From Gammaproteobacteria bacterium (GTDB lineage Bacteria; Pseudomonadota; Gammaproteobacteria; Burkholderiales; Nitrosomonadaceae), in NCBI GenBank assembly GCA_030431985.1, contig JAUIIB010000003.1, forward strand, positions 1 through 64,000: 64,000 nt of DNA. The letters run 5' to 3'. The notes under the pieces were generated by a model. The model was not told the DNA's origin. It did no database searches and was given only the letters and a program-made list of their open reading frames with translations. A program made the translations under genes and the position numbers. Below are positions 1 through 64,000 of the stretch, piece by piece; the first letter of the stretch is position 1; each line of letters starts with the position of its first letter.

Positions 1-156
1 TAACTGGAAACAGGCGCTGAATAGATTTACAATCGAATTCGAAGACCGTTTGAAGGACTACACTTAACTCAGACAGTTACACAGAAAACTTTACACTCTC
101 GAACTAGATCATCTTGGTTTTGCTAAGCATGTGCTAACAAAGCTTTACTGTCGTTA

Positions 157-1932
157 CTAGCTAAAATGTTCGGTCAAATAGTCACCTAACTCTTGTACAA
201 AACGCCAAACGTCGTCCTCTCTAGTTGGATTTTCCCTTATAAAGTTTGCCGCTTCATTTGCCCATGCCCACTTTTTTCTTTTTGAAGCAACTATATTACA
301 GCCAGAAAGCCACTCCTCCAGTTCACCTACTTCAACTATAAAGATTCCCATTACACGTAACTTTTTAATGACACTTTTAAGCCGGTCAGCTATATCACTG
401 GGTAGTTTGCTTATCCCACCACTTTTCAAGTCACTCATTCCGTCGAGTGACGAACGTAGCGTAGAAAGATCATTTCTCAGGCTTATATCGTCTCGTCTAG
501 TCCAGCTATACTTTTTAGATGCCATGGCGTTAAGCTTATCAAGCACTTGCTTTTCGGTAATAGTCGGGGGCAGCTTTCGCACTTCTTCAGCTACACTTTC
601 TATTTCTGCCATCAATTCCAAAACAGCAATATTGTCATCACTAATACTGGCAAGCATCTGCTTCATCTTTACTGTATCAGTAATTACGTCCAGATCCGCT
701 ATGATTGCCACAGGAATTCCAAGGATTTTATACATATTGCAAGTGTCAGCTATCCCACCTGTACCGCCAACAGTAGTAAAGTGGATATCAAAATTCTGTT
801 CGACACCTATTTTTTCCCATGCAGCTTGGTAAACTATGCGATCTCCATCACCTTCTACAATCGTTACAGCTTGTGAAAATATCCCGTCTAGAACTGTTTC
901 AGCACGAACAGTTGGTTTTTTCATTGCATCTGCTAATGCTGCAGAATCGACATGCCTAGCCGAGAACCCATCTGAATTTTTTGTTAGCCGTATTATTTGG
1001 AGCTTAGCCGCTGTTTGAATTACACCACGAAGAATTTGACTACTATGGGTGGCTACAAATGTAGCTGTTTGATCTGATGTAGCATTTTGACCTATAAATT
1101 GTCCGAGATTATAAGACTGGGGTGGATGAAGGCACATTTCCGGTTCATCTATTACGCTAACAGGTCTGCGGCCTAATAAGAGGGATATGACAGTTGCAAT
1201 GTATGATTTCATACCGTCACCCTCAGATTCTATAGTACGATATTTTTTCATTTCATGAACTGATAAACGCGCTTCTGCACTAGGAACCTGTCCATCTTCA
1301 CTAACCCTTAGACATAACTTGTTTCCTCTAGAACCATCTGACCAAATGGCTTTTGAAAATGATCTCTGTGATTCTTTTGTTAACGCGTCACGAGCAACAT
1401 CATTTAAATGTAGCGCATGAAGATCATTGCCAGGTGCCTGCTTTTCGAAATCAATCATACCCACTGAAACCAAACTGGTTAAACGATTCTCAAGAAATAG
1501 TGCGGTAACTAAAAATTTACTAGTCCAATCAAAGTACTCATTCTTGCGTTTTTTAGAGGTTGCTGTCGCTGATTTACTTTGCAATTGTTGGAGTTGTTGG
1601 GAACCTATATTTTTAGCACCTTGACCAGTGCCAAGAGATGTTGTCATAGGAATATACTGCTCTTGATCGTTGTCATCCCACATACTATACATGTAGCCCT
1701 CTTGCTTTAAACATCTTAGAAATGGGTCGAGTTCTGGGGTTTCTATTTCTAGATCAGAAGCAACAACAAGCTCTCTTGGTTCGCCAGATATTCTTTCCTT
1801 AATATCACGCAAAAGTTGGCTTTTTCCTGACGAGTTCGGCCCAACAATTACCGTCAACCCGGTACAGAAAATTTCCCCTAACCCCGGTAATTCAAGACGT
1901 TTTATCGGTTTAAAATCGGTTAGTTTTTCCAT
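157..1932 (-). CDS. OLD-family (overcoming lysogenization defect) ATPase/TOPRIM nuclease, class-1-like stand-alone
   Basis: 591 aa. N-terminal ABC/AAA_21-type ATPase with Walker A GPNSSGKSQ, signature-like SEGDGMKSY and Walker B/D-loop VSVIDEPEMCLHP. C-terminal TOPRIM with catalytic Glu (TIVEGDGDR) and DxD (ADLDVITD). Length close to phage P2 Old. Confidence 0.6.
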   Translation of the reverse strand: MEKLTDFKPIKRLELPGLGEIFCTGLTVIVGPNSSGKSQLLRDIKERISGEPRELVVASDLEIETPELDPFLRCLKQEGYMYSMWDDNDQEQYIPMTTSLGTGQGAKNIGSQQLQQLQSKSATATSKKRKNEYFDWTSKFLVTALFLENRLTSLVSVGMIDFEKQAPGNDLHALHLNDVARDALTKESQRSFSKAIWSDGSRGNKLCLRVSEDGQVPSAEARLSVHEMKKYRTIESEGDGMKSYIATVISLLLGRRPVSVIDEPEMCLHPPQSYNLGQFIGQNATSDQTATFVATHSSQILRGVIQTAAKLQIIRLTKNSDGFSARHVDSAALADAMKKPTVRAETVLDGIFSQAVTIVEGDGDRIVYQAAWEKIGVEQNFDIHFTTVGGTGGIADTCNMYKILGIPVAIIADLDVITDTVKMKQMLASISDDNIAVLELMAEIESVAEEVRKLPPTITEKQVLDKLNAMASKKYSWTRRDDISLRNDLSTLRSSLDGMSDLKSGGISKLPSDIADRLKSVIKKLRVMGIFIVEVGELEEWLSGCNIVASKRKKWAWANEAANFIRENPTREDDVWRFVQELGDYLTEHFS

Positions 1933-2177
1933 GATATCCTAACTTTAGTGTTATCAAAATTCATTGGCGCTATGGTAAGCATTTTCATACTTACCTTGGA
2001 TTGAAATCAGATGCTCAACATAATACAGAATATCACTGCATCCAATTTTCTTTTTGTTTCCATGAGCATAATGGAGAACCATAGCATGTGGTACATACAT
2101 TCTGATAATGTTTACGTCCAAGATGAATTTTGATTGTTGGAGTTGAGCGGCGATACGTTTTGATGGTGTGGTGAAGG

Positions 2178-2492
2178 TTGGAACGGATTATTGTTCCCGT
2201 AGGCCACACCATCGGCGAGAGGTATGCAACAGGAGAGCGCAGCTGTACGTCGTCAGATAATTTTAATCAGAATATCAATGTAGGACTTGTAAAACTTCCA
2301 GGGCCCAATCTATCGGATGGTCCTTATTTACACCCTTATTCTCTTTCACAACTTATTCACATCAAGTTAAAGCTAAATGCCAAGGTTTTCTTTGCCAGCA
2401 GATTATTTGTTGTTCCTGAACCCGGCACACTCACACTGATAACGCTTGGTATGTTTGCGCTCTTTTATTACATCAGGAGAAGACATTATTAG
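2178..2492 (+). pseudogene. PEP-CTERM protein C-terminal remnant (exosortase sorting signal); no signal peptide
   Basis: C-terminus ...VVPEPGTLTLITLGMFALFYYIRRRHY has a PEP motif, a hydrophobic helix and an Arg cluster. The 104-aa ORF has no N-terminal signal peptide, so a fragment or relic is likely. Confidence 0.4.
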
Positions 2493-2504
2493 AATGAATA
2501 AAAA

Positions 2505-2535
2505 AGGCCGGATCAAGGGGAATCCGGCCTTTATA
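2505..2535. terminator. Rho-independent terminator hairpin (GGCCGGAT...ATCCGGCC) flanked by an A-run and a T-run; possibly bidirectional
   Basis: Perfect 8-bp GC-rich inverted repeat with an 8-nt loop, followed by TTTAT on the + strand and preceded by AAAAAA. Confidence 0.5.
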
Positions 2536-2847
2536 CAACGCTCATTTATTCGCTTTTTTGGAAAGCAATTCTATTAACGGCAGGTTTGGTGTTAAGGTTT
2601 AAGCCCTTACTATTAATTAGTGTGCCGAGATTTTAATAAGGTCTTTACAGCGTACAGCGTCGGTCAATGTATAAAGCTGTCAACTGGGAGTATGAGAGAA
2701 ATTATAGTTTAGAAGAGTGAGCGCGAGTGTGCTGTGTTTCAACAGATATTACATTGTCTAATACTTCATACATAAATTCCTTAACCCCGGGCGCACTAGA
2801 ACCACGAGGGACGGCAACATTCAGAACCTGAATTTAACTACTACAAA

Positions 2848-4446
2848 TTACCGTAACTCTGAGAAAGTCAGATTAAATCGTTGGAGAAATACTTTAAGAC
2901 GATTGGTATCGTTGCTACTGTTTTTTTTGAGCCTTGAAACATTGAACAAGATTCGTCCTGCTTCGGCAATGGTTTTGCAGTTTCTGCAGACCTGAATAAC
3001 TTGCGAAAGTTGATATTGCTCGAACAAGTCTATTTGTTCTATTGCTTCATCGCTTAAATAACTGTTTAAAATATTGTGTTGGTCGGCTTTATCTGCTGAT
3101 AGCCCCTTCCAGTCGGCTTGTAACCGTCCAATTTCATTGATAACAATTTCTTCAGTAATTCGCCCGCCATGCGCTAAAATTGCCATACGAATCACGCTTG
3201 CATTTAGGTCTCTGAAGTTTCCATGCCAAATTGCATTGGGCGCCATGCCGAAGTCCAAATAGCGTTTTAACGCCGCTTGATTAAAGCTGACTTTATAGCC
3301 AACCAGTTGTGTGATTTTTTGGAGCTCGTAGTGTAGATTGGGCTCCAGATCTTCAATCCTGTCTTTAAGTGATGGCAGCTCATAAGTCCAGAGATTAATA
3401 CGTGCCAACAAATCCTCTCTGAATCTGCCGTTTTTGACATGCTCATGCAGTCTGCGATTGGTTCCGGCAATCAGTTGAAAGTCGCTACTAACCTCCTTGT
3501 CGCCACCAAAAGGCATAAATACTTTATCTTCCAGAGCGCGTAGTAGCATGGCTTGTTCGTCCAGCCCTAATTCGCCGACTTCATCTAAAAACAATAGTCC
3601 GTTATTTGCCTCACGGAGCAACCCTGTTCGGTCATTTTGCGCACCGGTAAATGCGCCTTTTACATGCCCAAACAATGCAGACATGGCGTTATCACCTCGT
3701 AAGGTTGCGCAGTTTACTTCAACCAAACGACCACTCAAATGCATACGTTGTTGTTTTAAGGCATAGATTCTCTTTGCCAAACGTGATTTACCTGCCCCAG
3801 TCGGACCAGTGAGCAGAATTGGTGCGCTCGAGCGTAATGCTACGCGTTCAATCTGCTCTATCATTTGATTAAATGCAACATTACGGGTTTCGATACCGCC
3901 TTTAAGATATTTATTGGCTTCCATTGCTTCTTTTGCAAAGCGTGAGGCAATTTGATCATATTTTGATAAATCGAGATCAATGATGCGCATAGATCCATAT
4001 AAAGCATCAGGTTCACCTTGTTTTCCAGGTGAAGTTTGCAATAACTTTGCAGGTATGTATCTTGCCTCAGTCAGTAAGAACAAACAAATTTGTGCAACAT
4101 GTGTACCTGTAGTGATGTGAACATGGTAATTCTCATGTTCTGGATCAAAGGAATAAGTGTCTGCAAATGTATGCAGTTGACTGTAAACCGTTTCAAAATC
4201 CCAAGGATTTTCATAATCAACAGAATATAAGTTGACTTCAGTCTTTGGTGAAAGCTCACGTATATCTGCCGCCGTTAATTCTGCGAGTTGCCGTTCGTTG
4301 ATATGGTGTATAAGTTCTAAGCGAGCAAGGGAAAAATCTTTTTGCATTGCAATTGATACTGTAGGCCGCCATCGGCCATACCTGCGCATCCCTAATCCAC
4401 CATGATCCAGTCTCGAACCTAAAATACCAATTACAATATTATTCAT
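2848..4446 (-). CDS. rtcR: RtcR, sigma54-dependent transcriptional activator of the RNA repair operon (N-terminal CARF domain, central AAA+ sigma54 activator, C-terminal HTH)
   Basis: Collinear similarity to E. coli RtcR throughout, including N-terminal CARF (IGILGSRLD..WRPT..), TGPTGAGKS Walker A, the GAFTGA motif and a C-terminal HTH. Divergent from rtcB. Confidence 0.85.
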   Translation of the reverse strand: MNNIVIGILGSRLDHGGLGMRRYGRWRPTVSIAMQKDFSLARLELIHHINERQLAELTAADIRELSPKTEVNLYSVDYENPWDFETVYSQLHTFADTYSFDPEHENYHVHITTGTHVAQICLFLLTEARYIPAKLLQTSPGKQGEPDALYGSMRIIDLDLSKYDQIASRFAKEAMEANKYLKGGIETRNVAFNQMIEQIERVALRSSAPILLTGPTGAGKSRLAKRIYALKQQRMHLSGRLVEVNCATLRGDNAMSALFGHVKGAFTGAQNDRTGLLREANNGLLFLDEVGELGLDEQAMLLRALEDKVFMPFGGDKEVSSDFQLIAGTNRRLHEHVKNGRFREDLLARINLWTYELPSLKDRIEDLEPNLHYELQKITQLVGYKVSFNQAALKRYLDFGMAPNAIWHGNFRDLNASVIRMAILAHGGRITEEIVINEIGRLQADWKGLSADKADQHNILNSYLSDEAIEQIDLFEQYQLSQVIQVCRNCKTIAEAGRILFNVSRLKKNSSNDTNRLKVFLQRFNLTFSELR

Positions 4447-4580
4447 AAAAGTAATTATCTATTTATTTTAATAGATTTATTATAAGTTTAATTTATGTTA
4501 TTGAGAATTAAATTTTGATGAAAAATATATTTATTAACAAAAACAATATTTTATTAATTTTTCCATAGATTTCTGAATTC

Positions 4581-4596
4581 TGGCACAGCGATTGCT
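4581..4596 (+). promoter_or_regulatory. sigma54 (-24/-12) promoter TGGCAC-N5-TTGC upstream of rtcB
   Basis: tggcacagcgattgct matches the RpoN consensus TGGCAC N5 TTGCW. It lies ~110 nt upstream of the rtcB ATG in an AT-rich intergenic region adjacent to rtcR. Confidence 0.6.
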
Positions 4597-4707
4597 GTAA
4601 CTAATAGCAACCGAGTATTAAGCTGCTCAACTAAAAACACGTTTCGATAAAGTGTCGAGCACAAGAATCTAACCCGTAACTCGGATCAAAGTTCAGAAGG
4701 AGAAAAG

Positions 4708-5934
4708 ATGGATACCAAATACGAAGTCATCGCCGAGCAAAACCAAGCTGTGGTCAAATCATGGACGCGAGGCGTAACGTTTGACGACAACGCACGAAAA
4801 CAGGTACGTCAACTCGCGAGCATGCCTTTCATTCATCAACATATCGCAATAATGCCGGATGTGCACTTAGGTAAAGGTGCAACAATAGGTAGTGTTATTC
4901 CAACAATAGGCGCGGTGATTCCTGCTGCAGTCGGTGTTGATTTGGGTTGCGGGATGATGGCTGTGAGAACCAGTCTAAATGCATGTGATTTACCAGACTC
5001 ACTGATTAATCTACGCCACGAAATTGAGAAAAATGTGCCACATGGTCGTTCCGCCAACTACCAACATGGACGGGACAAAGGAAGCTGGAACAATCTTCCT
5101 GAAGACGTGGAGCAAGCTTGGCTAAGCTTAGATGACGGTTTTAATCGTCTATGTGAAAAACATCCATTTCTAAAAAACACCAATAATAAACAGCACCTAG
5201 GAACACTCGGAACCGGGAATCACTTTATTGAATTGTGTTTGGATGAATCAGATAACGTTTGGGTTATGTTACATAGCGGATCACGTGGTGTAGGCAACAA
5301 GATTGGTTCTGAGTTTATTCAAAAAGCAAAGAAAGATATGGAGCGTTGGTTTATTCATTTGCCTGACAAAGATTTAGCTTATATTCCAGAGGGTAGTCAG
5401 CATTTTGGCGACTACATTTCAGCCGTTTCATGGGCACAGGATTTTGCCAGGGCAAACCGTCAGGTAATGATGAACCGGACATTGACGGCATTACAGAAAA
5501 TCATAACCAAGCCTTTTTCAACAGCACTAGAAGCGGTCAACTGCCACCACAACTATATTAGCCGCGAACACCATTTTGGCAGTGATGTTTGGGTAACTCG
5601 GAAAGGTGCAGTCTCTGCCAGACTGGATGAGATGGGGATTATTCCAGGCAGTATGGGAGCGAAGTCATTTATTGTACGCGGTCTTGGTAACAGTGAAAGC
5701 TTTTGTAGCTGTAGTCACGGCGCAGGACGGATAATGTCCCGCAAAGAAGCGAAGCACCTTGTATCCATGGAAGAACATCTGGCTGCCACAGCGGAAGTGG
5801 AATGCCGTAAAGACGAAAGCGTGATTGATGAAACACCATCTGCTTACAAAGATATTGAAAAGGTAATGGCAGCACAATCTGATTTAGTTGAAATTGTACA
5901 TACATTAAAGCAAGTCGTTTGCGTAAAGGGATAA
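4708..5934 (+). CDS. rtcB: RNA-splicing ligase RtcB (3'-phosphate/2',3'-cyclic phosphate to 5'-OH RNA ligase)
   Basis: 408 aa. N-terminus MPFIHQHIAIMPDVHLGKGATIGSVIPT and overall collinearity with E. coli RtcB. RBS AAGGAG upstream. Confidence 0.9.
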   Translation: MDTKYEVIAEQNQAVVKSWTRGVTFDDNARKQVRQLASMPFIHQHIAIMPDVHLGKGATIGSVIPTIGAVIPAAVGVDLGCGMMAVRTSLNACDLPDSLINLRHEIEKNVPHGRSANYQHGRDKGSWNNLPEDVEQAWLSLDDGFNRLCEKHPFLKNTNNKQHLGTLGTGNHFIELCLDESDNVWVMLHSGSRGVGNKIGSEFIQKAKKDMERWFIHLPDKDLAYIPEGSQHFGDYISAVSWAQDFARANRQVMMNRTLTALQKIITKPFSTALEAVNCHHNYISREHHFGSDVWVTRKGAVSARLDEMGIIPGSMGAKSFIVRGLGNSESFCSCSHGAGRIMSRKEAKHLVSMEEHLAATAEVECRKDESVIDETPSAYKDIEKVMAAQSDLVEIVHTLKQVVCVKG

Positions 5935-6068
5935 GTCTATAAATTAGATACAAAAGCATCACATAAGAATTTGGTCAGTTTTTTCGTTAGCGGAGCTGGT
6001 TCAAAATCCAGCCCGACACAGTTTAAGTTTATAAATTTGTGTATCAACGCTAAAAACAACCAAGTAAT

Positions 6069-6146
6069 GCGACTATAGCTCAGCCAGGCAGAGCAACGGA
6101 AACAAAATTTCCGCAGGTCGCTGGTTCGAATCCAGCTAGTCGCGCC
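6069..6146 (+). tRNA. tRNA-like element 1 (probable pseudo-tRNA): canonical acceptor, D and T arms but a 2-nt expanded anticodon arm (9-nt loop, or 7-bp stem with 5-nt loop CAAAA), no U33
   Basis: GCGACTA/TAGTCGC 7-bp acceptor, GCTC..GAGC D-stem, GCTGG-TTCGAAT-CCAGC T-arm and AGGTC variable loop. The anticodon region ACGGA-AACAAAATT-TCCGC has no canonical 7-nt loop. Confidence 0.45.
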
Positions 6147-6222
6147 TTCACTGTAGCTCAGTTAGGTAGAGCAGTTGATGATTAATCAACCTGTCGGCGG
6201 TTCGAATCCGCCCGTGAAACCA
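6147..6222 (+). tRNA. tRNA-like element 2 (probable pseudo-tRNA): cloverleaf with encoded CCA, but a bulged acceptor stem and an anticodon loop TGATTAA lacking U33 (alternatively a 6-bp stem with 5-nt loop)
   Basis: D-arm GCTC-AGTTAGGTA-GAGC, anticodon arm GTTGA-TGATTAA-TCAAC, T-arm GGCGG-TTCGAAT-CCGCC. Acceptor TTCACTG/CGTGAA pairs only with a bulge. Confidence 0.45.
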
Positions 6223-6514
6223 CCCTGTAAAGGTGTTTTAAGTTGGGAAGCTAATCATAGCGAGTTGGTTCGAGTCCAACACATTAAAGTAATACCAAGG
6301 TGCTCTCCCTCGAATGTAGCAAGTCAAGTATGACGATAGATAGATAATTAATTATTTTCATACTCCGATTTTCTGCAATCGGCTTCGGGTTTGCCATCAC
6401 TGAGGGTTTGTTTGTTGCGGAATAATAGACAGTTTACCCGATTCCCCAGCTTGCACAATTAGCCATGCCAGGCACGAAGTATAGGAAGCACCATATATCT
6501 AATTGGAGAAAAAA

Positions 6515-7657
6515 ATGTTATTTCAACAAAAATTTATAATCTCAGAAAATCAAAAAGGATTGCTATATAAGGACAAAAAATTCTTCAAGGTTCTTGATGC
6601 AGGGAAATATCGCTTCTGGTCTGTCGACAATAATTATGAATTAAAGCTAGTTGAATCGATAGTACTGAATCGCGAAATTACGAATGAAGACTTATTATCC
6701 GTCGTTGAATCACACACATCTGAATTTGCTCAGCATGTTACTCTTTGGGAAACCAGTGCCGAAGAAATCGGGTTGATCTATGAACAAAATGTGTTGAAAG
6801 ACATTAAATTATCAAGTCAACATGGCGCCTTCTGGAAAAATGTTCGTGAAATCCGTATCGATAAAATCAATATCAGCAGCGATTTCAACATTTCCCAACG
6901 TATGGCTGCACTTATGCTGGACGCCGAAAACGCAACACTACGCCAATCGGCCAGTAAAACAATTTATGCAGTTACAGTACCGGAAGATCATATCGGATTC
7001 TTGGAAATCGACGGCAAAGTTTCAAAAACATTAGATACAGGATCTTATGCCTGGTGGAAATTTAGCCGCACACTAAATGTCAAATTGTTTGATATGCGTT
7101 TACAAAATATGGAAGTCAATGGGCAAGAAATACTGACCAAAGATAAAGTAAGCCTGCGTATTAATTTGTCCGCAACCTGGAAAATTGCCAACGCTAATCT
7201 GGTGCGCCAATCATTGACAGATCACAACGACTATTTGTATCGTGAAATGCAACTGGCTTTACGCACCGTCGTATCAACACAAACGTTAGACCAATTACTG
7301 GCAGATAAAAACCTGTTAAATAGCCAGGTAAAAGCATTAGTTTCAACCAAAGCGCAGGAATATGGCATTAGTGTTAAAACGGTAGGAGCCCGTGATATTG
7401 TATTACCTGGTGAAATGAAATCAATTTTGGCTCAGGTAGTTGAAGCAGAAAAAATGGCCGAAGCTAATTTAATTAAACGTCGCGAAGAGACACAAGCTAC
7501 CCGTTCATTGCATAACACAGCCAAAGTAATGGAAAACAATCCTATTCTCTTGCGGTTAAAGGAACTGGAAAGCTTGGAAAAAATTACAGGTCATATTAAT
7601 ACACTCAATGTTTATGGCGGCTTGGATGGTGTTATGAACGACATGATTAAACTGTAG
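6515..7657 (+). CDS. SPFH/band-7 (stomatin/prohibitin/flotillin-like) domain protein with a ~190-aa N-terminal domain of unknown function; no predicted TM segment
   Basis: C-terminal half (..TKDKVSLRINLSATWKI..GISVKTVGARDIVLPGEMK..AEANLIKRREETQATR) matches SPFH domain architecture. The ATG at 6515 is preceded by GGAG, and the upstream in-frame TTG at 6503 is less likely. Confidence 0.6.
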   Translation: MLFQQKFIISENQKGLLYKDKKFFKVLDAGKYRFWSVDNNYELKLVESIVLNREITNEDLLSVVESHTSEFAQHVTLWETSAEEIGLIYEQNVLKDIKLSSQHGAFWKNVREIRIDKINISSDFNISQRMAALMLDAENATLRQSASKTIYAVTVPEDHIGFLEIDGKVSKTLDTGSYAWWKFSRTLNVKLFDMRLQNMEVNGQEILTKDKVSLRINLSATWKIANANLVRQSLTDHNDYLYREMQLALRTVVSTQTLDQLLADKNLLNSQVKALVSTKAQEYGISVKTVGARDIVLPGEMKSILAQVVEAEKMAEANLIKRREETQATRSLHNTAKVMENNPILLRLKELESLEKITGHINTLNVYGGLDGVMNDMIKL

Positions 7658-7784
7658 TAGTTCAGCCTATTCTGTCCAACTTAGGCTAACGGGGGTACAG
7701 CTCTTATTGCTGACTTATTTGGTGACTTTATGGTGACTCGTTGCGATGGCATCCTTGCTGTTTAATTATAAGTCACTGTTTATT

Positions 7785-7834
7785 TGGCGCTATTGAGAGG
7801 AGTCGAACCTCCGACCTACTGATTACGAATCAGC
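7785..7834 (-). pseudogene. Truncated tRNA 3' fragment (tRNA-Thr(CGT)-like anticodon arm, variable loop, T-arm, acceptor 3' strand and CCA; 5' acceptor strand and D-arm absent)
   Basis: Minus strand reads GCTGA-TTCGTAA-TCAGT AGGTC GGAGG-TTCGACT-CCTCT CAATAGC G CCA. No complementary 5' acceptor strand or D-arm lies upstream. Confidence 0.5.
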
Positions 7835-7989
7835 GATTTTTTGCTTTTTATAATCTTTTGAAGGTGCTCACATTTTATTTATCCACTGATGTTCGCAACT
7901 ATCCGGCAGCATAAGATGGGTAGAGCGCTGGGTATAATAAATCACAAATTTATTTTATTATTTATTTACAGACAGATATATTGTTTTAA

Positions 7990-8082
7990 TGGCGGAGACT
8001 GAGGGATTCGAACCCTCGATGAGGCTATAAACCCCATACTCCCTTAGCAGGGGAGCGCCTTCAGCCACTCGGCCAAGTCTCC
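7990..8082 (-). tRNA. tRNA-Ser (anticodon GCT), class II with long variable arm
   Basis: Minus strand: GGAGACT acceptor, 3-bp D-stem, anticodon arm CTCCC-CTGCTAA-GGGAG, long variable arm, T-arm GAGGG-TTCGAAT-CCCTC, then AGTCTCC-G-CCA. Confidence 0.9.
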
Positions 8083-8156
8083 GAAAATGAGGAATCAGCA
8101 TAATAATATGCTGTTGTTTTATGTTACTGAATTATAAAAGCGACATTGTATAGAAT

Positions 8157-9386
8157 TTACAGTGCTTGTTCCAGATCAAATGCTTTATGCAGTACACGCA
8201 CGGCAAGTTCCATATATTTCTCATCAACAACTACTGACACCTTAATCTCTGATGTGGTAATCATCTGTATGTTAATACCTTCTTCCGCTAAAATTCGGAA
8301 CATTTTACTGGCGATACCCGCATGTGAGCGCATACCCACACCGACAATCGATACTTTAGCGATTTTATCACCACCAATAACATCCCGGGCTCCGATATGT
8401 GGTTGAATTTTTTCTTTGATAATGCGTATCGTGTTATCAAAATCGTTACGATGTACTGTAAATGAGAAATCAGTCAGATCATCATGACCAACATTCTGAA
8501 TAATCATATCTACATCAATACCGGCATCTGCTACAGGCCCAAGTATCTGATAGGCAATACCAGGATGATCCGGCACACCCAGAACTGTTATTTTTGCTTC
8601 ATCTTTATTAAATGCGATGCCGGAAATTACAGCCTGCTCCATATTTTCATTTTCCTCAAAAGTAATCAGTGTGCCTGGCCCTTCATCTTCAAAGCTAGAC
8701 AAAACCCTCAGTTTTACCTTGTACTTACCCGCAAATTCTACCGATCTTATTTGCAGCACTTTTGAACCTAGGCTTGCCATTTCGAGCATTTCTTCAAATG
8801 TAATACTATTAAGACGCCTTGCTTCCGGTACAACACGCGGATCAGTCGTATAAATACCGTCAACATCCGTATAAATCTGACATTCATCAGCATGTAATGC
8901 TGCAGCAAGCGCGACACCTGTTGTGTCGGAACCACCACGCCCCAATGTGGTAATGCTGCCATATTGATCCATACCTTGAAATCCGGCAACAATGACAACA
9001 TAACCGTCATTGAGATCTGCAAGAATTTTATCAGCATCGATATTCAAGATGCGCGCCTTTGTATGGGCGCTGTCGGTAAGTATTTTTACCTGCGGGCCTG
9101 TGTAGCTTTTAGCCTTAACATTTAATGCTTTTAGCGCCATCGCCAATAAAGCGATTGAAACTTGCTCGCCGGTGGAAACCATCACATCGAGTTCACGAGG
9201 GTCCGGATTATTCTGAATTTCTTTAGCTAAAGCAATCAGCCGGTTTGTTTCTCCACTCATCGCCGAAACCACAACTACAATTTGATGATTATCGGCGTGA
9301 AACCGTGCTACTCTCCTAGCAACATTCTTGATTCGTTCGGCACTGCCAACCGAAGTCCCACCGTATTTTTGAACGTAAAAAGCCAC
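8157..9386 (-). CDS. lysC: Aspartate kinase (aspartokinase)
   Basis: 409 aa. N-terminus VQKYGGTSVGSAERIKNVA, amino-acid kinase fold, C-terminal ACT domains. Confidence 0.9.
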   Translation of the reverse strand: MAFYVQKYGGTSVGSAERIKNVARRVARFHADNHQIVVVVSAMSGETNRLIALAKEIQNNPDPRELDVMVSTGEQVSIALLAMALKALNVKAKSYTGPQVKILTDSAHTKARILNIDADKILADLNDGYVVIVAGFQGMDQYGSITTLGRGGSDTTGVALAAALHADECQIYTDVDGIYTTDPRVVPEARRLNSITFEEMLEMASLGSKVLQIRSVEFAGKYKVKLRVLSSFEDEGPGTLITFEENENMEQAVISGIAFNKDEAKITVLGVPDHPGIAYQILGPVADAGIDVDMIIQNVGHDDLTDFSFTVHRNDFDNTIRIIKEKIQPHIGARDVIGGDKIAKVSIVGVGMRSHAGIASKMFRILAEEGINIQMITTSEIKVSVVVDEKYMELAVRVLHKAFDLEQAL

Positions 9387-9585
9387 TGATTATTGATCCA
9401 TCGGCATGATGGATTTTTAATAAAAAGACGGGATTTTACACCTTTCTTTACAAGAACACTAATTGACGATCTTTCTAAAGCAAGCAGCAATCAGATATAG
9501 CTGACGACTACTCGTGCACGGATTTTAATAAAAAATTGTATAATATTGGGTTGTTAGGCCACCAACAATAATACTAGGGTCCAGT

Positions 9586-10089
9586 ATGACCAAGCATCAA
9601 AATAATCAAAAAAAGATAAAAGTACTTTTTATATGCATGGGCAATATCTGCCGCTCACCTACTGCAGATGCCGTTTTCAGACATGCAGTAAAAAAAGCCG
9701 GACTTGATCATCAAATTTTTGTAGATTCCGCAGGTACTCATGCTTATCATATCGGCGATCCGCCCGATTCCCGTGCGCAAAGTTCTGCAGTAAAACGCGG
9801 CTATCGAATGAATGAATTGCGTGCACGCAAAGTCGCCGCAAATGATTTTATTGATTTCGATTATATTTTAGCCATGGACAACGAAAATCTAGCGCTATTA
9901 CATCAGAATTGTCCAAGCCAGTTTAATCACAAACTTGGGCTATTTATGCGTTTTAGCAATGGGGCTTATCATGATCAGGAAGTACCTGACCCCTACTTTG
10001 GGGGTAACCAGGGATTTGAGCAAGTACTTGACATGATCGAAGAAGCAAGTCAGGGACTTTTGCAACATATTCGTAATCAGGACACTTAA
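9586..10089 (+). CDS. Low-molecular-weight protein-tyrosine phosphatase
   Basis: P-loop VLFICMGNICRSP (CX5R) and DPYY motif; 167 aa. Confidence 0.85.
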   Translation: MTKHQNNQKKIKVLFICMGNICRSPTADAVFRHAVKKAGLDHQIFVDSAGTHAYHIGDPPDSRAQSSAVKRGYRMNELRARKVAANDFIDFDYILAMDNENLALLHQNCPSQFNHKLGLFMRFSNGAYHDQEVPDPYFGGNQGFEQVLDMIEEASQGLLQHIRNQDT

Positions 10090-10235
10090 AGCATTCACTG
10101 TCATCCATACACAGACAATCACGTCGATTGGATTCACCTAATCCATTCTGCCTGATCCAATAATTGAACATGTCAATCGTTCTTCAAATAGGTGTAAAAC
10201 CGTAAATCACGACTTTACACCTTTACACATGCACA

Positions 10236-11201
10236 TTACCGAACGTCTTTACCCGTCAAAGAACCCAGAAATGCTTTAATATCTCTAACGTCATTGTTAT
10301 CGAGATGATTACGCCCCAACTGATGTTTAGCCATTAACTCAATAGCTTCATCCAGCGTTGCAACAGAGCCGTCATGAAAATAAGGTCCGGTCCGGGTAAT
10401 ATTTCGCAGACTGGGCACCTTAAAAACTCTCTTATCACCTTCAAGCTTTGTGACTTCATATCGCCCCATATCTGAAGTATTATAGGGCACGACAATACCA
10501 AGTTTTTTATAGGAATTGCCGCCAATTACGACACCATTGTGACATGTAGCGCAGCCCACATCGACAAACTTTTTAAGCCCTCTTTTCTCGTCTTCGTCCA
10601 ATGCGTCCTTATCACCCTTAAGAAAGTCGTCAAATCGCGACGGTGTTAACAACGTCCGTTCGAAGGCACCGATAGCAACACCAATATTTTTATATTTAAA
10701 TGGATCGCTCTGATCGCCAAACGCTTCAGCAAACAGAGTCTGATATTCATCAATACCCTGCAGTTTTTTAACGACCGCCTCTTCATTCGGCATACCCATC
10801 TCAACCGGATTCAGAATCGGCCCCAGGGCCTGTTCTTCGACATTTATCGCTCGTCCATCCCAAAATTGTGTTAGATGCAGTGCCGCATTCATGCTTGTCG
10901 GCGAATTTCTATCGCCCCGTTTACCTTCATGACCCGGTGAAGTGGGTTCATTATCAACCCCAAAATTATTCAAACCATGGCATGAGTTACAGGAAATCCG
11001 GTCATTAACTGACAGTCTCGGATCCATATACAATTTTCTACCCAGACTGATGAGAGCAGCATGCTTCTGCTCATCTATGATTGACTCAGGTAATGGCTCA
11101 AAAAACTGCTTGAGCCGTGTCTCATCAAGCGCTTGATCTACAACGCTTTGCGCGTGGACTTGAACACTTAAAAAAAGTGCAGCTAATACCGTTAGTTTCA
11201 T
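10236..11201 (-). CDS. Di-haem cytochrome c peroxidase (CCP/MauG family)
   Basis: Two CxxCH haem motifs (CNSCHG, CATCHNG), signal peptide, 321 aa. Confidence 0.85.
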   Translation of the reverse strand: MKLTVLAALFLSVQVHAQSVVDQALDETRLKQFFEPLPESIIDEQKHAALISLGRKLYMDPRLSVNDRISCNSCHGLNNFGVDNEPTSPGHEGKRGDRNSPTSMNAALHLTQFWDGRAINVEEQALGPILNPVEMGMPNEEAVVKKLQGIDEYQTLFAEAFGDQSDPFKYKNIGVAIGAFERTLLTPSRFDDFLKGDKDALDEDEKRGLKKFVDVGCATCHNGVVIGGNSYKKLGIVVPYNTSDMGRYEVTKLEGDKRVFKVPSLRNITRTGPYFHDGSVATLDEAIELMAKHQLGRNHLDNNDVRDIKAFLGSLTGKDVR

Positions 11202-11398
11202 TTTCCTTCCTCCTTAATATTATTGCTTTGATGACATCCGCTCGAGTTAATAAAACATCGAACAGCTTGATCGAGAAGATTTAATCAAATCCTAAACTGA
11301 GCATCATCAGCTTAGGTATATTGACTATTACTGTAAAGCGAATAATAATTAATTTTATGTTCGTAAAAAACGAATTAATGTTATAACGTAAGAGAATT

Positions 11399-12295
11399 AT
11401 GCTATTACCCAGTCTTAGACAACTTGAATATTTGATTGCGCTAGCTGAACGCCAGCATTTTGGACAGGCCGCGGAGCAATGCCACGTTACCCCTTCAACG
11501 CTAAGCGCCGGCATTCGCGATCTTGAAGACATTCTCGGTGTCGCACTGGCCGAACGAACCAAGCGTCAGGTAGTCATGACAGCTATCGGCATGGATATTG
11601 CCCAACGTGCACGTATTCTCATCCGGGATGCAAGCGATCTTATGACGCTCGCCGCGGCAAATCATGCACCAATGACAGGCATCATGCGATTGGGTGTTAT
11701 ACCGACAATCGGCCCCTATCTATTGCCCAAAAGCATGACAAGTTTAAAACAGCGTTATCCCGACTTTCAAATGTACCTCGATGAAGAAATCACTACGTCT
11801 TTACTCAACAAACTGCGCGACGGCAAACTCGATGCGGCCATTATTGCATTGCCATTTGACACTGAAGATCTGGAAGTCATGCACCTGTTCAAAGACGAAT
11901 TCCAGTTTGCCTGCCATCACAGCCACCCTTTCTCAAGCAAAAAGAAAATCCGACAAAATGAATTGAAAGGCGAACCGTTAATGTTGTTGAAGGAAGGGCA
12001 TTGTATGCGCGGTCATGCATTAAGTGCGTGCAGCCTGGGGGACTATCAAACGCGTGCGCAATTCGAGGCAAGCAGTCTGTCGACACTGGTCATGATGGTT
12101 GATGCAGGATTGGGCGTAACATTACTGCCCGAGCTTGCCATTAACGCTCAAGCTACAGCAAGCACCAAAATTTGCCTATGTCCGCTCGAAAACCCTGCAT
12201 CGCGTGACATCGGTCTGGTCTGGCGCGCTTCGACTTCAAGGAGACAAGAATTTAAGATGCTCGCGGAAACGATAATTGAGTCAATAACACTTTGA
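11399..12295 (+). CDS. oxyR: LysR-family hydrogen peroxide-sensing regulator OxyR-like
   Basis: N-terminal LysR HTH (LRQLEYLIALAERQHFGQAAEQCHVTPSTLS). Redox cysteines in an OxyR-like context (..KEGHCMRGHALSAC..). Divergent from the peroxidase gene. Confidence 0.75.
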   Translation: MLLPSLRQLEYLIALAERQHFGQAAEQCHVTPSTLSAGIRDLEDILGVALAERTKRQVVMTAIGMDIAQRARILIRDASDLMTLAAANHAPMTGIMRLGVIPTIGPYLLPKSMTSLKQRYPDFQMYLDEEITTSLLNKLRDGKLDAAIIALPFDTEDLEVMHLFKDEFQFACHHSHPFSSKKKIRQNELKGEPLMLLKEGHCMRGHALSACSLGDYQTRAQFEASSLSTLVMMVDAGLGVTLLPELAINAQATASTKICLCPLENPASRDIGLVWRASTSRRQEFKMLAETIIESITL

Positions 12296-12574
12296 TAATC
12301 CTAACACTCGACTAGCGATCCAGACCTACGTGGCCGCTCATCATCCCCTCAGATAATCGGCAATATAGCCGAAAATTCCTGATTAATCTGGCAATTAAAT
12401 ATTTGTTTTTCGGTTAAGCTAACAGCTTCCTGTGAAATAACACAACCACATAGATTTTGCTCAGATTCCTTGGGGATGTCGCCAGAAGTTATGACGACAT
12501 CCGCTAAAACAGCACAGCAATTGATTTTGTTAACCATGTCTTATGCTGGCAAATGACAGAGGAGAAATTTTGTT

Positions 12575-12826
12575 TTGGGAAAATTGGCTTTTTTCTTAAT
12601 GATTGGCGTACTCGTTTACTGGCTGATTAAAGTCCGTTTATCAGAGGAAAAAAAACACCAGGAAAACCACACCGATGAAAAAAATAATACCCTGGAATCA
12701 CCTGAGGAAATGGTTCGGTGTGCGTACTGTGATATCCATCTGCCTCGAAATGAGAGCATTTCAAGCCACGGGAATTTTTACTGTAGCGATGAACACCGTT
12801 CGGCCCACTTGAATTCTTCATCATAA
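12575..12826 (+). CDS. Small membrane-anchored protein with a C-terminal Cys/His zinc-ribbon-like motif (CAYCDIHLP...GNFYCSDEH); possibly a PP0621-like family member
   Basis: 83 aa with an N-terminal hydrophobic helix (LAFFLMIGVLVYWLI). Sits immediately upstream of the pilS-like kinase gene with a 5-nt gap. Confidence 0.45.
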   Translation: MGKLAFFLMIGVLVYWLIKVRLSEEKKHQENHTDEKNNTLESPEEMVRCAYCDIHLPRNESISSHGNFYCSDEHRSAHLNSSS

Positions 12827-12831
12827 CAGCT

Positions 12832-14505
12832 GTGATTACCGATACTCTTTCGTCCCTACCAACGGAAACACGCATCAAACATGGCCGTACACGGTACGCT
12901 CATCCAGATTCTTTCTGGCACTCGCTTTACCTATTTAACATTTCGCACATTATAATCACAAGCGGGCTAATCATCCTGGCATGGGCGTTTGAATACACCA
13001 GCCTGGGTTCTCGCGACGCTCAGTTATTTTTTTACGCCGCTTCAACTTACCTGCTGCTCATTTGCCTGTACATGCTGCTCATTAAGCTGCGTAAACCGGG
13101 TTTTAACTGGCAACTGATACAACAAGTCTGTACGGATGTAATATTCATTTGTACGATGAGTTATGCCAGTGGTGGATTAGAAAGCGGGCTGGGTATTCTA
13201 CTGATGATATCACTGGCTGGCAGCAGCCTGATCAGTAAAGGCAGACTGGCGCTCTTTTTTGCCGCAATCGCCACCATTGGCATTCTGTTGCAAGAAATTT
13301 ATGCTTCCCTCTATATCGGACCATACACTGCACAATTCACGCACGCCGGCTTACTAAGCATGGGTTATTTTATAGTCGCATGGATTGCCCACTGGCTCGC
13401 ATCACGTACAATCGCAAGTGAGAATCTGGCGCATGAACGCAGCATCGATCTGGCAAACATGGCCCAGATCAATCAGCTGATCATCCAGGATTTACAGGAA
13501 GGCATTTTGGTTGTCGACAAACATGGCAAAATCCGCCAATGCAATATATATGCCGAGCAATTAATCGATTTAAAGTCCCGACCGGATTATTTCAAACCTC
13601 ACAGCCTTGCCATAGACGCACCACAACTAGCTTCCCGGCTATCACTCTGGCGGGAAAATGCGGATACAGTTTTTGACTTATTATGTTTACCCAAAGATAA
13701 CATAATGGTTAGAACCCGCTTTGTACCGATTGAAAATAATCCGGACGCCAGCGTTATCATTTACCTCGAAGACACAAGCCGCACTCAACAGCAAATACAA
13801 CAACTGAAACTGGCTGCATTAGGACGTCTTACAGCTAATATTGCCCATGAAATCCGCAATCCTTTGTCGTCAATCAGCCATGCGGCAGAACTACTTGAAG
13901 AAGACGGACAGCTTGCCGGTGCGAAGCAATCCGGTACAGCCAACAATAGCCGACTGCTACGTATCATTCACGACAACATTCAACGTTTAAGCAAAATTGT
14001 ACACGATGTCTTACAATTGAGCCGACGAGAAGCCGTCAATACAGAATCCATTGATATCGTAGACTTTATGCAAGATTTTATTCATGATTTCTGTTTGACG
14101 GAAAAAGTTGAACACTCGGTTATTTTGTTGGATAGCAAGGATATTAGCCCAGATTGTCGAATAAATTTCGACCGGCATCATCTACACCAAATATCGTGGA
14201 ACTTATGCCGTAATGCCTGGCGACATAGCAGCCAACAAAATAACAGCATCACAGTAAGCATTACCTACTGCATTCAGAATCATAGAATTTTGCTGGATTT
14301 TATCGACGACGGTCCCGGGATACCGACGCACCAGATTAAACAAATCTTTGAACCCTTTTTCACGACCGCAGCTAATGGCACTGGTCTAGGTCTTTATATT
14401 GCCCGAGAATTATGCGAGACCAACCACGCATCGCTTGAGTATTTAAGCCATATAAAAAGAGGTCATTTCAGAATAATCTGCAGGGATACCAACGGTCATG
14501 CCTGA
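12832..14505 (+). CDS. pilS: Sensor histidine kinase, PilS-like (NtrB family; polytopic N-terminal membrane domain, PAS, HisKA, HATPase)
   Basis: H-box ANIAHEIRNPLSSISHAAELL is typical of PilS/NtrB-type kinases. Multiple N-terminal TM helices and a G-box GTGLGLYIAREL. True start uncertain. Confidence 0.6.
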   Translation: MITDTLSSLPTETRIKHGRTRYAHPDSFWHSLYLFNISHIIITSGLIILAWAFEYTSLGSRDAQLFFYAASTYLLLICLYMLLIKLRKPGFNWQLIQQVCTDVIFICTMSYASGGLESGLGILLMISLAGSSLISKGRLALFFAAIATIGILLQEIYASLYIGPYTAQFTHAGLLSMGYFIVAWIAHWLASRTIASENLAHERSIDLANMAQINQLIIQDLQEGILVVDKHGKIRQCNIYAEQLIDLKSRPDYFKPHSLAIDAPQLASRLSLWRENADTVFDLLCLPKDNIMVRTRFVPIENNPDASVIIYLEDTSRTQQQIQQLKLAALGRLTANIAHEIRNPLSSISHAAELLEEDGQLAGAKQSGTANNSRLLRIIHDNIQRLSKIVHDVLQLSRREAVNTESIDIVDFMQDFIHDFCLTEKVEHSVILLDSKDISPDCRINFDRHHLHQISWNLCRNAWRHSSQQNNSITVSITYCIQNHRILLDFIDDGPGIPTHQIKQIFEPFFTTAANGTGLGLYIARELCETNHASLEYLSHIKRGHFRIICRDTNGHA

Positions 14506-15922
14506 GCAAGACACTTCCTATAATCCCGCCAAGCCTGATCCACAATCGATTCCGAATATCCTGATAGTCGACGATGAGCCGGATATTATCGAACTGCTTG
14601 AATTAACATTGATTCGCATGGGCATGAACGTAACCAGCGCTACAAACACCAGCGACGCCCAGACATTATTGCAGTCACGTACTTTTCAACTATGCCTGAC
14701 CGATATGCGGTTATCGGACGGCACCGGAATTGATCTGGTGCAGTATATCACTCAGTATTGCGCCGGACTACCTGTCGCAGTTATCACAGCCTACGGTACA
14801 CCTGAGAATGCCGTTGCAGCGCTCAAAGCCGGTGCCTTTGATTATCTGACCAAACCGGTTTCTTTAAAACAACTGCGCACTCTGGTAAAGTCGGCTTTAA
14901 GTCTGCCGCCCATCAATACTGCAAGAACACTCAACAGTAATACCGAAAGATTGCGCACCCTACTTGGCGATTCGTCTCCGATGTGTGAGCTGCGTTCAAC
15001 CATCGAGAAATTATCGCGCAGTCAGGCCGCCGTCTATATCAGCGGCGAATCAGGCAGTGGCAAAGAACTGGCTGCAAGAATGATCCACGAAAGGAGTGCA
15101 CGCCATGACCAGCCATTCATTCCTGTCAATTGTGGTGCAATTCCCGAAAATCTCATGGAAAGTGAATTTTTTGGCTATAAGAAAGGCGCTTTTACGGGTG
15201 CAGATAGAGATCACGAAGGTTTTTTCCTTGCTGCGAATAACGGCACACTGTTTCTTGACGAAGTTGCAGATCTGTCGCTTGCCATGCAAGTCAAACTGCT
15301 GAGGGTCATCCAAGAAAAACAAGTTCGCCGTCTCGGTGATGTCAAAGAAATCGGTATCGATGTTCGCATTATCAGCGCAACCCATAAAAAACTCCATGAA
15401 TGCGTCGACGCCGGGCAATTCAGGCAAGATCTATACTATCGATTAAATGTGATTGAACTCGATATGCCGGCGTTGCGTAAAATGCGAGACGATATTCCGC
15501 TCATTGCTAAAAATATACTGGGAAAAATTTGTCGTGAAACGGGAAGATCCGCCTGCCACCTTAACCAGGAAGCACTTGCTGAGCTGATAAACTATGATTT
15601 TCCTGGCAATGTACGCGAACTGGAAAATATTCTGGAACGCACCCTTGCACTGTGCTCAACCGAAATAATCGGAAAGAAAGAGCTGCAACTCAAGCCCAAA
15701 GATGCGCAAAATGGATCTGATAGTATTTCAGTCACAACTGATCAAGAACTGCCACTACAAGATTATCTAGACCGCTTGGAAAAGGAATCCATTGTTAAAG
15801 CATTAGAACAAACGCGATATAACAGAACGGCAGCTGCAAAATTACTGGGTATCACGGTACGTTCAATGCGTTACCGGATGGATCGGCTCGGATTGAATCT
15901 CAAAAAACCGGACACCCCTTAA
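14498..15922 (+). CDS. pilR: Sigma54-dependent response regulator, PilR-like (REC, AAA+ sigma54 activator, Fis-type HTH)
   Basis: REC ILIVDDEPDI..D; GESGSGKE Walker A; GAFTGA; C-terminal HTH AAAKLLGITVRSMRYRM. Overlaps the kinase gene by 8 nt. Confidence 0.7.
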   Translation: MPEQDTSYNPAKPDPQSIPNILIVDDEPDIIELLELTLIRMGMNVTSATNTSDAQTLLQSRTFQLCLTDMRLSDGTGIDLVQYITQYCAGLPVAVITAYGTPENAVAALKAGAFDYLTKPVSLKQLRTLVKSALSLPPINTARTLNSNTERLRTLLGDSSPMCELRSTIEKLSRSQAAVYISGESGSGKELAARMIHERSARHDQPFIPVNCGAIPENLMESEFFGYKKGAFTGADRDHEGFFLAANNGTLFLDEVADLSLAMQVKLLRVIQEKQVRRLGDVKEIGIDVRIISATHKKLHECVDAGQFRQDLYYRLNVIELDMPALRKMRDDIPLIAKNILGKICRETGRSACHLNQEALAELINYDFPGNVRELENILERTLALCSTEIIGKKELQLKPKDAQNGSDSISVTTDQELPLQDYLDRLEKESIVKALEQTRYNRTAAAKLLGITVRSMRYRMDRLGLNLKKPDTP

Positions 15923-15966
15923 TCTCCCTAAACACCTCATCGTTATCATTAAACAACTCGCCACAG

Positions 15967-16806
15967 TTAGTTTTTTGCATTTACTTTATGCTTTTTTGGA
16001 TAACCCGCCGGTTTATTATCCTTTCGTACTTGTCGTGCCGACCACACTACCAGGGCCACCCCCGCGACAATCATCGGAATCGACAACCACTGCCCCATCG
16101 TCACGCCTAACGTCAACTTGCCCATAAACCCTTCACTCGGTTCACGGAAAAATTCTGCAACTGAACGCACAACACCGTAGCCAATCATGAATATTCCGGT
16201 TACTGCACCCGTAGCACGAGGCTTTGCCGAATAAATCCAGACAAACAGAAACAGCACAACACCTTCTAAAAAAAACTGATAAAGCTGTGACGGATGTCGC
16301 GGCAAATCGTCGACATAAGGAAAAATCATACCCCAGGAAGCATCTGTCGGACGCCCCCAAAGTTCTGCATTAATAAAATTTCCGATACGCCCCGCACCCA
16401 AACCTAAAGGTACCAATGGAACACCAAAATCGGTGATATTCAGCCAGTGTATTTTATATTTACGAGCCAAAATAATCATTGCCGTAACGACACCGAGAAA
16501 CCCGCCATGAAACGACATGCCACCTTCCCATACAGCAAAAATATGCAGCGGGTTTTCCAAATAATATCCGAATTGATAAAATAACACGTGCCCCAATCGA
16601 CCACCGATAATGACGCCCAGCATACCGTAAAATAAAATATCGTCGAGAAGCGCTTCTGTGACGACGGTTTTTGGACCATATTTGATACGATACCGCCCCA
16701 GCAGAAAAAAAAGCAGAAAGCCAGTCAGATACATGAGCCCATACCAATGGATGGACAACGGTCCCAACGATACAGCAACGGGATCAAACTGCGGATGAAC
16801 AAACAT
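15967..16806 (-). CDS. lgt: Prolipoprotein diacylglyceryl transferase
   Basis: 279 aa. N-terminus [19 protein letters not shown] and polytopic Lgt signature regions. Confidence 0.9.
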
Positions 16807-16935
16807 GGGTTATCACCACCTTATATTACGGTAAAATAGATTTATTATAACAAGGGGAATTGTCTGAAAGCATTTGCTATAGTAGAAAGCTTGCTTAGCA
16901 CATTCTTCACAAATGATATTACTTCAGGAGTCAAT

Positions 16936-18609
16936 ATGCCAGACAACAAACGCAGCCAGGCCATTACGCAGGGCACTCAACATGCACCAAGCCGCGCGAT
17001 GTTACGCGCAGTCGGTTTTACCGATGACGATTTCAACAAGCCCATCGTCGGTGTTGCTAATGGTTACTCTACCATTACCCCCTGCAATAAAGGACTGAAT
17101 GACCTGTCAATCAAAGCAGAACAGGCCTTGCGTAGTGCGGGTGCAATGCCGCAAATGTTTGGCACAATTACCGTATCTGATGGTATTTCCATGGGAACCG
17201 AGGGTATGAAATATTCACTGGTTTCACGGGAAGTTATTGCTGATTCAATTGAAACCTGTGTCCAGGCAGAAAGCATGGACGGCGTCATTGCTATCGGCGG
17301 TTGTGACAAAAACATGCCGGGCGCAATGATTGCTATCGCACGCATGAATGTTCCCGCAATATTCGTGTATGGCGGCACAATCAAACCGGGAAAATACAAC
17401 GGCCAGGATCTCACCATTGTCAGTGTCTTTGAAGCAGTCGGCCAGCACAGTGCAAAAAAAATTGATGATGACGAACTGTTGCAAATCGAACGTCATGCCT
17501 GTCCAGGCGCAGGCTCCTGCGGTGGGATGTTTACCGCCAACAGCATGTCCTCAGCATTTGAAGCAATGGGAATGAGCTTGCCGTATTCGTCCACAATGTC
17601 AGCAGAAGATGAAGACAAATCAATCAGCACAGGTCAATCTGCCGAAGCACTTGTCCACGCTATTAAACAGCAAATCCTGCCGCACGACATCATTACCCGC
17701 AAATCGATTGAAAACGCGATATCTGTCATCATGGCGGTCGGCGGCTCAACAAATGCTGTGCTGCACCTCCTCGCAATTGCGCACGCTGCGGAAGTCGATC
17801 TGAGTATTGATGATTTTGAGACCATTCGGGCTCGTGTGCCGGTCATTTGCGACCTTAAGCCATCCGGTCGTTACGTCACTGCCGATCTGCATGAAGCGGG
17901 CGGCATTCCACAAGTCATGAAAATGTTACAAATCAACGGCCTGCTGCATGACGAATGCATCACGATTACTGGCCAGACGGTTGCCCAGGTGCTTCAAGAC
18001 ATTCCGGAAACACCGCGAACCGATCAACATGTCATCCGCCCCTGGAATAACCCTTTATATCAGCAGGGGCATCTGGCGATTTTGAAGGGCAACCTATCTC
18101 CGGAAGGATCTGTCGCCAAAATCTCCGGAATCAAAAATCCCAAAATTACTGGTCCGGCACGTGTATTTGAATCGGAAGAAACCTGTATGCGTGCAATCTT
18201 GGACCGTAAGATCAACCCCGGTGACGTTGTCGTCATCCGTTATGAAGGACCCAAAGGTGGTCCGGGCATGCGCGAAATGCTCTCGCCCACATCTGCACTG
18301 ATCGGTGAAGGGCTCGGCGATTCTGTCGGCCTAATTACTGACGGCCGTTTTTCCGGTGGTACCTATGGTATGGTTGTCGGCCATGTCGCTCCAGAGGCCT
18401 TTGTCGGCGGCACCATTGCGCTGGTTAAAGAAGGCGATTCCATCACCATTGATGCCGAACAGCGTCTATTACAACTCAATGTACCCGACGAAGAAATATC
18501 CAACCGCCGGGCTACATGGCAGCCCCCACAATCACGTTATACCCGTGGCGTACTCTCAAAATATGCAAAGCTTGTATCAACGGCAAGCAGAGGTGCCATC
18601 ACAGATTAA
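16936..18609 (+). CDS. ilvD: Dihydroxy-acid dehydratase
   Basis: IlvD/EDD family: ..[11 protein letters not shown].., [16 protein letters not shown] Fe-S ligands. The ATG at 16936 is preceded by AGGAG, and the ORF extends upstream to 16891. Confidence 0.9.
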
Positions 18610-18758
18610 ATTTACTCAATAAAAACAATTATATTCAATTAAATTTATCATGTAGAATAGTTTATATTTATAGACCCATCATTTCATAAATAAATTGCCA
18701 TTGTCTTGTTAATTGCGAGTACTTCCCTAATTCGACACCCAAACTGGAGCATATCATT

Positions 18759-21700
18759 GTGAATGCAAATCTCGGCAAAACTCTAACTCGGAAGCCCGTA
18801 AGACTTGTGGGGATTGGCGCATCTGCCGGCGGGCTGGAGGCCTTGCGTGACCTAATGGGCTCTCTACCAAAGTCTGACTGTCTATCTTATATCATTGCAC
18901 AGCATGTTTCGCCGCATCATATCAGTATGCTGATTAACCTGTTGAAACCGTTGACGCCGCTAGAAGTACGAGACCTGCAAACTAAGCAAAAGCCGCAACC
19001 GGGGATTGTCTATATAACACCGCCCAATCACGACGTGATTTTGGAGAAGGGATACCTGTGTCTTACAGAAACACAGCATGCAATTGGGCCAAAACCTTCT
19101 GTAAACCGCTTTTTTCTGTCACTTTCTGAGGAGTTAAAAGAACAGTCAATCGGCATCATTTTGTCAGGCACCGGCTCTGACGGTGCATCCGGCATACAAG
19201 CAATAAAAGCTGCAGGTGGCATTACCATCACGCAAAAACCTGAAACTGCGAAATATGACGGCATGCCTAATGCCGCAATACATACGGGCAGTGTCGATCT
19301 GATTCTCGGAACAACTGAGATAGGATCGGTATTAGAACGATTACTCAAAAATCCCGAAGATTTATCTGTCATATTACCGCCAAAAAAACAGGACTCTGAC
19401 GAATACACCGATATCTATACATTGGTCAGAAATTATACCGCGTTCAAACTCGATGCCTACAAATCAGGCACGATCAAACGCAGAATCGCGCGGCGCATGA
19501 GCATTCTGGGCATTTCCACACTCGCGGGCTATATTGAGCGCCTGAAACAATATAAAGAAGAATCACGGTTACTCGTTCGGGATATTTTCATCAGTGTCAC
19601 ATTTTTTTTCCGCGATCAGGAACCCTTTCTTGCGCTGGAAAAAGTCATCAATAACATTGTCAATAAACAAGAGAAAGATAAAATTATTCGATGCTGGGTT
19701 CCCGGATGCGCATCCGGCGAGGAAGTGTACAGTATCGCCATGTTGTTCGAAGAAGCCATCGTCAATCAACAGCGCTCTGATCTGCAGTATGTGATTTTCG
19801 CCTCCGATCTGGACGATGCAGCAATTGAGCGCGCGCGTGTCGCACTCTACCTTAACAACGACCTCAATGCTATCCCGAAAAACCTGATTGATACTTATAC
19901 GGAAAATGCCGGCGATCATTTCAGAATTGCAAAAAATATCCGCAACCGGATTGTGTTTGCCAAGCAAAATGTCATTGTAGATCCCCCTTTTGGGCGGCTG
20001 GATTTAATCAGCTGCCGCAATCTTCTGATCTATCTGAATCAGGATATACAGAAGAAAGTACTTGAAATGTTCCACTATGCCTTGAACCCTGACGGTTATT
20101 TATTTCTTGGAAAATCCGAGAGTATTGATACACATAAGGACTTGTTCAAACCGGAAAATCGAACAGCCTGCATTTACACCCGGCAACCCGGTACCGCTTG
20201 CTTATCAGTTCCAGAACCCAATCATTTGTCCGTTCTAAAAAATGAATTGGGCAAATCAAATGATCAAGATATATCCAGTACACGCTATATCAGTACCCGT
20301 ACGCTTGAGGAATTAACCCAGCGCTATGCACCACCCTCTGTCGTAATTAATGAAGAAAACAATATTGTTCACTTTGAAGGTAATCTAAAGCCCTATCTGA
20401 ATTTCCCGAAGGGTAAATTAGACATGTATCTGTTCGAAATTGTCTGCGCACCCTTTCGCGTTGAACTAAGAGCATTGGTGTTCCGGTGCCGCCGCGAATC
20501 CAAACGCATTGAAGGAAAGCCCAATACATTTAAAATTGACTCCCAACCTTTTATAGTTGTGCCTGTGGTACAGCCGCTCGATCACGGCAAAACGTCACTA
20601 CTCATCATCTCGTTCATAACCCAGTCAATTGACCAGCATGAGCATTGCAGCGAAGCATCATTAGAAGCCAGTGAACATGACAATATCGTCTTCAGCGAAC
20701 TGGAGCAGGAGCTTGCCAATACACGAACGCAATTGAACACTGTCGTCGAGGAGCTGGAAACATCCAGCGAGGAATTGCAGTCGCTCAACGAAGAGTTACA
20801 GTCCTCTAACGAAGAGTTGCAGTCAACCGTTGAAGAGCTGCAGACCTCCAACCAGGAACTCCAATCGACGAATGAAGAGTTATTGACAGTCAATGAAGAG
20901 TTGCAGGTCAAATCCGATGCGTTGGAGAAAACATCTACCGATCTTCTCAATGTTAAAAAGAGCCTGGATTTTCCACTCTTAGTGGTTGATAAACAACTGC
21001 ATATTACCCAGGCCAATTATGCCTGCGCAGAAATCATTGCGTATAGTCATTCTCTTGAAAATACTTCACTAAATAGCGCTCAATGGCGCCTGGAAATGCC
21101 CGGCTTGCTCAATACAATTCGCGATGTTATCAATCACGGCAACTCCATGGAAAAAGTCGTTTACTACACAGATGCCGATAAGGTTTTTTTGCTCAACATT
21201 ATGCCGTATCGGAATATTAATGAAAGCATTACCGGCGCTATCCTTCTGTTCAATAATATCAGTGCGCAACACTTGGCCGAGGCCGCATTACAAGAAAGCG
21301 AGGTCAGATTTCATCAAGCAATGCGCCACGCCCCGTTGGGAATTGCACTGCATACCACCAAAGGTGAATTGCTTGATATCAATCCTGAACTTTGCAATAT
21401 TCTGGGCTATCAGCGTGACGAATTATTATCGCGAAATCTACAATCCATAACCTATCCGGATGACGCAGAAACTTACGCCAACCATGTCAAAGAATTGCAA
21501 CGAGGAGAAAAAGAGAGCTTTGCAATGGACGCGCGTTATTTTCATAAAAACAAACAAATTATCTGGACAGCGTTACACAGCGCCCCGGTAAAAAATGAGA
21601 AAGGTAAAACAGATCACATTATTTCATTAATTCAGAACATTACCCTGAGAAAAAACACCGAGAATGAGTTGCGCCTTGCCGCCAGGGTTTTCTCGAACGC

Positions 21701-23327
21701 TTTGGATGGGATTATTATTGCCGACAACAAAACCCGTATCATTAAAGTTAACAATGCCTTTGAAAAAATGCACGGCTTTTCCTCGGACGAAATCATCGGG
21801 AAATATGTGAAATTCCTGCGCTCTCATAAGCATGACAATAATTTTTACCGCGTCATGTGGCGGGAAATATACGAAAAAGGGTGCTGGCAGGGAGAAGTCT
21901 GGAGCCGCCACAAAGATGGGCACGGCGTTCCTGTCTGGATCAGTATCTCAGCATTACGAAATCCCGGCGATCAACCCGATCACTATATCGCAGTCATGCA
22001 CGATATCAGCGAACAAAAGCATTATCATGAAAAAATCAATTACCTGGCACATTACGATGCGCTCACCAAACTGCCTAATCGCATTTTGTTTAGAGAACGC
22101 CTTCAGCATGCGATAGCGAATGCAAAAAGAAAACGCACCAAGCTTGCGCTGCTTTTTATCGATCTGGATAACTTTAAGCATATTAATGATTCACGCGGGC
22201 ATCACGTCGGCGATGAATTGCTATGTAATGTGGCAAGCCGATTAAACGCCACATTGCGTTTAAACGATACCGTCTCAAGACTCAGCGGCGATGAATTTAC
22301 AGTATTAATCGAAGATGAAGTCGATGAAGATAAATTAAGTATTGTTGCGGAAAAAATATTAACGGCTATTGCCAAACCTTATGATTTGTCGGGAGGCTCG
22401 GCATATATCTCCGCAAGCATCGGTCTAACCCTGTTTCCAGACGATGGCGATTGTGCCGACACGTTACTGAAACATGCTGATTTGGCCATGTATCGCTCGA
22501 AAGAATCAGGCCGCAATCATTTTCATTTTTTCACACAGGAAATGTCAAAAAGAGTATCTGAACGCATGCTGCTGCATACAGACCTGCGTCAGGCGCTACG
22601 GGAGAACGAGCTGCAATTGCATTATCAGCCCATCATTGATATTGGCTCAAAAACATGTATAGGTGCCGAAGCGCTGCTACGCTGGAAGCATTCCGATTTG
22701 GGCTGGGTGTCGCCACACAAATTTATTTCAGTCGCTGAAGACAATGATTTAATACATCCAATCGGGGAGTGGGTTTTACAGCAAGCCTGCCGGCAAATCA
22801 AAACCTGGGAGGATCAAGGCATCAACCCCGGCTTCCTCTCGGTCAATGTCTCGGGAAAACAACTCAATTCGAATAATTTTGTTAAAAACGCGCAAACATT
22901 TTTGGAAGAAATCAATTGTTCACCCGAAAGTATCGTACTTGAAATGACCGAGAGCTTTATTATGAAAGAAAGTGAGGGCGCGATTTCCGCTTTAAACAAA
23001 TTACGTGAATTAGGATTTAGCATCGCAATTGATGATTTCGGGATTGGCTATTCATCCCTGAGCTATCTAAAACGTTTACCTATTAACAAATTGAAACTTG
23101 ACAAATCATTTGTCGATGATTTGCCAAACGACACTAATGATATCGCGATAACCCGGGCAATCATAGGGCTAGGCAGCACTCTGGGGCTGGATATTATTGC
23201 CGAAGGCGTTGAGACGATATCCCAGCATGAATTTCTTGCTTCTGAAAAATGTTTGATGGGACAAGGCTATCATTACGGAAAACCCATGACACCAACAAAA
23301 TTTAAAAAATACCTGCTCAATGCTTGA
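18759..23327 (+). CDS. Multidomain signalling protein: CheB methylesterase, CheR methyltransferase, heptad-repeat coiled coil, PAS domains, GGDEF (SGDEF variant) and EAL
   Basis: N-terminal CheB_methylest (LVGIGASAGGLEAL), CheR (CWVPGCASGEEVYSIAM), EELQSxNEELQS heptads, PAS, GGDEF core with RLSGDEFTV, EAL (EALLRW, DDFGIGYSS, IAEGVET). GTG start. Confidence 0.85.
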   Translation: MNANLGKTLTRKPVRLVGIGASAGGLEALRDLMGSLPKSDCLSYIIAQHVSPHHISMLINLLKPLTPLEVRDLQTKQKPQPGIVYITPPNHDVILEKGYLCLTETQHAIGPKPSVNRFFLSLSEELKEQSIGIILSGTGSDGASGIQAIKAAGGITITQKPETAKYDGMPNAAIHTGSVDLILGTTEIGSVLERLLKNPEDLSVILPPKKQDSDEYTDIYTLVRNYTAFKLDAYKSGTIKRRIARRMSILGISTLAGYIERLKQYKEESRLLVRDIFISVTFFFRDQEPFLALEKVINNIVNKQEKDKIIRCWVPGCASGEEVYSIAMLFEEAIVNQQRSDLQYVIFASDLDDAAIERARVALYLNNDLNAIPKNLIDTYTENAGDHFRIAKNIRNRIVFAKQNVIVDPPFGRLDLISCRNLLIYLNQDIQKKVLEMFHYALNPDGYLFLGKSESIDTHKDLFKPENRTACIYTRQPGTACLSVPEPNHLSVLKNELGKSNDQDISSTRYISTRTLEELTQRYAPPSVVINEENNIVHFEGNLKPYLNFPKGKLDMYLFEIVCAPFRVELRALVFRCRRESKRIEGKPNTFKIDSQPFIVVPVVQPLDHGKTSLLIISFITQSIDQHEHCSEASLEASEHDNIVFSELEQELANTRTQLNTVVEELETSSEELQSLNEELQSSNEELQSTVEELQTSNQELQSTNEELLTVNEELQVKSDALEKTSTDLLNVKKSLDFPLLVVDKQLHITQANYACAEIIAYSHSLENTSLNSAQWRLEMPGLLNTIRDVINHGNSMEKVVYYTDADKVFLLNIMPYRNINESITGAILLFNNISAQHLAEAALQESEVRFHQAMRHAPLGIALHTTKGELLDINPELCNILGYQRDELLSRNLQSITYPDDAETYANHVKELQRGEKESFAMDARYFHKNKQIIWTALHSAPVKNEKGKTDHIISLIQNITLRKNTENELRLAARVFSNALDGIIIADNKTRIIKVNNAFEKMHGFSSDEIIGKYVKFLRSHKHDNNFYRVMWREIYEKGCWQGEVWSRHKDGHGVPVWISISALRNPGDQPDHYIAVMHDISEQKHYHEKINYLAHYDALTKLPNRILFRERLQHAIANAKRKRTKLALLFIDLDNFKHINDSRGHHVGDELLCNVASRLNATLRLNDTVSRLSGDEFTVLIEDEVDEDKLSIVAEKILTAIAKPYDLSGGSAYISASIGLTLFPDDGDCADTLLKHADLAMYRSKESGRNHFHFFTQEMSKRVSERMLLHTDLRQALRENELQLHYQPIIDIGSKTCIGAEALLRWKHSDLGWVSPHKFISVAEDNDLIHPIGEWVLQQACRQIKTWEDQGINPGFLSVNVSGKQLNSNNFVKNAQTFLEEINCSPESIVLEMTESFIMKESEGAISALNKLRELGFSIAIDDFGIGYSSLSYLKRLPINKLKLDKSFVDDLPNDTNDIAITRAIIGLGSTLGLDIIAEGVETISQHEFLASEKCLMGQGYHYGKPMTPTKFKKYLLNA
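20769..20908 (+). repeat. In-frame tandem 21-nt (heptad) repeats encoding (S/N)EELQSx x7 coiled-coil linker
   Basis: Seven consecutive near-identical 21-nt units (gaagagttgcagtc...) visible directly in the DNA; coding, within the CheB-CheR-PAS-GGDEF-EAL gene. Confidence 0.8.
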
Positions 23328-23395
23328 ACAGCTAGGCGCGAAACGTTAATTCAACCCAGATGCAAGATTAAGGGATTGTCAATTTTGATAGCTGT

Positions 23396-24028
23396 TTAAC
23401 GACAGAACGGCCATGCCTGATACCAATGTCTGCATCTGAAACGCTCATCGCACCGACGTAGTTGTGCGCCATATTCGCGCGCCGTGGAATCGACACGTCC
23501 GGCCACTTGCAGCAACCATTTTTTACTACGATATGTACCACGGCGGTAACCACCATGACCTTCATGATAGGCAAGGTACAAATTTCTTGGGTCCCATTTT
23601 GAGATTCCCAACAACCGATGGCTTTTATCGTTATACCAGCCGATGAAATCCAGTGCGTCTTCCATATCCGAGCGACTTTTGAACAATCCGCCGGTTGCTT
23701 GCCTATAATCCTGCCATGCCGGATCCTGAATTTGCGCATATCCTTTGGCTGAAGAAGCACGCCCCAACGGAATGAACAGAAACCACTCGAACGGCGGCTT
23801 GGCATTATGACGATAATTCGACTCATGACGCACAAAAGCCATCAGAATATGCGCCGGTACACCCCATTTTTTTTCCGATGCACGGGCATAATCGTACCAA
23901 TCGGGATATTGCTCGAAAACCATACATACATCGTGCTGTTTACGCGGTGGATCAGCAGCGCATCCAATCAACCCAAACAGTAACAGCAAAATTTGGACGT
24001 ATCTTAGAAGATGACTGACAGTATTCAT
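23396..24028 (-). CDS. Lipoprotein with a transglycosylase (SLT)-like domain
   Basis: Signal peptide with lipobox LIGC; conserved ..VRHESNYRHNA.. region resembling a lytic transglycosylase catalytic Glu-Ser context; 210 aa. Confidence 0.45.
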   Translation of the reverse strand: MNTVSHLLRYVQILLLLFGLIGCAADPPRKQHDVCMVFEQYPDWYDYARASEKKWGVPAHILMAFVRHESNYRHNAKPPFEWFLFIPLGRASSAKGYAQIQDPAWQDYRQATGGLFKSRSDMEDALDFIGWYNDKSHRLLGISKWDPRNLYLAYHEGHGGYRRGTYRSKKWLLQVAGRVDSTAREYGAQLRRCDERFRCRHWYQAWPFCR

Positions 24029-24516
24029 GAATCAAGCCCATTTGGGTTTAAATTCTGCCATTGTAACAAACCCCAACTCAACCAATAATCAGCCATCTTG
24101 CATGAAAAGCAACCAGCTTAAATTGCGGCTAATTTAGCCTGTAAGTCGCTAGTCAGTTCATAACCAGCCATGCCAGTGACGACAATGCTGTAACGAGCTT
24201 AGCGAAAGGTTCCATCGCTACTCCTTTAGAAACAAATAATATTAAGGCAATATCATAATACGATATAAACTAAGACATACCGTTATATCACGCTGCTGCA
24301 GCTGAATCATTTTATGTCTCGGTATCAGTTATTTACCACCGAATTGTATGCATTGATCTAAGACAAGGCTACGCTTACTATCGTCGATTTCTGAAGTCAG
24401 CATTATATAGTGTCCAGCGCAACGGTATCATTTCGTATGATACCCATAAATTTCTCCAGCAACCTTTTCCCATCTCGCTTAAATACGACTTTCAATGTGG
24501 TTCACTGCCAGGCAAG

Positions 24517-25950
24517 CTAATTCTTCAATAAATCAAGCACAACCAGCACGCTACTGCGGAAAAACAGCCACATAAATGACAGATATGAAACTACACCAAT
24601 TGCAATCAACTGAACCAGGTGCAATACATCCCCAGATGAACCAAAAACAAATGGATTAAGCCAGGTAACGGATACGAACATCACTACACTTGATATAGCC
24701 GGACCCGCCATAGCTTTTAGACAATCGGACACTGTTATCCCAATCAACGGACATGTTCTTCTCAGAAAAATATAGTAAACCAACGGAAAAGCTGATATCC
24801 AACTCAATGCCAGTCCGTATGCCCCCCATTGCGCACCTATCAGAAAGGAAATGGACATTACGATTGATGCAATCAACAAGTTAACTGCGTTTACACCTGG
24901 TTTTCCTATTCCCCATAACAGTGGCGTAATGATATTACCAAGCGCTCTGAACGGCATGACCAATGCCAGAATCTGCAAGGGGAGAATAACCAGCTCCCAT
25001 TTTTCTCCAAGAAAAATTTTTACCAATTCAGGCGCCGTACACGAAATTCCCAAAAATGCCGGAAAGGCTATCGTACAAGCAACCTGATTTGCCTTCAAAA
25101 AATAAACTCCGGTCTTATCCGAAACCTGCTGCGCTCGAGAAAATGCAGGAAATGCAATAGATTGAATAAGTCCAGACAGTTTTTCGATAGGAAACGAAGC
25201 CAAATTATACGCCACCGCATAATAGCCCAGCATATCTGCTCCCATAACACGCCCGCCTATCAATTTATCCGATTCCGCATGAACATACCGCAAGCCGCGA
25301 CCGAGCACAACGGAACCACCGGATGAAAGCAACTGCTTTAAGCCACTAAAGAAGAAATCGGGTTTGCACCATGCCGGAGAAATAATATTCATCCCAATAG
25401 TTCGTCCCGCGTTCAAGATCAATGATCCAAATACCAGCGACCAGACACCCAAACCCTGATGGGCAAAAAACAATACTGATGTACTGGCCAAAACCATTGA
25501 AATCAATTCGACTATAGACCGGTGCTTAAAAGCAATTTCTTTGTCGAGTTGTACCAGCGGCAAGATAATAAATATCTCGAAAATAAAGCCGATCGACATC
25601 ACCCGCACAATAGTACTCAGCTCGGGCTCATCAAAAAAGTTGGCAATAAGCGGCGCAAACACAAGCAATCCGACGAAAATAGTCAGATTGGCTAAAACAA
25701 TTGCAGCAAAAATCTGACGTCGCTCGCTTTCAGTTAAATCCTTTTTTTGGACGAGCGGCACATCCAATCCCAACGTACTTAATAACGATAAGAATGATAC
25801 AAATACCGTTGCCATGGCTAACAAGCCATAATCCTCTGGACTCAAAATTCGTATTACGATGATGGTCACAACCCAGTTGAATAGTTGACCCGCAAAACGT
25901 GCTGTTACGGTCCATCGTAGCCCCGAAAGGACTTTTGCTCTGATATCCAT
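24517..25950 (-). CDS. Polysaccharide biosynthesis/oligosaccharide flippase (MOP/Wzx family)
   Basis: ~12 predicted TM helices and Wzx-like N-terminus MDIRAKVLSGLRWTV..RFAGQLFNWVV. Start taken at the internal Met at 25950, and the ORF extends to 26001. Confidence 0.65.
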   Translation of the reverse strand: MDIRAKVLSGLRWTVTARFAGQLFNWVVTIIVIRILSPEDYGLLAMATVFVSFLSLLSTLGLDVPLVQKKDLTESERRQIFAAIVLANLTIFVGLLVFAPLIANFFDEPELSTIVRVMSIGFIFEIFIILPLVQLDKEIAFKHRSIVELISMVLASTSVLFFAHQGLGVWSLVFGSLILNAGRTIGMNIISPAWCKPDFFFSGLKQLLSSGGSVVLGRGLRYVHAESDKLIGGRVMGADMLGYYAVAYNLASFPIEKLSGLIQSIAFPAFSRAQQVSDKTGVYFLKANQVACTIAFPAFLGISCTAPELVKIFLGEKWELVILPLQILALVMPFRALGNIITPLLWGIGKPGVNAVNLLIASIVMSISFLIGAQWGAYGLALSWISAFPLVYYIFLRRTCPLIGITVSDCLKAMAGPAISSVVMFVSVTWLNPFVFGSSGDVLHLVQLIAIGVVSYLSFMWLFFRSSVLVVLDLLKN

Positions 25951-26621
25951 AGTGTCGATTGATGAAAAAACAGATCTTAATAAAAAATAATTATTATGCA
26001 AAAAAACGGGAAGAAGCGAGAAGCGCTATTCGATAAAAACCGGTTCTATCGGCAAAATGCATCAAATATAGTGTAGACAATACCACTACAACAAAATAAG
26101 AACTCACCCTCTAACATCGTGAACTCATACCGTGCGAAGGTAATGATGCACTCCTTTTTTCTAAATTTACTTGCAAGTATGTACTAATATTTTGCTTAGC
26201 CGGCTTAAAACGCGATAAACACCCAGAATCGAAAATCTTATGAATCTATATTGCTTGAAACGATCGGATTCCAAAACAGGCTCTCCATTTTTATTTTCAT
26301 TTTTGCCTGTATATCCCCTAACTATAACACCATTATATTAATGGTTATATTACCCCTAAGTAGTATAAAATAGTCATGCGCTCAACATCGTTTGAAAACC
26401 GTGAGATTTCGGCAAATTGCTTACAGCTTTCTTAAAAAATTACGTTATTTTGATTCACTCAACTCCGGCACATACCAACAAAGAACCCGTTGCAGTCCAA
26501 ATTGTGCGGTGTAGTATAATACGCTATCTCAAGGTTTTCCCCAAAACAGAGGGCATACTCCGTCAAATGAGCACACCTGTGTTTTTTTCATACATTTATA
26601 ACCAGCCGAACTGAAACACTC

Positions 26622-27632
26622 ATGCAGCAACACATCATATATGGCGATATTGGCGGTACCAAAACATTGTTGCAAGCCGCTCAATATAACGATGGCACAA
26701 TTAATGATCATGACGTACGCCATTATCAAAGTAATGCATACGATAATTTTTCCGCCATTCTCAATGATTTTCTAGAAAGTTCTCAAATCACTGCGTTACC
26801 CTCAAGTCCTGTCGCCGCCTGTTTTGCAGTAGCAGGTCCTGTTGTTTCACAGTGTGCGCAATTAACCAACTTGCCCTGGAAAATAGACGCCAACGAAATC
26901 GCTGAAAAATTCTCAATCCCACATGTTAGGCTGTTAAACGATTTTGAAGCTGCAGCACTGGCAGTAGACATCCTGCCGTGCGATGACTTGGTACCGTTAC
27001 AGGTGGGATGTCCTCAGACTCAATCAACGCGTGTAATCCTTGGCGCAGGTACCGGTATGGGTGTTGCATGGCTTGTTTGGCAGGATAGCGGCTACCAGCC
27101 CATCTCTACAGAAGCAGGCCATGTCGATTTTGCTCCGACCGATGCATTACAGATTTGCTTACTTGAAGCATTGCAAAAAAAATTTCAACGTGTTTCGGTT
27201 GAGCGTCTGCTTTCAGGTGCCGGATTAACTTATATTTTTAATTTTCTTCAGGAGCATCTCAAAGAATTTCAAAATCTTACGCCGGTCCATCTTAACGATG
27301 ACGATGGCGCAATAATCACTGCGCTCGCAGTCGAGCAGAAACACCCAATCGCCACCCGTGCTCTGGAACTATTTGCTGAAATCTATGGTGCCTATGCAGG
27401 CAATCTGGCGCTTACGGGATTGTGTAGAAGTGGCGTTTATCTAGCCGGCGGAATTGCACCCAAAATCATTGATATACTTCGCGCCGGCGGTTTCATGCGT
27501 GCATTCTGTAATAAGGGACGATTCTCAGATTTAATGAAAACGATTCCGGTAGGCGTCATTTCCAACCCTAGTATCGGTTTGTTGGGCGCCAAAAAAAGTG
27601 CACTACAACACATCGAAAAAAAATTCGTGTGA
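26622..27632 (+). CDS. glk: Glucokinase
   Basis: N-terminus IYGDIGGTKTLLQ (ROK/Glk ATP-binding motif); 336 aa. Confidence 0.85.
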   Translation: MQQHIIYGDIGGTKTLLQAAQYNDGTINDHDVRHYQSNAYDNFSAILNDFLESSQITALPSSPVAACFAVAGPVVSQCAQLTNLPWKIDANEIAEKFSIPHVRLLNDFEAAALAVDILPCDDLVPLQVGCPQTQSTRVILGAGTGMGVAWLVWQDSGYQPISTEAGHVDFAPTDALQICLLEALQKKFQRVSVERLLSGAGLTYIFNFLQEHLKEFQNLTPVHLNDDDGAIITALAVEQKHPIATRALELFAEIYGAYAGNLALTGLCRSGVYLAGGIAPKIIDILRAGGFMRAFCNKGRFSDLMKTIPVGVISNPSIGLLGAKKSALQHIEKKFV

Positions 27633-27727
27633 CAGTTTTACAATAAAAATGAATAAAGTGAAATACTGTTATACGTATTAACCAACCTTAATATCACATT
27701 ATCTTATCTTGCCAGGAAAATTGATTC

Positions 27728-30283
27728 ATGTTTTCTAAAACCACATTTACTATTACGATTAATCCTAAAATACCGCCACGCCTGGAACGCCTGGAAGAAC
27801 TTGCCAACAATCTCTGGTACAGCTGGGATCGGGCCACGCGGGCATTATTTTCCCGACTCGATCCGATTCTGTGGGAGGCAGTCGGGCATAACCCTAAGGC
27901 GTTTCTCAAACGTACAGATGAATCTGTGCTGTTAAATGCTGCAAAAGACCCCTCTTTCCTGACGGCGTATGACAGCATTTTATCGATTTTTGATTCTTAT
28001 CTTTATGAACCATCGCAACAGGACAAGCTCAACGGCTTACATTCGACTGATCAAATTGCTTACTTTTGTTTTGAATTTGGCTTTCATGAAAGTCTACCAA
28101 TTTATTCGGGGGGTCTAGGCATACTGGCTGGCGATCATTGCAAGGCTGCGAGCGATTTGCATTTGCCATTCGTCGCTGTCGGCTTACTGTATCGACAAGG
28201 TTATTTTTTCCAAAAGATCGATAATCAAGGCAATCAGCACGCAATCTACACGGATTCAAATTTTGAAGATCTACCGGTGTCACCGGCACTCAATGGTGAC
28301 GGTACGGAAATGCACATTAAAGTCTCATTGCCGGATCGACAAGTTACAGTAAAGATATGGATGGTCAAGATCGGCCGCGTCAAACTGTATTTGCTCGATA
28401 CAGATTTACCAGAAAACTCGCCGCAAGACCGCAATATTACCCACAAGTTATATGGCGGCGACAAAACTATGCGGATAGAGCAGGAAATTATTCTGGGCGT
28501 AGGCGGTGTGCGTGCCTTACATGAGTTAGGTATTAAACCAACGGTATGGCATATCAACGAAGGCCACGCCGCGTTTATGATACCGGAACGCATCCGTATG
28601 ATGACCCATCAAAATCTTGATTTCGCCAGCGCGTTGGAAGCAGTCTCAGCAAGCACTGTATTCACAACACATACTGCGGTACCGGCAGGCCATGACCACT
28701 TCAGTGAAGAAATGATACGAAGTTATTTCGAATCATACTATCAGGATCTAAATATCACACACGAAACATTTATGGCGCTTGGCCAAACAGCAAGTTGTGC
28801 AGAATTCAATATGACCGCACTCGCTATTCGCGGTTCTCGTACACATAACGGTGTCAGTAAAATACACGGCAATGTATCTGCAAAAATCTGCCAGGATTTA
28901 TGGCCACAAATAGAGCCGGAAGATAATCCTATGAGTTCAATCACAAACGGTGTTCACGTTCCGACTTTTCTTGCACAGGAATGGTCCGATCTGTTTGATC
29001 GTTTTTTGGGATATGGCTGGCGCAATAGATTATGTGATGAGGAATTCTGGCAACGAATCCACGATATCCCCGATCACATGTTCTGGAGTATACGACAATC
29101 TTTAAAATCACTGATGCTCTTTTCCGTTCGTGATCGTCTTGCCGAACAGAACACCCGCAATCACGGCTCCGATGCACATTTGGATCGCTTGCTTAAATTC
29201 ACCGACCCAATTAATCCCAACATACTGACCATTGGCTTTGCGCGCCGTTTCGCGACTTACAAGCGTGCCGCATTGTTATTCGAAAACCTGAACTGGCTCC
29301 GAAAAATAGTACTCGACGATGAGCGGCCTGTGTTACTAATCTTCGCCGGTAAGGCGCATCCGGCGGATGAGCCTGGGCAGGACCTGATACGACGCATCAG
29401 CCAGATTGCGCATATGCCCGAATTTGAAGGCAGGCTTCTTCTTGTCGAAGGATATGATTTACGATTAGCCAGGCGTTTGGTCTCTGGCGTAGATATATGG
29501 CTCAACAATCCGATTTATCCACTTGAAGCCAGCGGCACATCAGGAATTAAAGCAGGAATTAACGGTTCTATTAATTTGAGTATTCTCGATGGCTGGTGGG
29601 AAGAAGGATACGACGGCAATAATGGCTGGGCCGTTAAGCCCGGTCCGGAAAATATGGAATCAGTCATGCGTGATCAGGATGAAAGTCAGGCACTGTATGA
29701 AATCCTGCAAGATCAGGTGATTCCACTCTATTACAACAGCGGAAAATTAGGCTACTCTCCGGAATGGGTCAGAATGGCCAAACATTCCATGGCATCATTA
29801 ATGCCAAGATTTAATGCATCACGAATGGTGGGAGAATACCTGCACCAGTTTTATCATCCAGCATGTCATCAAAACAGACTTTACTCATCGGATCAATTCT
29901 CAAATGCAAGGGAAATTGCCGCATGGAAACAACGTATCAGACATGCATGGCAGGGTGTTACGATTCGCCGCCTGGACACACCACGCACGCGGGCGGATTT
30001 CAATGAAGTATTACATTTTAAAGTGGCTGCTCAGCTTAACGGCCTGAAACCAGTGGATGTTGTTTTAGAATTACTGATTTGCCGCCAATTCAGAAAAGTC
30101 CGGCTCGACAAGTTCAGTCATTTTACTTTCGAATTTACAGGTATTGAAGAACAGGGCGAGCATATCTTTGAACTTAAGCTTTCCCCTGAACTGTGCGGAA
30201 AACAGGAGTATTTTATCCGTATTTATCCCTACCATACACTGCTGACACACCCGTTGGAGATGGGCATGATGGTTTGGCTCTAG
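27728..30283 (+). CDS. glgP: Alpha-glucan phosphorylase family protein (GT35; DUF3417-type N-terminus)
   Basis: 851 aa with conserved N-terminal LWYSWD..ATRALFSRLDP..W and GT35 core; PLP-binding region present. Confidence 0.75.
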   Translation: MFSKTTFTITINPKIPPRLERLEELANNLWYSWDRATRALFSRLDPILWEAVGHNPKAFLKRTDESVLLNAAKDPSFLTAYDSILSIFDSYLYEPSQQDKLNGLHSTDQIAYFCFEFGFHESLPIYSGGLGILAGDHCKAASDLHLPFVAVGLLYRQGYFFQKIDNQGNQHAIYTDSNFEDLPVSPALNGDGTEMHIKVSLPDRQVTVKIWMVKIGRVKLYLLDTDLPENSPQDRNITHKLYGGDKTMRIEQEIILGVGGVRALHELGIKPTVWHINEGHAAFMIPERIRMMTHQNLDFASALEAVSASTVFTTHTAVPAGHDHFSEEMIRSYFESYYQDLNITHETFMALGQTASCAEFNMTALAIRGSRTHNGVSKIHGNVSAKICQDLWPQIEPEDNPMSSITNGVHVPTFLAQEWSDLFDRFLGYGWRNRLCDEEFWQRIHDIPDHMFWSIRQSLKSLMLFSVRDRLAEQNTRNHGSDAHLDRLLKFTDPINPNILTIGFARRFATYKRAALLFENLNWLRKIVLDDERPVLLIFAGKAHPADEPGQDLIRRISQIAHMPEFEGRLLLVEGYDLRLARRLVSGVDIWLNNPIYPLEASGTSGIKAGINGSINLSILDGWWEEGYDGNNGWAVKPGPENMESVMRDQDESQALYEILQDQVIPLYYNSGKLGYSPEWVRMAKHSMASLMPRFNASRMVGEYLHQFYHPACHQNRLYSSDQFSNAREIAAWKQRIRHAWQGVTIRRLDTPRTRADFNEVLHFKVAAQLNGLKPVDVVLELLICRQFRKVRLDKFSHFTFEFTGIEEQGEHIFELKLSPELCGKQEYFIRIYPYHTLLTHPLEMGMMVWL

Positions 30284-30450
30284 ATTTGGGATAAATACAA
30301 CAACTGCCAAAAATAAGCTCAGTTTATTGGCGTTCCCATCACGGTTGCGAACCTTCAGTTTATCATTTGTTATGATAGAAAAACTGAAGTACTGATACGA
30401 TCTGCTTTCATCTGATACGGTAACGCCATACACAATAAAGGAAGCACAAC

Positions 30451-31161
30451 ATGACCTCACTTGAAAACGTGCATATAAACACAGCATCGCGTACCGGCGA
30501 TGGTCCAGGCCCATTCTTTATCAAAGACTGCGCGCTTGTTGCGTTAGCAACCGGCAAGCGCGCACGTATGCTGCAGGAGTTTAGAAACGAATTAATTGAT
30601 ATCGACGAATCGAGCATCTATCATCATTACTGGGGCGGTTTAATGCTAGCGCACTTTGACGAGCCTGAATTCAATAATGATTTTGCAGCCTGGATCAGAC
30701 ATGGCATTCATGACGTGATTCTGGCAGAACGAATTGCAGCGCTGGATCCATCTGATTTTTCGGATCTCGAATCTTTACGCCAGGAGATGATCGAGCTGAT
30801 CGATATGCGTATTGATGAGTGCGAAAGCCTGCTTTGGATGCGCGCCACACTGCAATTTGAATTCATTCGCTCACAAATCATTGTTTTTGATACCACACGT
30901 CTTTTACAGCATCCGACAAATTTGGCATCTGCTATTGAGCACTTTTCTACGACCAGCATTTTCTATCACTTTATTGATGCGCGTCGGCGTACTGCACACG
31001 CAAACGATGATTTCAGCGACTGGCTTGCAGGCTTTGGTGCTGAATTTGAACCACTGCGTGAACAAATTGCTGAAATTGATCCCTATTTCAGCAGCCTCAC
31101 CGAACTGCGCACACAATTGGCACGTATTTTTCAGACTTATTTCCGGGAGACAGATTCATGA
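30451..31161 (+). CDS. Conserved hypothetical protein (acidic, helical), translationally coupled (ATGA overlap) to the downstream GT4 glycosyltransferase
   Basis: 236 aa with no recognisable catalytic motif. 4-nt overlap with the next gene; lies inside the glucan/trehalose cluster. Confidence 0.5.
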   Translation: MTSLENVHINTASRTGDGPGPFFIKDCALVALATGKRARMLQEFRNELIDIDESSIYHHYWGGLMLAHFDEPEFNNDFAAWIRHGIHDVILAERIAALDPSDFSDLESLRQEMIELIDMRIDECESLLWMRATLQFEFIRSQIIVFDTTRLLQHPTNLASAIEHFSTTSIFYHFIDARRRTAHANDDFSDWLAGFGAEFEPLREQIAEIDPYFSSLTELRTQLARIFQTYFRETDS

Positions 31162-32423
31162 GTTTATTGGATGATTATGCGCATATCACCGGAGACGATG
31201 TCATCGCCCATTTGCGTCAGCTTGCCGCGCCTTTTTCCGGTGCAAAAGTTGTACATGTCAACTCCACCCGCGTCGGCGGTGGCGTTGCAGAAATTCTGAC
31301 CAAAATGGTACCGCTCATGCAAGAACTCGGTATTGATACAAGCTGGGAAGTAATCACCGGTGAGAGCCAGTTCTTCGAATGTACCAAAGGTATGCACAAC
31401 ACGCTTCAGGGCAATCAGATTCATATAAGTGACACATTGCTGAAAGTTTATGAACAAACCAATGCCAACAATGCAGAATCAATGCGTGAGGTGTTGACAG
31501 AAGCAGATTTCGTATTTATTCATGACCCTCAACCCGCCGCTTTACTGCAACATTTTCCAAATCGCAAGGGGAAATGGATCTGGCGCTGTCATATCGACGC
31601 CAGCCACCCATACCGTCCGGTTTGGAAATATCTACGCCAGTTTATTGCGCCATATAATGCTAGCATCTTTTCATTAGCAGCGTTTGCCCGCGAACTGCCA
31701 CACCCGATTTATCTGATACCACCCAGTATTGATCCACTCAGTGACAAGAATATCGAATTAAAGCCCGGGGCGATTCAGCATGTATATGAACGATACTCAC
31801 TGGATCCAGAGCGGCCGCTAATTCTACAGGTTTCACGCTTTGACCGATTCAAAGACCCTGTCGGGGTTATCGAAGCCTACCGGCTGGCCAAAAAATACAT
31901 ACCTTCTCTGCAATTGGTTCTGGCCGGCGGCGAGGCCACGGATGATCCTGAGGGCAGTATCGTACTCAGCGAGGTACAGGAAGCCGCCCAGGGCGATCCA
32001 GACATTCATATTCTGTTACTGCCGTCGGACGCACATTTGGAAATTAATGCATTACAACGGGTATCAAACATTATTTTACAAAAATCGATTCGCGAGGGTT
32101 TCGGCCTGACCGTCACTGAAGCCATGTGGAAAGCTAAGCCAGTCATTGGCGGTGATGTCGGCGGCATCCGCCTGCAGGTTATCGATCACCATACCGGTTT
32201 TCTCGCCAATACACCCGAGGGCGCTGCATTACGGATCCGATATTTATTGAACCAGCCTGATAAAATCAATGAAATGGGAAACAAAGCCCGGATTTTTGTA
32301 CGCGATAATTTTCTGATTACCCGCCATCTGCGCGAATACCTAACGCTCATGGTCGCATTACTATATGGATCACAAGATCGTATCGAGCTTTCCAGATCAA
32401 ATCTACAACCACATCAACGATGA
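31158..32423 (+). CDS. GT4-family glycosyltransferase (trehalose-synthase TreT-like or sucrose/glucosyl transferase-like)
   Basis: GT-B fold; C-terminal EX7E motif region REGFGLTVTEAMWKAKPVIGGDVGGI; 421 aa. Confidence 0.55.
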   Translation: MSLLDDYAHITGDDVIAHLRQLAAPFSGAKVVHVNSTRVGGGVAEILTKMVPLMQELGIDTSWEVITGESQFFECTKGMHNTLQGNQIHISDTLLKVYEQTNANNAESMREVLTEADFVFIHDPQPAALLQHFPNRKGKWIWRCHIDASHPYRPVWKYLRQFIAPYNASIFSLAAFARELPHPIYLIPPSIDPLSDKNIELKPGAIQHVYERYSLDPERPLILQVSRFDRFKDPVGVIEAYRLAKKYIPSLQLVLAGGEATDDPEGSIVLSEVQEAAQGDPDIHILLLPSDAHLEINALQRVSNIILQKSIREGFGLTVTEAMWKAKPVIGGDVGGIRLQVIDHHTGFLANTPEGAALRIRYLLNQPDKINEMGNKARIFVRDNFLITRHLREYLTLMVALLYGSQDRIELSRSNLQPHQR

Positions 32424-32442
32424 AAACAACTAACGACACCAC

Positions 32443-34305
32443 ATGACTGATAGTTCTTCCGGCCATTCATGCCATCAGATGCCGTTTGGCGCTGAATTAC
32501 TGGATGGCCAAGTGCGTTTTCGCCTCTGGGCACCTGCGGCAAGAACCGTCGATCTTCATTTGAAGGATGGCGTTCATGAAAAGGCCGAGTCAATGTCGGC
32601 CTTAGCCGACGGTTGGTTTGGAATCACCACAGAATCGGCGCAACCGGGAACTTATTATCGATTTTGTATCGATGGCAACACACATATACCAGATCCTGTA
32701 TCACGTTTTCAGCCGGAAGACGTACATGGCCCCAGTGAAGTTATTGATCCCCATAGCTGGAACTGGCAGGACGCTCACTGGCAGGGAAGGCCATGGGAAG
32801 AAACTGTCATTTACGAATTACACGTCGGCAGCTTTACGGCCGAGGGTAACTTTGCGGGTGTTCTGAAAAAGCTTGATCACCTGGTCAATCTCGGCATCAC
32901 CGCAATTGAATTGATGCCCGTCGCGGACTTCCCAGGAAAATGCAGTTGGGGTTATGACGGTGTTTCACTTTTTGCACCCGACAGTCAGTACGGCAGACCC
33001 AATGAGCTAAAAGCCCTAATCGATGCGGCACATGCCCGGAATCTAATGGTTTTTCTGGATGTGGTTTACAACCATTTTGGCCCGGAAGGAAATTATTTGC
33101 ATCTTTACGCACCGCAGTTCTTTTCCACTAAGCATCATACACCTTGGGGCGCCGCAATCAATTTTGACGGTGCGCACAGTCACTGGGTAAGACAGTTCTT
33201 TACCCACAATGCCTTATTCTGGCTGAATGAATATCATATTGACGGATTACGCTTAGACGCCGTTCACGCGATAGCAGACGACTCGCAGCCCGATATCCTG
33301 ACAGAACTGTCGGGCCACGTACACCAAAATTTCGCTAATGAACGTCATATCCATCTCATTCTTGAGAATGACGACAACGCATCTCGCTACCTTACACACA
33401 ATATTGACAACAATGGGAATGCGTACACTGCCCAATGGAATGACGACAGTCATCACACACTACATGTTCTGCTAACCAATGAAGTCAGTGGATATTACGC
33501 GGATTATGCTGACAATCCCGTGCATCAGCTTGGGCGTTGCCTGACAGAAGGCTTTGCCTATCAGGGTGAACAATCAGCTTATCGTAATCATCAACCCCGC
33601 GGCGAAACAAGCACTCACTTACCACTTACAGCTTTTGTATCCTTTTTGCAAAACCATGACCAGATAGGTAACCGCGCCTTTGGAGAGCGCATACAGTCAC
33701 TGGCTAAACCGGCTCAAATCCGTGCCGCTGTCGCCATCCTGCTGCTCGCACCCTCGCCTCCGCTGTTATTCATGGGCGAAGAGTGGGGTTGCCGCCAACC
33801 GTTTCCTTTCTTCTGCGATTTTGGTGCCGACCTGGCCGATGCGGTGATTAACGGGCGACGTGAAGAATTCGCCCGATTTCCAGAGTTTAGCGATCCAGCT
33901 GAACGTGAGCGTATTCCCAATCCAATGGCTGTGGATACATTCGAGCAAGCCATCTTGAACTGGGAAAACAACGATCATCCAGATCATCTGTACTGGTTGG
34001 ATTTGTACCGGGAACTGCTCGATCTGCGCCATCGCAAAATTATTCCCCATTTACCCGACTCGCCAACCCAAACCAAAGGATTCAACCAACTCGATGTACA
34101 AGTTATGAACGCCTATTGGACACTAAAACATAATATCCGGTTAGAATTATTTGCCAATCTCGGTGAGGCATCATTCGACGGATGTAATTTTTTGCCACAA
34201 ACTATTCTATACACCACACATATCGACAGATTCAATCAAGCTAACAATCACACCCTCCCCCCCTGGTCTGTTGTCTGGTGTCTGAGCAAAAGGACGGCGC
34301 CATGA
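32443..34305 (+). CDS. treZ: Malto-oligosyltrehalose trehalohydrolase (GH13)
   Basis: N-terminal E-set domain (VRFRLWAP), catalytic GH13 regions ..LDVVYNHFGPEGNYL.., GLRLDAVHAI..; 620 aa. Confidence 0.85.
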   Translation: MTDSSSGHSCHQMPFGAELLDGQVRFRLWAPAARTVDLHLKDGVHEKAESMSALADGWFGITTESAQPGTYYRFCIDGNTHIPDPVSRFQPEDVHGPSEVIDPHSWNWQDAHWQGRPWEETVIYELHVGSFTAEGNFAGVLKKLDHLVNLGITAIELMPVADFPGKCSWGYDGVSLFAPDSQYGRPNELKALIDAAHARNLMVFLDVVYNHFGPEGNYLHLYAPQFFSTKHHTPWGAAINFDGAHSHWVRQFFTHNALFWLNEYHIDGLRLDAVHAIADDSQPDILTELSGHVHQNFANERHIHLILENDDNASRYLTHNIDNNGNAYTAQWNDDSHHTLHVLLTNEVSGYYADYADNPVHQLGRCLTEGFAYQGEQSAYRNHQPRGETSTHLPLTAFVSFLQNHDQIGNRAFGERIQSLAKPAQIRAAVAILLLAPSPPLLFMGEEWGCRQPFPFFCDFGADLADAVINGRREEFARFPEFSDPAERERIPNPMAVDTFEQAILNWENNDHPDHLYWLDLYRELLDLRHRKIIPHLPDSPTQTKGFNQLDVQVMNAYWTLKHNIRLELFANLGEASFDGCNFLPQTILYTTHIDRFNQANNHTLPPWSVVWCLSKRTAP

Positions 34306-37220
34306 CACCATCGAGCTTGCCCCGGGCAACTTACCGTTTGCAGTTTAACCGTTCATTCACATTTAACGATGCGACAGATATTATTGCCTACTTACATGAA
34401 CTGGGCGTCAGTCATGTGTACGCCTCTCCATTCCTTAAAGCCCGTGCCGGCAGTCTACATGGCTATAACATTGTCGATCATAATACGCTGAATCCGGAAA
34501 TCGGCAGCAAGACTGATTTTAAACGATATATTGCACAGCTTCACCACTATGGCATAGGGCAAATCCTGGACATTGTTCCCAATCATATGGGAGTCGGCGG
34601 CGATGACAACCATTGGTGGCTCGACGTACTTGAAAATGGTGAAGCATCGAATTATGCCACCTATTTTGATATCGACTGGCATCCCGCCAATCCGGCTTTA
34701 CACAACAAATTGCTGCTGCCCTTTCTCGGCGACCATTATGGGACGGTTCTGGAAAACGGAGAATTGAAGCTTGAGTTTGACAGTCAAAATGGTGCGTTTA
34801 ATGTACGCTATTATGAACATTTGTTTCCGATAGACCCACGTACCTATCCACAAATTTTGGGACTCGAACTTAACAGGCTTGCGCAGCATGATCATCAGTC
34901 CCAAAGGTTATTTGAAGCATTAACTGTACTCATTGCAGCATGTAAATCTCTGCCACGCAGAACAGATCTTTCTCAAAAACTGCGCGCCCAGCGCCAGCAT
35001 GCAGCCATGGCATGTAAAAGTCATTTGGCCGATCTTTGCAGGAATCACACCGAAGCGCTCGAATTTATACAGACTAATCTTGCCTGTTTTAATAGCGATA
35101 CCAGACATTCAACCAGTTTTAACCGGCTGCATTATTTATTGGAAGCTCAGGCCTACCGATTGTCCTACTGGAAAGTGGCCACAGAGGAAATTAATTACAG
35201 GCGTTTCTTCGATATCAATGAGTTAGCTGCAGTTTGTACCGAAAATAAAGAAGTATTCAACGCCACACACCAGTTTATCCGGCAAATGATCCGTTTGGGC
35301 CAAATCAACGGCCTGCGCGTCGATCATCCTGACGGACTTTCCGATCCATTCGCCTACTATAACCACCTACAACAGTTGATCCAACAAGAAACTGGCGGCC
35401 ATTCAAATACAAACGGTGAATATTTTGGTTTGTGGATCGAAAAAATTCTGGCCAACTTTGAATACTTACCGCCCGACTGGCCTGTCAGCGGGACTACAGG
35501 ATATGACATTGCTTTTTTATTGAATGGTATTTTTGTCCGCCAGCAAACCGAACAACCAATTAATCGAATTTACAGCCGGTTTATCGGACAAAACCTGGAT
35601 TTTGAAGAATTGCTTCATGACCGTAAAAAACTCGTCACGCACCGTATGCTGTCAAGCGAACTATCGGTGCTCGCCAACCTGCTTAGTCACATTGCCCAAG
35701 CCAATCGGCGAACTCGAGACTTCACCTATTTGTCACTGCGCGACGCACTCAGCGAGGTGGTTTCTTGCTTTCCAATCTACCGGACTTACATTTCCGCCAC
35801 ACAGGTCAGCGAAGAAGATACTCGTTATGTGCAATGGGCCATTACACAAGCAAAAAAACGTAATCCGGCAGCCGATATTCATATCTTTGATTTCATCGAG
35901 CACCTATTGTTATTAACACATCTGGATAAATATGATGTTGATATACGCCCTAAAATTAAGCAATTCGTCCTGAAATTCCAGCAATATACCTCACCGGTTA
36001 TGGCCAAAGGCCTCGAAGACACCACGTTTTATATCTACAACCGTCTCGTGTCTCTTAACGATGTTGGTTTCAACACATGCGCCTTCGGCATTTCGGTTGC
36101 TGCTTTTCATCTGGCCAATAAACAACGGCAAACCAACTGGCCGCAGGCTATGGTCACCACATCCACCCATGACAGTAAGCGCAGCGAAGATGTCCGGTCA
36201 CGCATTAACATCTTGTCGGAAATTCCCAACGAATGGCAACGACACTTAAGCCGATGGGGAAGGCTGAACCGCAACAAAAAACGGTTGATCAATCAGGAAC
36301 GTGCTCCCTCACGCAACGACGAATACCTGATTTATCAAACTCTGATTGGAGCATGGCCGCTACAATCCCAAGCAATTGTAAACAATGAAGATGCTCTGAG
36401 AACACTGCACGTTCGTATCGAGTCCTATATCCTCAAGGCTATAAAGGAAGCCAAGGTACACACTTCATGGATCAACCCTAATGAGGAATATGAAGACGCC
36501 ACCCGGCATTTTATAAGTGCACTGCTGGCCCATCCAAAACGTAATGCCTTCCTGACAGACTTCCTTCCGTTTCAGCGATATATTGCGCACTTTGGACTGT
36601 TCAATAGTCTCTCGCAAACATTACTAAAGCTGACCATACCCGGCATACCTGATATATATCAAGGCTGTGAGCTGTGGGCATTCAATCTGGTTGATCCTGA
36701 TAACCGGCGTCCTGTTGATTATCAGCACCGGCATCAGGTATTGAAAACACTCATTAAAGCGTCTGGAACATGTTCCAAATTATCCGATTTCACGCGCCAA
36801 TTGCTAGCACAAATTGATAACGGACAGGCCAAACTCTATGTGACCTGGAAAATTCTGACATTTCGCAACCAACACCCGCAACTGTTTCAAAACGGCAGTT
36901 ATACCGGTCTTGCCACGCACGGTTTGAAGGCCGATCACATCTGTGCATTCGCACGCAGCCATGAAGAACAGACTATTATCGTCGCTGCTGCCCGTGAATT
37001 CGTACCGTTGATAAACGCAGAGAACAATTTGCCTATTGGTCGACCGGTTTGGGAAGATACCCTGGTTGAAATTCCCGAAATACCTAACCCAGCACCGCAA
37101 ACCTTTCGCAACATCTTTACCGGCGAGCTGATTAAAAGCACATGTATCGATGGCCAGTATTACCTTGAAGCGGCTAATGTGTTTGACAGTTTTTCGGTGG
37201 GAATATTAGTAAACGCATAA
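34302..37220 (+). CDS. treY: Malto-oligosyltrehalose synthase (GH13)
   Basis: N-terminus ATYRLQFNRSFTFNDATDIIAYLHELGVSHVYASPF is diagnostic of TreY. Start at 34302 overlaps treZ (ATGA); ~970 aa. Confidence 0.85.
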   Translation: MTPSSLPRATYRLQFNRSFTFNDATDIIAYLHELGVSHVYASPFLKARAGSLHGYNIVDHNTLNPEIGSKTDFKRYIAQLHHYGIGQILDIVPNHMGVGGDDNHWWLDVLENGEASNYATYFDIDWHPANPALHNKLLLPFLGDHYGTVLENGELKLEFDSQNGAFNVRYYEHLFPIDPRTYPQILGLELNRLAQHDHQSQRLFEALTVLIAACKSLPRRTDLSQKLRAQRQHAAMACKSHLADLCRNHTEALEFIQTNLACFNSDTRHSTSFNRLHYLLEAQAYRLSYWKVATEEINYRRFFDINELAAVCTENKEVFNATHQFIRQMIRLGQINGLRVDHPDGLSDPFAYYNHLQQLIQQETGGHSNTNGEYFGLWIEKILANFEYLPPDWPVSGTTGYDIAFLLNGIFVRQQTEQPINRIYSRFIGQNLDFEELLHDRKKLVTHRMLSSELSVLANLLSHIAQANRRTRDFTYLSLRDALSEVVSCFPIYRTYISATQVSEEDTRYVQWAITQAKKRNPAADIHIFDFIEHLLLLTHLDKYDVDIRPKIKQFVLKFQQYTSPVMAKGLEDTTFYIYNRLVSLNDVGFNTCAFGISVAAFHLANKQRQTNWPQAMVTTSTHDSKRSEDVRSRINILSEIPNEWQRHLSRWGRLNRNKKRLINQERAPSRNDEYLIYQTLIGAWPLQSQAIVNNEDALRTLHVRIESYILKAIKEAKVHTSWINPNEEYEDATRHFISALLAHPKRNAFLTDFLPFQRYIAHFGLFNSLSQTLLKLTIPGIPDIYQGCELWAFNLVDPDNRRPVDYQHRHQVLKTLIKASGTCSKLSDFTRQLLAQIDNGQAKLYVTWKILTFRNQHPQLFQNGSYTGLATHGLKADHICAFARSHEEQTIIVAAAREFVPLINAENNLPIGRPVWEDTLVEIPEIPNPAPQTFRNIFTGELIKSTCIDGQYYLEAANVFDSFSVGILVNA

Positions 37221-37774
37221 ACCTTATTCCCATTATATATAGCTAAACGACACTACTGAAAAGAAAAAACCTCTTTTTCTAAATAATTCTTCATCTAATA
37301 AGATGCAGTTAAACTACAAACGATGTCTGGAGAAACTTGCTTTCCATAACGGAATGATGTATAAATCCAACCAGAGTTGCAATTACTCTTGCTAGAATGA
37401 TGCTGTAAAGCTACAGCACTCCCTGAAAAGGGGTTCCTGAAGATCTTCCATCAACATGTCGATCCTAAGCGTTTGAATAAGAGTGAGCCGGATAGCTGCA
37501 AGGCAGCCATCTGAATGATTACTCTCTAACCACGCAAACGAAAAGATCATAAAAACGACACACAACCAAGCAGTAAAACAAGACAAGAATATAAGGCTGC
37601 ATTGTTTTTGAAAAAGCCAAGTTGAAGCATGGCGACTAGTCCAGGCAGTGTATCTGCTTTACTTCTCTAGTTATTAAAGCGTGGTTCTTACCAGAATTAA
37701 TAACCATCATTCATCGCAGACATGAGTCTTCGCACTGAACGCGGAGCATTATTGCCTGTAGCAAGGAATAATAT

Positions 37775-38983
37775 ATGAACACATTTCAAGAAATGGGCCT
37801 GCCAAAGGCACTGAATCAAGCATTACTACATATGCAATTTAATAAACCGACTCCTATCCAAGTAGAAGCCATACCATTAGCGTTGGAAGGTAAAGATATA
37901 TTGGGGTCAGCACAAACCGGAACGGGAAAAACCGGTGCATTTGGTATTCCGTTAGTCGCCCGACTGTTATCCAGTTCACATGGGTCAGCCTTGGTAATGA
38001 CGCCGACACGTGAACTGGCATCACAAGTCTTGACGCAACTTCAAGCGATGCTGGGTCAGAAATCAAAAATTAAATCGGCTTTACTAATCGGCGGAGATTC
38101 TATGCCCAAACAACTTCGGCAGCTTCGCAATCGTCCAAGACTCATTGTTGGCACACCGGGCCGAATTAATGATCATCTGAGACGCAAAAGCCTCACATTA
38201 CATGACACGGATTTCCTCGTTCTTGACGAAACCGATCGTATGTTAGATATGGGGTTCACTGTACAGATTGAAAATGTAATGAACTATCTGGCGGCAAAAC
38301 GCCAGACACTTCTTTTCTCTGCAACATTACCTAAAAATATTGTTCGCATCGCCAAAAAATATCTGAACAATCCCGTACGCGTGGCTGTTAGCCCTAATTC
38401 AGCACTGGCCCCCAAAATCAGGCAGGATATTTTGCGTATCAGTGAATCAGAAAAATATCCCAGTCTTCTATCGCAATTGGATGAACGTGAAGGCTCGATT
38501 ATTGTTTTTGTCAAAACCAAACATGGCAGCGAAAGAATGGCGACCAAACTTTCCAAAGCAGGACACAGTGCCGACGCTATCCACGGCGACCTACGGCAAA
38601 ATCAACGTAATCGTGTAATCTCCGCCTTCAGAAAGAAAAAATACCGCATTTTGGTGGCGACCGATGTTGCCGCGCGCGGCCTGGATATTCCACATATCGA
38701 GCATGTCATAAACTATGACCTGCCACAATGCGCCGAAGATTATATTCACCGTATCGGCCGAACAGCTCGTGCCGACGCAGAGGGTGCAGCCTTAAATCTT
38801 GTATCACCTATGGACAAAAGCAAATGGAATGCAATTGATCGATTGATAAATCCAGGCAGCCGCCAATCTCAACCCAAACAAAGTACTAAAAAACGAAAAT
38901 TACAGAATAAGTTTCAGGAAGATATTGTGCCGTTTCATAAACGCAAAAAACCAAAACGCTCCACTTCCAGAAAAGCTGCGTAA
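37775..38983 (+). CDS. DEAD-box ATP-dependent RNA helicase (RhlE-like) with motif II variant DETD
   Basis: Q-motif, motif I AQTGTGKTGAF, motif II VLDETDRML (DETD instead of DEAD), SAT, HRIGRTAR; basic C-terminal tail. Confidence 0.85.
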   Translation: MNTFQEMGLPKALNQALLHMQFNKPTPIQVEAIPLALEGKDILGSAQTGTGKTGAFGIPLVARLLSSSHGSALVMTPTRELASQVLTQLQAMLGQKSKIKSALLIGGDSMPKQLRQLRNRPRLIVGTPGRINDHLRRKSLTLHDTDFLVLDETDRMLDMGFTVQIENVMNYLAAKRQTLLFSATLPKNIVRIAKKYLNNPVRVAVSPNSALAPKIRQDILRISESEKYPSLLSQLDEREGSIIVFVKTKHGSERMATKLSKAGHSADAIHGDLRQNQRNRVISAFRKKKYRILVATDVAARGLDIPHIEHVINYDLPQCAEDYIHRIGRTARADAEGAALNLVSPMDKSKWNAIDRLINPGSRQSQPKQSTKKRKLQNKFQEDIVPFHKRKKPKRSTSRKAA

Positions 38984-39224
38984 CTACGATAATACTACTG
39001 AGTTTCACATTTAAGTCACTCTAAATCTGATGGACTTCAAACTGTGCTATCTTTCAGCGGGCTTTCCATAGGTGTCACAAATAAATTTAGTAATAACCAA
39101 CTTGAGAGATCGTCCAAGCGCTTTGAAAAACCTGATATGTAGCTGTAGCAGTTCAAATTTTATCTAACAGATACCGGTTTTTCCTACCTCGTTTTGAACT
39201 CTTGCAGCAAATACAATTTTCAGG

Positions 39225-40412
39225 CTAAACCTGCCGAACCAGATATTCAAAAGCTGCAAGAGCTGCCTGAGCACCTTCTCCGGCAGCGACTATAACCTGT
39301 TTTTCCTTGTTATCGGTTACGTCACCGGCAGCAAAAATACCGCGCACACCGGTCTTACCATGACGATCGACGATAATCTCGCCACGATCATTAGTATCTA
39401 AAAGATCCAGCGCAAAATCGGAAGCAGGGAACAAACCAATCTCGATAAATACGCCCTCGACATCGATAGTTCTTCGTTCTCCGGTCCTGACATCGTCAAC
39501 AGTCAGACCGGAAACCTTTTCCTCGCCATGAATCTCAATTGGCTTATAAAATTTCAAGGTCTCGACATTCTTGGTAGAAGCAATCTTGTCTTGCAAAATC
39601 TGATCCCCAGTCCAATCACCGGATGAAATGAAGTAGACTTTCTTCGCAATCGAATCCATCTCAATGGCAGCTTCTAATCCAGAGTTCCCGCCGCCGACAA
39701 TGGCAACAATCATATCCTTGAATAAAGGCCCGTCACAAGTCGAACAATACACAACACCCTTACCTTGCAATTGTTTCTCACCCGGAATACCAAGTTTGCG
39801 TTTTGAAGCGCCGGTGGCAATGATAACCGCTTTGGTCAAAATTTTCTTGCCAGAAGATAGTTGTATGGATTTGCAACGACCCTCCTGCACGATACCCGAC
39901 ACTTTCTCGCCGATACGCTTCTCAATATGATACTGATCAACATGTTCGCTAAGCTGTTGCACAAGATCAGGACCGGTAATTATCTGAAAGCCAGGATAAT
40001 TGGCAATATCGTAAGTTGTGCCCATTTGCCCGCCCAGATCATAGGCCACCAGCACAGTTGTAAGATTTTTACGTGCCGCATAAATTGCGGCCGACATACC
40101 CGCAGGCCCGGCACCGATCACCACAACATCAAAAATTTTATCGGGCACATTTTCAGATTTAAGTCCGAGTAACGAATTCAGCTCACCCGAGGCATTTAAT
40201 ATTGCCATATCGTCGTAACCACCTACAGACCGGTCATCAATAAAAATCTGTGGCACAGTACGGCGGCCAGAACGCTTTATCATTTCCTCTTCAGATTTCC
40301 CACCATCGCTGATATCAATTTCTACATACTCTAAGCCTTTAGACTTTAAAAGTGACTTCGCTTTTGAACAATAAGGACACCAGCGCTTGGAATATATCTC
40401 TATTTTTTTCAT
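39225..40412 (-). CDS. Glutaredoxin-thioredoxin reductase fusion protein (N-terminal Grx CPYC domain, low-Mr TrxR-type FAD/NAD(P) flavoprotein with CSTCDG redox centre)
   Basis: N-terminus KRWCPYCSKAKSLL (Grx), FAD GxGxxG (VVVIGAGPAGMSAA), redox-active CSTCDGPLF, NADPH site (VAIVGGGNSGLEAA). Confidence 0.75.
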   Translation of the reverse strand: MKKIEIYSKRWCPYCSKAKSLLKSKGLEYVEIDISDGGKSEEEMIKRSGRRTVPQIFIDDRSVGGYDDMAILNASGELNSLLGLKSENVPDKIFDVVVIGAGPAGMSAAIYAARKNLTTVLVAYDLGGQMGTTYDIANYPGFQIITGPDLVQQLSEHVDQYHIEKRIGEKVSGIVQEGRCKSIQLSSGKKILTKAVIIATGASKRKLGIPGEKQLQGKGVVYCSTCDGPLFKDMIVAIVGGGNSGLEAAIEMDSIAKKVYFISSGDWTGDQILQDKIASTKNVETLKFYKPIEIHGEEKVSGLTVDDVRTGERRTIDVEGVFIEIGLFPASDFALDLLDTNDRGEIIVDRHGKTGVRGIFAAGDVTDNKEKQVIVAAGEGAQAALAAFEYLVRQV

Positions 40413-40490
40413 GAGTTCGTTCCTTGATATCTATTAAACAATGCAATCAAATTTCACTTTGCGCCTTTTGCAATGTTATGAAACGAGATT

Positions 40491-41849
40491 TCATTTACCA
40501 ATACAAAAGTGTGAAAAAATTTCGCCCAGCAAATCGTCTGCGGTGAAGCGTCCAGTTATCGACGATAACGCATCCTGAGCCAGTCTGAGTTCTTCGGCGA
40601 GCAATACCCATTCTGACTCATTGTCACGATATGCCATCGCCGTATTCAAATGTAGTTGTGAATTTTCCAGCGCTTCCAGGTGGCGTTGTCTGGCGGTAAA
40701 AAGCCCTTCTCCAGACTGGGCGACTTGCCAGCCGGCTGCATGCAAAATTTGTTCGCGTAATAATTCAACACCAGCACCTGTTTTTGCAGACAAATACACA
40801 TCAACGGCGTTTTCCCATTTGTCTATTTTGGGTGCCCGGTCGACCAGGTCAATTTTGTTAAAAACGATAATTTGCGGTTTATCGTTAGAATAGGCGTATA
40901 AACTGATGTCGTCTTGGGTACGAGAATCCCCACTCAGATCAACCAAATGAATAAGGATATCGGCATCCCTGATGGCGGCATGCGTACGTTCGATTCCTTT
41001 CTGTTCGACAATATCTGTAGTTTCTCTTAAACCCGCGGTATCAATGATATGAACCGGAACGCCAGCCAATGTAATTGACTTTTGTATGCTGTCACGTGTG
41101 GTTCCGGGGATTTCAGTAACGATAGCGACATCATCTTCGGCGAGTTGATTGAGCAGGCTGGACTTACCGACGTTCGGTTCGCCGACCAATACCGTTTTAA
41201 TACCCTCTTGCAACAGTTTTCCCTGATGCGCTGAAGCCAGAACACTGTTCAATTGTGCATAAATAGCATCAAGCTTGTTTTTAACCATTTCAGTGTGCAG
41301 TACATCAATTTCTTCTTCCGGAAAATCAAGTGTAGCTTCGATCAGCATGCGTAGCTCGATTAATAACCGAGTCAGTTCATCAATAGTGGTTGAAAAACGG
41401 CCCTGCAGCGAGCGAACGGCACAACGCGCCGCTTGACTGGTACTGGCTTCGATAATATCGGCGACACTTTCAGCCTGCACCAGATCCAGCTTCTGGTTTA
41501 GAAAAGCACGTAATGTAAATTCGCCGGGCTGGGCCATTCGGGCGCCACAAGCAAGGCACCGGTTGAGTAGCAAATTCATGATAGTCGGCCCGCCATGACC
41601 CTGCAGCTCGAGCACATCCTCACCCGTATAAGAATTTGGTGCGGGAAAATAGAGCGCGATGCCGTGATCTATAGCCTCGCCATGTACATCGAGAAACCGG
41701 CTTAACTGTGCATAGCGCGGTTTGGGATGCTCGCCCAGGATGTTCTCAGCGAGCGACGTCAGATTTTTACCTGAAATACGAATAATACCGACACCGCCTT
41801 TACCTGGCGGCGTCGCAATTGCAGCAATTATATCGGGCTGGTCCATCAT
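40491..41849 (-). CDS. mnmE: tRNA uridine-5-carboxymethylaminomethyl modification GTPase MnmE (TrmE)
   Basis: N-terminus IAAIATPPGKGGVGIIRISG; G-domain GEPNVGKSSLLN; C-terminal CIGK. Confidence 0.9.
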   Translation of the reverse strand: MMDQPDIIAAIATPPGKGGVGIIRISGKNLTSLAENILGEHPKPRYAQLSRFLDVHGEAIDHGIALYFPAPNSYTGEDVLELQGHGGPTIMNLLLNRCLACGARMAQPGEFTLRAFLNQKLDLVQAESVADIIEASTSQAARCAVRSLQGRFSTTIDELTRLLIELRMLIEATLDFPEEEIDVLHTEMVKNKLDAIYAQLNSVLASAHQGKLLQEGIKTVLVGEPNVGKSSLLNQLAEDDVAIVTEIPGTTRDSIQKSITLAGVPVHIIDTAGLRETTDIVEQKGIERTHAAIRDADILIHLVDLSGDSRTQDDISLYAYSNDKPQIIVFNKIDLVDRAPKIDKWENAVDVYLSAKTGAGVELLREQILHAAGWQVAQSGEGLFTARQRHLEALENSQLHLNTAMAYRDNESEWVLLAEELRLAQDALSSITGRFTADDLLGEIFSHFCIGK

Positions 41850-41921
41850 CCCCTAATGCTGTTCCTGAAAAACCAGTCCACCATCTTTATCACAATGTGC
41901 CGATCGTAAACTGGTAGTGTG

Positions 41922-43850
41922 CTATCTTTTTTTGCTTCTGCTCCTATTCCTGCGTGCTCCTGCACCCGGTTTGGATTTGGGTTTTACAGGCACTGGTTTT
42001 TCGCCACCTGATGTTTTTTCAGTTTTGGTTTCTACCGCCTGAACATCTTCAATATCATTCTCGTCAGTTACAGCGGTATTATCAACATCAGTCAATTGTT
42101 TGGCTTCTTTATCAGTTGCCTTGCCCTTGCCTTTTGGTTGATTTGTACCTTTGGTTTTTTTTCCCTCTTCGATTTCCGCCTCTTTCTCAAACATGCGCGT
42201 AATCTGCCACTGTTGCGCAATGGAAAGGATATTGTTACACAGTGAATACAACACTAAACCTGCCGGGAAGAAAAAGAAAAATACACTAAAAGCGATCGGC
42301 ATGATCTGCATGATTTTCGCCTGCATCGGATCCGCCGGTTTCGGACTCAATTTGGATTGAATGAACATGGAAATGCCCATCAATACCGGTAGCACATAGT
42401 ATGGATCAGGAACGGACAAATCAGTAATCCAAAGTGCTAACGGCGCATAGCGTAACTCGACCGCAGCAAGCAATGTCCAGAATAGGGCGATAAACACCGG
42501 AATCTGCACCAAAATGGGTAAACACCCACCCAGGGGATTGATTTTTTCCTCTTTATAAAACTCCATCATAGCCTGGTGCATACGCTGGCGATCGCTAGCA
42601 TATTGTTCGCGAATGCGCTGTAACTTCGGTGTGACCACACGCATTTTAGCCATCGAACGATAACCTGCTGCTGATAATGGAAAAAACAATAACTTAACCG
42701 TTACCGTTAACAGAATAATGGCAAGTCCCCAGTTTCCGACATAAGAGTGATAAAAAGAAAGCAACCAGAATAACGGTTTTGCCAGTACAGTCAGCCATCC
42801 ATAATCTACGGTCAAATCCAAACCCGGCGCAAGTTCGGCCAACTTATCCTGATCCTGGGGACCGGCGTAAAAAGGCATCGTCACGACTTCAGTTTGCCCC
42901 GAATCTATCGTCCCAACAGGGACTATTACACCTGCTGCATATTGGTTATGCGCCAATTGCTTGGTGTAATATTCACGGGGTTCACCCTGCTTTGGCAACC
43001 ATGCCGTCAAGAAATAATGCTCAAGCATGGCAATCCAGCCGTCATCGGCATTGGTCGGATGTTCGGCTTTATTTTTCTCCAAATCGGAAAGCGTAACTTT
43101 GGTAAACTTTTCCTCTTCAGTATAAAGCGCCGGACCGGTGTGGGAACGCACCATAAAAGTCTGTCCGGCCGGGTCTTTTCCATCCCGCAACATCTGAAAA
43201 TAGGCGTACGGCTGGAACGTAGCGTCACTTTGATTATCAATCTCAAAAGTAACGTCGATCACATAAGTACCACGATGAAACGTATACACCTTTGCAATTC
43301 GGATTCCGTTGACCTCAGGCGCTACAAGACGTACGCTTAGACTCTCTTCACCGGGATTCAAAGTATAATCGTGTTTATTTGAATCTAGGGTGTATTGCGT
43401 CTTATGGTTTGGCAGGTTATCGCCGATTAATCCCGACTGTGCAATCTGAAAACGGGCAGCCTGATCCAGCAACAAATCATAGGGTTTATTTTTGTCTTCG
43501 CTGGAAGGGTGCTTCAAAAGCCCTAACTTCCTGATATCACCGCCTGCGGTATCAATTTCGGCAACAATCATATCGGTTGTAACGTGTATCCGCTCACCCA
43601 TTTCAAATAGATTGGGTGTAACGGATGATTGCATGCCCTCAATTCCTTGAGCAATACCCGACATACCTGTTCCAGCCAGTTTATCGCTGGGTACCGGCAA
43701 CGTATCATCATTAGACGCATTACCGTTCTCTACCAAAGGCGCCGGCGTTACTTGAGAAGCCGGCGGGTGAATTTCTTGTTGCCATGATTCCCATAATAGC
43801 AACAGCGAAGTTGAGAAGATAATAATAAGTATAAGTTTTCTTGTTTCCAT
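41922..43850 (-). CDS. yidC: Membrane protein insertase YidC with an extended basic C-terminal tail
   Basis: Large periplasmic P1 domain and conserved 5-TM core (..LPILVQIPVFIALFW..). ~90 extra C-terminal residues rich in K/R/E (..KSKPGAGARRNRSRSKKR). Confidence 0.9.
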   Translation of the reverse strand: METRKLILIIIFSTSLLLLWESWQQEIHPPASQVTPAPLVENGNASNDDTLPVPSDKLAGTGMSGIAQGIEGMQSSVTPNLFEMGERIHVTTDMIVAEIDTAGGDIRKLGLLKHPSSEDKNKPYDLLLDQAARFQIAQSGLIGDNLPNHKTQYTLDSNKHDYTLNPGEESLSVRLVAPEVNGIRIAKVYTFHRGTYVIDVTFEIDNQSDATFQPYAYFQMLRDGKDPAGQTFMVRSHTGPALYTEEEKFTKVTLSDLEKNKAEHPTNADDGWIAMLEHYFLTAWLPKQGEPREYYTKQLAHNQYAAGVIVPVGTIDSGQTEVVTMPFYAGPQDQDKLAELAPGLDLTVDYGWLTVLAKPLFWLLSFYHSYVGNWGLAIILLTVTVKLLFFPLSAAGYRSMAKMRVVTPKLQRIREQYASDRQRMHQAMMEFYKEEKINPLGGCLPILVQIPVFIALFWTLLAAVELRYAPLALWITDLSVPDPYYVLPVLMGISMFIQSKLSPKPADPMQAKIMQIMPIAFSVFFFFFPAGLVLYSLCNNILSIAQQWQITRMFEKEAEIEEGKKTKGTNQPKGKGKATDKEAKQLTDVDNTAVTDENDIEDVQAVETKTEKTSGGEKPVPVKPKSKPGAGARRNRSRSKKR

Positions 43851-43967
43851 TGTTATCTGGTCAGATTAATTGTGTAACAACTACCGGTTTGAACGCTACA
43901 AACAAAGTGAAACACGTCACGGCTGTTATATTCAACGTCTTGAACGACTCAAACCTCAGAAAGGGAT

Positions 43968-44177
43968 TTAAGGCACAGGCTCATATCCACCTTTGCCCCA
44001 AGGATTACAACGCAGAACTCGCCAAATACTTAACCGTATACCACGTATAAAACCATATTTTGCGAGCGCTTCACACGCGTATTGCGAACAGGTCGGTGTA
44101 AATCGGCATGAAGGTGGCATTAAAGGACTGATGCAGTATTGATAAAGCTTTATAAGATTAATAATTAATCGTGACAT
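43968..44177 (-). CDS. yidD: Membrane protein insertion efficiency factor YidD
   Basis: ..[30 protein letters not shown].. conserved YidD motif; start taken at the internal Met, and the ORF extends to 44270. Confidence 0.8.
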
Positions 44178-44551
44178 TGTTGTAATCGATACATCAACAA
44201 CCTGATTTCCGTAACAAATTGCGCCCTTGAAATATTTGCAGTTACAGGCCGACGCATACGCATTATCCAATCCATCTGCACCAGATTATCATTTTGGAAC
44301 GTTCGAAACGTTTCACGTAACTGCCGTTTGATTCGATTACGCTTTACCGCACCCCGCTCAATTTTTTTAGGTACGATCAAGCCCAGACGCGAAAACGACA
44401 GGCCGTTAGGCATTGCATAGATCTGCACAAACTTTCCTCGCGCCTGATGCTTAAAACGAAAAACAGAATCAAATGTTTTTGCATGATGCAATCTTCGCGC
44501 TTTTGGAAGTAACAGTGCTATTTTATTTTTTTCGCTAATAAGACGGCTCAG
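44165..44551 (-). CDS. rnpA: Ribonuclease P protein component (start codon uncertain, probably non-ATG)
   Basis: ..[17 protein letters not shown].. and ..[10 protein letters not shown].. RnpA motifs. The frame is open from the TAA at 44578, with no in-frame ATG upstream of the conserved N-terminal region. Confidence 0.7.
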
Positions 44552-44587
44552 CCCTGCGCTCAGATACCTGAAATCTTACCACAAACC

Positions 44588-44722
44588 TTATACACTTAAT
44601 TTTGCGCGTCCTTTAGCTCGACGCGCTCTGATAACAGACGCACCGCCTCGTGTTTTCATGCGTACGAGAAAACCGTGAGTACGCTTTCTTTTAGTTACAG
44701 ATGGTTGAAAAGTACGTTTCAT
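44588..44722 (-). CDS. rpmH: 50S ribosomal protein L34
   Basis: Minus-strand [47 protein letters not shown] (44 aa); absent from the ORF track because it is under 60 aa. Confidence 0.9.
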
Positions 44723-44896
44723 CGCTTAAAATCCTCTCCTATCGCTTCTCTTTAATCAATAAAACCGTGTATTACAACCTGTTATGCAACCTGATGTCAA
44801 CTGTTTTTAACAGGACAGCAATAAACAACGTACCCGTCAACCTGCACTTACTAAAGCCCCAGTGTTGTTCACAGCTCACCAGGATTAGCGCCCAAT

Positions 44897-45997
44897 CTAA
44901 AACTTGGCACCTGTTCCAATAAGCTCGGCTGAAACAATTCGATAACTAAAATTTTCAGAATCCAAACTATCCTGACTCCGTCCATCGATTTCAGCATGAG
45001 GGAATAAAAAGAAAGGCAGTTTTCCTGCTTTACTGTTAGTTAACTGTACATCTTGTCCATGATTGAATGTAATCCAATTCATTTCCCATGCACCAAATAG
45101 TCTCTCCCTCAAATACGCCATTTCTAAATCATCCGGCTCCCTGTTTTCAAATTTGGCCACCTTGCAAACGTCAGCCGGATTGATGGGCACCCAACCCACA
45201 TCATTCAGATAAAATTCGGCACGGCTGTGTTGTGCATGACTGATATCAGCCCGCTTGCCAATACTATCGTGTAATTGAGATTCCATCATTCGAATACCAT
45301 ATTGAACACGTGCAGGAATCCCGATTGATCGCGCCAACCCTACAAACAATGAATGAATATCCACGCACTTACCGCTTAACTTGCTGTTTTCCAGCATATA
45401 TTTAATATCCCCTGTACCACTTCCACGGGTCATTTCATCATATTGAAAATGATCAACTAGCCAATCATAAATCGCTTTCGCTTTATCGACCGTGGTACTG
45501 CTTTCATCATAAATAATTGAATAAGCTACATCCTTGACAATCCCGCTAACCGGTATTGTACGTGTTGCATTGAGGAAAGGTCTGATATTACTGGGTATTG
45601 AAGTGTTATTTGAATGACGGTAATAATCGAGATTAACGGCGCGGTGTGATGTCTTAATGATGGATTGAACTGAAACCTGCCGCTTTCCCTCACCATTCCA
45701 CTCAGCAAAAAAAACCGGAAATTTTCTCTGACCCAGCGTTGTAAATTGCGCCCGGGACGCAGTACCCGACCAATTACTACCTTGAGTATATTGATAACCC
45801 GAATCGAAAGAATTAGGTATTGGCAGCCACAAACGCGCCCTTTTACCGGCTGCGGGAAGATTAACCTCGTAAGTCAATCGAAAGCTATTCCATTTGTCGA
45901 AATCCAGTATTCGGCTATTGGTTAATAAAGCCGGCGAAGCCATTGGCATTAAAAGTGCGCTTGACCCGACAATTTTGATAAAATCTCTTCGTTTCAT
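44897..45997 (-). CDS. Tat-exported transglutaminase-like domain protein
   Basis: Twin-arginine signal MKRRDFIKIVGSSALLMPMASPA; transglutaminase-like core with Cys (..SGKCVDIHSLFVGLARSIGIPAR..) and downstream His/Asp. Confidence 0.65.
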   Translation of the reverse strand: MKRRDFIKIVGSSALLMPMASPALLTNSRILDFDKWNSFRLTYEVNLPAAGKRARLWLPIPNSFDSGYQYTQGSNWSGTASRAQFTTLGQRKFPVFFAEWNGEGKRQVSVQSIIKTSHRAVNLDYYRHSNNTSIPSNIRPFLNATRTIPVSGIVKDVAYSIIYDESSTTVDKAKAIYDWLVDHFQYDEMTRGSGTGDIKYMLENSKLSGKCVDIHSLFVGLARSIGIPARVQYGIRMMESQLHDSIGKRADISHAQHSRAEFYLNDVGWVPINPADVCKVAKFENREPDDLEMAYLRERLFGAWEMNWITFNHGQDVQLTNSKAGKLPFFLFPHAEIDGRSQDSLDSENFSYRIVSAELIGTGAKF

Positions 45998-46115
45998 GGC
46001 TTTTAACTATTTCTTTATTGATAGATCCCGGGTTTTTTAATTTTTAAATCACTGCCTGCTGGCGAATTTTATCCTATTGCTTACTTTAGTCAATGTGCTA
46101 CATTGACTACCTATT

Positions 46116-46811
46116 ATGTCGAAACCTGAATTATTATCTACTGTTGAAATTGAAACGGCACCCGCGCCCGATCACACTGTAATCTGGATGCACGGACTGG
46201 GCGCCGATGGGAACGATTTTGCTCCGATCATTAATGAGTTTAAATCATCAACACAAACTGGTATACGATTTATTTTTCCACATGCGCCGATGCGGCCGGT
46301 TACCATTAACAATGGTTATGTCATGCGTGCCTGGTACGATATTCTCGACGCAAGGTTTGATGCTACAGAAGACGAAACCGGCATTAGAGAATCACATCAT
46401 GCGATAGATGCACTAATCGATAACGAGTTGCAACGTGGCATCGCCTCACATAACATAGCGCTGGCCGGGTTTTCTCAAGGTGGTGCAATTGCACTTCAAG
46501 TTGGACTGCGTCAAAAAAACAAATTGGCGGGTATTATGGCTTTATCGTGCTATCTGCCGCTTGCCGAAACACTGTCGCATGAATCGCAAACAGTCAATGC
46601 GACAACGTCCATCTTTATGGCCCACGGCTCACATGATCCAGTCGTGCCGATATCGCTCGCTACAGCTTCCAGAGAAAAGCTACACCAAGCAAATTATCCA
46701 CTCGAATGGCACGAATATCCAATGGACCATACCGTCTGTTTGCAGGAAATCCAGGATATGGATAATTGGTTGCACGGCATTTTCTTACCACCTGCAAAGC
46801 GTGCAAAATAA
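46116..46811 (+). CDS. Alpha/beta-hydrolase carboxylesterase/phospholipase family protein
   Basis: GFSQGG nucleophile elbow, downstream His/Asp; 231 aa. Confidence 0.75.
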   Translation: MSKPELLSTVEIETAPAPDHTVIWMHGLGADGNDFAPIINEFKSSTQTGIRFIFPHAPMRPVTINNGYVMRAWYDILDARFDATEDETGIRESHHAIDALIDNELQRGIASHNIALAGFSQGGAIALQVGLRQKNKLAGIMALSCYLPLAETLSHESQTVNATTSIFMAHGSHDPVVPISLATASREKLHQANYPLEWHEYPMDHTVCLQEIQDMDNWLHGIFLPPAKRAK

Positions 46812-46826
46812 TAGGATCATGAATTT

Positions 46827-47594
46827 ATGAAACTGGCAACCTGGAATGTAAACTCACTCAAAGTCCGGTTACCCCAAGTTCTGGATTGGCTTCAGCAACA
46901 ACAACCAGACGTATTGTGCCTACAAGAAACTAAATTAACCGATGAAAATTTCCCGCAACATGACCTTGCTGAAGCAGGCTATCACTCCCTTTTTGCGGGC
47001 CAAAAAACATATAATGGCGTCGCCATTCTCAGCAAGCAGCCCGGTAGCACCTTGGTCACAGCAATACCCGATTTTGCAGACGAGCAAAAAAGGGTTTTAG
47101 CTGCAACATTTGGCGAATTACGCGTCATTTGCATTTATGTACCAAACGGTGAAGCGGTGGAATCGACAAAATATGAGTATAAATTAAAATGGCTTCAGGC
47201 ACTGCACGTATGGTTAGGCTATGAGCTAAAAAACCATCCTAAACTTGCCATACTTGGCGACTATAATATTGCGCCGGATGACCGGGATGTCCATGACCCG
47301 GAAGCCTGGGCGGGAAGCGTATTATGCAGCCAGCCAGAACGGGATGCTTTCCTCGAATTGCTGAATTTAGGTTTTGCAGATAGTTTCAGATTATTCGATC
47401 AACCCGAAAAAACATACAGTTGGTGGGATTATCGTATGATGGCTTTTCGCCGAAACAGGGGATTGCGCATTGATCATATCTTATTAAGTCACATGCTGGT
47501 TGAACATTGCAATGCGTGCCGGATAGATAAAGCCACTCGAAAATTGGAGCGCCCGTCAGATCACGCACCGGTTATCGCCGAATTATCATGGTAA
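46827..47594 (+). CDS. xthA: Exodeoxyribonuclease III (AP endonuclease)
   Basis: N-terminus KLATWNVNSLKVR..LCLQETK; EEP-family catalytic residues; 255 aa. Confidence 0.9.
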   Translation: MKLATWNVNSLKVRLPQVLDWLQQQQPDVLCLQETKLTDENFPQHDLAEAGYHSLFAGQKTYNGVAILSKQPGSTLVTAIPDFADEQKRVLAATFGELRVICIYVPNGEAVESTKYEYKLKWLQALHVWLGYELKNHPKLAILGDYNIAPDDRDVHDPEAWAGSVLCSQPERDAFLELLNLGFADSFRLFDQPEKTYSWWDYRMMAFRRNRGLRIDHILLSHMLVEHCNACRIDKATRKLERPSDHAPVIAELSW

Positions 47595-47681
47595 TCACCA
47601 AAAAATTGCATAAAAAGCTATTTTTACCTTAACAAGCCGCCAAAATTTCATTACGCTTGACAGACGACATGTGTTGTTCGC

Positions 47682-48989
47682 GTGTCAATTGGCGAGAATA
47701 CTGTTTTGGAAAATATACCGCTTTATATCCTACTCATCGTACTGTTTCTGTTATTAATACTCTCAGGATTCTTTTCACTTTCTGAAACCAGCATGATGGC
47801 GATTAACCGTTATCGCCTGAAACATCTTGCCAAGCAGGGCAACCGAGCGGCGCTTCTGACCAGCCGATTACTGGACAAAACTGATCGTCTACTTGGCGTC
47901 ATTCTACTGGGTAACAATCTACTTAACACGGCTTCCGCCACCTTGGTAGCCGTTATTATTGCGTTACTTTTCGGGCAGGATGAATTGGCATTACTAATGG
48001 GTACCTTGATACTTACATTCGCCATACTGATTTTCAGTGAAATCACACCCAAAGTTATCGCCGCGGCCTATCCAGAACGCATTGCGTTATTTGCCAGTTA
48101 TATTCTAACGCCATTGCTTAAAATTCTTTATCCCGTGGTATGGTTTATTAATCTGTTTGTAAGCGGGCTTCTGATATTGCTTCGCATAAAACCCAAAGAG
48201 TCGACTACAGAACAAACCATCAGCATCGAAGAGCTAAGAACGTTGGTTCTTGAAGGCGGGCATTTTATTCAGAAAAAACATCAAAGCATGCTTTTGAATT
48301 TGTTTGATCTTGAAACAGTGACCGTTGAAGACGTCATTGTGCCACGCAGCCAAATAGAAGCCATTGATTTAACTGCTGATGATGAAACCATACAATCGCA
48401 ATTGCTGACCTGTCATCATACCCGGCTACCTGTTTATCGTGAACGCATGGACAATATTGTCGGCATCGTTCATATGCGCAAAGCACTCAATCATATGAAA
48501 AGCGGCCCTATTACATCTGCTGTCTTGGAACAAATTATGCATCAACCCTATTTCATTCCATCCAGCACACCTCTATTCTCCCAATTGCAGCTTTTTCAGG
48601 AAAACCGCAAAAGAATCGGCCTGGTTGTCGACGAATATGGAGAATGGCTTGGGCTGGTCACGCTTGAAGACATCTTTGAAGAAATTATCGGTGAATTTAC
48701 AACGCTTGCACCAACCCGTGCAAACTCTTATCTTGAACAAGCAGACGGCAGTATTATTGTTGAAGGCAGCGAATTGCTGAGGGATTTGAATCGGAAGCTA
48801 GACATGCAGCTGCCATTGGACGGGCCCAAGACCCTTAACGGCTTAATTCTCGAGTATTTACAGGATATCCCAGAAAATGGAACAGGTTTAAATATTGCCG
48901 GACATCCTATGGAAATTATTCAGGTTAAAAATCAGGTTGTAAAAACAGTTAGAATTCATCAGCAGCTACCCAACAGCCCCATTAATTAA
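47682..48989 (+). CDS. HlyC/CorC family transporter (DUF21/CNNM transmembrane domain, CBS pair, CorC_HlyC C-terminal domain)
   Basis: N-terminal DUF21 (..SGFFSLSETSMMAINRYRLKHL..), two CBS domains, C-terminal transporter-associated domain. Confidence 0.8.
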   Translation: MSIGENTVLENIPLYILLIVLFLLLILSGFFSLSETSMMAINRYRLKHLAKQGNRAALLTSRLLDKTDRLLGVILLGNNLLNTASATLVAVIIALLFGQDELALLMGTLILTFAILIFSEITPKVIAAAYPERIALFASYILTPLLKILYPVVWFINLFVSGLLILLRIKPKESTTEQTISIEELRTLVLEGGHFIQKKHQSMLLNLFDLETVTVEDVIVPRSQIEAIDLTADDETIQSQLLTCHHTRLPVYRERMDNIVGIVHMRKALNHMKSGPITSAVLEQIMHQPYFIPSSTPLFSQLQLFQENRKRIGLVVDEYGEWLGLVTLEDIFEEIIGEFTTLAPTRANSYLEQADGSIIVEGSELLRDLNRKLDMQLPLDGPKTLNGLILEYLQDIPENGTGLNIAGHPMEIIQVKNQVVKTVRIHQQLPNSPIN

Positions 48990-49064
48990 CCAAAGTTAAA
49001 AAGCAAAGGATAATGTTGGTCGGACTGGCTCTTTGCAATACGGATACCTTTAATTGTTTTAGTT

Positions 49065-50123
49065 TTATGATTGATAAAGTTGATCTTGTAGTCGATCCTT
49101 TATTTCCATAAATTTCTGCTTGTGCTCAAACAAAACGTCAACTAATTTGGGGTCAAAATGTTTTCCCGACTGTTCTCGAAAAAACTCCAATACTTGCTCT
49201 TTTTCCCAGGCCGGCTTATAACACCGTTTGCAGAACAAAGCATCTAAAACATCTGCGCAGGCGACAACACGACCTGCAACGCTAATTGCTTCTCCCTGTT
49301 TTTGCATAGGATAACCAGACCCATCCCATTTTTCATGATGTTCATACGCAATCATCGCAGCCAAGGCAATCAAAGTGCGAGTTGAACCCTTCAAAATAGT
49401 ATAACCAATAGTCGGGTGTGTTTTCATAACCCCCCATTCGTCTGAATTAAGCTTTCCCTGCTTCATCAAAATATTATCCGGTATACCAATTTTGCCTATA
49501 TCATGCATAGGTGCAGCTTGTTTGATCAGTTCAGCTTCATCAGGATCACAATAACCCGAGTATCTGGCAAATAAATAGGAGAATTCCGAAACGCGTTTAA
49601 CATGCAACCCAGTTTCCAGTGACTTTGTTTCACAAACCTCGCTGAGCCTGTATAACAATTCGCTTTGCGTAGCTATAATCTCTTGATTCAGAATATTAAC
49701 TTCGCCCAACGCCTCTGCAATCATATCCGCCATCTTGTCCTGATAGCACTTTATTTTAAGATGGGTGGCAACTCTCGCCTTTACCTCTTCTTCATTAAAT
49801 GGTTTAGTAATGTAATCATTACCACCAACTGAAAAAGCTTTTACCTTGTCCGACACCTCATCAGCAGCACTGATAAAAATTATCGGAATCGATTTATAGA
49901 TAGGCTCGTCTCTCAAGATCTGGCAAACTTTAAAACCATCGATATCCGGCATTCTGATATCGAGTAAAATTAGGTCTGGAGCCGATTGCCTAACCGCACT
50001 CAACGCCAGTTTACCGTTCAAGGCAGGACGTACTTTGTAGTTTTCCAGTTTAAGGATATCCGTAAGAATCTTTAAATTCTCCAGAGTATCATCCACAACT
50101 AAAATATCCGGCGGACTCTTCAT
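49065..50123 (-). CDS. Response regulator with HD-GYP c-di-GMP phosphodiesterase domain (RpfG-like)
   Basis: REC (ILVVDDTLENL..D), HD (..PMHDIGKIGIP..), GYP (HHEKWDGSGYP). Confidence 0.85.
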   Translation of the reverse strand: MKSPPDILVVDDTLENLKILTDILKLENYKVRPALNGKLALSAVRQSAPDLILLDIRMPDIDGFKVCQILRDEPIYKSIPIIFISAADEVSDKVKAFSVGGNDYITKPFNEEEVKARVATHLKIKCYQDKMADMIAEALGEVNILNQEIIATQSELLYRLSEVCETKSLETGLHVKRVSEFSYLFARYSGYCDPDEAELIKQAAPMHDIGKIGIPDNILMKQGKLNSDEWGVMKTHPTIGYTILKGSTRTLIALAAMIAYEHHEKWDGSGYPMQKQGEAISVAGRVVACADVLDALFCKRCYKPAWEKEQVLEFFREQSGKHFDPKLVDVLFEHKQKFMEIKDRLQDQLYQS

Positions 50124-50286
50124 ATCTCCTCCCCGGCACTTAGCTGATCACTAACCAGCTAAGTCACTAAAAATTTATGTTGAATACAACATCGATCATT
50201 TCAAATTTTCCGCCAATACAATATCTTTTTTAAAGATAATCTCAATTCCAGTATTTCCAAACCAAATTAACCAAACACTCTTGCCA

Positions 50287-52878
50287 TCATAAGTCGCTAG
50301 AACTATCAACAATAGCCTGAAGCTTACTAAAATTAAATTCATCAACAAGTTTTTGCAGATCAGCTGCCAATTCAGGCAATTCTTGACTAATGTTATTTAT
50401 CACATCTGAAACATTTTCTATATCGAGCGCTAATACAGCCGATTTGAAAGCCCGTCGTGTAGCCAACGGAATTTCCTTATGAAACTGATTTAAATCGATG
50501 TCATTTAGCTGATTACTCCCCCCCTGATCCATATCATTCAGGCCATACTGGTAAATGAATTCAACGTTCAAATGTCTTACTAGACAATCGTGAATTTCTT
50601 CAATTAAAAATGGTTTCCTAATAAACTCATCAAAACCATATTCCATAATCCTTTCCTGATCTTCCTTGAATGCAGATGCTGTTATAGCTACAATTTTGGT
50701 ATCTTTTCCGCCAGGTAATTCCCTAATTCTTTGCATAGCATTAATTCCATCCATTCTGGGCATTCTTCGATCCATAAAGATGATATCAGGATTAGTGTTT
50801 TTAAATACCTCGATAGCCACGAGCCCATCTACAGCAATTTCAACTTCGCAGTTAGAATCTACCAGTATGTTTTTTAAGTAAAGTCGATTATCCTCAAGAT
50901 CCTCGACAATTAATGCTTTAGTCTTTTTCTGCCCAGGTTTAACTCCCAGAAATACTTTCTCTACCCGAACGTTAGACAATAAAGCTTCATTTAAGATCTC
51001 TGACACCAAGACATTAAATTTAAATACTGACCCGACATTCAGTTTGCTCTCAACATTAATGCTACCCCCCATATTTCTGACCAATTCTTTACAAATACTC
51101 AATCCTAACCCGGTTCCAGAGTGAGTATTTTTTGATCGAGTCTGCATCAATTGTTCGAACGGAATGAATATCGTCTCTAAATCCTCAGGAGAGATTCCAA
51201 CACCTGAATCTTCTACTTCACAGATCATATTTACCTTATCATCCTGCCCTGGTTCACATTTAATACGGACAACAACGCCACCTTCATTGGTGTTATTAAC
51301 TGCATTATTTATAAGATTAATAAAAATCCTACGTAACTTGCTGGCATCCGTTCGGATGTAACTTGGGCAAGACTTGGCCAATTCAAAACTTAATGTGAGG
51401 CCTTTCTGTTGAACCGCCGTTTGCAACATATTTTCCACATCCTTAATCATCGCTAGAAAATCAATGTCTTCTTCATGAAACTCTACTTTTCCAGCCTCAA
51501 TCTTAGCCATTTCCAACACATCATTGATAAGTGTCAATAAATGATTTGCAGATTGAGAAATAATGCCCGAATGTTTTTTAATTACTTCTGGTGTCATTTG
51601 ATTTTTGTAAATCAAATGTGAAAAACCAATAATCGAATTTAGAGGACTACGCAATTCGTGACTCATTTTAGACAGGAACATACTTTTTGCCAAAGCATGA
51701 TGCTCTGCAATTTTTTTGGCATCTGCCAATTCCATTGACTTCTGCTCCAGTAATTGGTGAGATAGCTTTTTATTTCTGTATGCTATCAAAGTTAAAACAA
51801 ACAAAAGAATTGATAACAATCCTGTAATAGCAACCAAAATCAAAAATCTTTTTTGGGTACTTATGACAGACTCCTGCTCTTCTAGCTGCTTAGCGGCTAC
51901 TTGAATTTGTTTACTTTTTTTATCTAAAACTCTGGTTTTATCTACTATCGCGGACTGTAATTCCCTCTGCCTTTTCTCGGCTTCAGAAATAATTTTGTTA
52001 CGATCGTTGATAATATTTCTTATATTGGCTGACTGAACCTGCAATTTCTTTAAATCCATCCTCTCTTTTTCAATTTTCTCCTGAAGATACCTGATTTCAT
52101 CATTCTGCAGGATAATCTGTCCCTTAGCCTCTAGCAATTGCTGGGAAAGCCGTGATTCTTCTTTTTTTGTTTTTTCTAGATCGTTCGATAACTGTTTACT
52201 TCTATTTTTATGAGAATCAATTTCTTTTTCGAATTCTTTTAAAACAAGGCTCTGCGCCTGCAAATTTTGCATTCCCTCTTTATAGAGCTGCGCCACATCG
52301 ATCTCTGTCCCACCGAGTAAGATAATATCAGGATTCAAACCGAAGTTCCGATTCAGAATATTTGCCTTGTTAATTTGAAAAGAAAATTCGTTCTGATCGT
52401 TTTCCTGTAAATCAATAAGCGCATTTCGATCATTTCTCAGATTCTCAGAAATGATCAGAATATTTTGATTTTTAGTTACTAAAAAAATTTGGTTATATTT
52501 ATCAATACTGTTATTGGCTACAAAAACAACCTCTGTATTTAGAGGTACACTGACGCCTGTACTTCTGGTAACTTTAAATTCCTTACCATGTAATTTTCTA
52601 ATTTGAGCAATTTTGTTTAGCTCATTTTCTATATAGCGATCTTCATCGATTAAATAAAAATGATAATATTTTTTTTGAGAAGCATTCTGCCATTGAACAT
52701 GTTCAGCTAATTTGAAAATGTAAACAGCAAGCAAACTATTTCTAGACAGATTGTCTGCATAAACATGGCCGACAAATGTAAGAGCTGTTGACAAAACACA
52801 TGACAAACAACAAAAATACCGGAACACATAAATTGATGCTGTTATGAAATTCTGAAACACTGACATTGTTGTAAGCAT
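50287..52878 (-). CDS. Hybrid sensor histidine kinase/response regulator with N-terminal YfiR-like (DUF4154) periplasmic domain, coiled coil, HisKA, HATPase, REC and a C-terminal HPt-like region
   Basis: DUF4154-like LLAVYIFKLAEHVQWQN; H-box SHELRSPLNSIIGFSHLI; G-boxes; REC (ALIVEDLEDN..D); 863 aa. Confidence 0.8.
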   Translation of the reverse strand: MLTTMSVFQNFITASIYVFRYFCCLSCVLSTALTFVGHVYADNLSRNSLLAVYIFKLAEHVQWQNASQKKYYHFYLIDEDRYIENELNKIAQIRKLHGKEFKVTRSTGVSVPLNTEVVFVANNSIDKYNQIFLVTKNQNILIISENLRNDRNALIDLQENDQNEFSFQINKANILNRNFGLNPDIILLGGTEIDVAQLYKEGMQNLQAQSLVLKEFEKEIDSHKNRSKQLSNDLEKTKKEESRLSQQLLEAKGQIILQNDEIRYLQEKIEKERMDLKKLQVQSANIRNIINDRNKIISEAEKRQRELQSAIVDKTRVLDKKSKQIQVAAKQLEEQESVISTQKRFLILVAITGLLSILLFVLTLIAYRNKKLSHQLLEQKSMELADAKKIAEHHALAKSMFLSKMSHELRSPLNSIIGFSHLIYKNQMTPEVIKKHSGIISQSANHLLTLINDVLEMAKIEAGKVEFHEEDIDFLAMIKDVENMLQTAVQQKGLTLSFELAKSCPSYIRTDASKLRRIFINLINNAVNNTNEGGVVVRIKCEPGQDDKVNMICEVEDSGVGISPEDLETIFIPFEQLMQTRSKNTHSGTGLGLSICKELVRNMGGSINVESKLNVGSVFKFNVLVSEILNEALLSNVRVEKVFLGVKPGQKKTKALIVEDLEDNRLYLKNILVDSNCEVEIAVDGLVAIEVFKNTNPDIIFMDRRMPRMDGINAMQRIRELPGGKDTKIVAITASAFKEDQERIMEYGFDEFIRKPFLIEEIHDCLVRHLNVEFIYQYGLNDMDQGGSNQLNDIDLNQFHKEIPLATRRAFKSAVLALDIENVSDVINNISQELPELAADLQKLVDEFNFSKLQAIVDSSSDL

Positions 52879-53106
52879 ACCGACAACCTTTAAAGGCTAT
52901 TTAAATATGTGCGTGCACAGTGCTAAATAATAGGTATTGGGATGAGTTTCTCCGTCTGCATGCACGAAAGCAAGTTATCCTCATTGTATCAATGCGTATT
53001 TTATTTGCCATTCGAACAATCCAACATTCTCAATTATCGGGTTACTTTTACATAACACTTGTATCTAAATGATTAGAATTGATATTTCCGAACGGGTAAC
53101 CTTCGA

Positions 53107-55257
53107 CTAAAATTTCGCTCTTAGCGTAATAGAAAGCGCAGGCGTCTCGAGTACATATGTACCCAATCGGGTGCTGATATTCCGCTTGTTTAAATCTCTG
53201 TCAATCAAGCCTAACAAATTATGTCCTGTTAGCATCAACTGCGAATGTTTATTTAGATTATAAAGAACGCTTGCATGGACAAACACACTGCTTGCAAAAG
53301 CCTTATCGTTGTCTTCAAAAAAAGTCGTATTTTCCTCACGTAACGGTGGAAGAACCTCACGGTTATACTCTGCCCAGTCCTTAGCGCCCTCATAACCCCA
53401 GTAAGCAAATCCCGACAAATTAAACGAAAAAGATTGGTTGATTTTATGATTCCAAACAAGCTTGGTCGTATGGTTTGACCATGAGGCCAGATCGTTTCCG
53501 AACCCGAATGGACTGGTGGAAATAAATTGCACACCTGGAAAGTCCCTTTCTAAATTAAAATCAAATAACTCTGTAATCGTATGCGAAATTGAAAACCGGC
53601 TGTTGTCCTTTGTGTAGGTCAGTTCAAATTCCAGGTTTCCAAATTTCATCTTTCCGAGCGGCGCATTAGTACTCAGGCTTTCGGTATCAGCTGAAAAAAA
53701 AGCAATGATATCGAGCTCCGAGTAAACTGCATGTACACTAGCATTCAGAGAATCAGAGAAAATTCTTTTATAACTGAGCTCTACATTATTCAATGTCTCC
53801 ACATGCCGACTTTTTTTGCGTGTATTTAAATACTCCGACTGACTGAAAAAATCAGAAGTGCGGCGTACGGAGCGGGATGCGACAAGCTTAACAGTATCTT
53901 GAAGTGTGGGTGTGTATATCAAACCAATACGTGGAGAAAACATCGGTTTTATCCGCGAGTGTATATCGACACGGGCGCTGCTAATTAAGCGCAAATGATC
54001 ATGAAGCCTGAATTGATGCTCTCCAAAAAAGCTATACATGATCGTGCTCCACGATTTGCCATTTGCCGTTAAAGGGACGACTTTATCGCTGGAAAAAAAG
54101 AACGGTGTTTTTCCAAACTCATCGTAGGTAAATTCTGATCCCAGAGCAAATTGGTGCGTTTGATTTGGGTTCCAATTCAGCAATAACCGAGTCATATACT
54201 CATCTTCCCTTAGGGAAATACTTGGATTTTCCGGACGAATTTCATTCGATCTGATCCGATCATAGATATCAAATGAAGATAGCAAGTTCAGTTGCAATGT
54301 TTCATTTATCTTCCAGCTTTTATCGAGTGCAACAGTCAATTGCCGATATGCAATGCCCACGGAATTTGAGTCATTAAATAAGAAAAAGCTTTTTTTATCG
54401 CCACGAAACTGTTCTCCACCAGCGGTAAATCTCACCCAAAACTCTAAATCATTCGGGCCGCTATATTGAAAATGAAATTTATGTCGCAGCTGATCTTGGT
54501 ACGCTTGCCGGTGATTGGTAAGACTAAAAGGCAGATTCGTATGTGCAGGAGTATTAGAAACAGTCTGACTAATACGTGTTGGCGAGTGCTTTTTATCCGC
54601 ACCTAAATATCTGTCAATGCCATAAAAAGCAAAAACACCATGATTATTTTCGAAAGTGTGTCCTACCTTTAATTGTAAAGAAGTAAAACCTTCGATAACA
54701 CCCTGCCGTGCAACAAACTGAACACCGTTAAAGTTCGATGCACTAAACGTTTCTATATTAATAACACCCGAAATAGCACCCGGACCAAATACCGCAGAAC
54801 TCGGGCCGCGAATAACTTCAATACGACTAATGTCACCCAGCATAGAAAGCATCATCTCAGAATCAAGGCCATAAAAAGCCTTATGATTCATAACCCGTCC
54901 GTTTACCCGTACCAAAAATTTATCTTTACCTGAAATACCGCGTACACCAAAACTTGCACCACCAAATGTATCCGTTAAACGTTGCATGTTGGGTACAAAC
55001 CGCTCCAGCACTTCTTCCAGACTTCTTGCTCCAGACATATCAATCATGTCTCGTGTAATTAATGTAATGGCTGCCGGCGCCTTATCTGGATTTATCTGGG
55101 TCAAAGATGCGTTTGAAAACGGAACCTTACTCAATTCATCTAGTGATAAATCAAGCAAGCGAGCTATCTTATGGGAATCATCCTGCGCACTAACACTAGC
55201 TGCTAGTGTCGCCAGAAAAAAGAATAGAAAAGAAAGGTATAAAAGAACAGGAAGCAT
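53107..55257 (-). CDS. TonB-dependent outer-membrane receptor
   Basis: Signal peptide, plug domain (..ITLITRDMIDMSGARSLEEVLERFVPNM..), 22-strand barrel length, C-terminal aromatic residue (..LRAKF). Confidence 0.85.
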   Translation of the reverse strand: MLPVLLYLSFLFFFLATLAASVSAQDDSHKIARLLDLSLDELSKVPFSNASLTQINPDKAPAAITLITRDMIDMSGARSLEEVLERFVPNMQRLTDTFGGASFGVRGISGKDKFLVRVNGRVMNHKAFYGLDSEMMLSMLGDISRIEVIRGPSSAVFGPGAISGVINIETFSASNFNGVQFVARQGVIEGFTSLQLKVGHTFENNHGVFAFYGIDRYLGADKKHSPTRISQTVSNTPAHTNLPFSLTNHRQAYQDQLRHKFHFQYSGPNDLEFWVRFTAGGEQFRGDKKSFFLFNDSNSVGIAYRQLTVALDKSWKINETLQLNLLSSFDIYDRIRSNEIRPENPSISLREDEYMTRLLLNWNPNQTHQFALGSEFTYDEFGKTPFFFSSDKVVPLTANGKSWSTIMYSFFGEHQFRLHDHLRLISSARVDIHSRIKPMFSPRIGLIYTPTLQDTVKLVASRSVRRTSDFFSQSEYLNTRKKSRHVETLNNVELSYKRIFSDSLNASVHAVYSELDIIAFFSADTESLSTNAPLGKMKFGNLEFELTYTKDNSRFSISHTITELFDFNLERDFPGVQFISTSPFGFGNDLASWSNHTTKLVWNHKINQSFSFNLSGFAYWGYEGAKDWAEYNREVLPPLREENTTFFEDNDKAFASSVFVHASVLYNLNKHSQLMLTGHNLLGLIDRDLNKRNISTRLGTYVLETPALSITLRAKF

Positions 55258-55928
55258 CGAATATAAGATAAAAACAGTAAATAAAACTGACTATCATTCG
55301 ACTAACGTTTATTGTGGCAGATGCTACACCCAAAAAACCTGGGCTGGAAGATGACGGAGAGAAATACAGAATATTATTCTGGCGACTCGGTTTCATCATA
55401 TATCATGACCCACCAAACCAATTCGAACCCCGGACTGTTTCTATAGCAATAGCGTACGTTAAAAAGGCTGATAACAGATAAATGTTTTCAGGAATTTCCT
55501 GCTCCGGTGCCAATACCTTCCATTGATAAGTCAGTATATACCGAATAGAGACGTTATTGAACTGGATAGACGCGACACACTTAATTGCGAAGGCAAAACC
55601 GGACAAGTTGAATAACGGCTACTGTCTAAGTTTGCTTGCGATAAGTATGCGAAACCGGCTACAAGCAACACGTCGCGGTCAATGCAGACAAAAACTATTG
55701 CTCAAAATCTGCCAGACACACCGCTACAAAGCCAGACGTTTATTTGGTAGCAATTTTGGTGAATCACTGTTGGCCCAGAATCACGACAAAGATCGCTGGT
55801 TCTGCCACCTGAGAATGCCTTAAATGCGTATTCTCCAAACGAAATCCGCGGACACGTTATCTTGGACAATGCCAAAATAGGTTCTGGGCTATCAAGGACG
55901 ATCCGATAGTCTGGAACCCTGAAAAATA

Positions 55929-56342
55929 TTACACTTTCTTATCATTTACTTCAGATTTTGAACAAGCTCTGAGTAATCTTAATTTAGAACGATCTGCTTC
56001 AGACCGTTCCGTAAAAATTTCAATCGACCAGTTCAAATCCTTAGCGTAAAATTGGTATAATTCTCCATGCTTATAATGTTCTTCTTTGAGTACTAACAAC
56101 ACTGTAATTTTATTATTCATAGAAGATGTGATGCGATCAATAACAACAATAGCTTCAATGTCATCTCTACTGAGATCAAAATCCTCCATCGCACTGAAAT
56201 CCCACAAAGTCACTCTAGCGCTATCAAGATACTCATTTCCTTCAAAAAAAGTGTCACACGACATGATCTCTTCAAGGCTAACCCGACCCGTAAACTCAGC
56301 TGTAAATGAATATTTACTATCCCATTCACACTTGTAAGGCAT
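55929..56342 (-). CDS. Hypothetical acidic alpha/beta protein in a low-GC insert (possibly STAS-like fold)
   Basis: 137 aa, ~36% GC versus ~45% for flanks, no known motif. It is the first gene in the co-oriented string 137-aa ORF, TonB receptor, hybrid HK, HD-GYP RR. Confidence 0.4.
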   Translation of the reverse strand: MPYKCEWDSKYSFTAEFTGRVSLEEIMSCDTFFEGNEYLDSARVTLWDFSAMEDFDLSRDDIEAIVVIDRITSSMNNKITVLLVLKEEHYKHGELYQFYAKDLNWSIEIFTERSEADRSKLRLLRACSKSEVNDKKV

Positions 56343-56930
56343 CGTTCTTTTCTATGTATTAATGTATTGTGGACTATACTGCGATTTTACAATGAAAAAC
56401 AGTATTCAGCTTTACTTGTAGAGAACAAGTAACTACCCCAATATGCAGCGCACAAAAACTGTAACTGTAGATTAATTGGGTATTGTATTGATGGAAGCAG
56501 AAACAGCAGTCGTTCAATAAACCTTTGTCTGAAAATAAGCGAACAGAGTAGAATCGCCTGAGGAAAAAATCAAACATCCATGCAATGAGAAAGAGATTCC
56601 AAAAAAGCCGGTTATATCGAAGCGCATGAAATAAAGTGAAATACAACCTCGTTTCCCAACAGTCAATTATTTTTTCCGATTACATTGCCTTGCGTCGTGA
56701 TGAACATAGCCACTCAGCCTATTTGCCAGGTACATCGGCAAACGCCTGAAAAAAGACCCGGTCGGCAAGGTATTGACTAAAGTAAAGCGACCAAATGCAC
56801 CTGGCCAGAATGCGAATTGAAAGTGAGTCTAAAAGTGAATCAATTTTTATCATCTACGCAATAAGTTTCTAGTATAGAATTATCAGCATTTTTATGAACA
56901 AGCACAGCGCTTATCGCTTATTCAATACGT

Positions 56931-57341
56931 ATGCTGGAACAAAAATTCTCATTGCCCGTCCGGGTTTACTATCAGGATACCGATGCCGGTGGCGTTGTCT
57001 ATCATGCTACACATCTTCATTTTCTTGAACGCGCGCGCTATGAATGGTTGCGCCAATTGGGACACGGTGTTCACGAATTACTCAAAACGCATCACGCGCA
57101 ATTTATGATACGCTCGCTGGAAATTGAATATCTCAAGCCTGCAATTCTGGACGATCTACTACATGTTACCGTAGATACCGTTGAACTGGGACGGAGCCGC
57201 ATCTCTTTGTTTCAGGAAATTGTTTGTAACAAAACGGTATTAGTCAAGGCCACTGTTTTTGCTGTTTGTGTTAATACAGAAAGTTTTAAACCCATGAGCA
57301 TTCCCCTTCCTTTGCGAGAAAAAATCGAGAACCCTATATGA
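56931..57341 (+). CDS. ybgC: Tol-Pal system-associated acyl-CoA thioesterase
   Basis: 4HBT hotdog fold, ..VYYQDTDAGGVVYHATHLHFLERAR..; overlaps tolQ (ATGA). Confidence 0.85.
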   Translation: MLEQKFSLPVRVYYQDTDAGGVVYHATHLHFLERARYEWLRQLGHGVHELLKTHHAQFMIRSLEIEYLKPAILDDLLHVTVDTVELGRSRISLFQEIVCNKTVLVKATVFAVCVNTESFKPMSIPLPLREKIENPI

Positions 57342-58018
57342 ACGCTACACTTACTGAGGATTTGTCCCTTTATTATTTGATTAGCAGCGCCAGTTTATTC
57401 GTTCAACTGGTAATGCTGGTTTTATTGTTGGCTTCACTCCTATCATGGTGGTTTATTTTCAGGAAGTGGTTCGTACTTCGTGAAGCAGTTAAACTCAGCG
57501 ATGACTTTGAAGACAGTTTCTGGCGTGGCGCGGATTTGAACACGCTCTATCAGCGTGCAACCGGATCACGATATACATCAAGTAGCATGGAACGTATTTT
57601 CGTTGCTGGCTTTGGGGAATTTGGCAAACATCAGCCGTCGGCACAAAGTGACACTATGATGGACAGCGTCCGCCGCGCTATGCAGGCGACTTACCAGCGC
57701 GAAATGGATAAACTTGAAGCACACCTGTCCTTCCTTGCGACAGTGGGCTCAGTTAGTCCTTACATCGGGTTGCTGGGCACTGTATGGGGGATCATGAATT
57801 CTTTTCGCAGTTTATCGAGCATTTCTCAGGCAACTATCGCACATGTAGCCCCGGGGATTGCAGAAGCGCTGATTGCAACGGCAATGGGTCTGTTTGCAGC
57901 CATTCCCGCCGTGATTGCCTATAATCGGTATGTCAGCGATACCGAAAAATTAGCGACCCGGTTTGAAAGTTTTATGGAAGAATTATCTAATGTTTTGCAA
58001 CGCAGAGCAGTAGACTAA
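57338..58018 (+). CDS. tolQ: Tol-Pal system protein TolQ
   Basis: MotA/TolQ/ExbB family, 3 TM, 226 aa, immediately followed by tolR. Confidence 0.9.
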   Translation: MNATLTEDLSLYYLISSASLFVQLVMLVLLLASLLSWWFIFRKWFVLREAVKLSDDFEDSFWRGADLNTLYQRATGSRYTSSSMERIFVAGFGEFGKHQPSAQSDTMMDSVRRAMQATYQREMDKLEAHLSFLATVGSVSPYIGLLGTVWGIMNSFRSLSSISQATIAHVAPGIAEALIATAMGLFAAIPAVIAYNRYVSDTEKLATRFESFMEELSNVLQRRAVD

Positions 58019-58036
58019 TCAGGAGAGACCGGTCCA

Positions 58037-58450
58037 ATGACTCGCCGCAATAAACGTCAACTTAAAAACGAAATCAATGTTGTGCCATATATCGATGTAA
58101 TGCTGGTGCTATTGATCATTTTTATGATCACTGCACCGATGATTAATCCCGGACAAATTGAATTACCACAAATCGGCAAATCATCCGTTTCACCCACGGC
58201 TCCCTTAGAAGTTATCATCAACGCGGATAGCAGTCTCGCCCTGCGCGACCGTGAGAAAACCGATGTTGAAAAGCATGTAACACATCAGCAGTTGATCGAT
58301 GCAATCAAGCTAAAACAATCAAAAAATTTTGAGCAGCCCGTTGTGATTGCCGCCGATAAAAGTGTTCGTTATGAAGAAGTCATCAATATTATGGACTTAC
58401 TACAACGGCATCAAATCCAAAAAGTAGGCTTGTTAGCGCAACCCAAATAG
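58037..58450 (+). CDS. tolR: Tol-Pal system protein TolR
   Basis: ExbD/TolR family: ..INVVPYIDVMLVLLIIFM..; 137 aa. Confidence 0.9.
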   Translation: MTRRNKRQLKNEINVVPYIDVMLVLLIIFMITAPMINPGQIELPQIGKSSVSPTAPLEVIINADSSLALRDREKTDVEKHVTHQQLIDAIKLKQSKNFEQPVVIAADKSVRYEEVINIMDLLQRHQIQKVGLLAQPK

Positions 58451-58493
58451 TCCATTCGGAAATCCGTGCCGACTCTCTAGGCTGATCTTTTAC

Positions 58494-59366
58494 ATGGTTG
58501 TAGAAAACACACACAACATATCTTCCAAAGAGCCGCGGCCCGTTCTTGCCGGCGTCTTAGCAGTGCTGGTACACCTAGTTTTTATTGCCGTACTGGTATT
58601 CGGCTTCAACTGGAAAGACCGCACACCCGAAAGCATGACTGTGGATTTATGGCCAGCTTTACCGCAACCGGCACAGAAAATGTCATCAGAACTGCCCAAA
58701 AAACAAACTAGACCTCAACCTCAACCTGATCCCACTTCCGAACCTGAGGTGCCCCCCAAACCGGAACAGACAGAACCAGCACCCATTCAAGCCGCACCAC
58801 CGCCCCCCAAGAAGCCGGACATCGAACTCAAGGAAAAAGCCGAGCAGCCTAAGCCTGTTCAGAAAAGCCCGGAACCTGATCCTGAGCTGGAAAAGAAAAA
58901 AGCGCAGGAGCAGGCGGCGAAAGAAAGAGCTGAGGCTGAACGGTTAAAGCAAGAACAGGAAGCAAAAAAGCAACGCGAATTGAAAGAGAAGAAAAGGCAG
59001 GAGCTAGAAGCACAACAGCAACGCGAGCAGGCTGAAAAAGACCGGATTGCCGCGCAGCAGGCAGCAGCACGCGCCCAGACCGCCAACGAAATCAACCGAT
59101 ATAAAGCAATGATTCTGGCCAAAATCAAAAGCAGAATTGTCATGCCGCCTGATCTACCGGGAAACCCTGTAGTCGAGTTCAATGTTACTTTACTACCTGG
59201 CGGTGATATTCTTAATGTCAGATTACGAAAAAGCAGTGGCTACTCATCTTTCGACAGTGCCGTAGAACGCGCCATTTTTATGTCAAAACCGTTACCCTTA
59301 CCGCCCAATCCGGCATTGTTTAACGAATTTCGTAATTTGAATGTGACCGTGCATTATTTGGAATGA
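58494..59366 (+). CDS. tolA: Cell envelope integrity protein TolA
   Basis: N-terminal TM anchor, long Pro/Glu/Lys/Ala-rich helical domain (KEKAEQPKP..EQEAKKQRELKEKKRQELEAQQQ), C-terminal TolA domain. Confidence 0.85.
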   Translation: MVVENTHNISSKEPRPVLAGVLAVLVHLVFIAVLVFGFNWKDRTPESMTVDLWPALPQPAQKMSSELPKKQTRPQPQPDPTSEPEVPPKPEQTEPAPIQAAPPPPKKPDIELKEKAEQPKPVQKSPEPDPELEKKKAQEQAAKERAEAERLKQEQEAKKQRELKEKKRQELEAQQQREQAEKDRIAAQQAAARAQTANEINRYKAMILAKIKSRIVMPPDLPGNPVVEFNVTLLPGGDILNVRLRKSSGYSSFDSAVERAIFMSKPLPLPPNPALFNEFRNLNVTVHYLE

Positions 59367-59418
59367 TTGTTATAATCAAAATCCATTAATTGAATTTTTA
59401 ATTACTTATATTTTATTC

Positions 59419-60717
59419 ATGTCAACGCATTTTCGCACCGCCTTTTACGGTTTCTGTTGTTTATCCCTCTGGCTCGCCTGTATGCCGTTGCAAGCCAGAC
59501 TTAATATTGAGATTTTTGGCGGAGGGATGGAACGTATACCCATCGCTATTGTGCCGTTTGCCGACGAAGGACGCCTGCAACAACGTATTACCGACGTAGT
59601 GGCCGCCGACCTCCAACGCAGCGGTTTGTTTAAATTGATCGATCCTACCGGTTCGACACCGCATGAACCAGCAGAGGTGAATTACAGTGAATGGTCTGAT
59701 CGGAGCGCCAGTGCTTTAGTGATCGGACGCACGATCCCGTTGCCCGGCGGTCAAGTAGAAATCCAATTCCGCTTATTGGACGTGGCAAAACAAACACAAC
59801 TAGCCGGACTGGCGACAGTGGTTCCTTTAACACAGCTGCGTGTTGCGGCACACCGCATAGCGGATATTATTTATGAAACGCTGACAGGAGAAACCGGTGT
59901 TTTCAGTACACGTATCGCCTACGTTTTAAAACAAGGCGACAAATATGCACTGCAAATTGCCGACTCTGATGGTTATAATGCCCATTCAATCATTGAATAT
60001 ACCGAACCGATTATTTCACCGGCCTGGTCGCCCGATGGCAGGCGAATTGCTTACGTGTCGTTTGAAAATAAAAAGCCCGTTGTTTACGTTCAAACTTTGG
60101 CAACACGAGAACGTAAAGCTGTCGCAAATTTTGCCGGAAGCAACAGCGCGCCGGCCTGGTCTCCTGACGGCAAAAAGCTAGCCGTTGTGTTATCGTTGCA
60201 TGGAGGGTCACAGATTTATCTGATCAATGCTGACGGTAGCGGTTTACAAAGGCTAACCCGAAGTTCGGGTATCGATACGGAGCCGAATTTTTCACCGGAT
60301 GGACGCGCTATCATTTTTACGTCCGACCGTGGCGGCAGTCCGCAGATCTATCGCATCCCTGTTTCTGTTTCTGAATCAGCCAAAGCCGAACGACTCACCT
60401 TTGAAGGCCGTTATAACGTCAGCCCTGATTTCAGCCATGATGGAAAAAGCTTTACATTCATTCATCAGCATAATGGTAGATTTAACGTTGCCGTCCAAGA
60501 TTTAGCCACTGGCCAGGTTCAGCTGCTCACCAATTCTCAATTTGACGAATCACCCAGTTTTGCGCCGAATGGCAGAATGATCTTGCACGCCACAGAAATA
60601 AAGGGACGTGGTATATTATCAGCTGTTTCTAGAGATGGTCAGACAAGGCAGCACTTGTCTGTACAAACGGGCGATATACGCGAACCGGCTTGGGGACCGT
60701 TGCTAAAACAAAAATGA
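59419..60717 (+). CDS. tolB: Tol-Pal system beta-propeller protein TolB
   Basis: Signal peptide, N-terminal TolB domain and WD40-like beta-propeller repeats (..SPAWSPDGRRIAYVS.. x6). Confidence 0.9.
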   Translation: MSTHFRTAFYGFCCLSLWLACMPLQARLNIEIFGGGMERIPIAIVPFADEGRLQQRITDVVAADLQRSGLFKLIDPTGSTPHEPAEVNYSEWSDRSASALVIGRTIPLPGGQVEIQFRLLDVAKQTQLAGLATVVPLTQLRVAAHRIADIIYETLTGETGVFSTRIAYVLKQGDKYALQIADSDGYNAHSIIEYTEPIISPAWSPDGRRIAYVSFENKKPVVYVQTLATRERKAVANFAGSNSAPAWSPDGKKLAVVLSLHGGSQIYLINADGSGLQRLTRSSGIDTEPNFSPDGRAIIFTSDRGGSPQIYRIPVSVSESAKAERLTFEGRYNVSPDFSHDGKSFTFIHQHNGRFNVAVQDLATGQVQLLTNSQFDESPSFAPNGRMILHATEIKGRGILSAVSRDGQTRQHLSVQTGDIREPAWGPLLKQK

Positions 60718-60753
60718 TTTGAGAAATTTTGTTTATATTTAAGGGAGCGGTAA

Positions 60754-61269
60754 ATGAATAAACTAGCAGGTATATTGGTCATTTGCTTGTTATCAGCTTG
60801 TGCCAGTCAAACAACACAGCCTACCGATGTGGAAGAACGATCGGTAGAAAGTGGTATTGGTGATGGTGCCAGCAACAGCGCACTTGGATCTGGTAGTTCG
60901 GGCTTCCATCCACTCAATGATCCCGGCAGCATCTTGTCACAGCGCAGTATATATTTCAAATTTGATAGTTATCAAGTTAGCAATGAATACAGGAGCTTGG
61001 CCATTGCACATGCCCAATACCTGCGTGATAACCCCGGCGCACAAGTAATTCTGCAAGGCAATACGGACGATCGGGGCAGCCGCGAATACAATCTTGCCTT
61101 AGGACAACGTCGGGCGGATAGTGTAAAAAACATTATGACATTATCCGGCGCACGCCCCGCACAAATAGAGTCCGTTAGCCTAGGTGAAGAAAAACCGCGC
61201 GCTTACGGAAATGACGAGTCGGCCTGGACCGAGAACCGTCGCACCGATATTATTTACAGAGGCGAATAA
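60754..61269 (+). CDS. pal: Peptidoglycan-associated lipoprotein Pal (OmpA-like domain)
   Basis: Lipobox LLSAC; OmpA_C motif NTDDRGSREYNLALGQRRADSV. Confidence 0.9.
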   Translation: MNKLAGILVICLLSACASQTTQPTDVEERSVESGIGDGASNSALGSGSSGFHPLNDPGSILSQRSIYFKFDSYQVSNEYRSLAIAHAQYLRDNPGAQVILQGNTDDRGSREYNLALGQRRADSVKNIMTLSGARPAQIESVSLGEEKPRAYGNDESAWTENRRTDIIYRGE

Positions 61270-61272
61270 ACC

Positions 61273-62118
61273 ATGCGAATACGTGTATTCTGTCTACTTC
61301 TATTGCTATACAGCAGTACAAGCTATGCCGGACTGTTTAATGATAGCGAACAAATCGATGCTATGCGCCAACAGATTGAAGAGATGGAAAACCGTATCGC
61401 CTCAATGGAGGAGACACTCAAAAGTCAGGCGTTACTGGAGCTTTACGGTCAGTTTGAAACATTGAATCTGGAACTTGGACGATTACGCGGACAAATTGAA
61501 GAACTGACGAATGATAATGTATCACTACAAAAAAGACAAAAAGACTTTTATATTGATCTGGATACACGGTTAAGACAGATAGAAGATCCCAATGCCCCTC
61601 TACCGACTTACAACACGCCGATAGACGATGAAGACGAGTTATCTGCTCCAACATCTCAACAGTCCGGCGCCATCATTCAGGAGCCACAAGCCTCCAATTA
61701 CACGACTGAGGTCGATACCCGTAACTTTGATAAACCTGTAACCGAATTAAGTGAGAAAGAAGCTTATGATGCAGCATACGATCAGTTTACCAATGGTGAT
61801 TACTCTGGCGCGATAGCACAATTTGAATCGTTTTTAAATCAGTATCCACAATCGAACCTGGCACCCAGCGCTGCCTACTGGATTGGTAATGCACAATATG
61901 CTCTGCGAGATTTTATGGATGCAATTCAAACGCAACAAAACTTGATTGAACATTATCCCGATAGTTCAAAGGTACCTGACGCACTGCTCAATATCGCCAG
62001 CAGTCAAAACGAAATGGCTGATAGTAAAGCTGCAAGAAAAACGCTTGAAAACCTCATTACCCGTTATCCTTTCAGTAGCGCCGCTGCAAAAGCCAAACAG
62101 CGGCTAAGTAAATTTTAG
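61273..62118 (+). CDS. cpoB: Tol-Pal system protein CpoB/YbgF (coiled coil plus TPR)
   Basis: Signal peptide, N-terminal coiled coil, C-terminal TPR repeats (YDAAYDQFTNGDYSGAIAQFESFLNQYP..). Confidence 0.85.
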   Translation: MRIRVFCLLLLLYSSTSYAGLFNDSEQIDAMRQQIEEMENRIASMEETLKSQALLELYGQFETLNLELGRLRGQIEELTNDNVSLQKRQKDFYIDLDTRLRQIEDPNAPLPTYNTPIDDEDELSAPTSQQSGAIIQEPQASNYTTEVDTRNFDKPVTELSEKEAYDAAYDQFTNGDYSGAIAQFESFLNQYPQSNLAPSAAYWIGNAQYALRDFMDAIQTQQNLIEHYPDSSKVPDALLNIASSQNEMADSKAARKTLENLITRYPFSSAAAKAKQRLSKF

Positions 62119-62131
62119 TAAATCTGCTGAT

Positions 62132-62830
62132 TTGAGCGTTAACAGTAAACCCCTCACGCAGTTGAAACAGATTGTGCTCGATCACGAAACGTTAACCCTG
62201 CGTATCACAGAAATTTTCCATTCGTTACAAGGAGAAACAAGCCGAAGCGGTCTGCCAACTGTTTTTATTCGGCTGACAGGTTGTCCGTTGCGTTGCGGTT
62301 ACTGCGACACAGCTTATGCCTTCACAGGCGGAGAAACAATGTCTATTGCTACTATCATGCGGCTGGTTTCCAACTATAAGACACAGTATATTACCGTTAC
62401 CGGTGGCGAACCGCTCGCTCAAAAAAACTGCCTGCCACTTCTGACTTCGCTATGTGATGAAGCCTATTCGGTTTCACTTGAAACCAGCGGCGCAGTAGAT
62501 TTATCCAGGGTGGATTCACGTGTCAGTAAAATTATGGATATTAAAACGCCTGGTTCGGGTGAAACAAACAAGAACCTCTGGAGTAATCTGGATTATTTAT
62601 CGGCGCATGATGAGATTAAATTTGTTTTGTGTGATGAATCCGATTACCGGTGGGCGCATCGAATGATTAAAAAATATCGCTTGAGCAGCTGCTGCCCGAT
62701 ATTGTTTTCTCCGGTCCATGAACAACTTGAGCCACGCACTCTTGCCGAATGGATACTACGCGATCAACTTCCTGTCCGGTTACAAATTCAGTTGCATAAG
62801 CTGTTATGGGAAGATGGGCCGGGACATTGA
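62132..62830 (+). CDS. queE: 7-carboxy-7-deazaguanine synthase (radical SAM)
   Basis: ..[12 protein letters not shown].. and [10 protein letters not shown] radical-SAM cluster motif. N-terminus is ~20 aa longer than typical, so the true start may be the internal GTG near 62174. Confidence 0.85.
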
Positions 62831-62834
62831 ATCA

Positions 62835-63533
62835 ATGACCGGAGAAGGCAATGCAAAAGCTGTAGTACTGCTATCGGGTGGTCTTGATTCTGCGACCACT
62901 TTGGCCATTGCCAAGCATCAGCAATTTGAAAATTATGCACTCAGTATCGACTACGGCCAACGGCATAAATCCGAGTTACACGCTGCAAAGAATATCGCCC
63001 AATCAATGGGTGTAAAAACACATCAAATTATTCAAATTGATTTATCAACATTCGGCGGATCGGCACTGACTGATTCATCTATCGCCGTACCAGTAGCTGA
63101 AGAAACGATAACTGAAAATATACCAATTACCTATGTCCCGGCTCGGAATACCGTTATGCTGTCCTTGGCGCTAGCATGGGCCGAAACACTAAGCTGTCAG
63201 GATATTTTTATTGGTGCAAATGCCGTAGACTACTCCGGCTATCCCGATTGCCGCCCTGAATTCATCCAGGCATTTGAAAATATGGCCAATCTCGCCACTA
63301 AAGCCGCAATGGAAGGCAGCAAATTTTCCATTCACACCCCACTGATCAACTTACCCAAAAAAGATATTATCCAGACCGGAATTGCACTCGGTGTAGACTA
63401 CAGCCTGACGGTTTCCTGCTATCAGGCCGATGAAGCCGGTCGCGCCTGCGGAGTATGTGATGCCTGCAGGATCAGGCGAACGGGGTTTATTACTGCTAAC
63501 ACAACAGATGTAACACGTTATTACAACGCGTAA
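62835..63533 (+). CDS. queC: 7-cyano-7-deazaguanine synthase
   Basis: PP-loop [15 protein letters not shown]; C-terminal Zn-binding CxxC ([10 protein letters not shown]); start set at the ATG just after the queE stop. Confidence 0.85.
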
Positions 63534-63611
63534 TACAAGTACTTATAGCGTTAGTTACGCCACTAACTTCACTGTTTTAACATTTTAATAAAAACTAGGA
63601 ACACTCAACAT

Positions 63612-64000
63612 ATGCGATTGATTCTAGCCATAATAGTTATAAGTTGTATAGGCCTAATCGGCTATGCGCAATACCTGCAACATATTGAAAACTTACTACC
63701 TTGCCCGCTTTGTGTTGCACAGCGTCTGGCTTACTGGATGATCGGAATAACAGCATTATTGGCTTTCATACGCAAACCTGGAGCTCTTGGACTCAGAATT
63801 TACGGAACGTTTATGACAATCTTTGCATGTATCGGCGCAATCATTGCCTTCCGTCAATCCTGGTTGATACGCTATCCCGAATCGTTTGAATGTGGTATCA
63901 GCCCTGAAGAAGAATTTCTCAACTCACTCCCCTTGGCACAGTGGTGGCCTGGCATGTTTGAGGCCAACGGAGACTGTGCCGATGTTGATTGGGAGTTTTT
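63612..64000 (+). CDS. dsbB: Disulfide bond formation protein B (5' partial; runs off the window end)
   Basis: MRLILAIIVISCIGLIGYAQYLQHIENLLPCPLCVAQRLAYWMIG..: TM helices with the CPLC redox pair typical of DsbB. No stop before position 64000. Confidence 0.75.
   Translation, partial: MRLILAIIVISCIGLIGYAQYLQHIENLLPCPLCVAQRLAYWMIGITALLAFIRKPGALGLRIYGTFMTIFACIGAIIAFRQSWLIRYPESFECGISPEEEFLNSLPLAQWWPGMFEANGDCADVDWEF

Follow-up and report, generated by a model that had tools for sequence, protein, structure and literature searches.

The locus examined here raises the question of what a tandem array of tRNA-like elements is doing directly 3' of rtcB, in a stretch of 64,000 nt of DNA (hereafter the window, meaning the whole stretch) from a member of the Nitrosomonadaceae. 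A first-pass annotation of the letters described four tRNA-derived modules of decreasing completeness, assigned them to the RtcR-controlled transcription unit of rtcB and proposed a new class of tRNA-mimic RNAs, with decayed tRNA genes or att-site relics as the alternative. All four modules are indeed present in the sequence, at the positions given there.

The order in the window is rtcR, rtcB, RNA, Band-7 (Table 1). The regulatory context that had been presumed (RtcR, RtcB and a sigma54-dependent unit) is borne out: both proteins are recognised by Pfam, RtcR also matches the NCBIfam model RNA_repair_RtcR at 774 bits, over the cut-off, and a perfect sigma54 promoter lies 112 nt 5' of the rtcB ATG; no other site in the 64 kb scanned fits TGGCAC-N5-TTGCW without a mismatch. 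A scan of the + strand from 4300 to 8096 found no terminator-like sites, in agreement with the earlier remark that none is visible between the rtcB stop and 6069, and neither a sigma70-like promoter nor a terminator was detected between rtcB, RNA and Band-7. The reported lack of a Ro60/Rsr gene also held within the span covered: eight large ORFs of the first 12.3 kb (157-12295) were scanned, and none gave a TROVE/Rsr match. RtcA and the associated nucleotidyltransferase were sought across the window and are both absent.

Table 1. Features of the rtcR-rtcB-RNA-Band-7 locus, in coordinates of the window.
Feature	Position	Strand	Evidence
rtcR, sigma54-dependent activator with RtcR/CARF N-terminal domain	2848..4446	-	Pfam RtcR 2.8e-75 + Sigma54_activat
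sigma54 promoter of the rtcB unit, TGGCACAGCGATTGCT	4581..4596	+	zero-mismatch motif match
rtcB, RNA ligase	4708..5934	+	Pfam RtcB 1.4e-130
conserved 5' RNA domain, three-way junction	5967..6064	+	RNAalifold, covariation
tRNA-like unit 1, discriminator G6144 then CCT	6069..6144	+	ARAGORN, Rfam tRNA, sequence
tRNA-like unit 2	6147..6219	+	ARAGORN, Rfam tRNA, sequence
anticodon-stem-loop-like hairpin, CACC CTGTAAA GGTG	6221..6235	+	conserved, covarying stem
module 4: hairpin GCTA-ATCA-TAGC (6250-6261) and third T-arm GTTGG TTCGAGT CCAAC (6264-6280)	6250..6280	+	beta-clade conservation
structured 3' domain (~200 nt), Band-7 gene leader	6299..6492	+	pairing, compensatory changes
soluble SPFH/Band-7 ('slipin family') protein, 380 aa	6515..7657	+	Pfam Band_7 6.9e-27

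Both complete modules are called by tRNA detectors. ARAGORN reports 6069-6146 as 'Phe' (aaa) and 6146-6221 as 'Asn' (att), and the Rfam tRNA model scores units 1 and 2 at 52.9 and 43.8 bits, respectively, where the gathering score is 29. Their anatomy is as first described. The acceptor stem of unit 1 pairs perfectly over 7 bp (GCGACTA/TAGTCGC); the unit also has a D-arm, a T-arm (GGTTCGAATCC) and an expanded anticodon arm, which can be read with a 9-nt loop (AACAAAATT) or, alternatively, as a 6-bp stem with a 5-nt loop. In unit 2 the D-arm and T-arm are present, the anticodon loop is TGATTAA (G33, A34), and the acceptor stem, short and with one nucleotide bulged (TTCACTG / C-GTGAA), is followed by A-CCA. 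A 7-bp acceptor stem is present in unit 1 and not in unit 2, and neither has the anticodon loop of a canonical elongator tRNA (7 nt, U33, purine 37), unit 1 having 9 nt and unit 2 having G33. The two units are abutting tRNA look-alikes that are incapable of decoding.

To follow the pair across genomes, a covariance model of the tRNA-like dimer (R1) was used, on which members of the family score 98-173 bits and genuine tandem tRNAs at most 96.8 bits. Full-length copies of at least 98 bits occur in 39 of 80 related rtcB loci, in addition to the window. Among Band-7-anchored metagenome loci that extend far enough 5', most have an R1 match ahead of the Band-7 gene. When 66 distinct copies of the dimer are compared, pairing holds in 96.7% of cells and compensatory changes are seen at 32 of the 41 pairs; none of 500 shuffles reached the observed value, and slid controls pair at 26-39%. 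Its recurrence with such changes in 66 different sequences makes the dimer more than a product of chance. The tRNA top half is retained throughout (acceptor/T minihelix, D-arm and GG...TTC elbow residues), and the anticodon ends vary freely, in contrast to the constrained acceptor, D and T portions, as the divergent anticodon arms in the window had suggested. The loop of unit 1 ranges from 1 to 22 nt and measures 7 nt in 7 of the 66 copies. That of unit 2 is 7 nt long in 58 of the 66, with a variable triplet (CAU, GUU, AUU and others), 35 different loop sequences in all and no anticodon conserved among orthologues; within the window's clade it is TGATTAA, TTAATAG or a 4-nt loop (GAAA or GTCA). 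Throughout the family the unit 2 acceptor stem has 5-6 bp, conserved as TCACTA/TAGTGA or TTGCTA/TAGCAA, and the linker between the units is NCCA in about half of the copies. Judged by this strong covariation, the units are conserved tRNA mimics across beta- and gammaproteobacteria, the reading favored at the outset, and not decayed tRNA genes or att relics. A phage origin was also considered and is unlikely, a relative being found on one viral contig only.

The phrase 'modules of decreasing completeness' proved misleading, since modules 1 and 4 each belong to a conserved structured domain of their own, one on either side of the dimer. Module 1 (5995-6012, GCTGG TTCAAAAT CCAGC) had been taken for a bare T-arm hairpin; the hairpin is real but not free-standing, and forms the distal, T-arm-like hairpin of a 5' three-way junction that is common to all clades. 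In this 5' domain, 5971-5975 pair with 6059-6063 as an outer helix and 5985-5988 with 6046-6049 as helix A; further elements are the junction AG / CGG...CCG and the helix ACAC/GTGT (6016-6019 with 6039-6042) followed by AUC, and the invariant junction residues are AGCGG / CUGAC / GUAUC. RNAalifold gives 24 pairs with compensatory changes in 17; 90.2% of cells pair, as opposed to 30-37% in slid controls, and the covariation score is 0.543 versus 0.193 for shuffles. Competition between the module 1 hairpin and the unit 1 T-arm through identical stems was set aside as a general feature: the two stems match exactly in the window, but a crude automated comparison turned up no second locus where they do.

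On the 3' side, unit 2 is followed in nearly all loci by a hairpin resembling an anticodon arm, with the loop pattern C-U-N-N-N-A-A/C and a covarying stem (CTACC/GGTAG, CACC/GGTG, CTGG/CCAG, TGCC/GGCA). Module 4 is kept in betaproteobacterial relatives only, with one compensatory T-stem pair, and in the gamma clade its position is taken by a GNRA hairpin (GCCC GAAA/GCAA GGGC) and no T-arm. In the 3' domain, two long branches (6311-6381 and 6382-6480) sit within a closing helix read from the window sequence (GGTGC 6299-6303 / GCACC 6488-6492); pairing reaches 88.7% of cells in the beta clade, with compensatory changes at 25 of 52 pairs, and the gamma-clade equivalent, closed by CCUCC/GGAGG, has 94.3% of cells pairing and compensatory changes in 31 of 60 pairs. 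Rfam searches (E up to 10) of the whole spacer at three loci returned nothing credible for the flanking domains, with ribozymes, GOLLD and ROOL included. The dimer is embedded in a conserved structured RNA of ~550 nt that fills the rtcB-Band-7 spacer and has no Rfam family, and the domains flanking the dimer may be undescribed so far. The anticodon-arm-like hairpin, the 3' domain and the Band-7 gene all go unmentioned in the first-pass annotation.

The array had been tied to rtcB; its distribution follows the downstream gene instead. The RNA lies 217-479 nt upstream of Band-7 in 49 of 49 loci with Band-7 (one at 855 nt), Band-7 is absent from all 27 loci without the RNA, and every locus having the RNA plus enough sequence has a Band-7 homologue. 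The distance from RNA to rtcB, on the other hand, varies from 95 to 3818 nt, some loci have cargo genes inserted between the two, and at locus L134, where Band-7 precedes RtcB, the RNA is still 5' of Band-7. Eight of 70 dimers have TGGCAC-N5-TTGC 101-160 nt upstream, all eight being detached from rtcB; together with the promoter in the window, these copies uphold the placement of the tRNA-like units under sigma54/RtcR control. The RNA is coupled to the SPFH/Band-7 gene and not to rtcB. A few Band-7 loci (L116, L139, L142 and the E. coli type), which count against the partner-RNA reading set out below, have no detectable tRNA-like unit, and at the E. coli slipin locus R1, ARAGORN and Rfam found no dimer, leaving only a lone T-arm and a sigma54-like promoter. 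A related island of slipin plus nucleotidyltransferase is present in ~30% of E. coli genomes.

The Band-7 protein has stomatins as its best PDB matches, shows no transmembrane segment and contains an internal duplication (residues 9-62 resemble 154-208); its gene has a Shine-Dalgarno GGAG at 6505-6508. The layout is one of N-terminal beta repeats, SPFH domain and long helix, and the AF2 model (pLDDT 80) is matched by Foldseek to stomatin, HflK/C, prohibitin and major vault protein. The protein is stomatin-like, with a fold of the type that assembles into rings and cages. Its N-terminal domain, searched for an RNA-binding fold, gave weak SPFH-like matches only.

An RNA of this kind is not a new class. 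According to the Discussion of Wang et al. 2018, a tRNA-like ncRNA encoded beside RtcB and a Band-7 protein had already been predicted by Burroughs and Aravind (Nucleic Acids Res 2016; 44:8525) and named b7a-tRNA (band 7-associated tRNA); in the same account it is proposed to be redundant with YrlA, seen as a counterpart of Y RNA/Ro60, and presented as experimentally unvalidated. No Rfam family exists for b7a-tRNA. The tRNA-like cloverleaf, the adjacent Band-7/SPFH gene and the RtcB RNA-repair neighborhood are all three present here, and the RNA of the window is of the kind predicted in 2016, matched by description through this secondary account. Where that account speaks of 'a' tRNA-like RNA, we find a fixed dimer with unit-specific features, and the 5' three-way junction, the anticodon-arm mimic and the ~200-nt 3' domain go beyond it. 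For experimental work on b7a-tRNA or on SPFH-RtcB, our literature search returned only one 2026 survey of SPFH proteins in P. aeruginosa, which holds no RNA data and places an embedded SPFH gene in the rtc locus of that species.

Taken together, these results make it probable that the array is the RNA component of a module, controlled by RtcR and sigma54, in which rtcB, a structured RNA and Band-7 follow one another. The RNA would function as the sigma54/RtcR-induced partner of the Band-7 protein. Its transcription would start at the sigma54 promoter of rtcB or, in loci whose module lies apart from rtcB, at a separate sigma54 promoter. Enzymes of tRNA processing would then recognise the cloverleaves, with RNase P cutting 5' of each unit, and unit 1 would keep its often-encoded NCCA end once the cut ahead of unit 2 was made; recognition of unit 2 by RNase P is uncertain owing to the bulged acceptor stem in the window's own clade. 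The released tRNA-sized RNAs, or else the whole leader, may be the cognate RNA partner of an oligomeric Band-7 protein, and the two together could serve as a cofactor or scaffold RNP for RtcB-dependent repair, a role that has been proposed for Ro60/YrlA in rsr-yrlA-rtcBA operons.

Other evolutionary and functional scenarios must be weighed against this one. The scenario that fares best among them, possible though on balance unlikely, is that the units act in cis as RNase P/Z processing and stability signals separating the rtcB and Band-7 messages, with no trans-acting RNA; it also has the 3' domain controlling Band-7 translation, and is compatible with a partner RNA. The constant spacing between the RNA and the Band-7 start and a structured leader closing ~20 nt 5' of the Shine-Dalgarno fit a purely cis-regulatory role equally well, the CCUCC/GGAGG helix of the gamma clade is anti-Shine-Dalgarno-like, the parts are not separated by a terminator or a sigma70-like promoter, and tRNA-mRNA co-transcripts have a precedent in the E. 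coli tufB operon. Processing, however, would not require two full cloverleaves with conserved elbow residues, unit-specific acceptors and a frequently encoded NCCA, kept from beta- to gammaproteobacteria, and Wang et al. 2018, where they relay the prediction, regard the RNA as interchangeable with YrlA/Rsr.

It is less likely again that the RNA is a damage sensor or bait, in which the mimics and the anticodon-arm mimic would be cut by anticodon nucleases or ribotoxins and either the fragments, with 2',3'-cyclic phosphates, would bind the CARF domain of RtcR in a feed-forward induction or the nuclease would be titrated. A nuclease-specific bait would be expected to hold its loop, whereas the loops are the least conserved parts of this RNA: that of unit 1 ranges over 1-22 nt, and those of unit 2 differ even in the window's clade. 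Unit 2 nevertheless often has canonical-looking loops (CTCATAA, CTGTTAA), and a separate hairpin with a C-U-NNN-A-A loop lies 3' of it. In the literature, tRNA fragments with cyclic phosphate ends activate RtcR and YrlA has been suggested as a competitive inhibitor of the nuclease, but Salmonella YrlA was not cleaved. Such a sensor would also need basal transcription, because the RNA sits 3' of the promoter that is to be induced.

That the array is a Y RNA of the YrlA family, built from the unit 1 T-arm, a closed acceptor-like hairpin and the unit 2 D-arm and used with an unlinked Ro60, is highly improbable. The Rfam YrlA model (RF02553) reaches 41.4 bits over 6093-6200 (E 1e-7, 701 nt searched) and 29 bits in L038 and L017, but the gathering score is 69 and dimeric tRNAs give exactly such YrlA false positives (Chen et al. 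2014). The YrlA-type closed hairpin, formed by the acceptor 3' strand of unit 1 and the acceptor 5' strand of unit 2, pairs in 35.2% of cells, a value that 491 of 500 shuffles equal or exceed, and this refutes the reading. Both cloverleaf acceptor stems covary instead, and no TROVE protein was found nearby among the eight large ORFs, where the criterion of Chen et al. 2014 asks for a Ro60/Rsr (TROVE) gene no more than ~4 kb away. Membership was rejected on the sub-threshold score, the known dimeric-tRNA artefact and the unsupported hairpin. The analogy with YrlA that the first-pass annotation had drawn is sound all the same: as in rsr-yrlBA-rtcBA operons, a tRNA mimic resides in an RtcR-controlled repair operon, the tRNA elbow and top half survive while the decoding end has been substituted, and there is sequence similarity over the T-arm, linker and D-arm. 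Wang et al. 2018 relay a proposed descent of YrlA from a dimeric tRNA, and here an extant dimer is found in the same type of operon. Unlike YrlA, the window has two complete cloverleaves instead of one that is circularly permuted, no Ro-binding stem and no rsr gene among the eight large ORFs scanned, and the RNA is positioned 3' of rtcB and 5' of Band-7.

Canonical tandem tRNA genes share with the array the cloverleaf, the conserved D and T loops and the Rfam tRNA matches, but here the spacing is 0-4 nt, the anticodon loops are aberrant and variable, the unit 2 acceptor is short and no anticodon is conserved among orthologues. Decayed tRNA genes, att-site relics or ordinary functional tRNAs can hardly be credited, since tRNA-detector calls and cargo genes between rtcB and the RNA in some loci are outweighed by compensatory change at 32 of 41 pairs across two proteobacterial classes, strict Band-7 linkage, an unconserved anticodon, a 5-6 bp unit 2 acceptor and a unit 1 loop that is almost never 7 nt.

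With a partner RNA of Band-7 as the preferred explanation, the comparison can be carried one step further. The vault RNP consists of major vault protein, vault RNA and the TROVE protein TEP1. A cage-forming SPFH-type protein with a small structured RNA, in systems whose relatives include a TROVE protein, would be a similar arrangement, the likeness of Band-7 to the vault cage coming here entirely from its predicted structure. In Foldseek, Band-7 and major vault protein align across 420-479 columns (E about 1e-9 to 1e-10) with low TM-scores (0.44-0.46), and the N-terminal domain alone weakly matches SPFH proteins only. We would tentatively put forward, as a rather doubtful possibility, that the dimer is no more than the recognisable core of a single ~550-nt multi-domain RNA, and that this RNA and a soluble vault-like SPFH cage form an RNP induced by RtcR. 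Such a particle would be the bacterial equivalent of Ro/Y-RNA and vault particles, and the dimer would be a living example of the dimeric tRNA from which YrlA has been proposed to descend.

These findings touch on two questions, namely the targets of RtcB repair in bacteria and the role of the accessory ncRNAs of rtc operons. The Band-7/tRNA-like variant has stood as a bioinformatic prediction since 2016, with no experimental follow-up in the literature searched, and it now has a precise anatomy (a fixed dimer, an NCCA junction, an anticodon-arm mimic, two flanking domains and dedicated sigma54 promoters) together with a covariance model and about 70 sequences as resources. Tractable hosts are indicated by the SPFH gene in the rtc locus of P. 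aeruginosa and by the slipin island of E. coli. If true, the use of a tRNA mimic by a soluble SPFH cage would take SPFH biology beyond membranes and connect RNA repair in bacteria with the Ro and vault RNPs.

The array downstream of rtcB in the window (5967-6492) is a real, conserved and well structured feature. ARAGORN calls two abutting tRNA genes there, and the corresponding cloverleaves (units 1 and 2, together the dimer) score 52.9 and 43.8 bits on the Rfam tRNA model (gathering score 29). Unit 1 combines a perfect 7-bp acceptor stem with a D-arm, the T-loop GGTTCGAATCC and a 9-nt anticodon loop (AACAAAATT); unit 2 has the anticodon loop TGATTAA (G33, A34) and an acceptor stem with one bulged nucleotide, followed by A-CCA. 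The first-pass annotation had described these two full units with a hairpin at 5995-6012 and a hairpin plus T-arm at 6250-6280, all of which are seen in the sequence.

Coordinates of features in the window and in relative loci (L numbers)
Feature	Position	Strand	Remark
OLD-family AAA + TOPRIM nuclease gene	157-1932	-	
RtcR	2848-4446	-	
Sigma54 promoter	4581-4596		perfect match
RtcB	4708-5934	+	
5' three-way-junction domain	5967-6064	+	
tRNA call 'Phe' (aaa)	6069-6146	+	ARAGORN
tRNA call 'Asn' (att)	6146-6221	+	ARAGORN
Anticodon-arm-mimic hairpin	6221-6235	+	covarying 4-5 bp stem; 7-nt loop C-U-NNN-A-A/C
Third T-arm	6264-6280	+	betaproteobacterial relatives; after small hairpin
3' multi-helix domain	6299-6492	+	~200 nt; closes ~20 nt 5' of Shine-Dalgarno
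3' domain equivalents	L017 5720-5905, L038 5535-5730		
SPFH/Band-7 gene	6515-7657	+	
lysC	window 7990-9386, L152 9025-10374		
Slipin + nucleotidyltransferase pair	L152 5680-7919		E. coli
Cargo ORFs	L041 5349-7440, L037 5337-7216, L030 5421-6323, L033 5352-6002		between rtcB and RNA + Band-7
Detached-module sigma54 promoters	L041 7999-8014, L033 6925-6940, L042 8918-8933, L101, L136, L047, L092, L105		
tRNA-Pro(UGG)-like genes	L003 3856-3969, L006 2980-3057, L007 161-237		rtcB leader
18-tRNA array	L075 1120-4867		MAG
Six tRNA genes	L055 2303-3135		MAG

A genome scan anchored on RtcB yielded 80 loci from Beta- and Gammaproteobacteria (69-90% identity), many of which carry tRNA-like gene pairs 3' of rtcB, spaced by 0-1 nt and given odd or two-base 'anticodons' by ARAGORN. 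Aligned together, 24 dimers give a double-cloverleaf fold in which 22 of 36 pairs have compensatory changes. The covariance model made from this alignment (R1) finds full-length copies scoring 98 bits or more in 39 loci and the window; the highest score for genuine tandem tRNAs, from a tRNA array, is 96.8 bits. When 70 copies were aligned to the model, the 66 distinct ones held standard pairs in 96.7% of cells, with both sides changed in 32 of 41 pairs; none of 500 shuffles reached the observed values, and slid controls paired in 26-39%. The first-pass annotation had read the array as tRNA mimics, and these covariation-backed cloverleaves with variable anticodon loops, conserved with compensatory changes among relatives, bear it out. 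Covariation this strong excludes decayed tRNA genes or att relics.

The D-arm, T-arm and elbow residues of the dimer are near-invariant. Across the family, unit 1 mostly has a 7-bp acceptor stem, and its anticodon-arm loop ranges from 1 to 22 nt (7 nt in just 7 of 66 copies). Unit 2 has a 5-6 bp acceptor stem of conserved sequence and a loop that is 7 nt long in 58 of 66, with a variable triplet (CTCATCA, CTCATAA, CTGTTAA, CGGTTAA and others) and degenerate forms in the window's clade (TGATTAA, TTAATAG, GTCA or GAAA). The linker between the units is GCCT in the window; about half of all copies have NCCA there (TCCA in 20, ACCA in 8). Selection acts on the tRNA top half of the dimer, not on decoding. 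That the two proteobacterial classes have the unit-specific features in common shows the dimer to be old.

Structural conservation extends outward, and the dimer is predicted to be part of a larger conserved RNA. The 5' domain, kept in all clades directly upstream of unit 1, comprises an outer helix, a covarying helix and two hairpins, the first being that at 5995-6012, with invariant junction residues (AGCGG, CUGAC and GUAUC); 90.2% of its cells pair, versus 30-37% in slid controls, and its covariation is 0.543 versus 0.193 in shuffles. In Methylomicrobium loci this domain begins directly after the rtcB stop codon. Directly 3' of unit 2, nearly all loci have the hairpin that mimics an anticodon arm, with a variable triplet (GUA in the window; GCC, UCC, GAA, GUC or GUU elsewhere). 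The next small hairpin is of GNRA type in the gammaproteobacterial relatives (gamma clade) and GCTA-ATCA-TAGC in the window. The 3' domain, the Band-7 gene leader, is closed by GGUGC/GCACC in the window and by CCUCC/GGAGG in the gamma clade, where the helix is anti-Shine-Dalgarno-like and could gate Band-7 translation. In the betaproteobacterial relatives 88.7% of its cells pair, with compensatory changes in 25 of 52 pairs; the gamma clade has 94.3% and 31 of 60. Slid controls overstate the contrast here since the structures were derived from and counted on the same alignments. Rfam gives no match (E up to 10) to any flanking domain.

Co-occurrence of the RNA with Band-7 is strict across the 80 loci. 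The first ORF 3' of the array encodes an SPFH/Band-7 (slipin-family) protein; every one of the 49 loci encoding a homologue has an R1 match ending 217-479 nt upstream of it (855 nt in one), and all 27 R1-negative loci are without one. For the other four R1 matches, two of which lie at a locus edge, the DNA fetched contains no Band-7. A metagenome scan anchored on Band-7 repeated the association, and in distant homologues ordered Band-7 then RtcB the RNA still lies 5' of Band-7. The RNA lies 95 to 3818 nt from the rtcB stop; what separates them is rtcA in Kangiellaceae and, in other loci, unrelated cargo genes, whose presence suggests an insertion hot spot at this junction. Eight Kangiellaceae-type loci (L063, L066, L068, L072, L074, L077, L079 and L080), ordered rtcB-rtcA-RNA-Band-7, carry a single well-formed tRNA-like unit (46-69 bits on R1) with a Lys, Met, Asn or undetermined anticodon by ARAGORN; in the two checked (L063 and L066), there is another T-loop 65-83 nt 3' of it.

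Of 5426 complete E. coli genomes, 1632 also carry a slipin and nucleotidyltransferase pair. In L152 (CP061233.1; slipin 39% identical), the record examined, it is flanked by a DUF3811 gene and lysC. A sigma54-like promoter (TGGCACGCTTCTCGCA) and a structured region containing a single T-arm (TGGGTTCGATTCCCA) lie upstream of the pair, with no detectable tRNA-like unit and no adjacent rtcB. The aspartokinase gene lysC, on the opposite strand, adjoins the Band-7 module in both the window and L152, probably by coincidence.

RtcR and RtcB are present, as the first-pass annotation stated, and the sigma54 promoter it proposed for the rtcB unit is the sole perfect TGGCAC-N5-TTGCW match in the window. 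Its claims of no terminator 3' of rtcB and no Ro60/Rsr gene also hold: the + strand has no terminator-like site before 8096, and the neighbouring ORFs scanned include no TROVE protein. The window contains no RtcA, nor any promoter-like site between rtcB and Band-7, and the simplest reading of its RNA and Band-7 module is co-transcription with rtcB. A consensus sigma54 promoter (TGGCACACCCCTTGCA) stands 101-160 nt 5' of unit 1 in 8 of 70 loci, in each of which the module is detached from rtcB, and this makes the module an independent sigma54 unit. A defence-type OLD-family gene adjoins rtcR in the window. Methylophilaceae relatives carry, inside the rtcB leader, a tRNA-Pro(UGG)-like gene that encodes its CCA. 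This element, a third tRNA-like type for rtc operons, is absent from the window; the copy read (L003) is without G18-G19, has U56 and lies directly 3' of the sigma54 promoter. Two MAGs without Band-7 have ordinary tRNA genes around rtcB, on both flanks (L075) or upstream (L055).

The Band-7 protein (380 aa) is soluble, with no transmembrane segment found. The likeness of residues 9-62 to residues 154-208 indicates an internal duplication, the N-terminal part repeating the beginning of the SPFH domain; this domain and the long helices are closest to stomatin. Foldseek searches with the AF2 model (mean pLDDT 80) returned stomatin, HflK/C and prohibitin (E 4e-15 to about 1e-11) and major vault protein (420-479 columns, E about 1e-9 to 1e-10), to which the whole model aligns (repeats, SPFH shoulder and cap helix), although the TM-score is low (0.44-0.46). 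The SPFH fold family forms rings and cages, and the modelled fold is compatible with a scaffold role.

[quoted passage not shown] As related in the Discussion of Wang et al. 2018 (bioRxiv 10.1101/312249), the predicted b7a-tRNA has strong tRNA likeness, is seemingly interchangeable with YrlA/Rsr and is not validated. Compared through this secondary description, the window locus is an exact match in gene arrangement, and its RNA appears to be a member of this predicted, unvalidated kind. A 2026 survey records an SPFH gene within the P. aeruginosa rtc locus and does not mention an RNA there. The fixed dimer and large flanking domains may go beyond prior descriptions. Identity with the bacterial Y RNA YrlA was rejected: the Rfam model matches 6093-6200 at 41.4 bits (threshold 69), covering the unit 1 T-arm and unit 2 D-arm, a kind of false positive that dimeric tRNAs yield (Chen et al. 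2014). YrlA has a permuted domain defined by a hairpin that would here join the unit 1 3' and unit 2 5' acceptor strands; that hairpin pairs in 35% of cells, no more than in shuffles, whereas both cloverleaf acceptor stems covary.

The RNA could be a purely cis-acting processing and leader element, which is compatible with it also being a cognate RNA of the Band-7 protein. It could instead be a ribotoxin bait feeding RtcR, which responds in the literature to cyclic-phosphate tRNA fragments, but the anticodon loops are the least conserved parts of the dimer. In the best-supported reading, we infer that the array would belong to an RtcR-induced repair module as the cognate RNA of its Band-7 protein, that its processing would be that of a tRNA mimic, and that it may act in the manner in which YrlA/Ro60 is thought to act.
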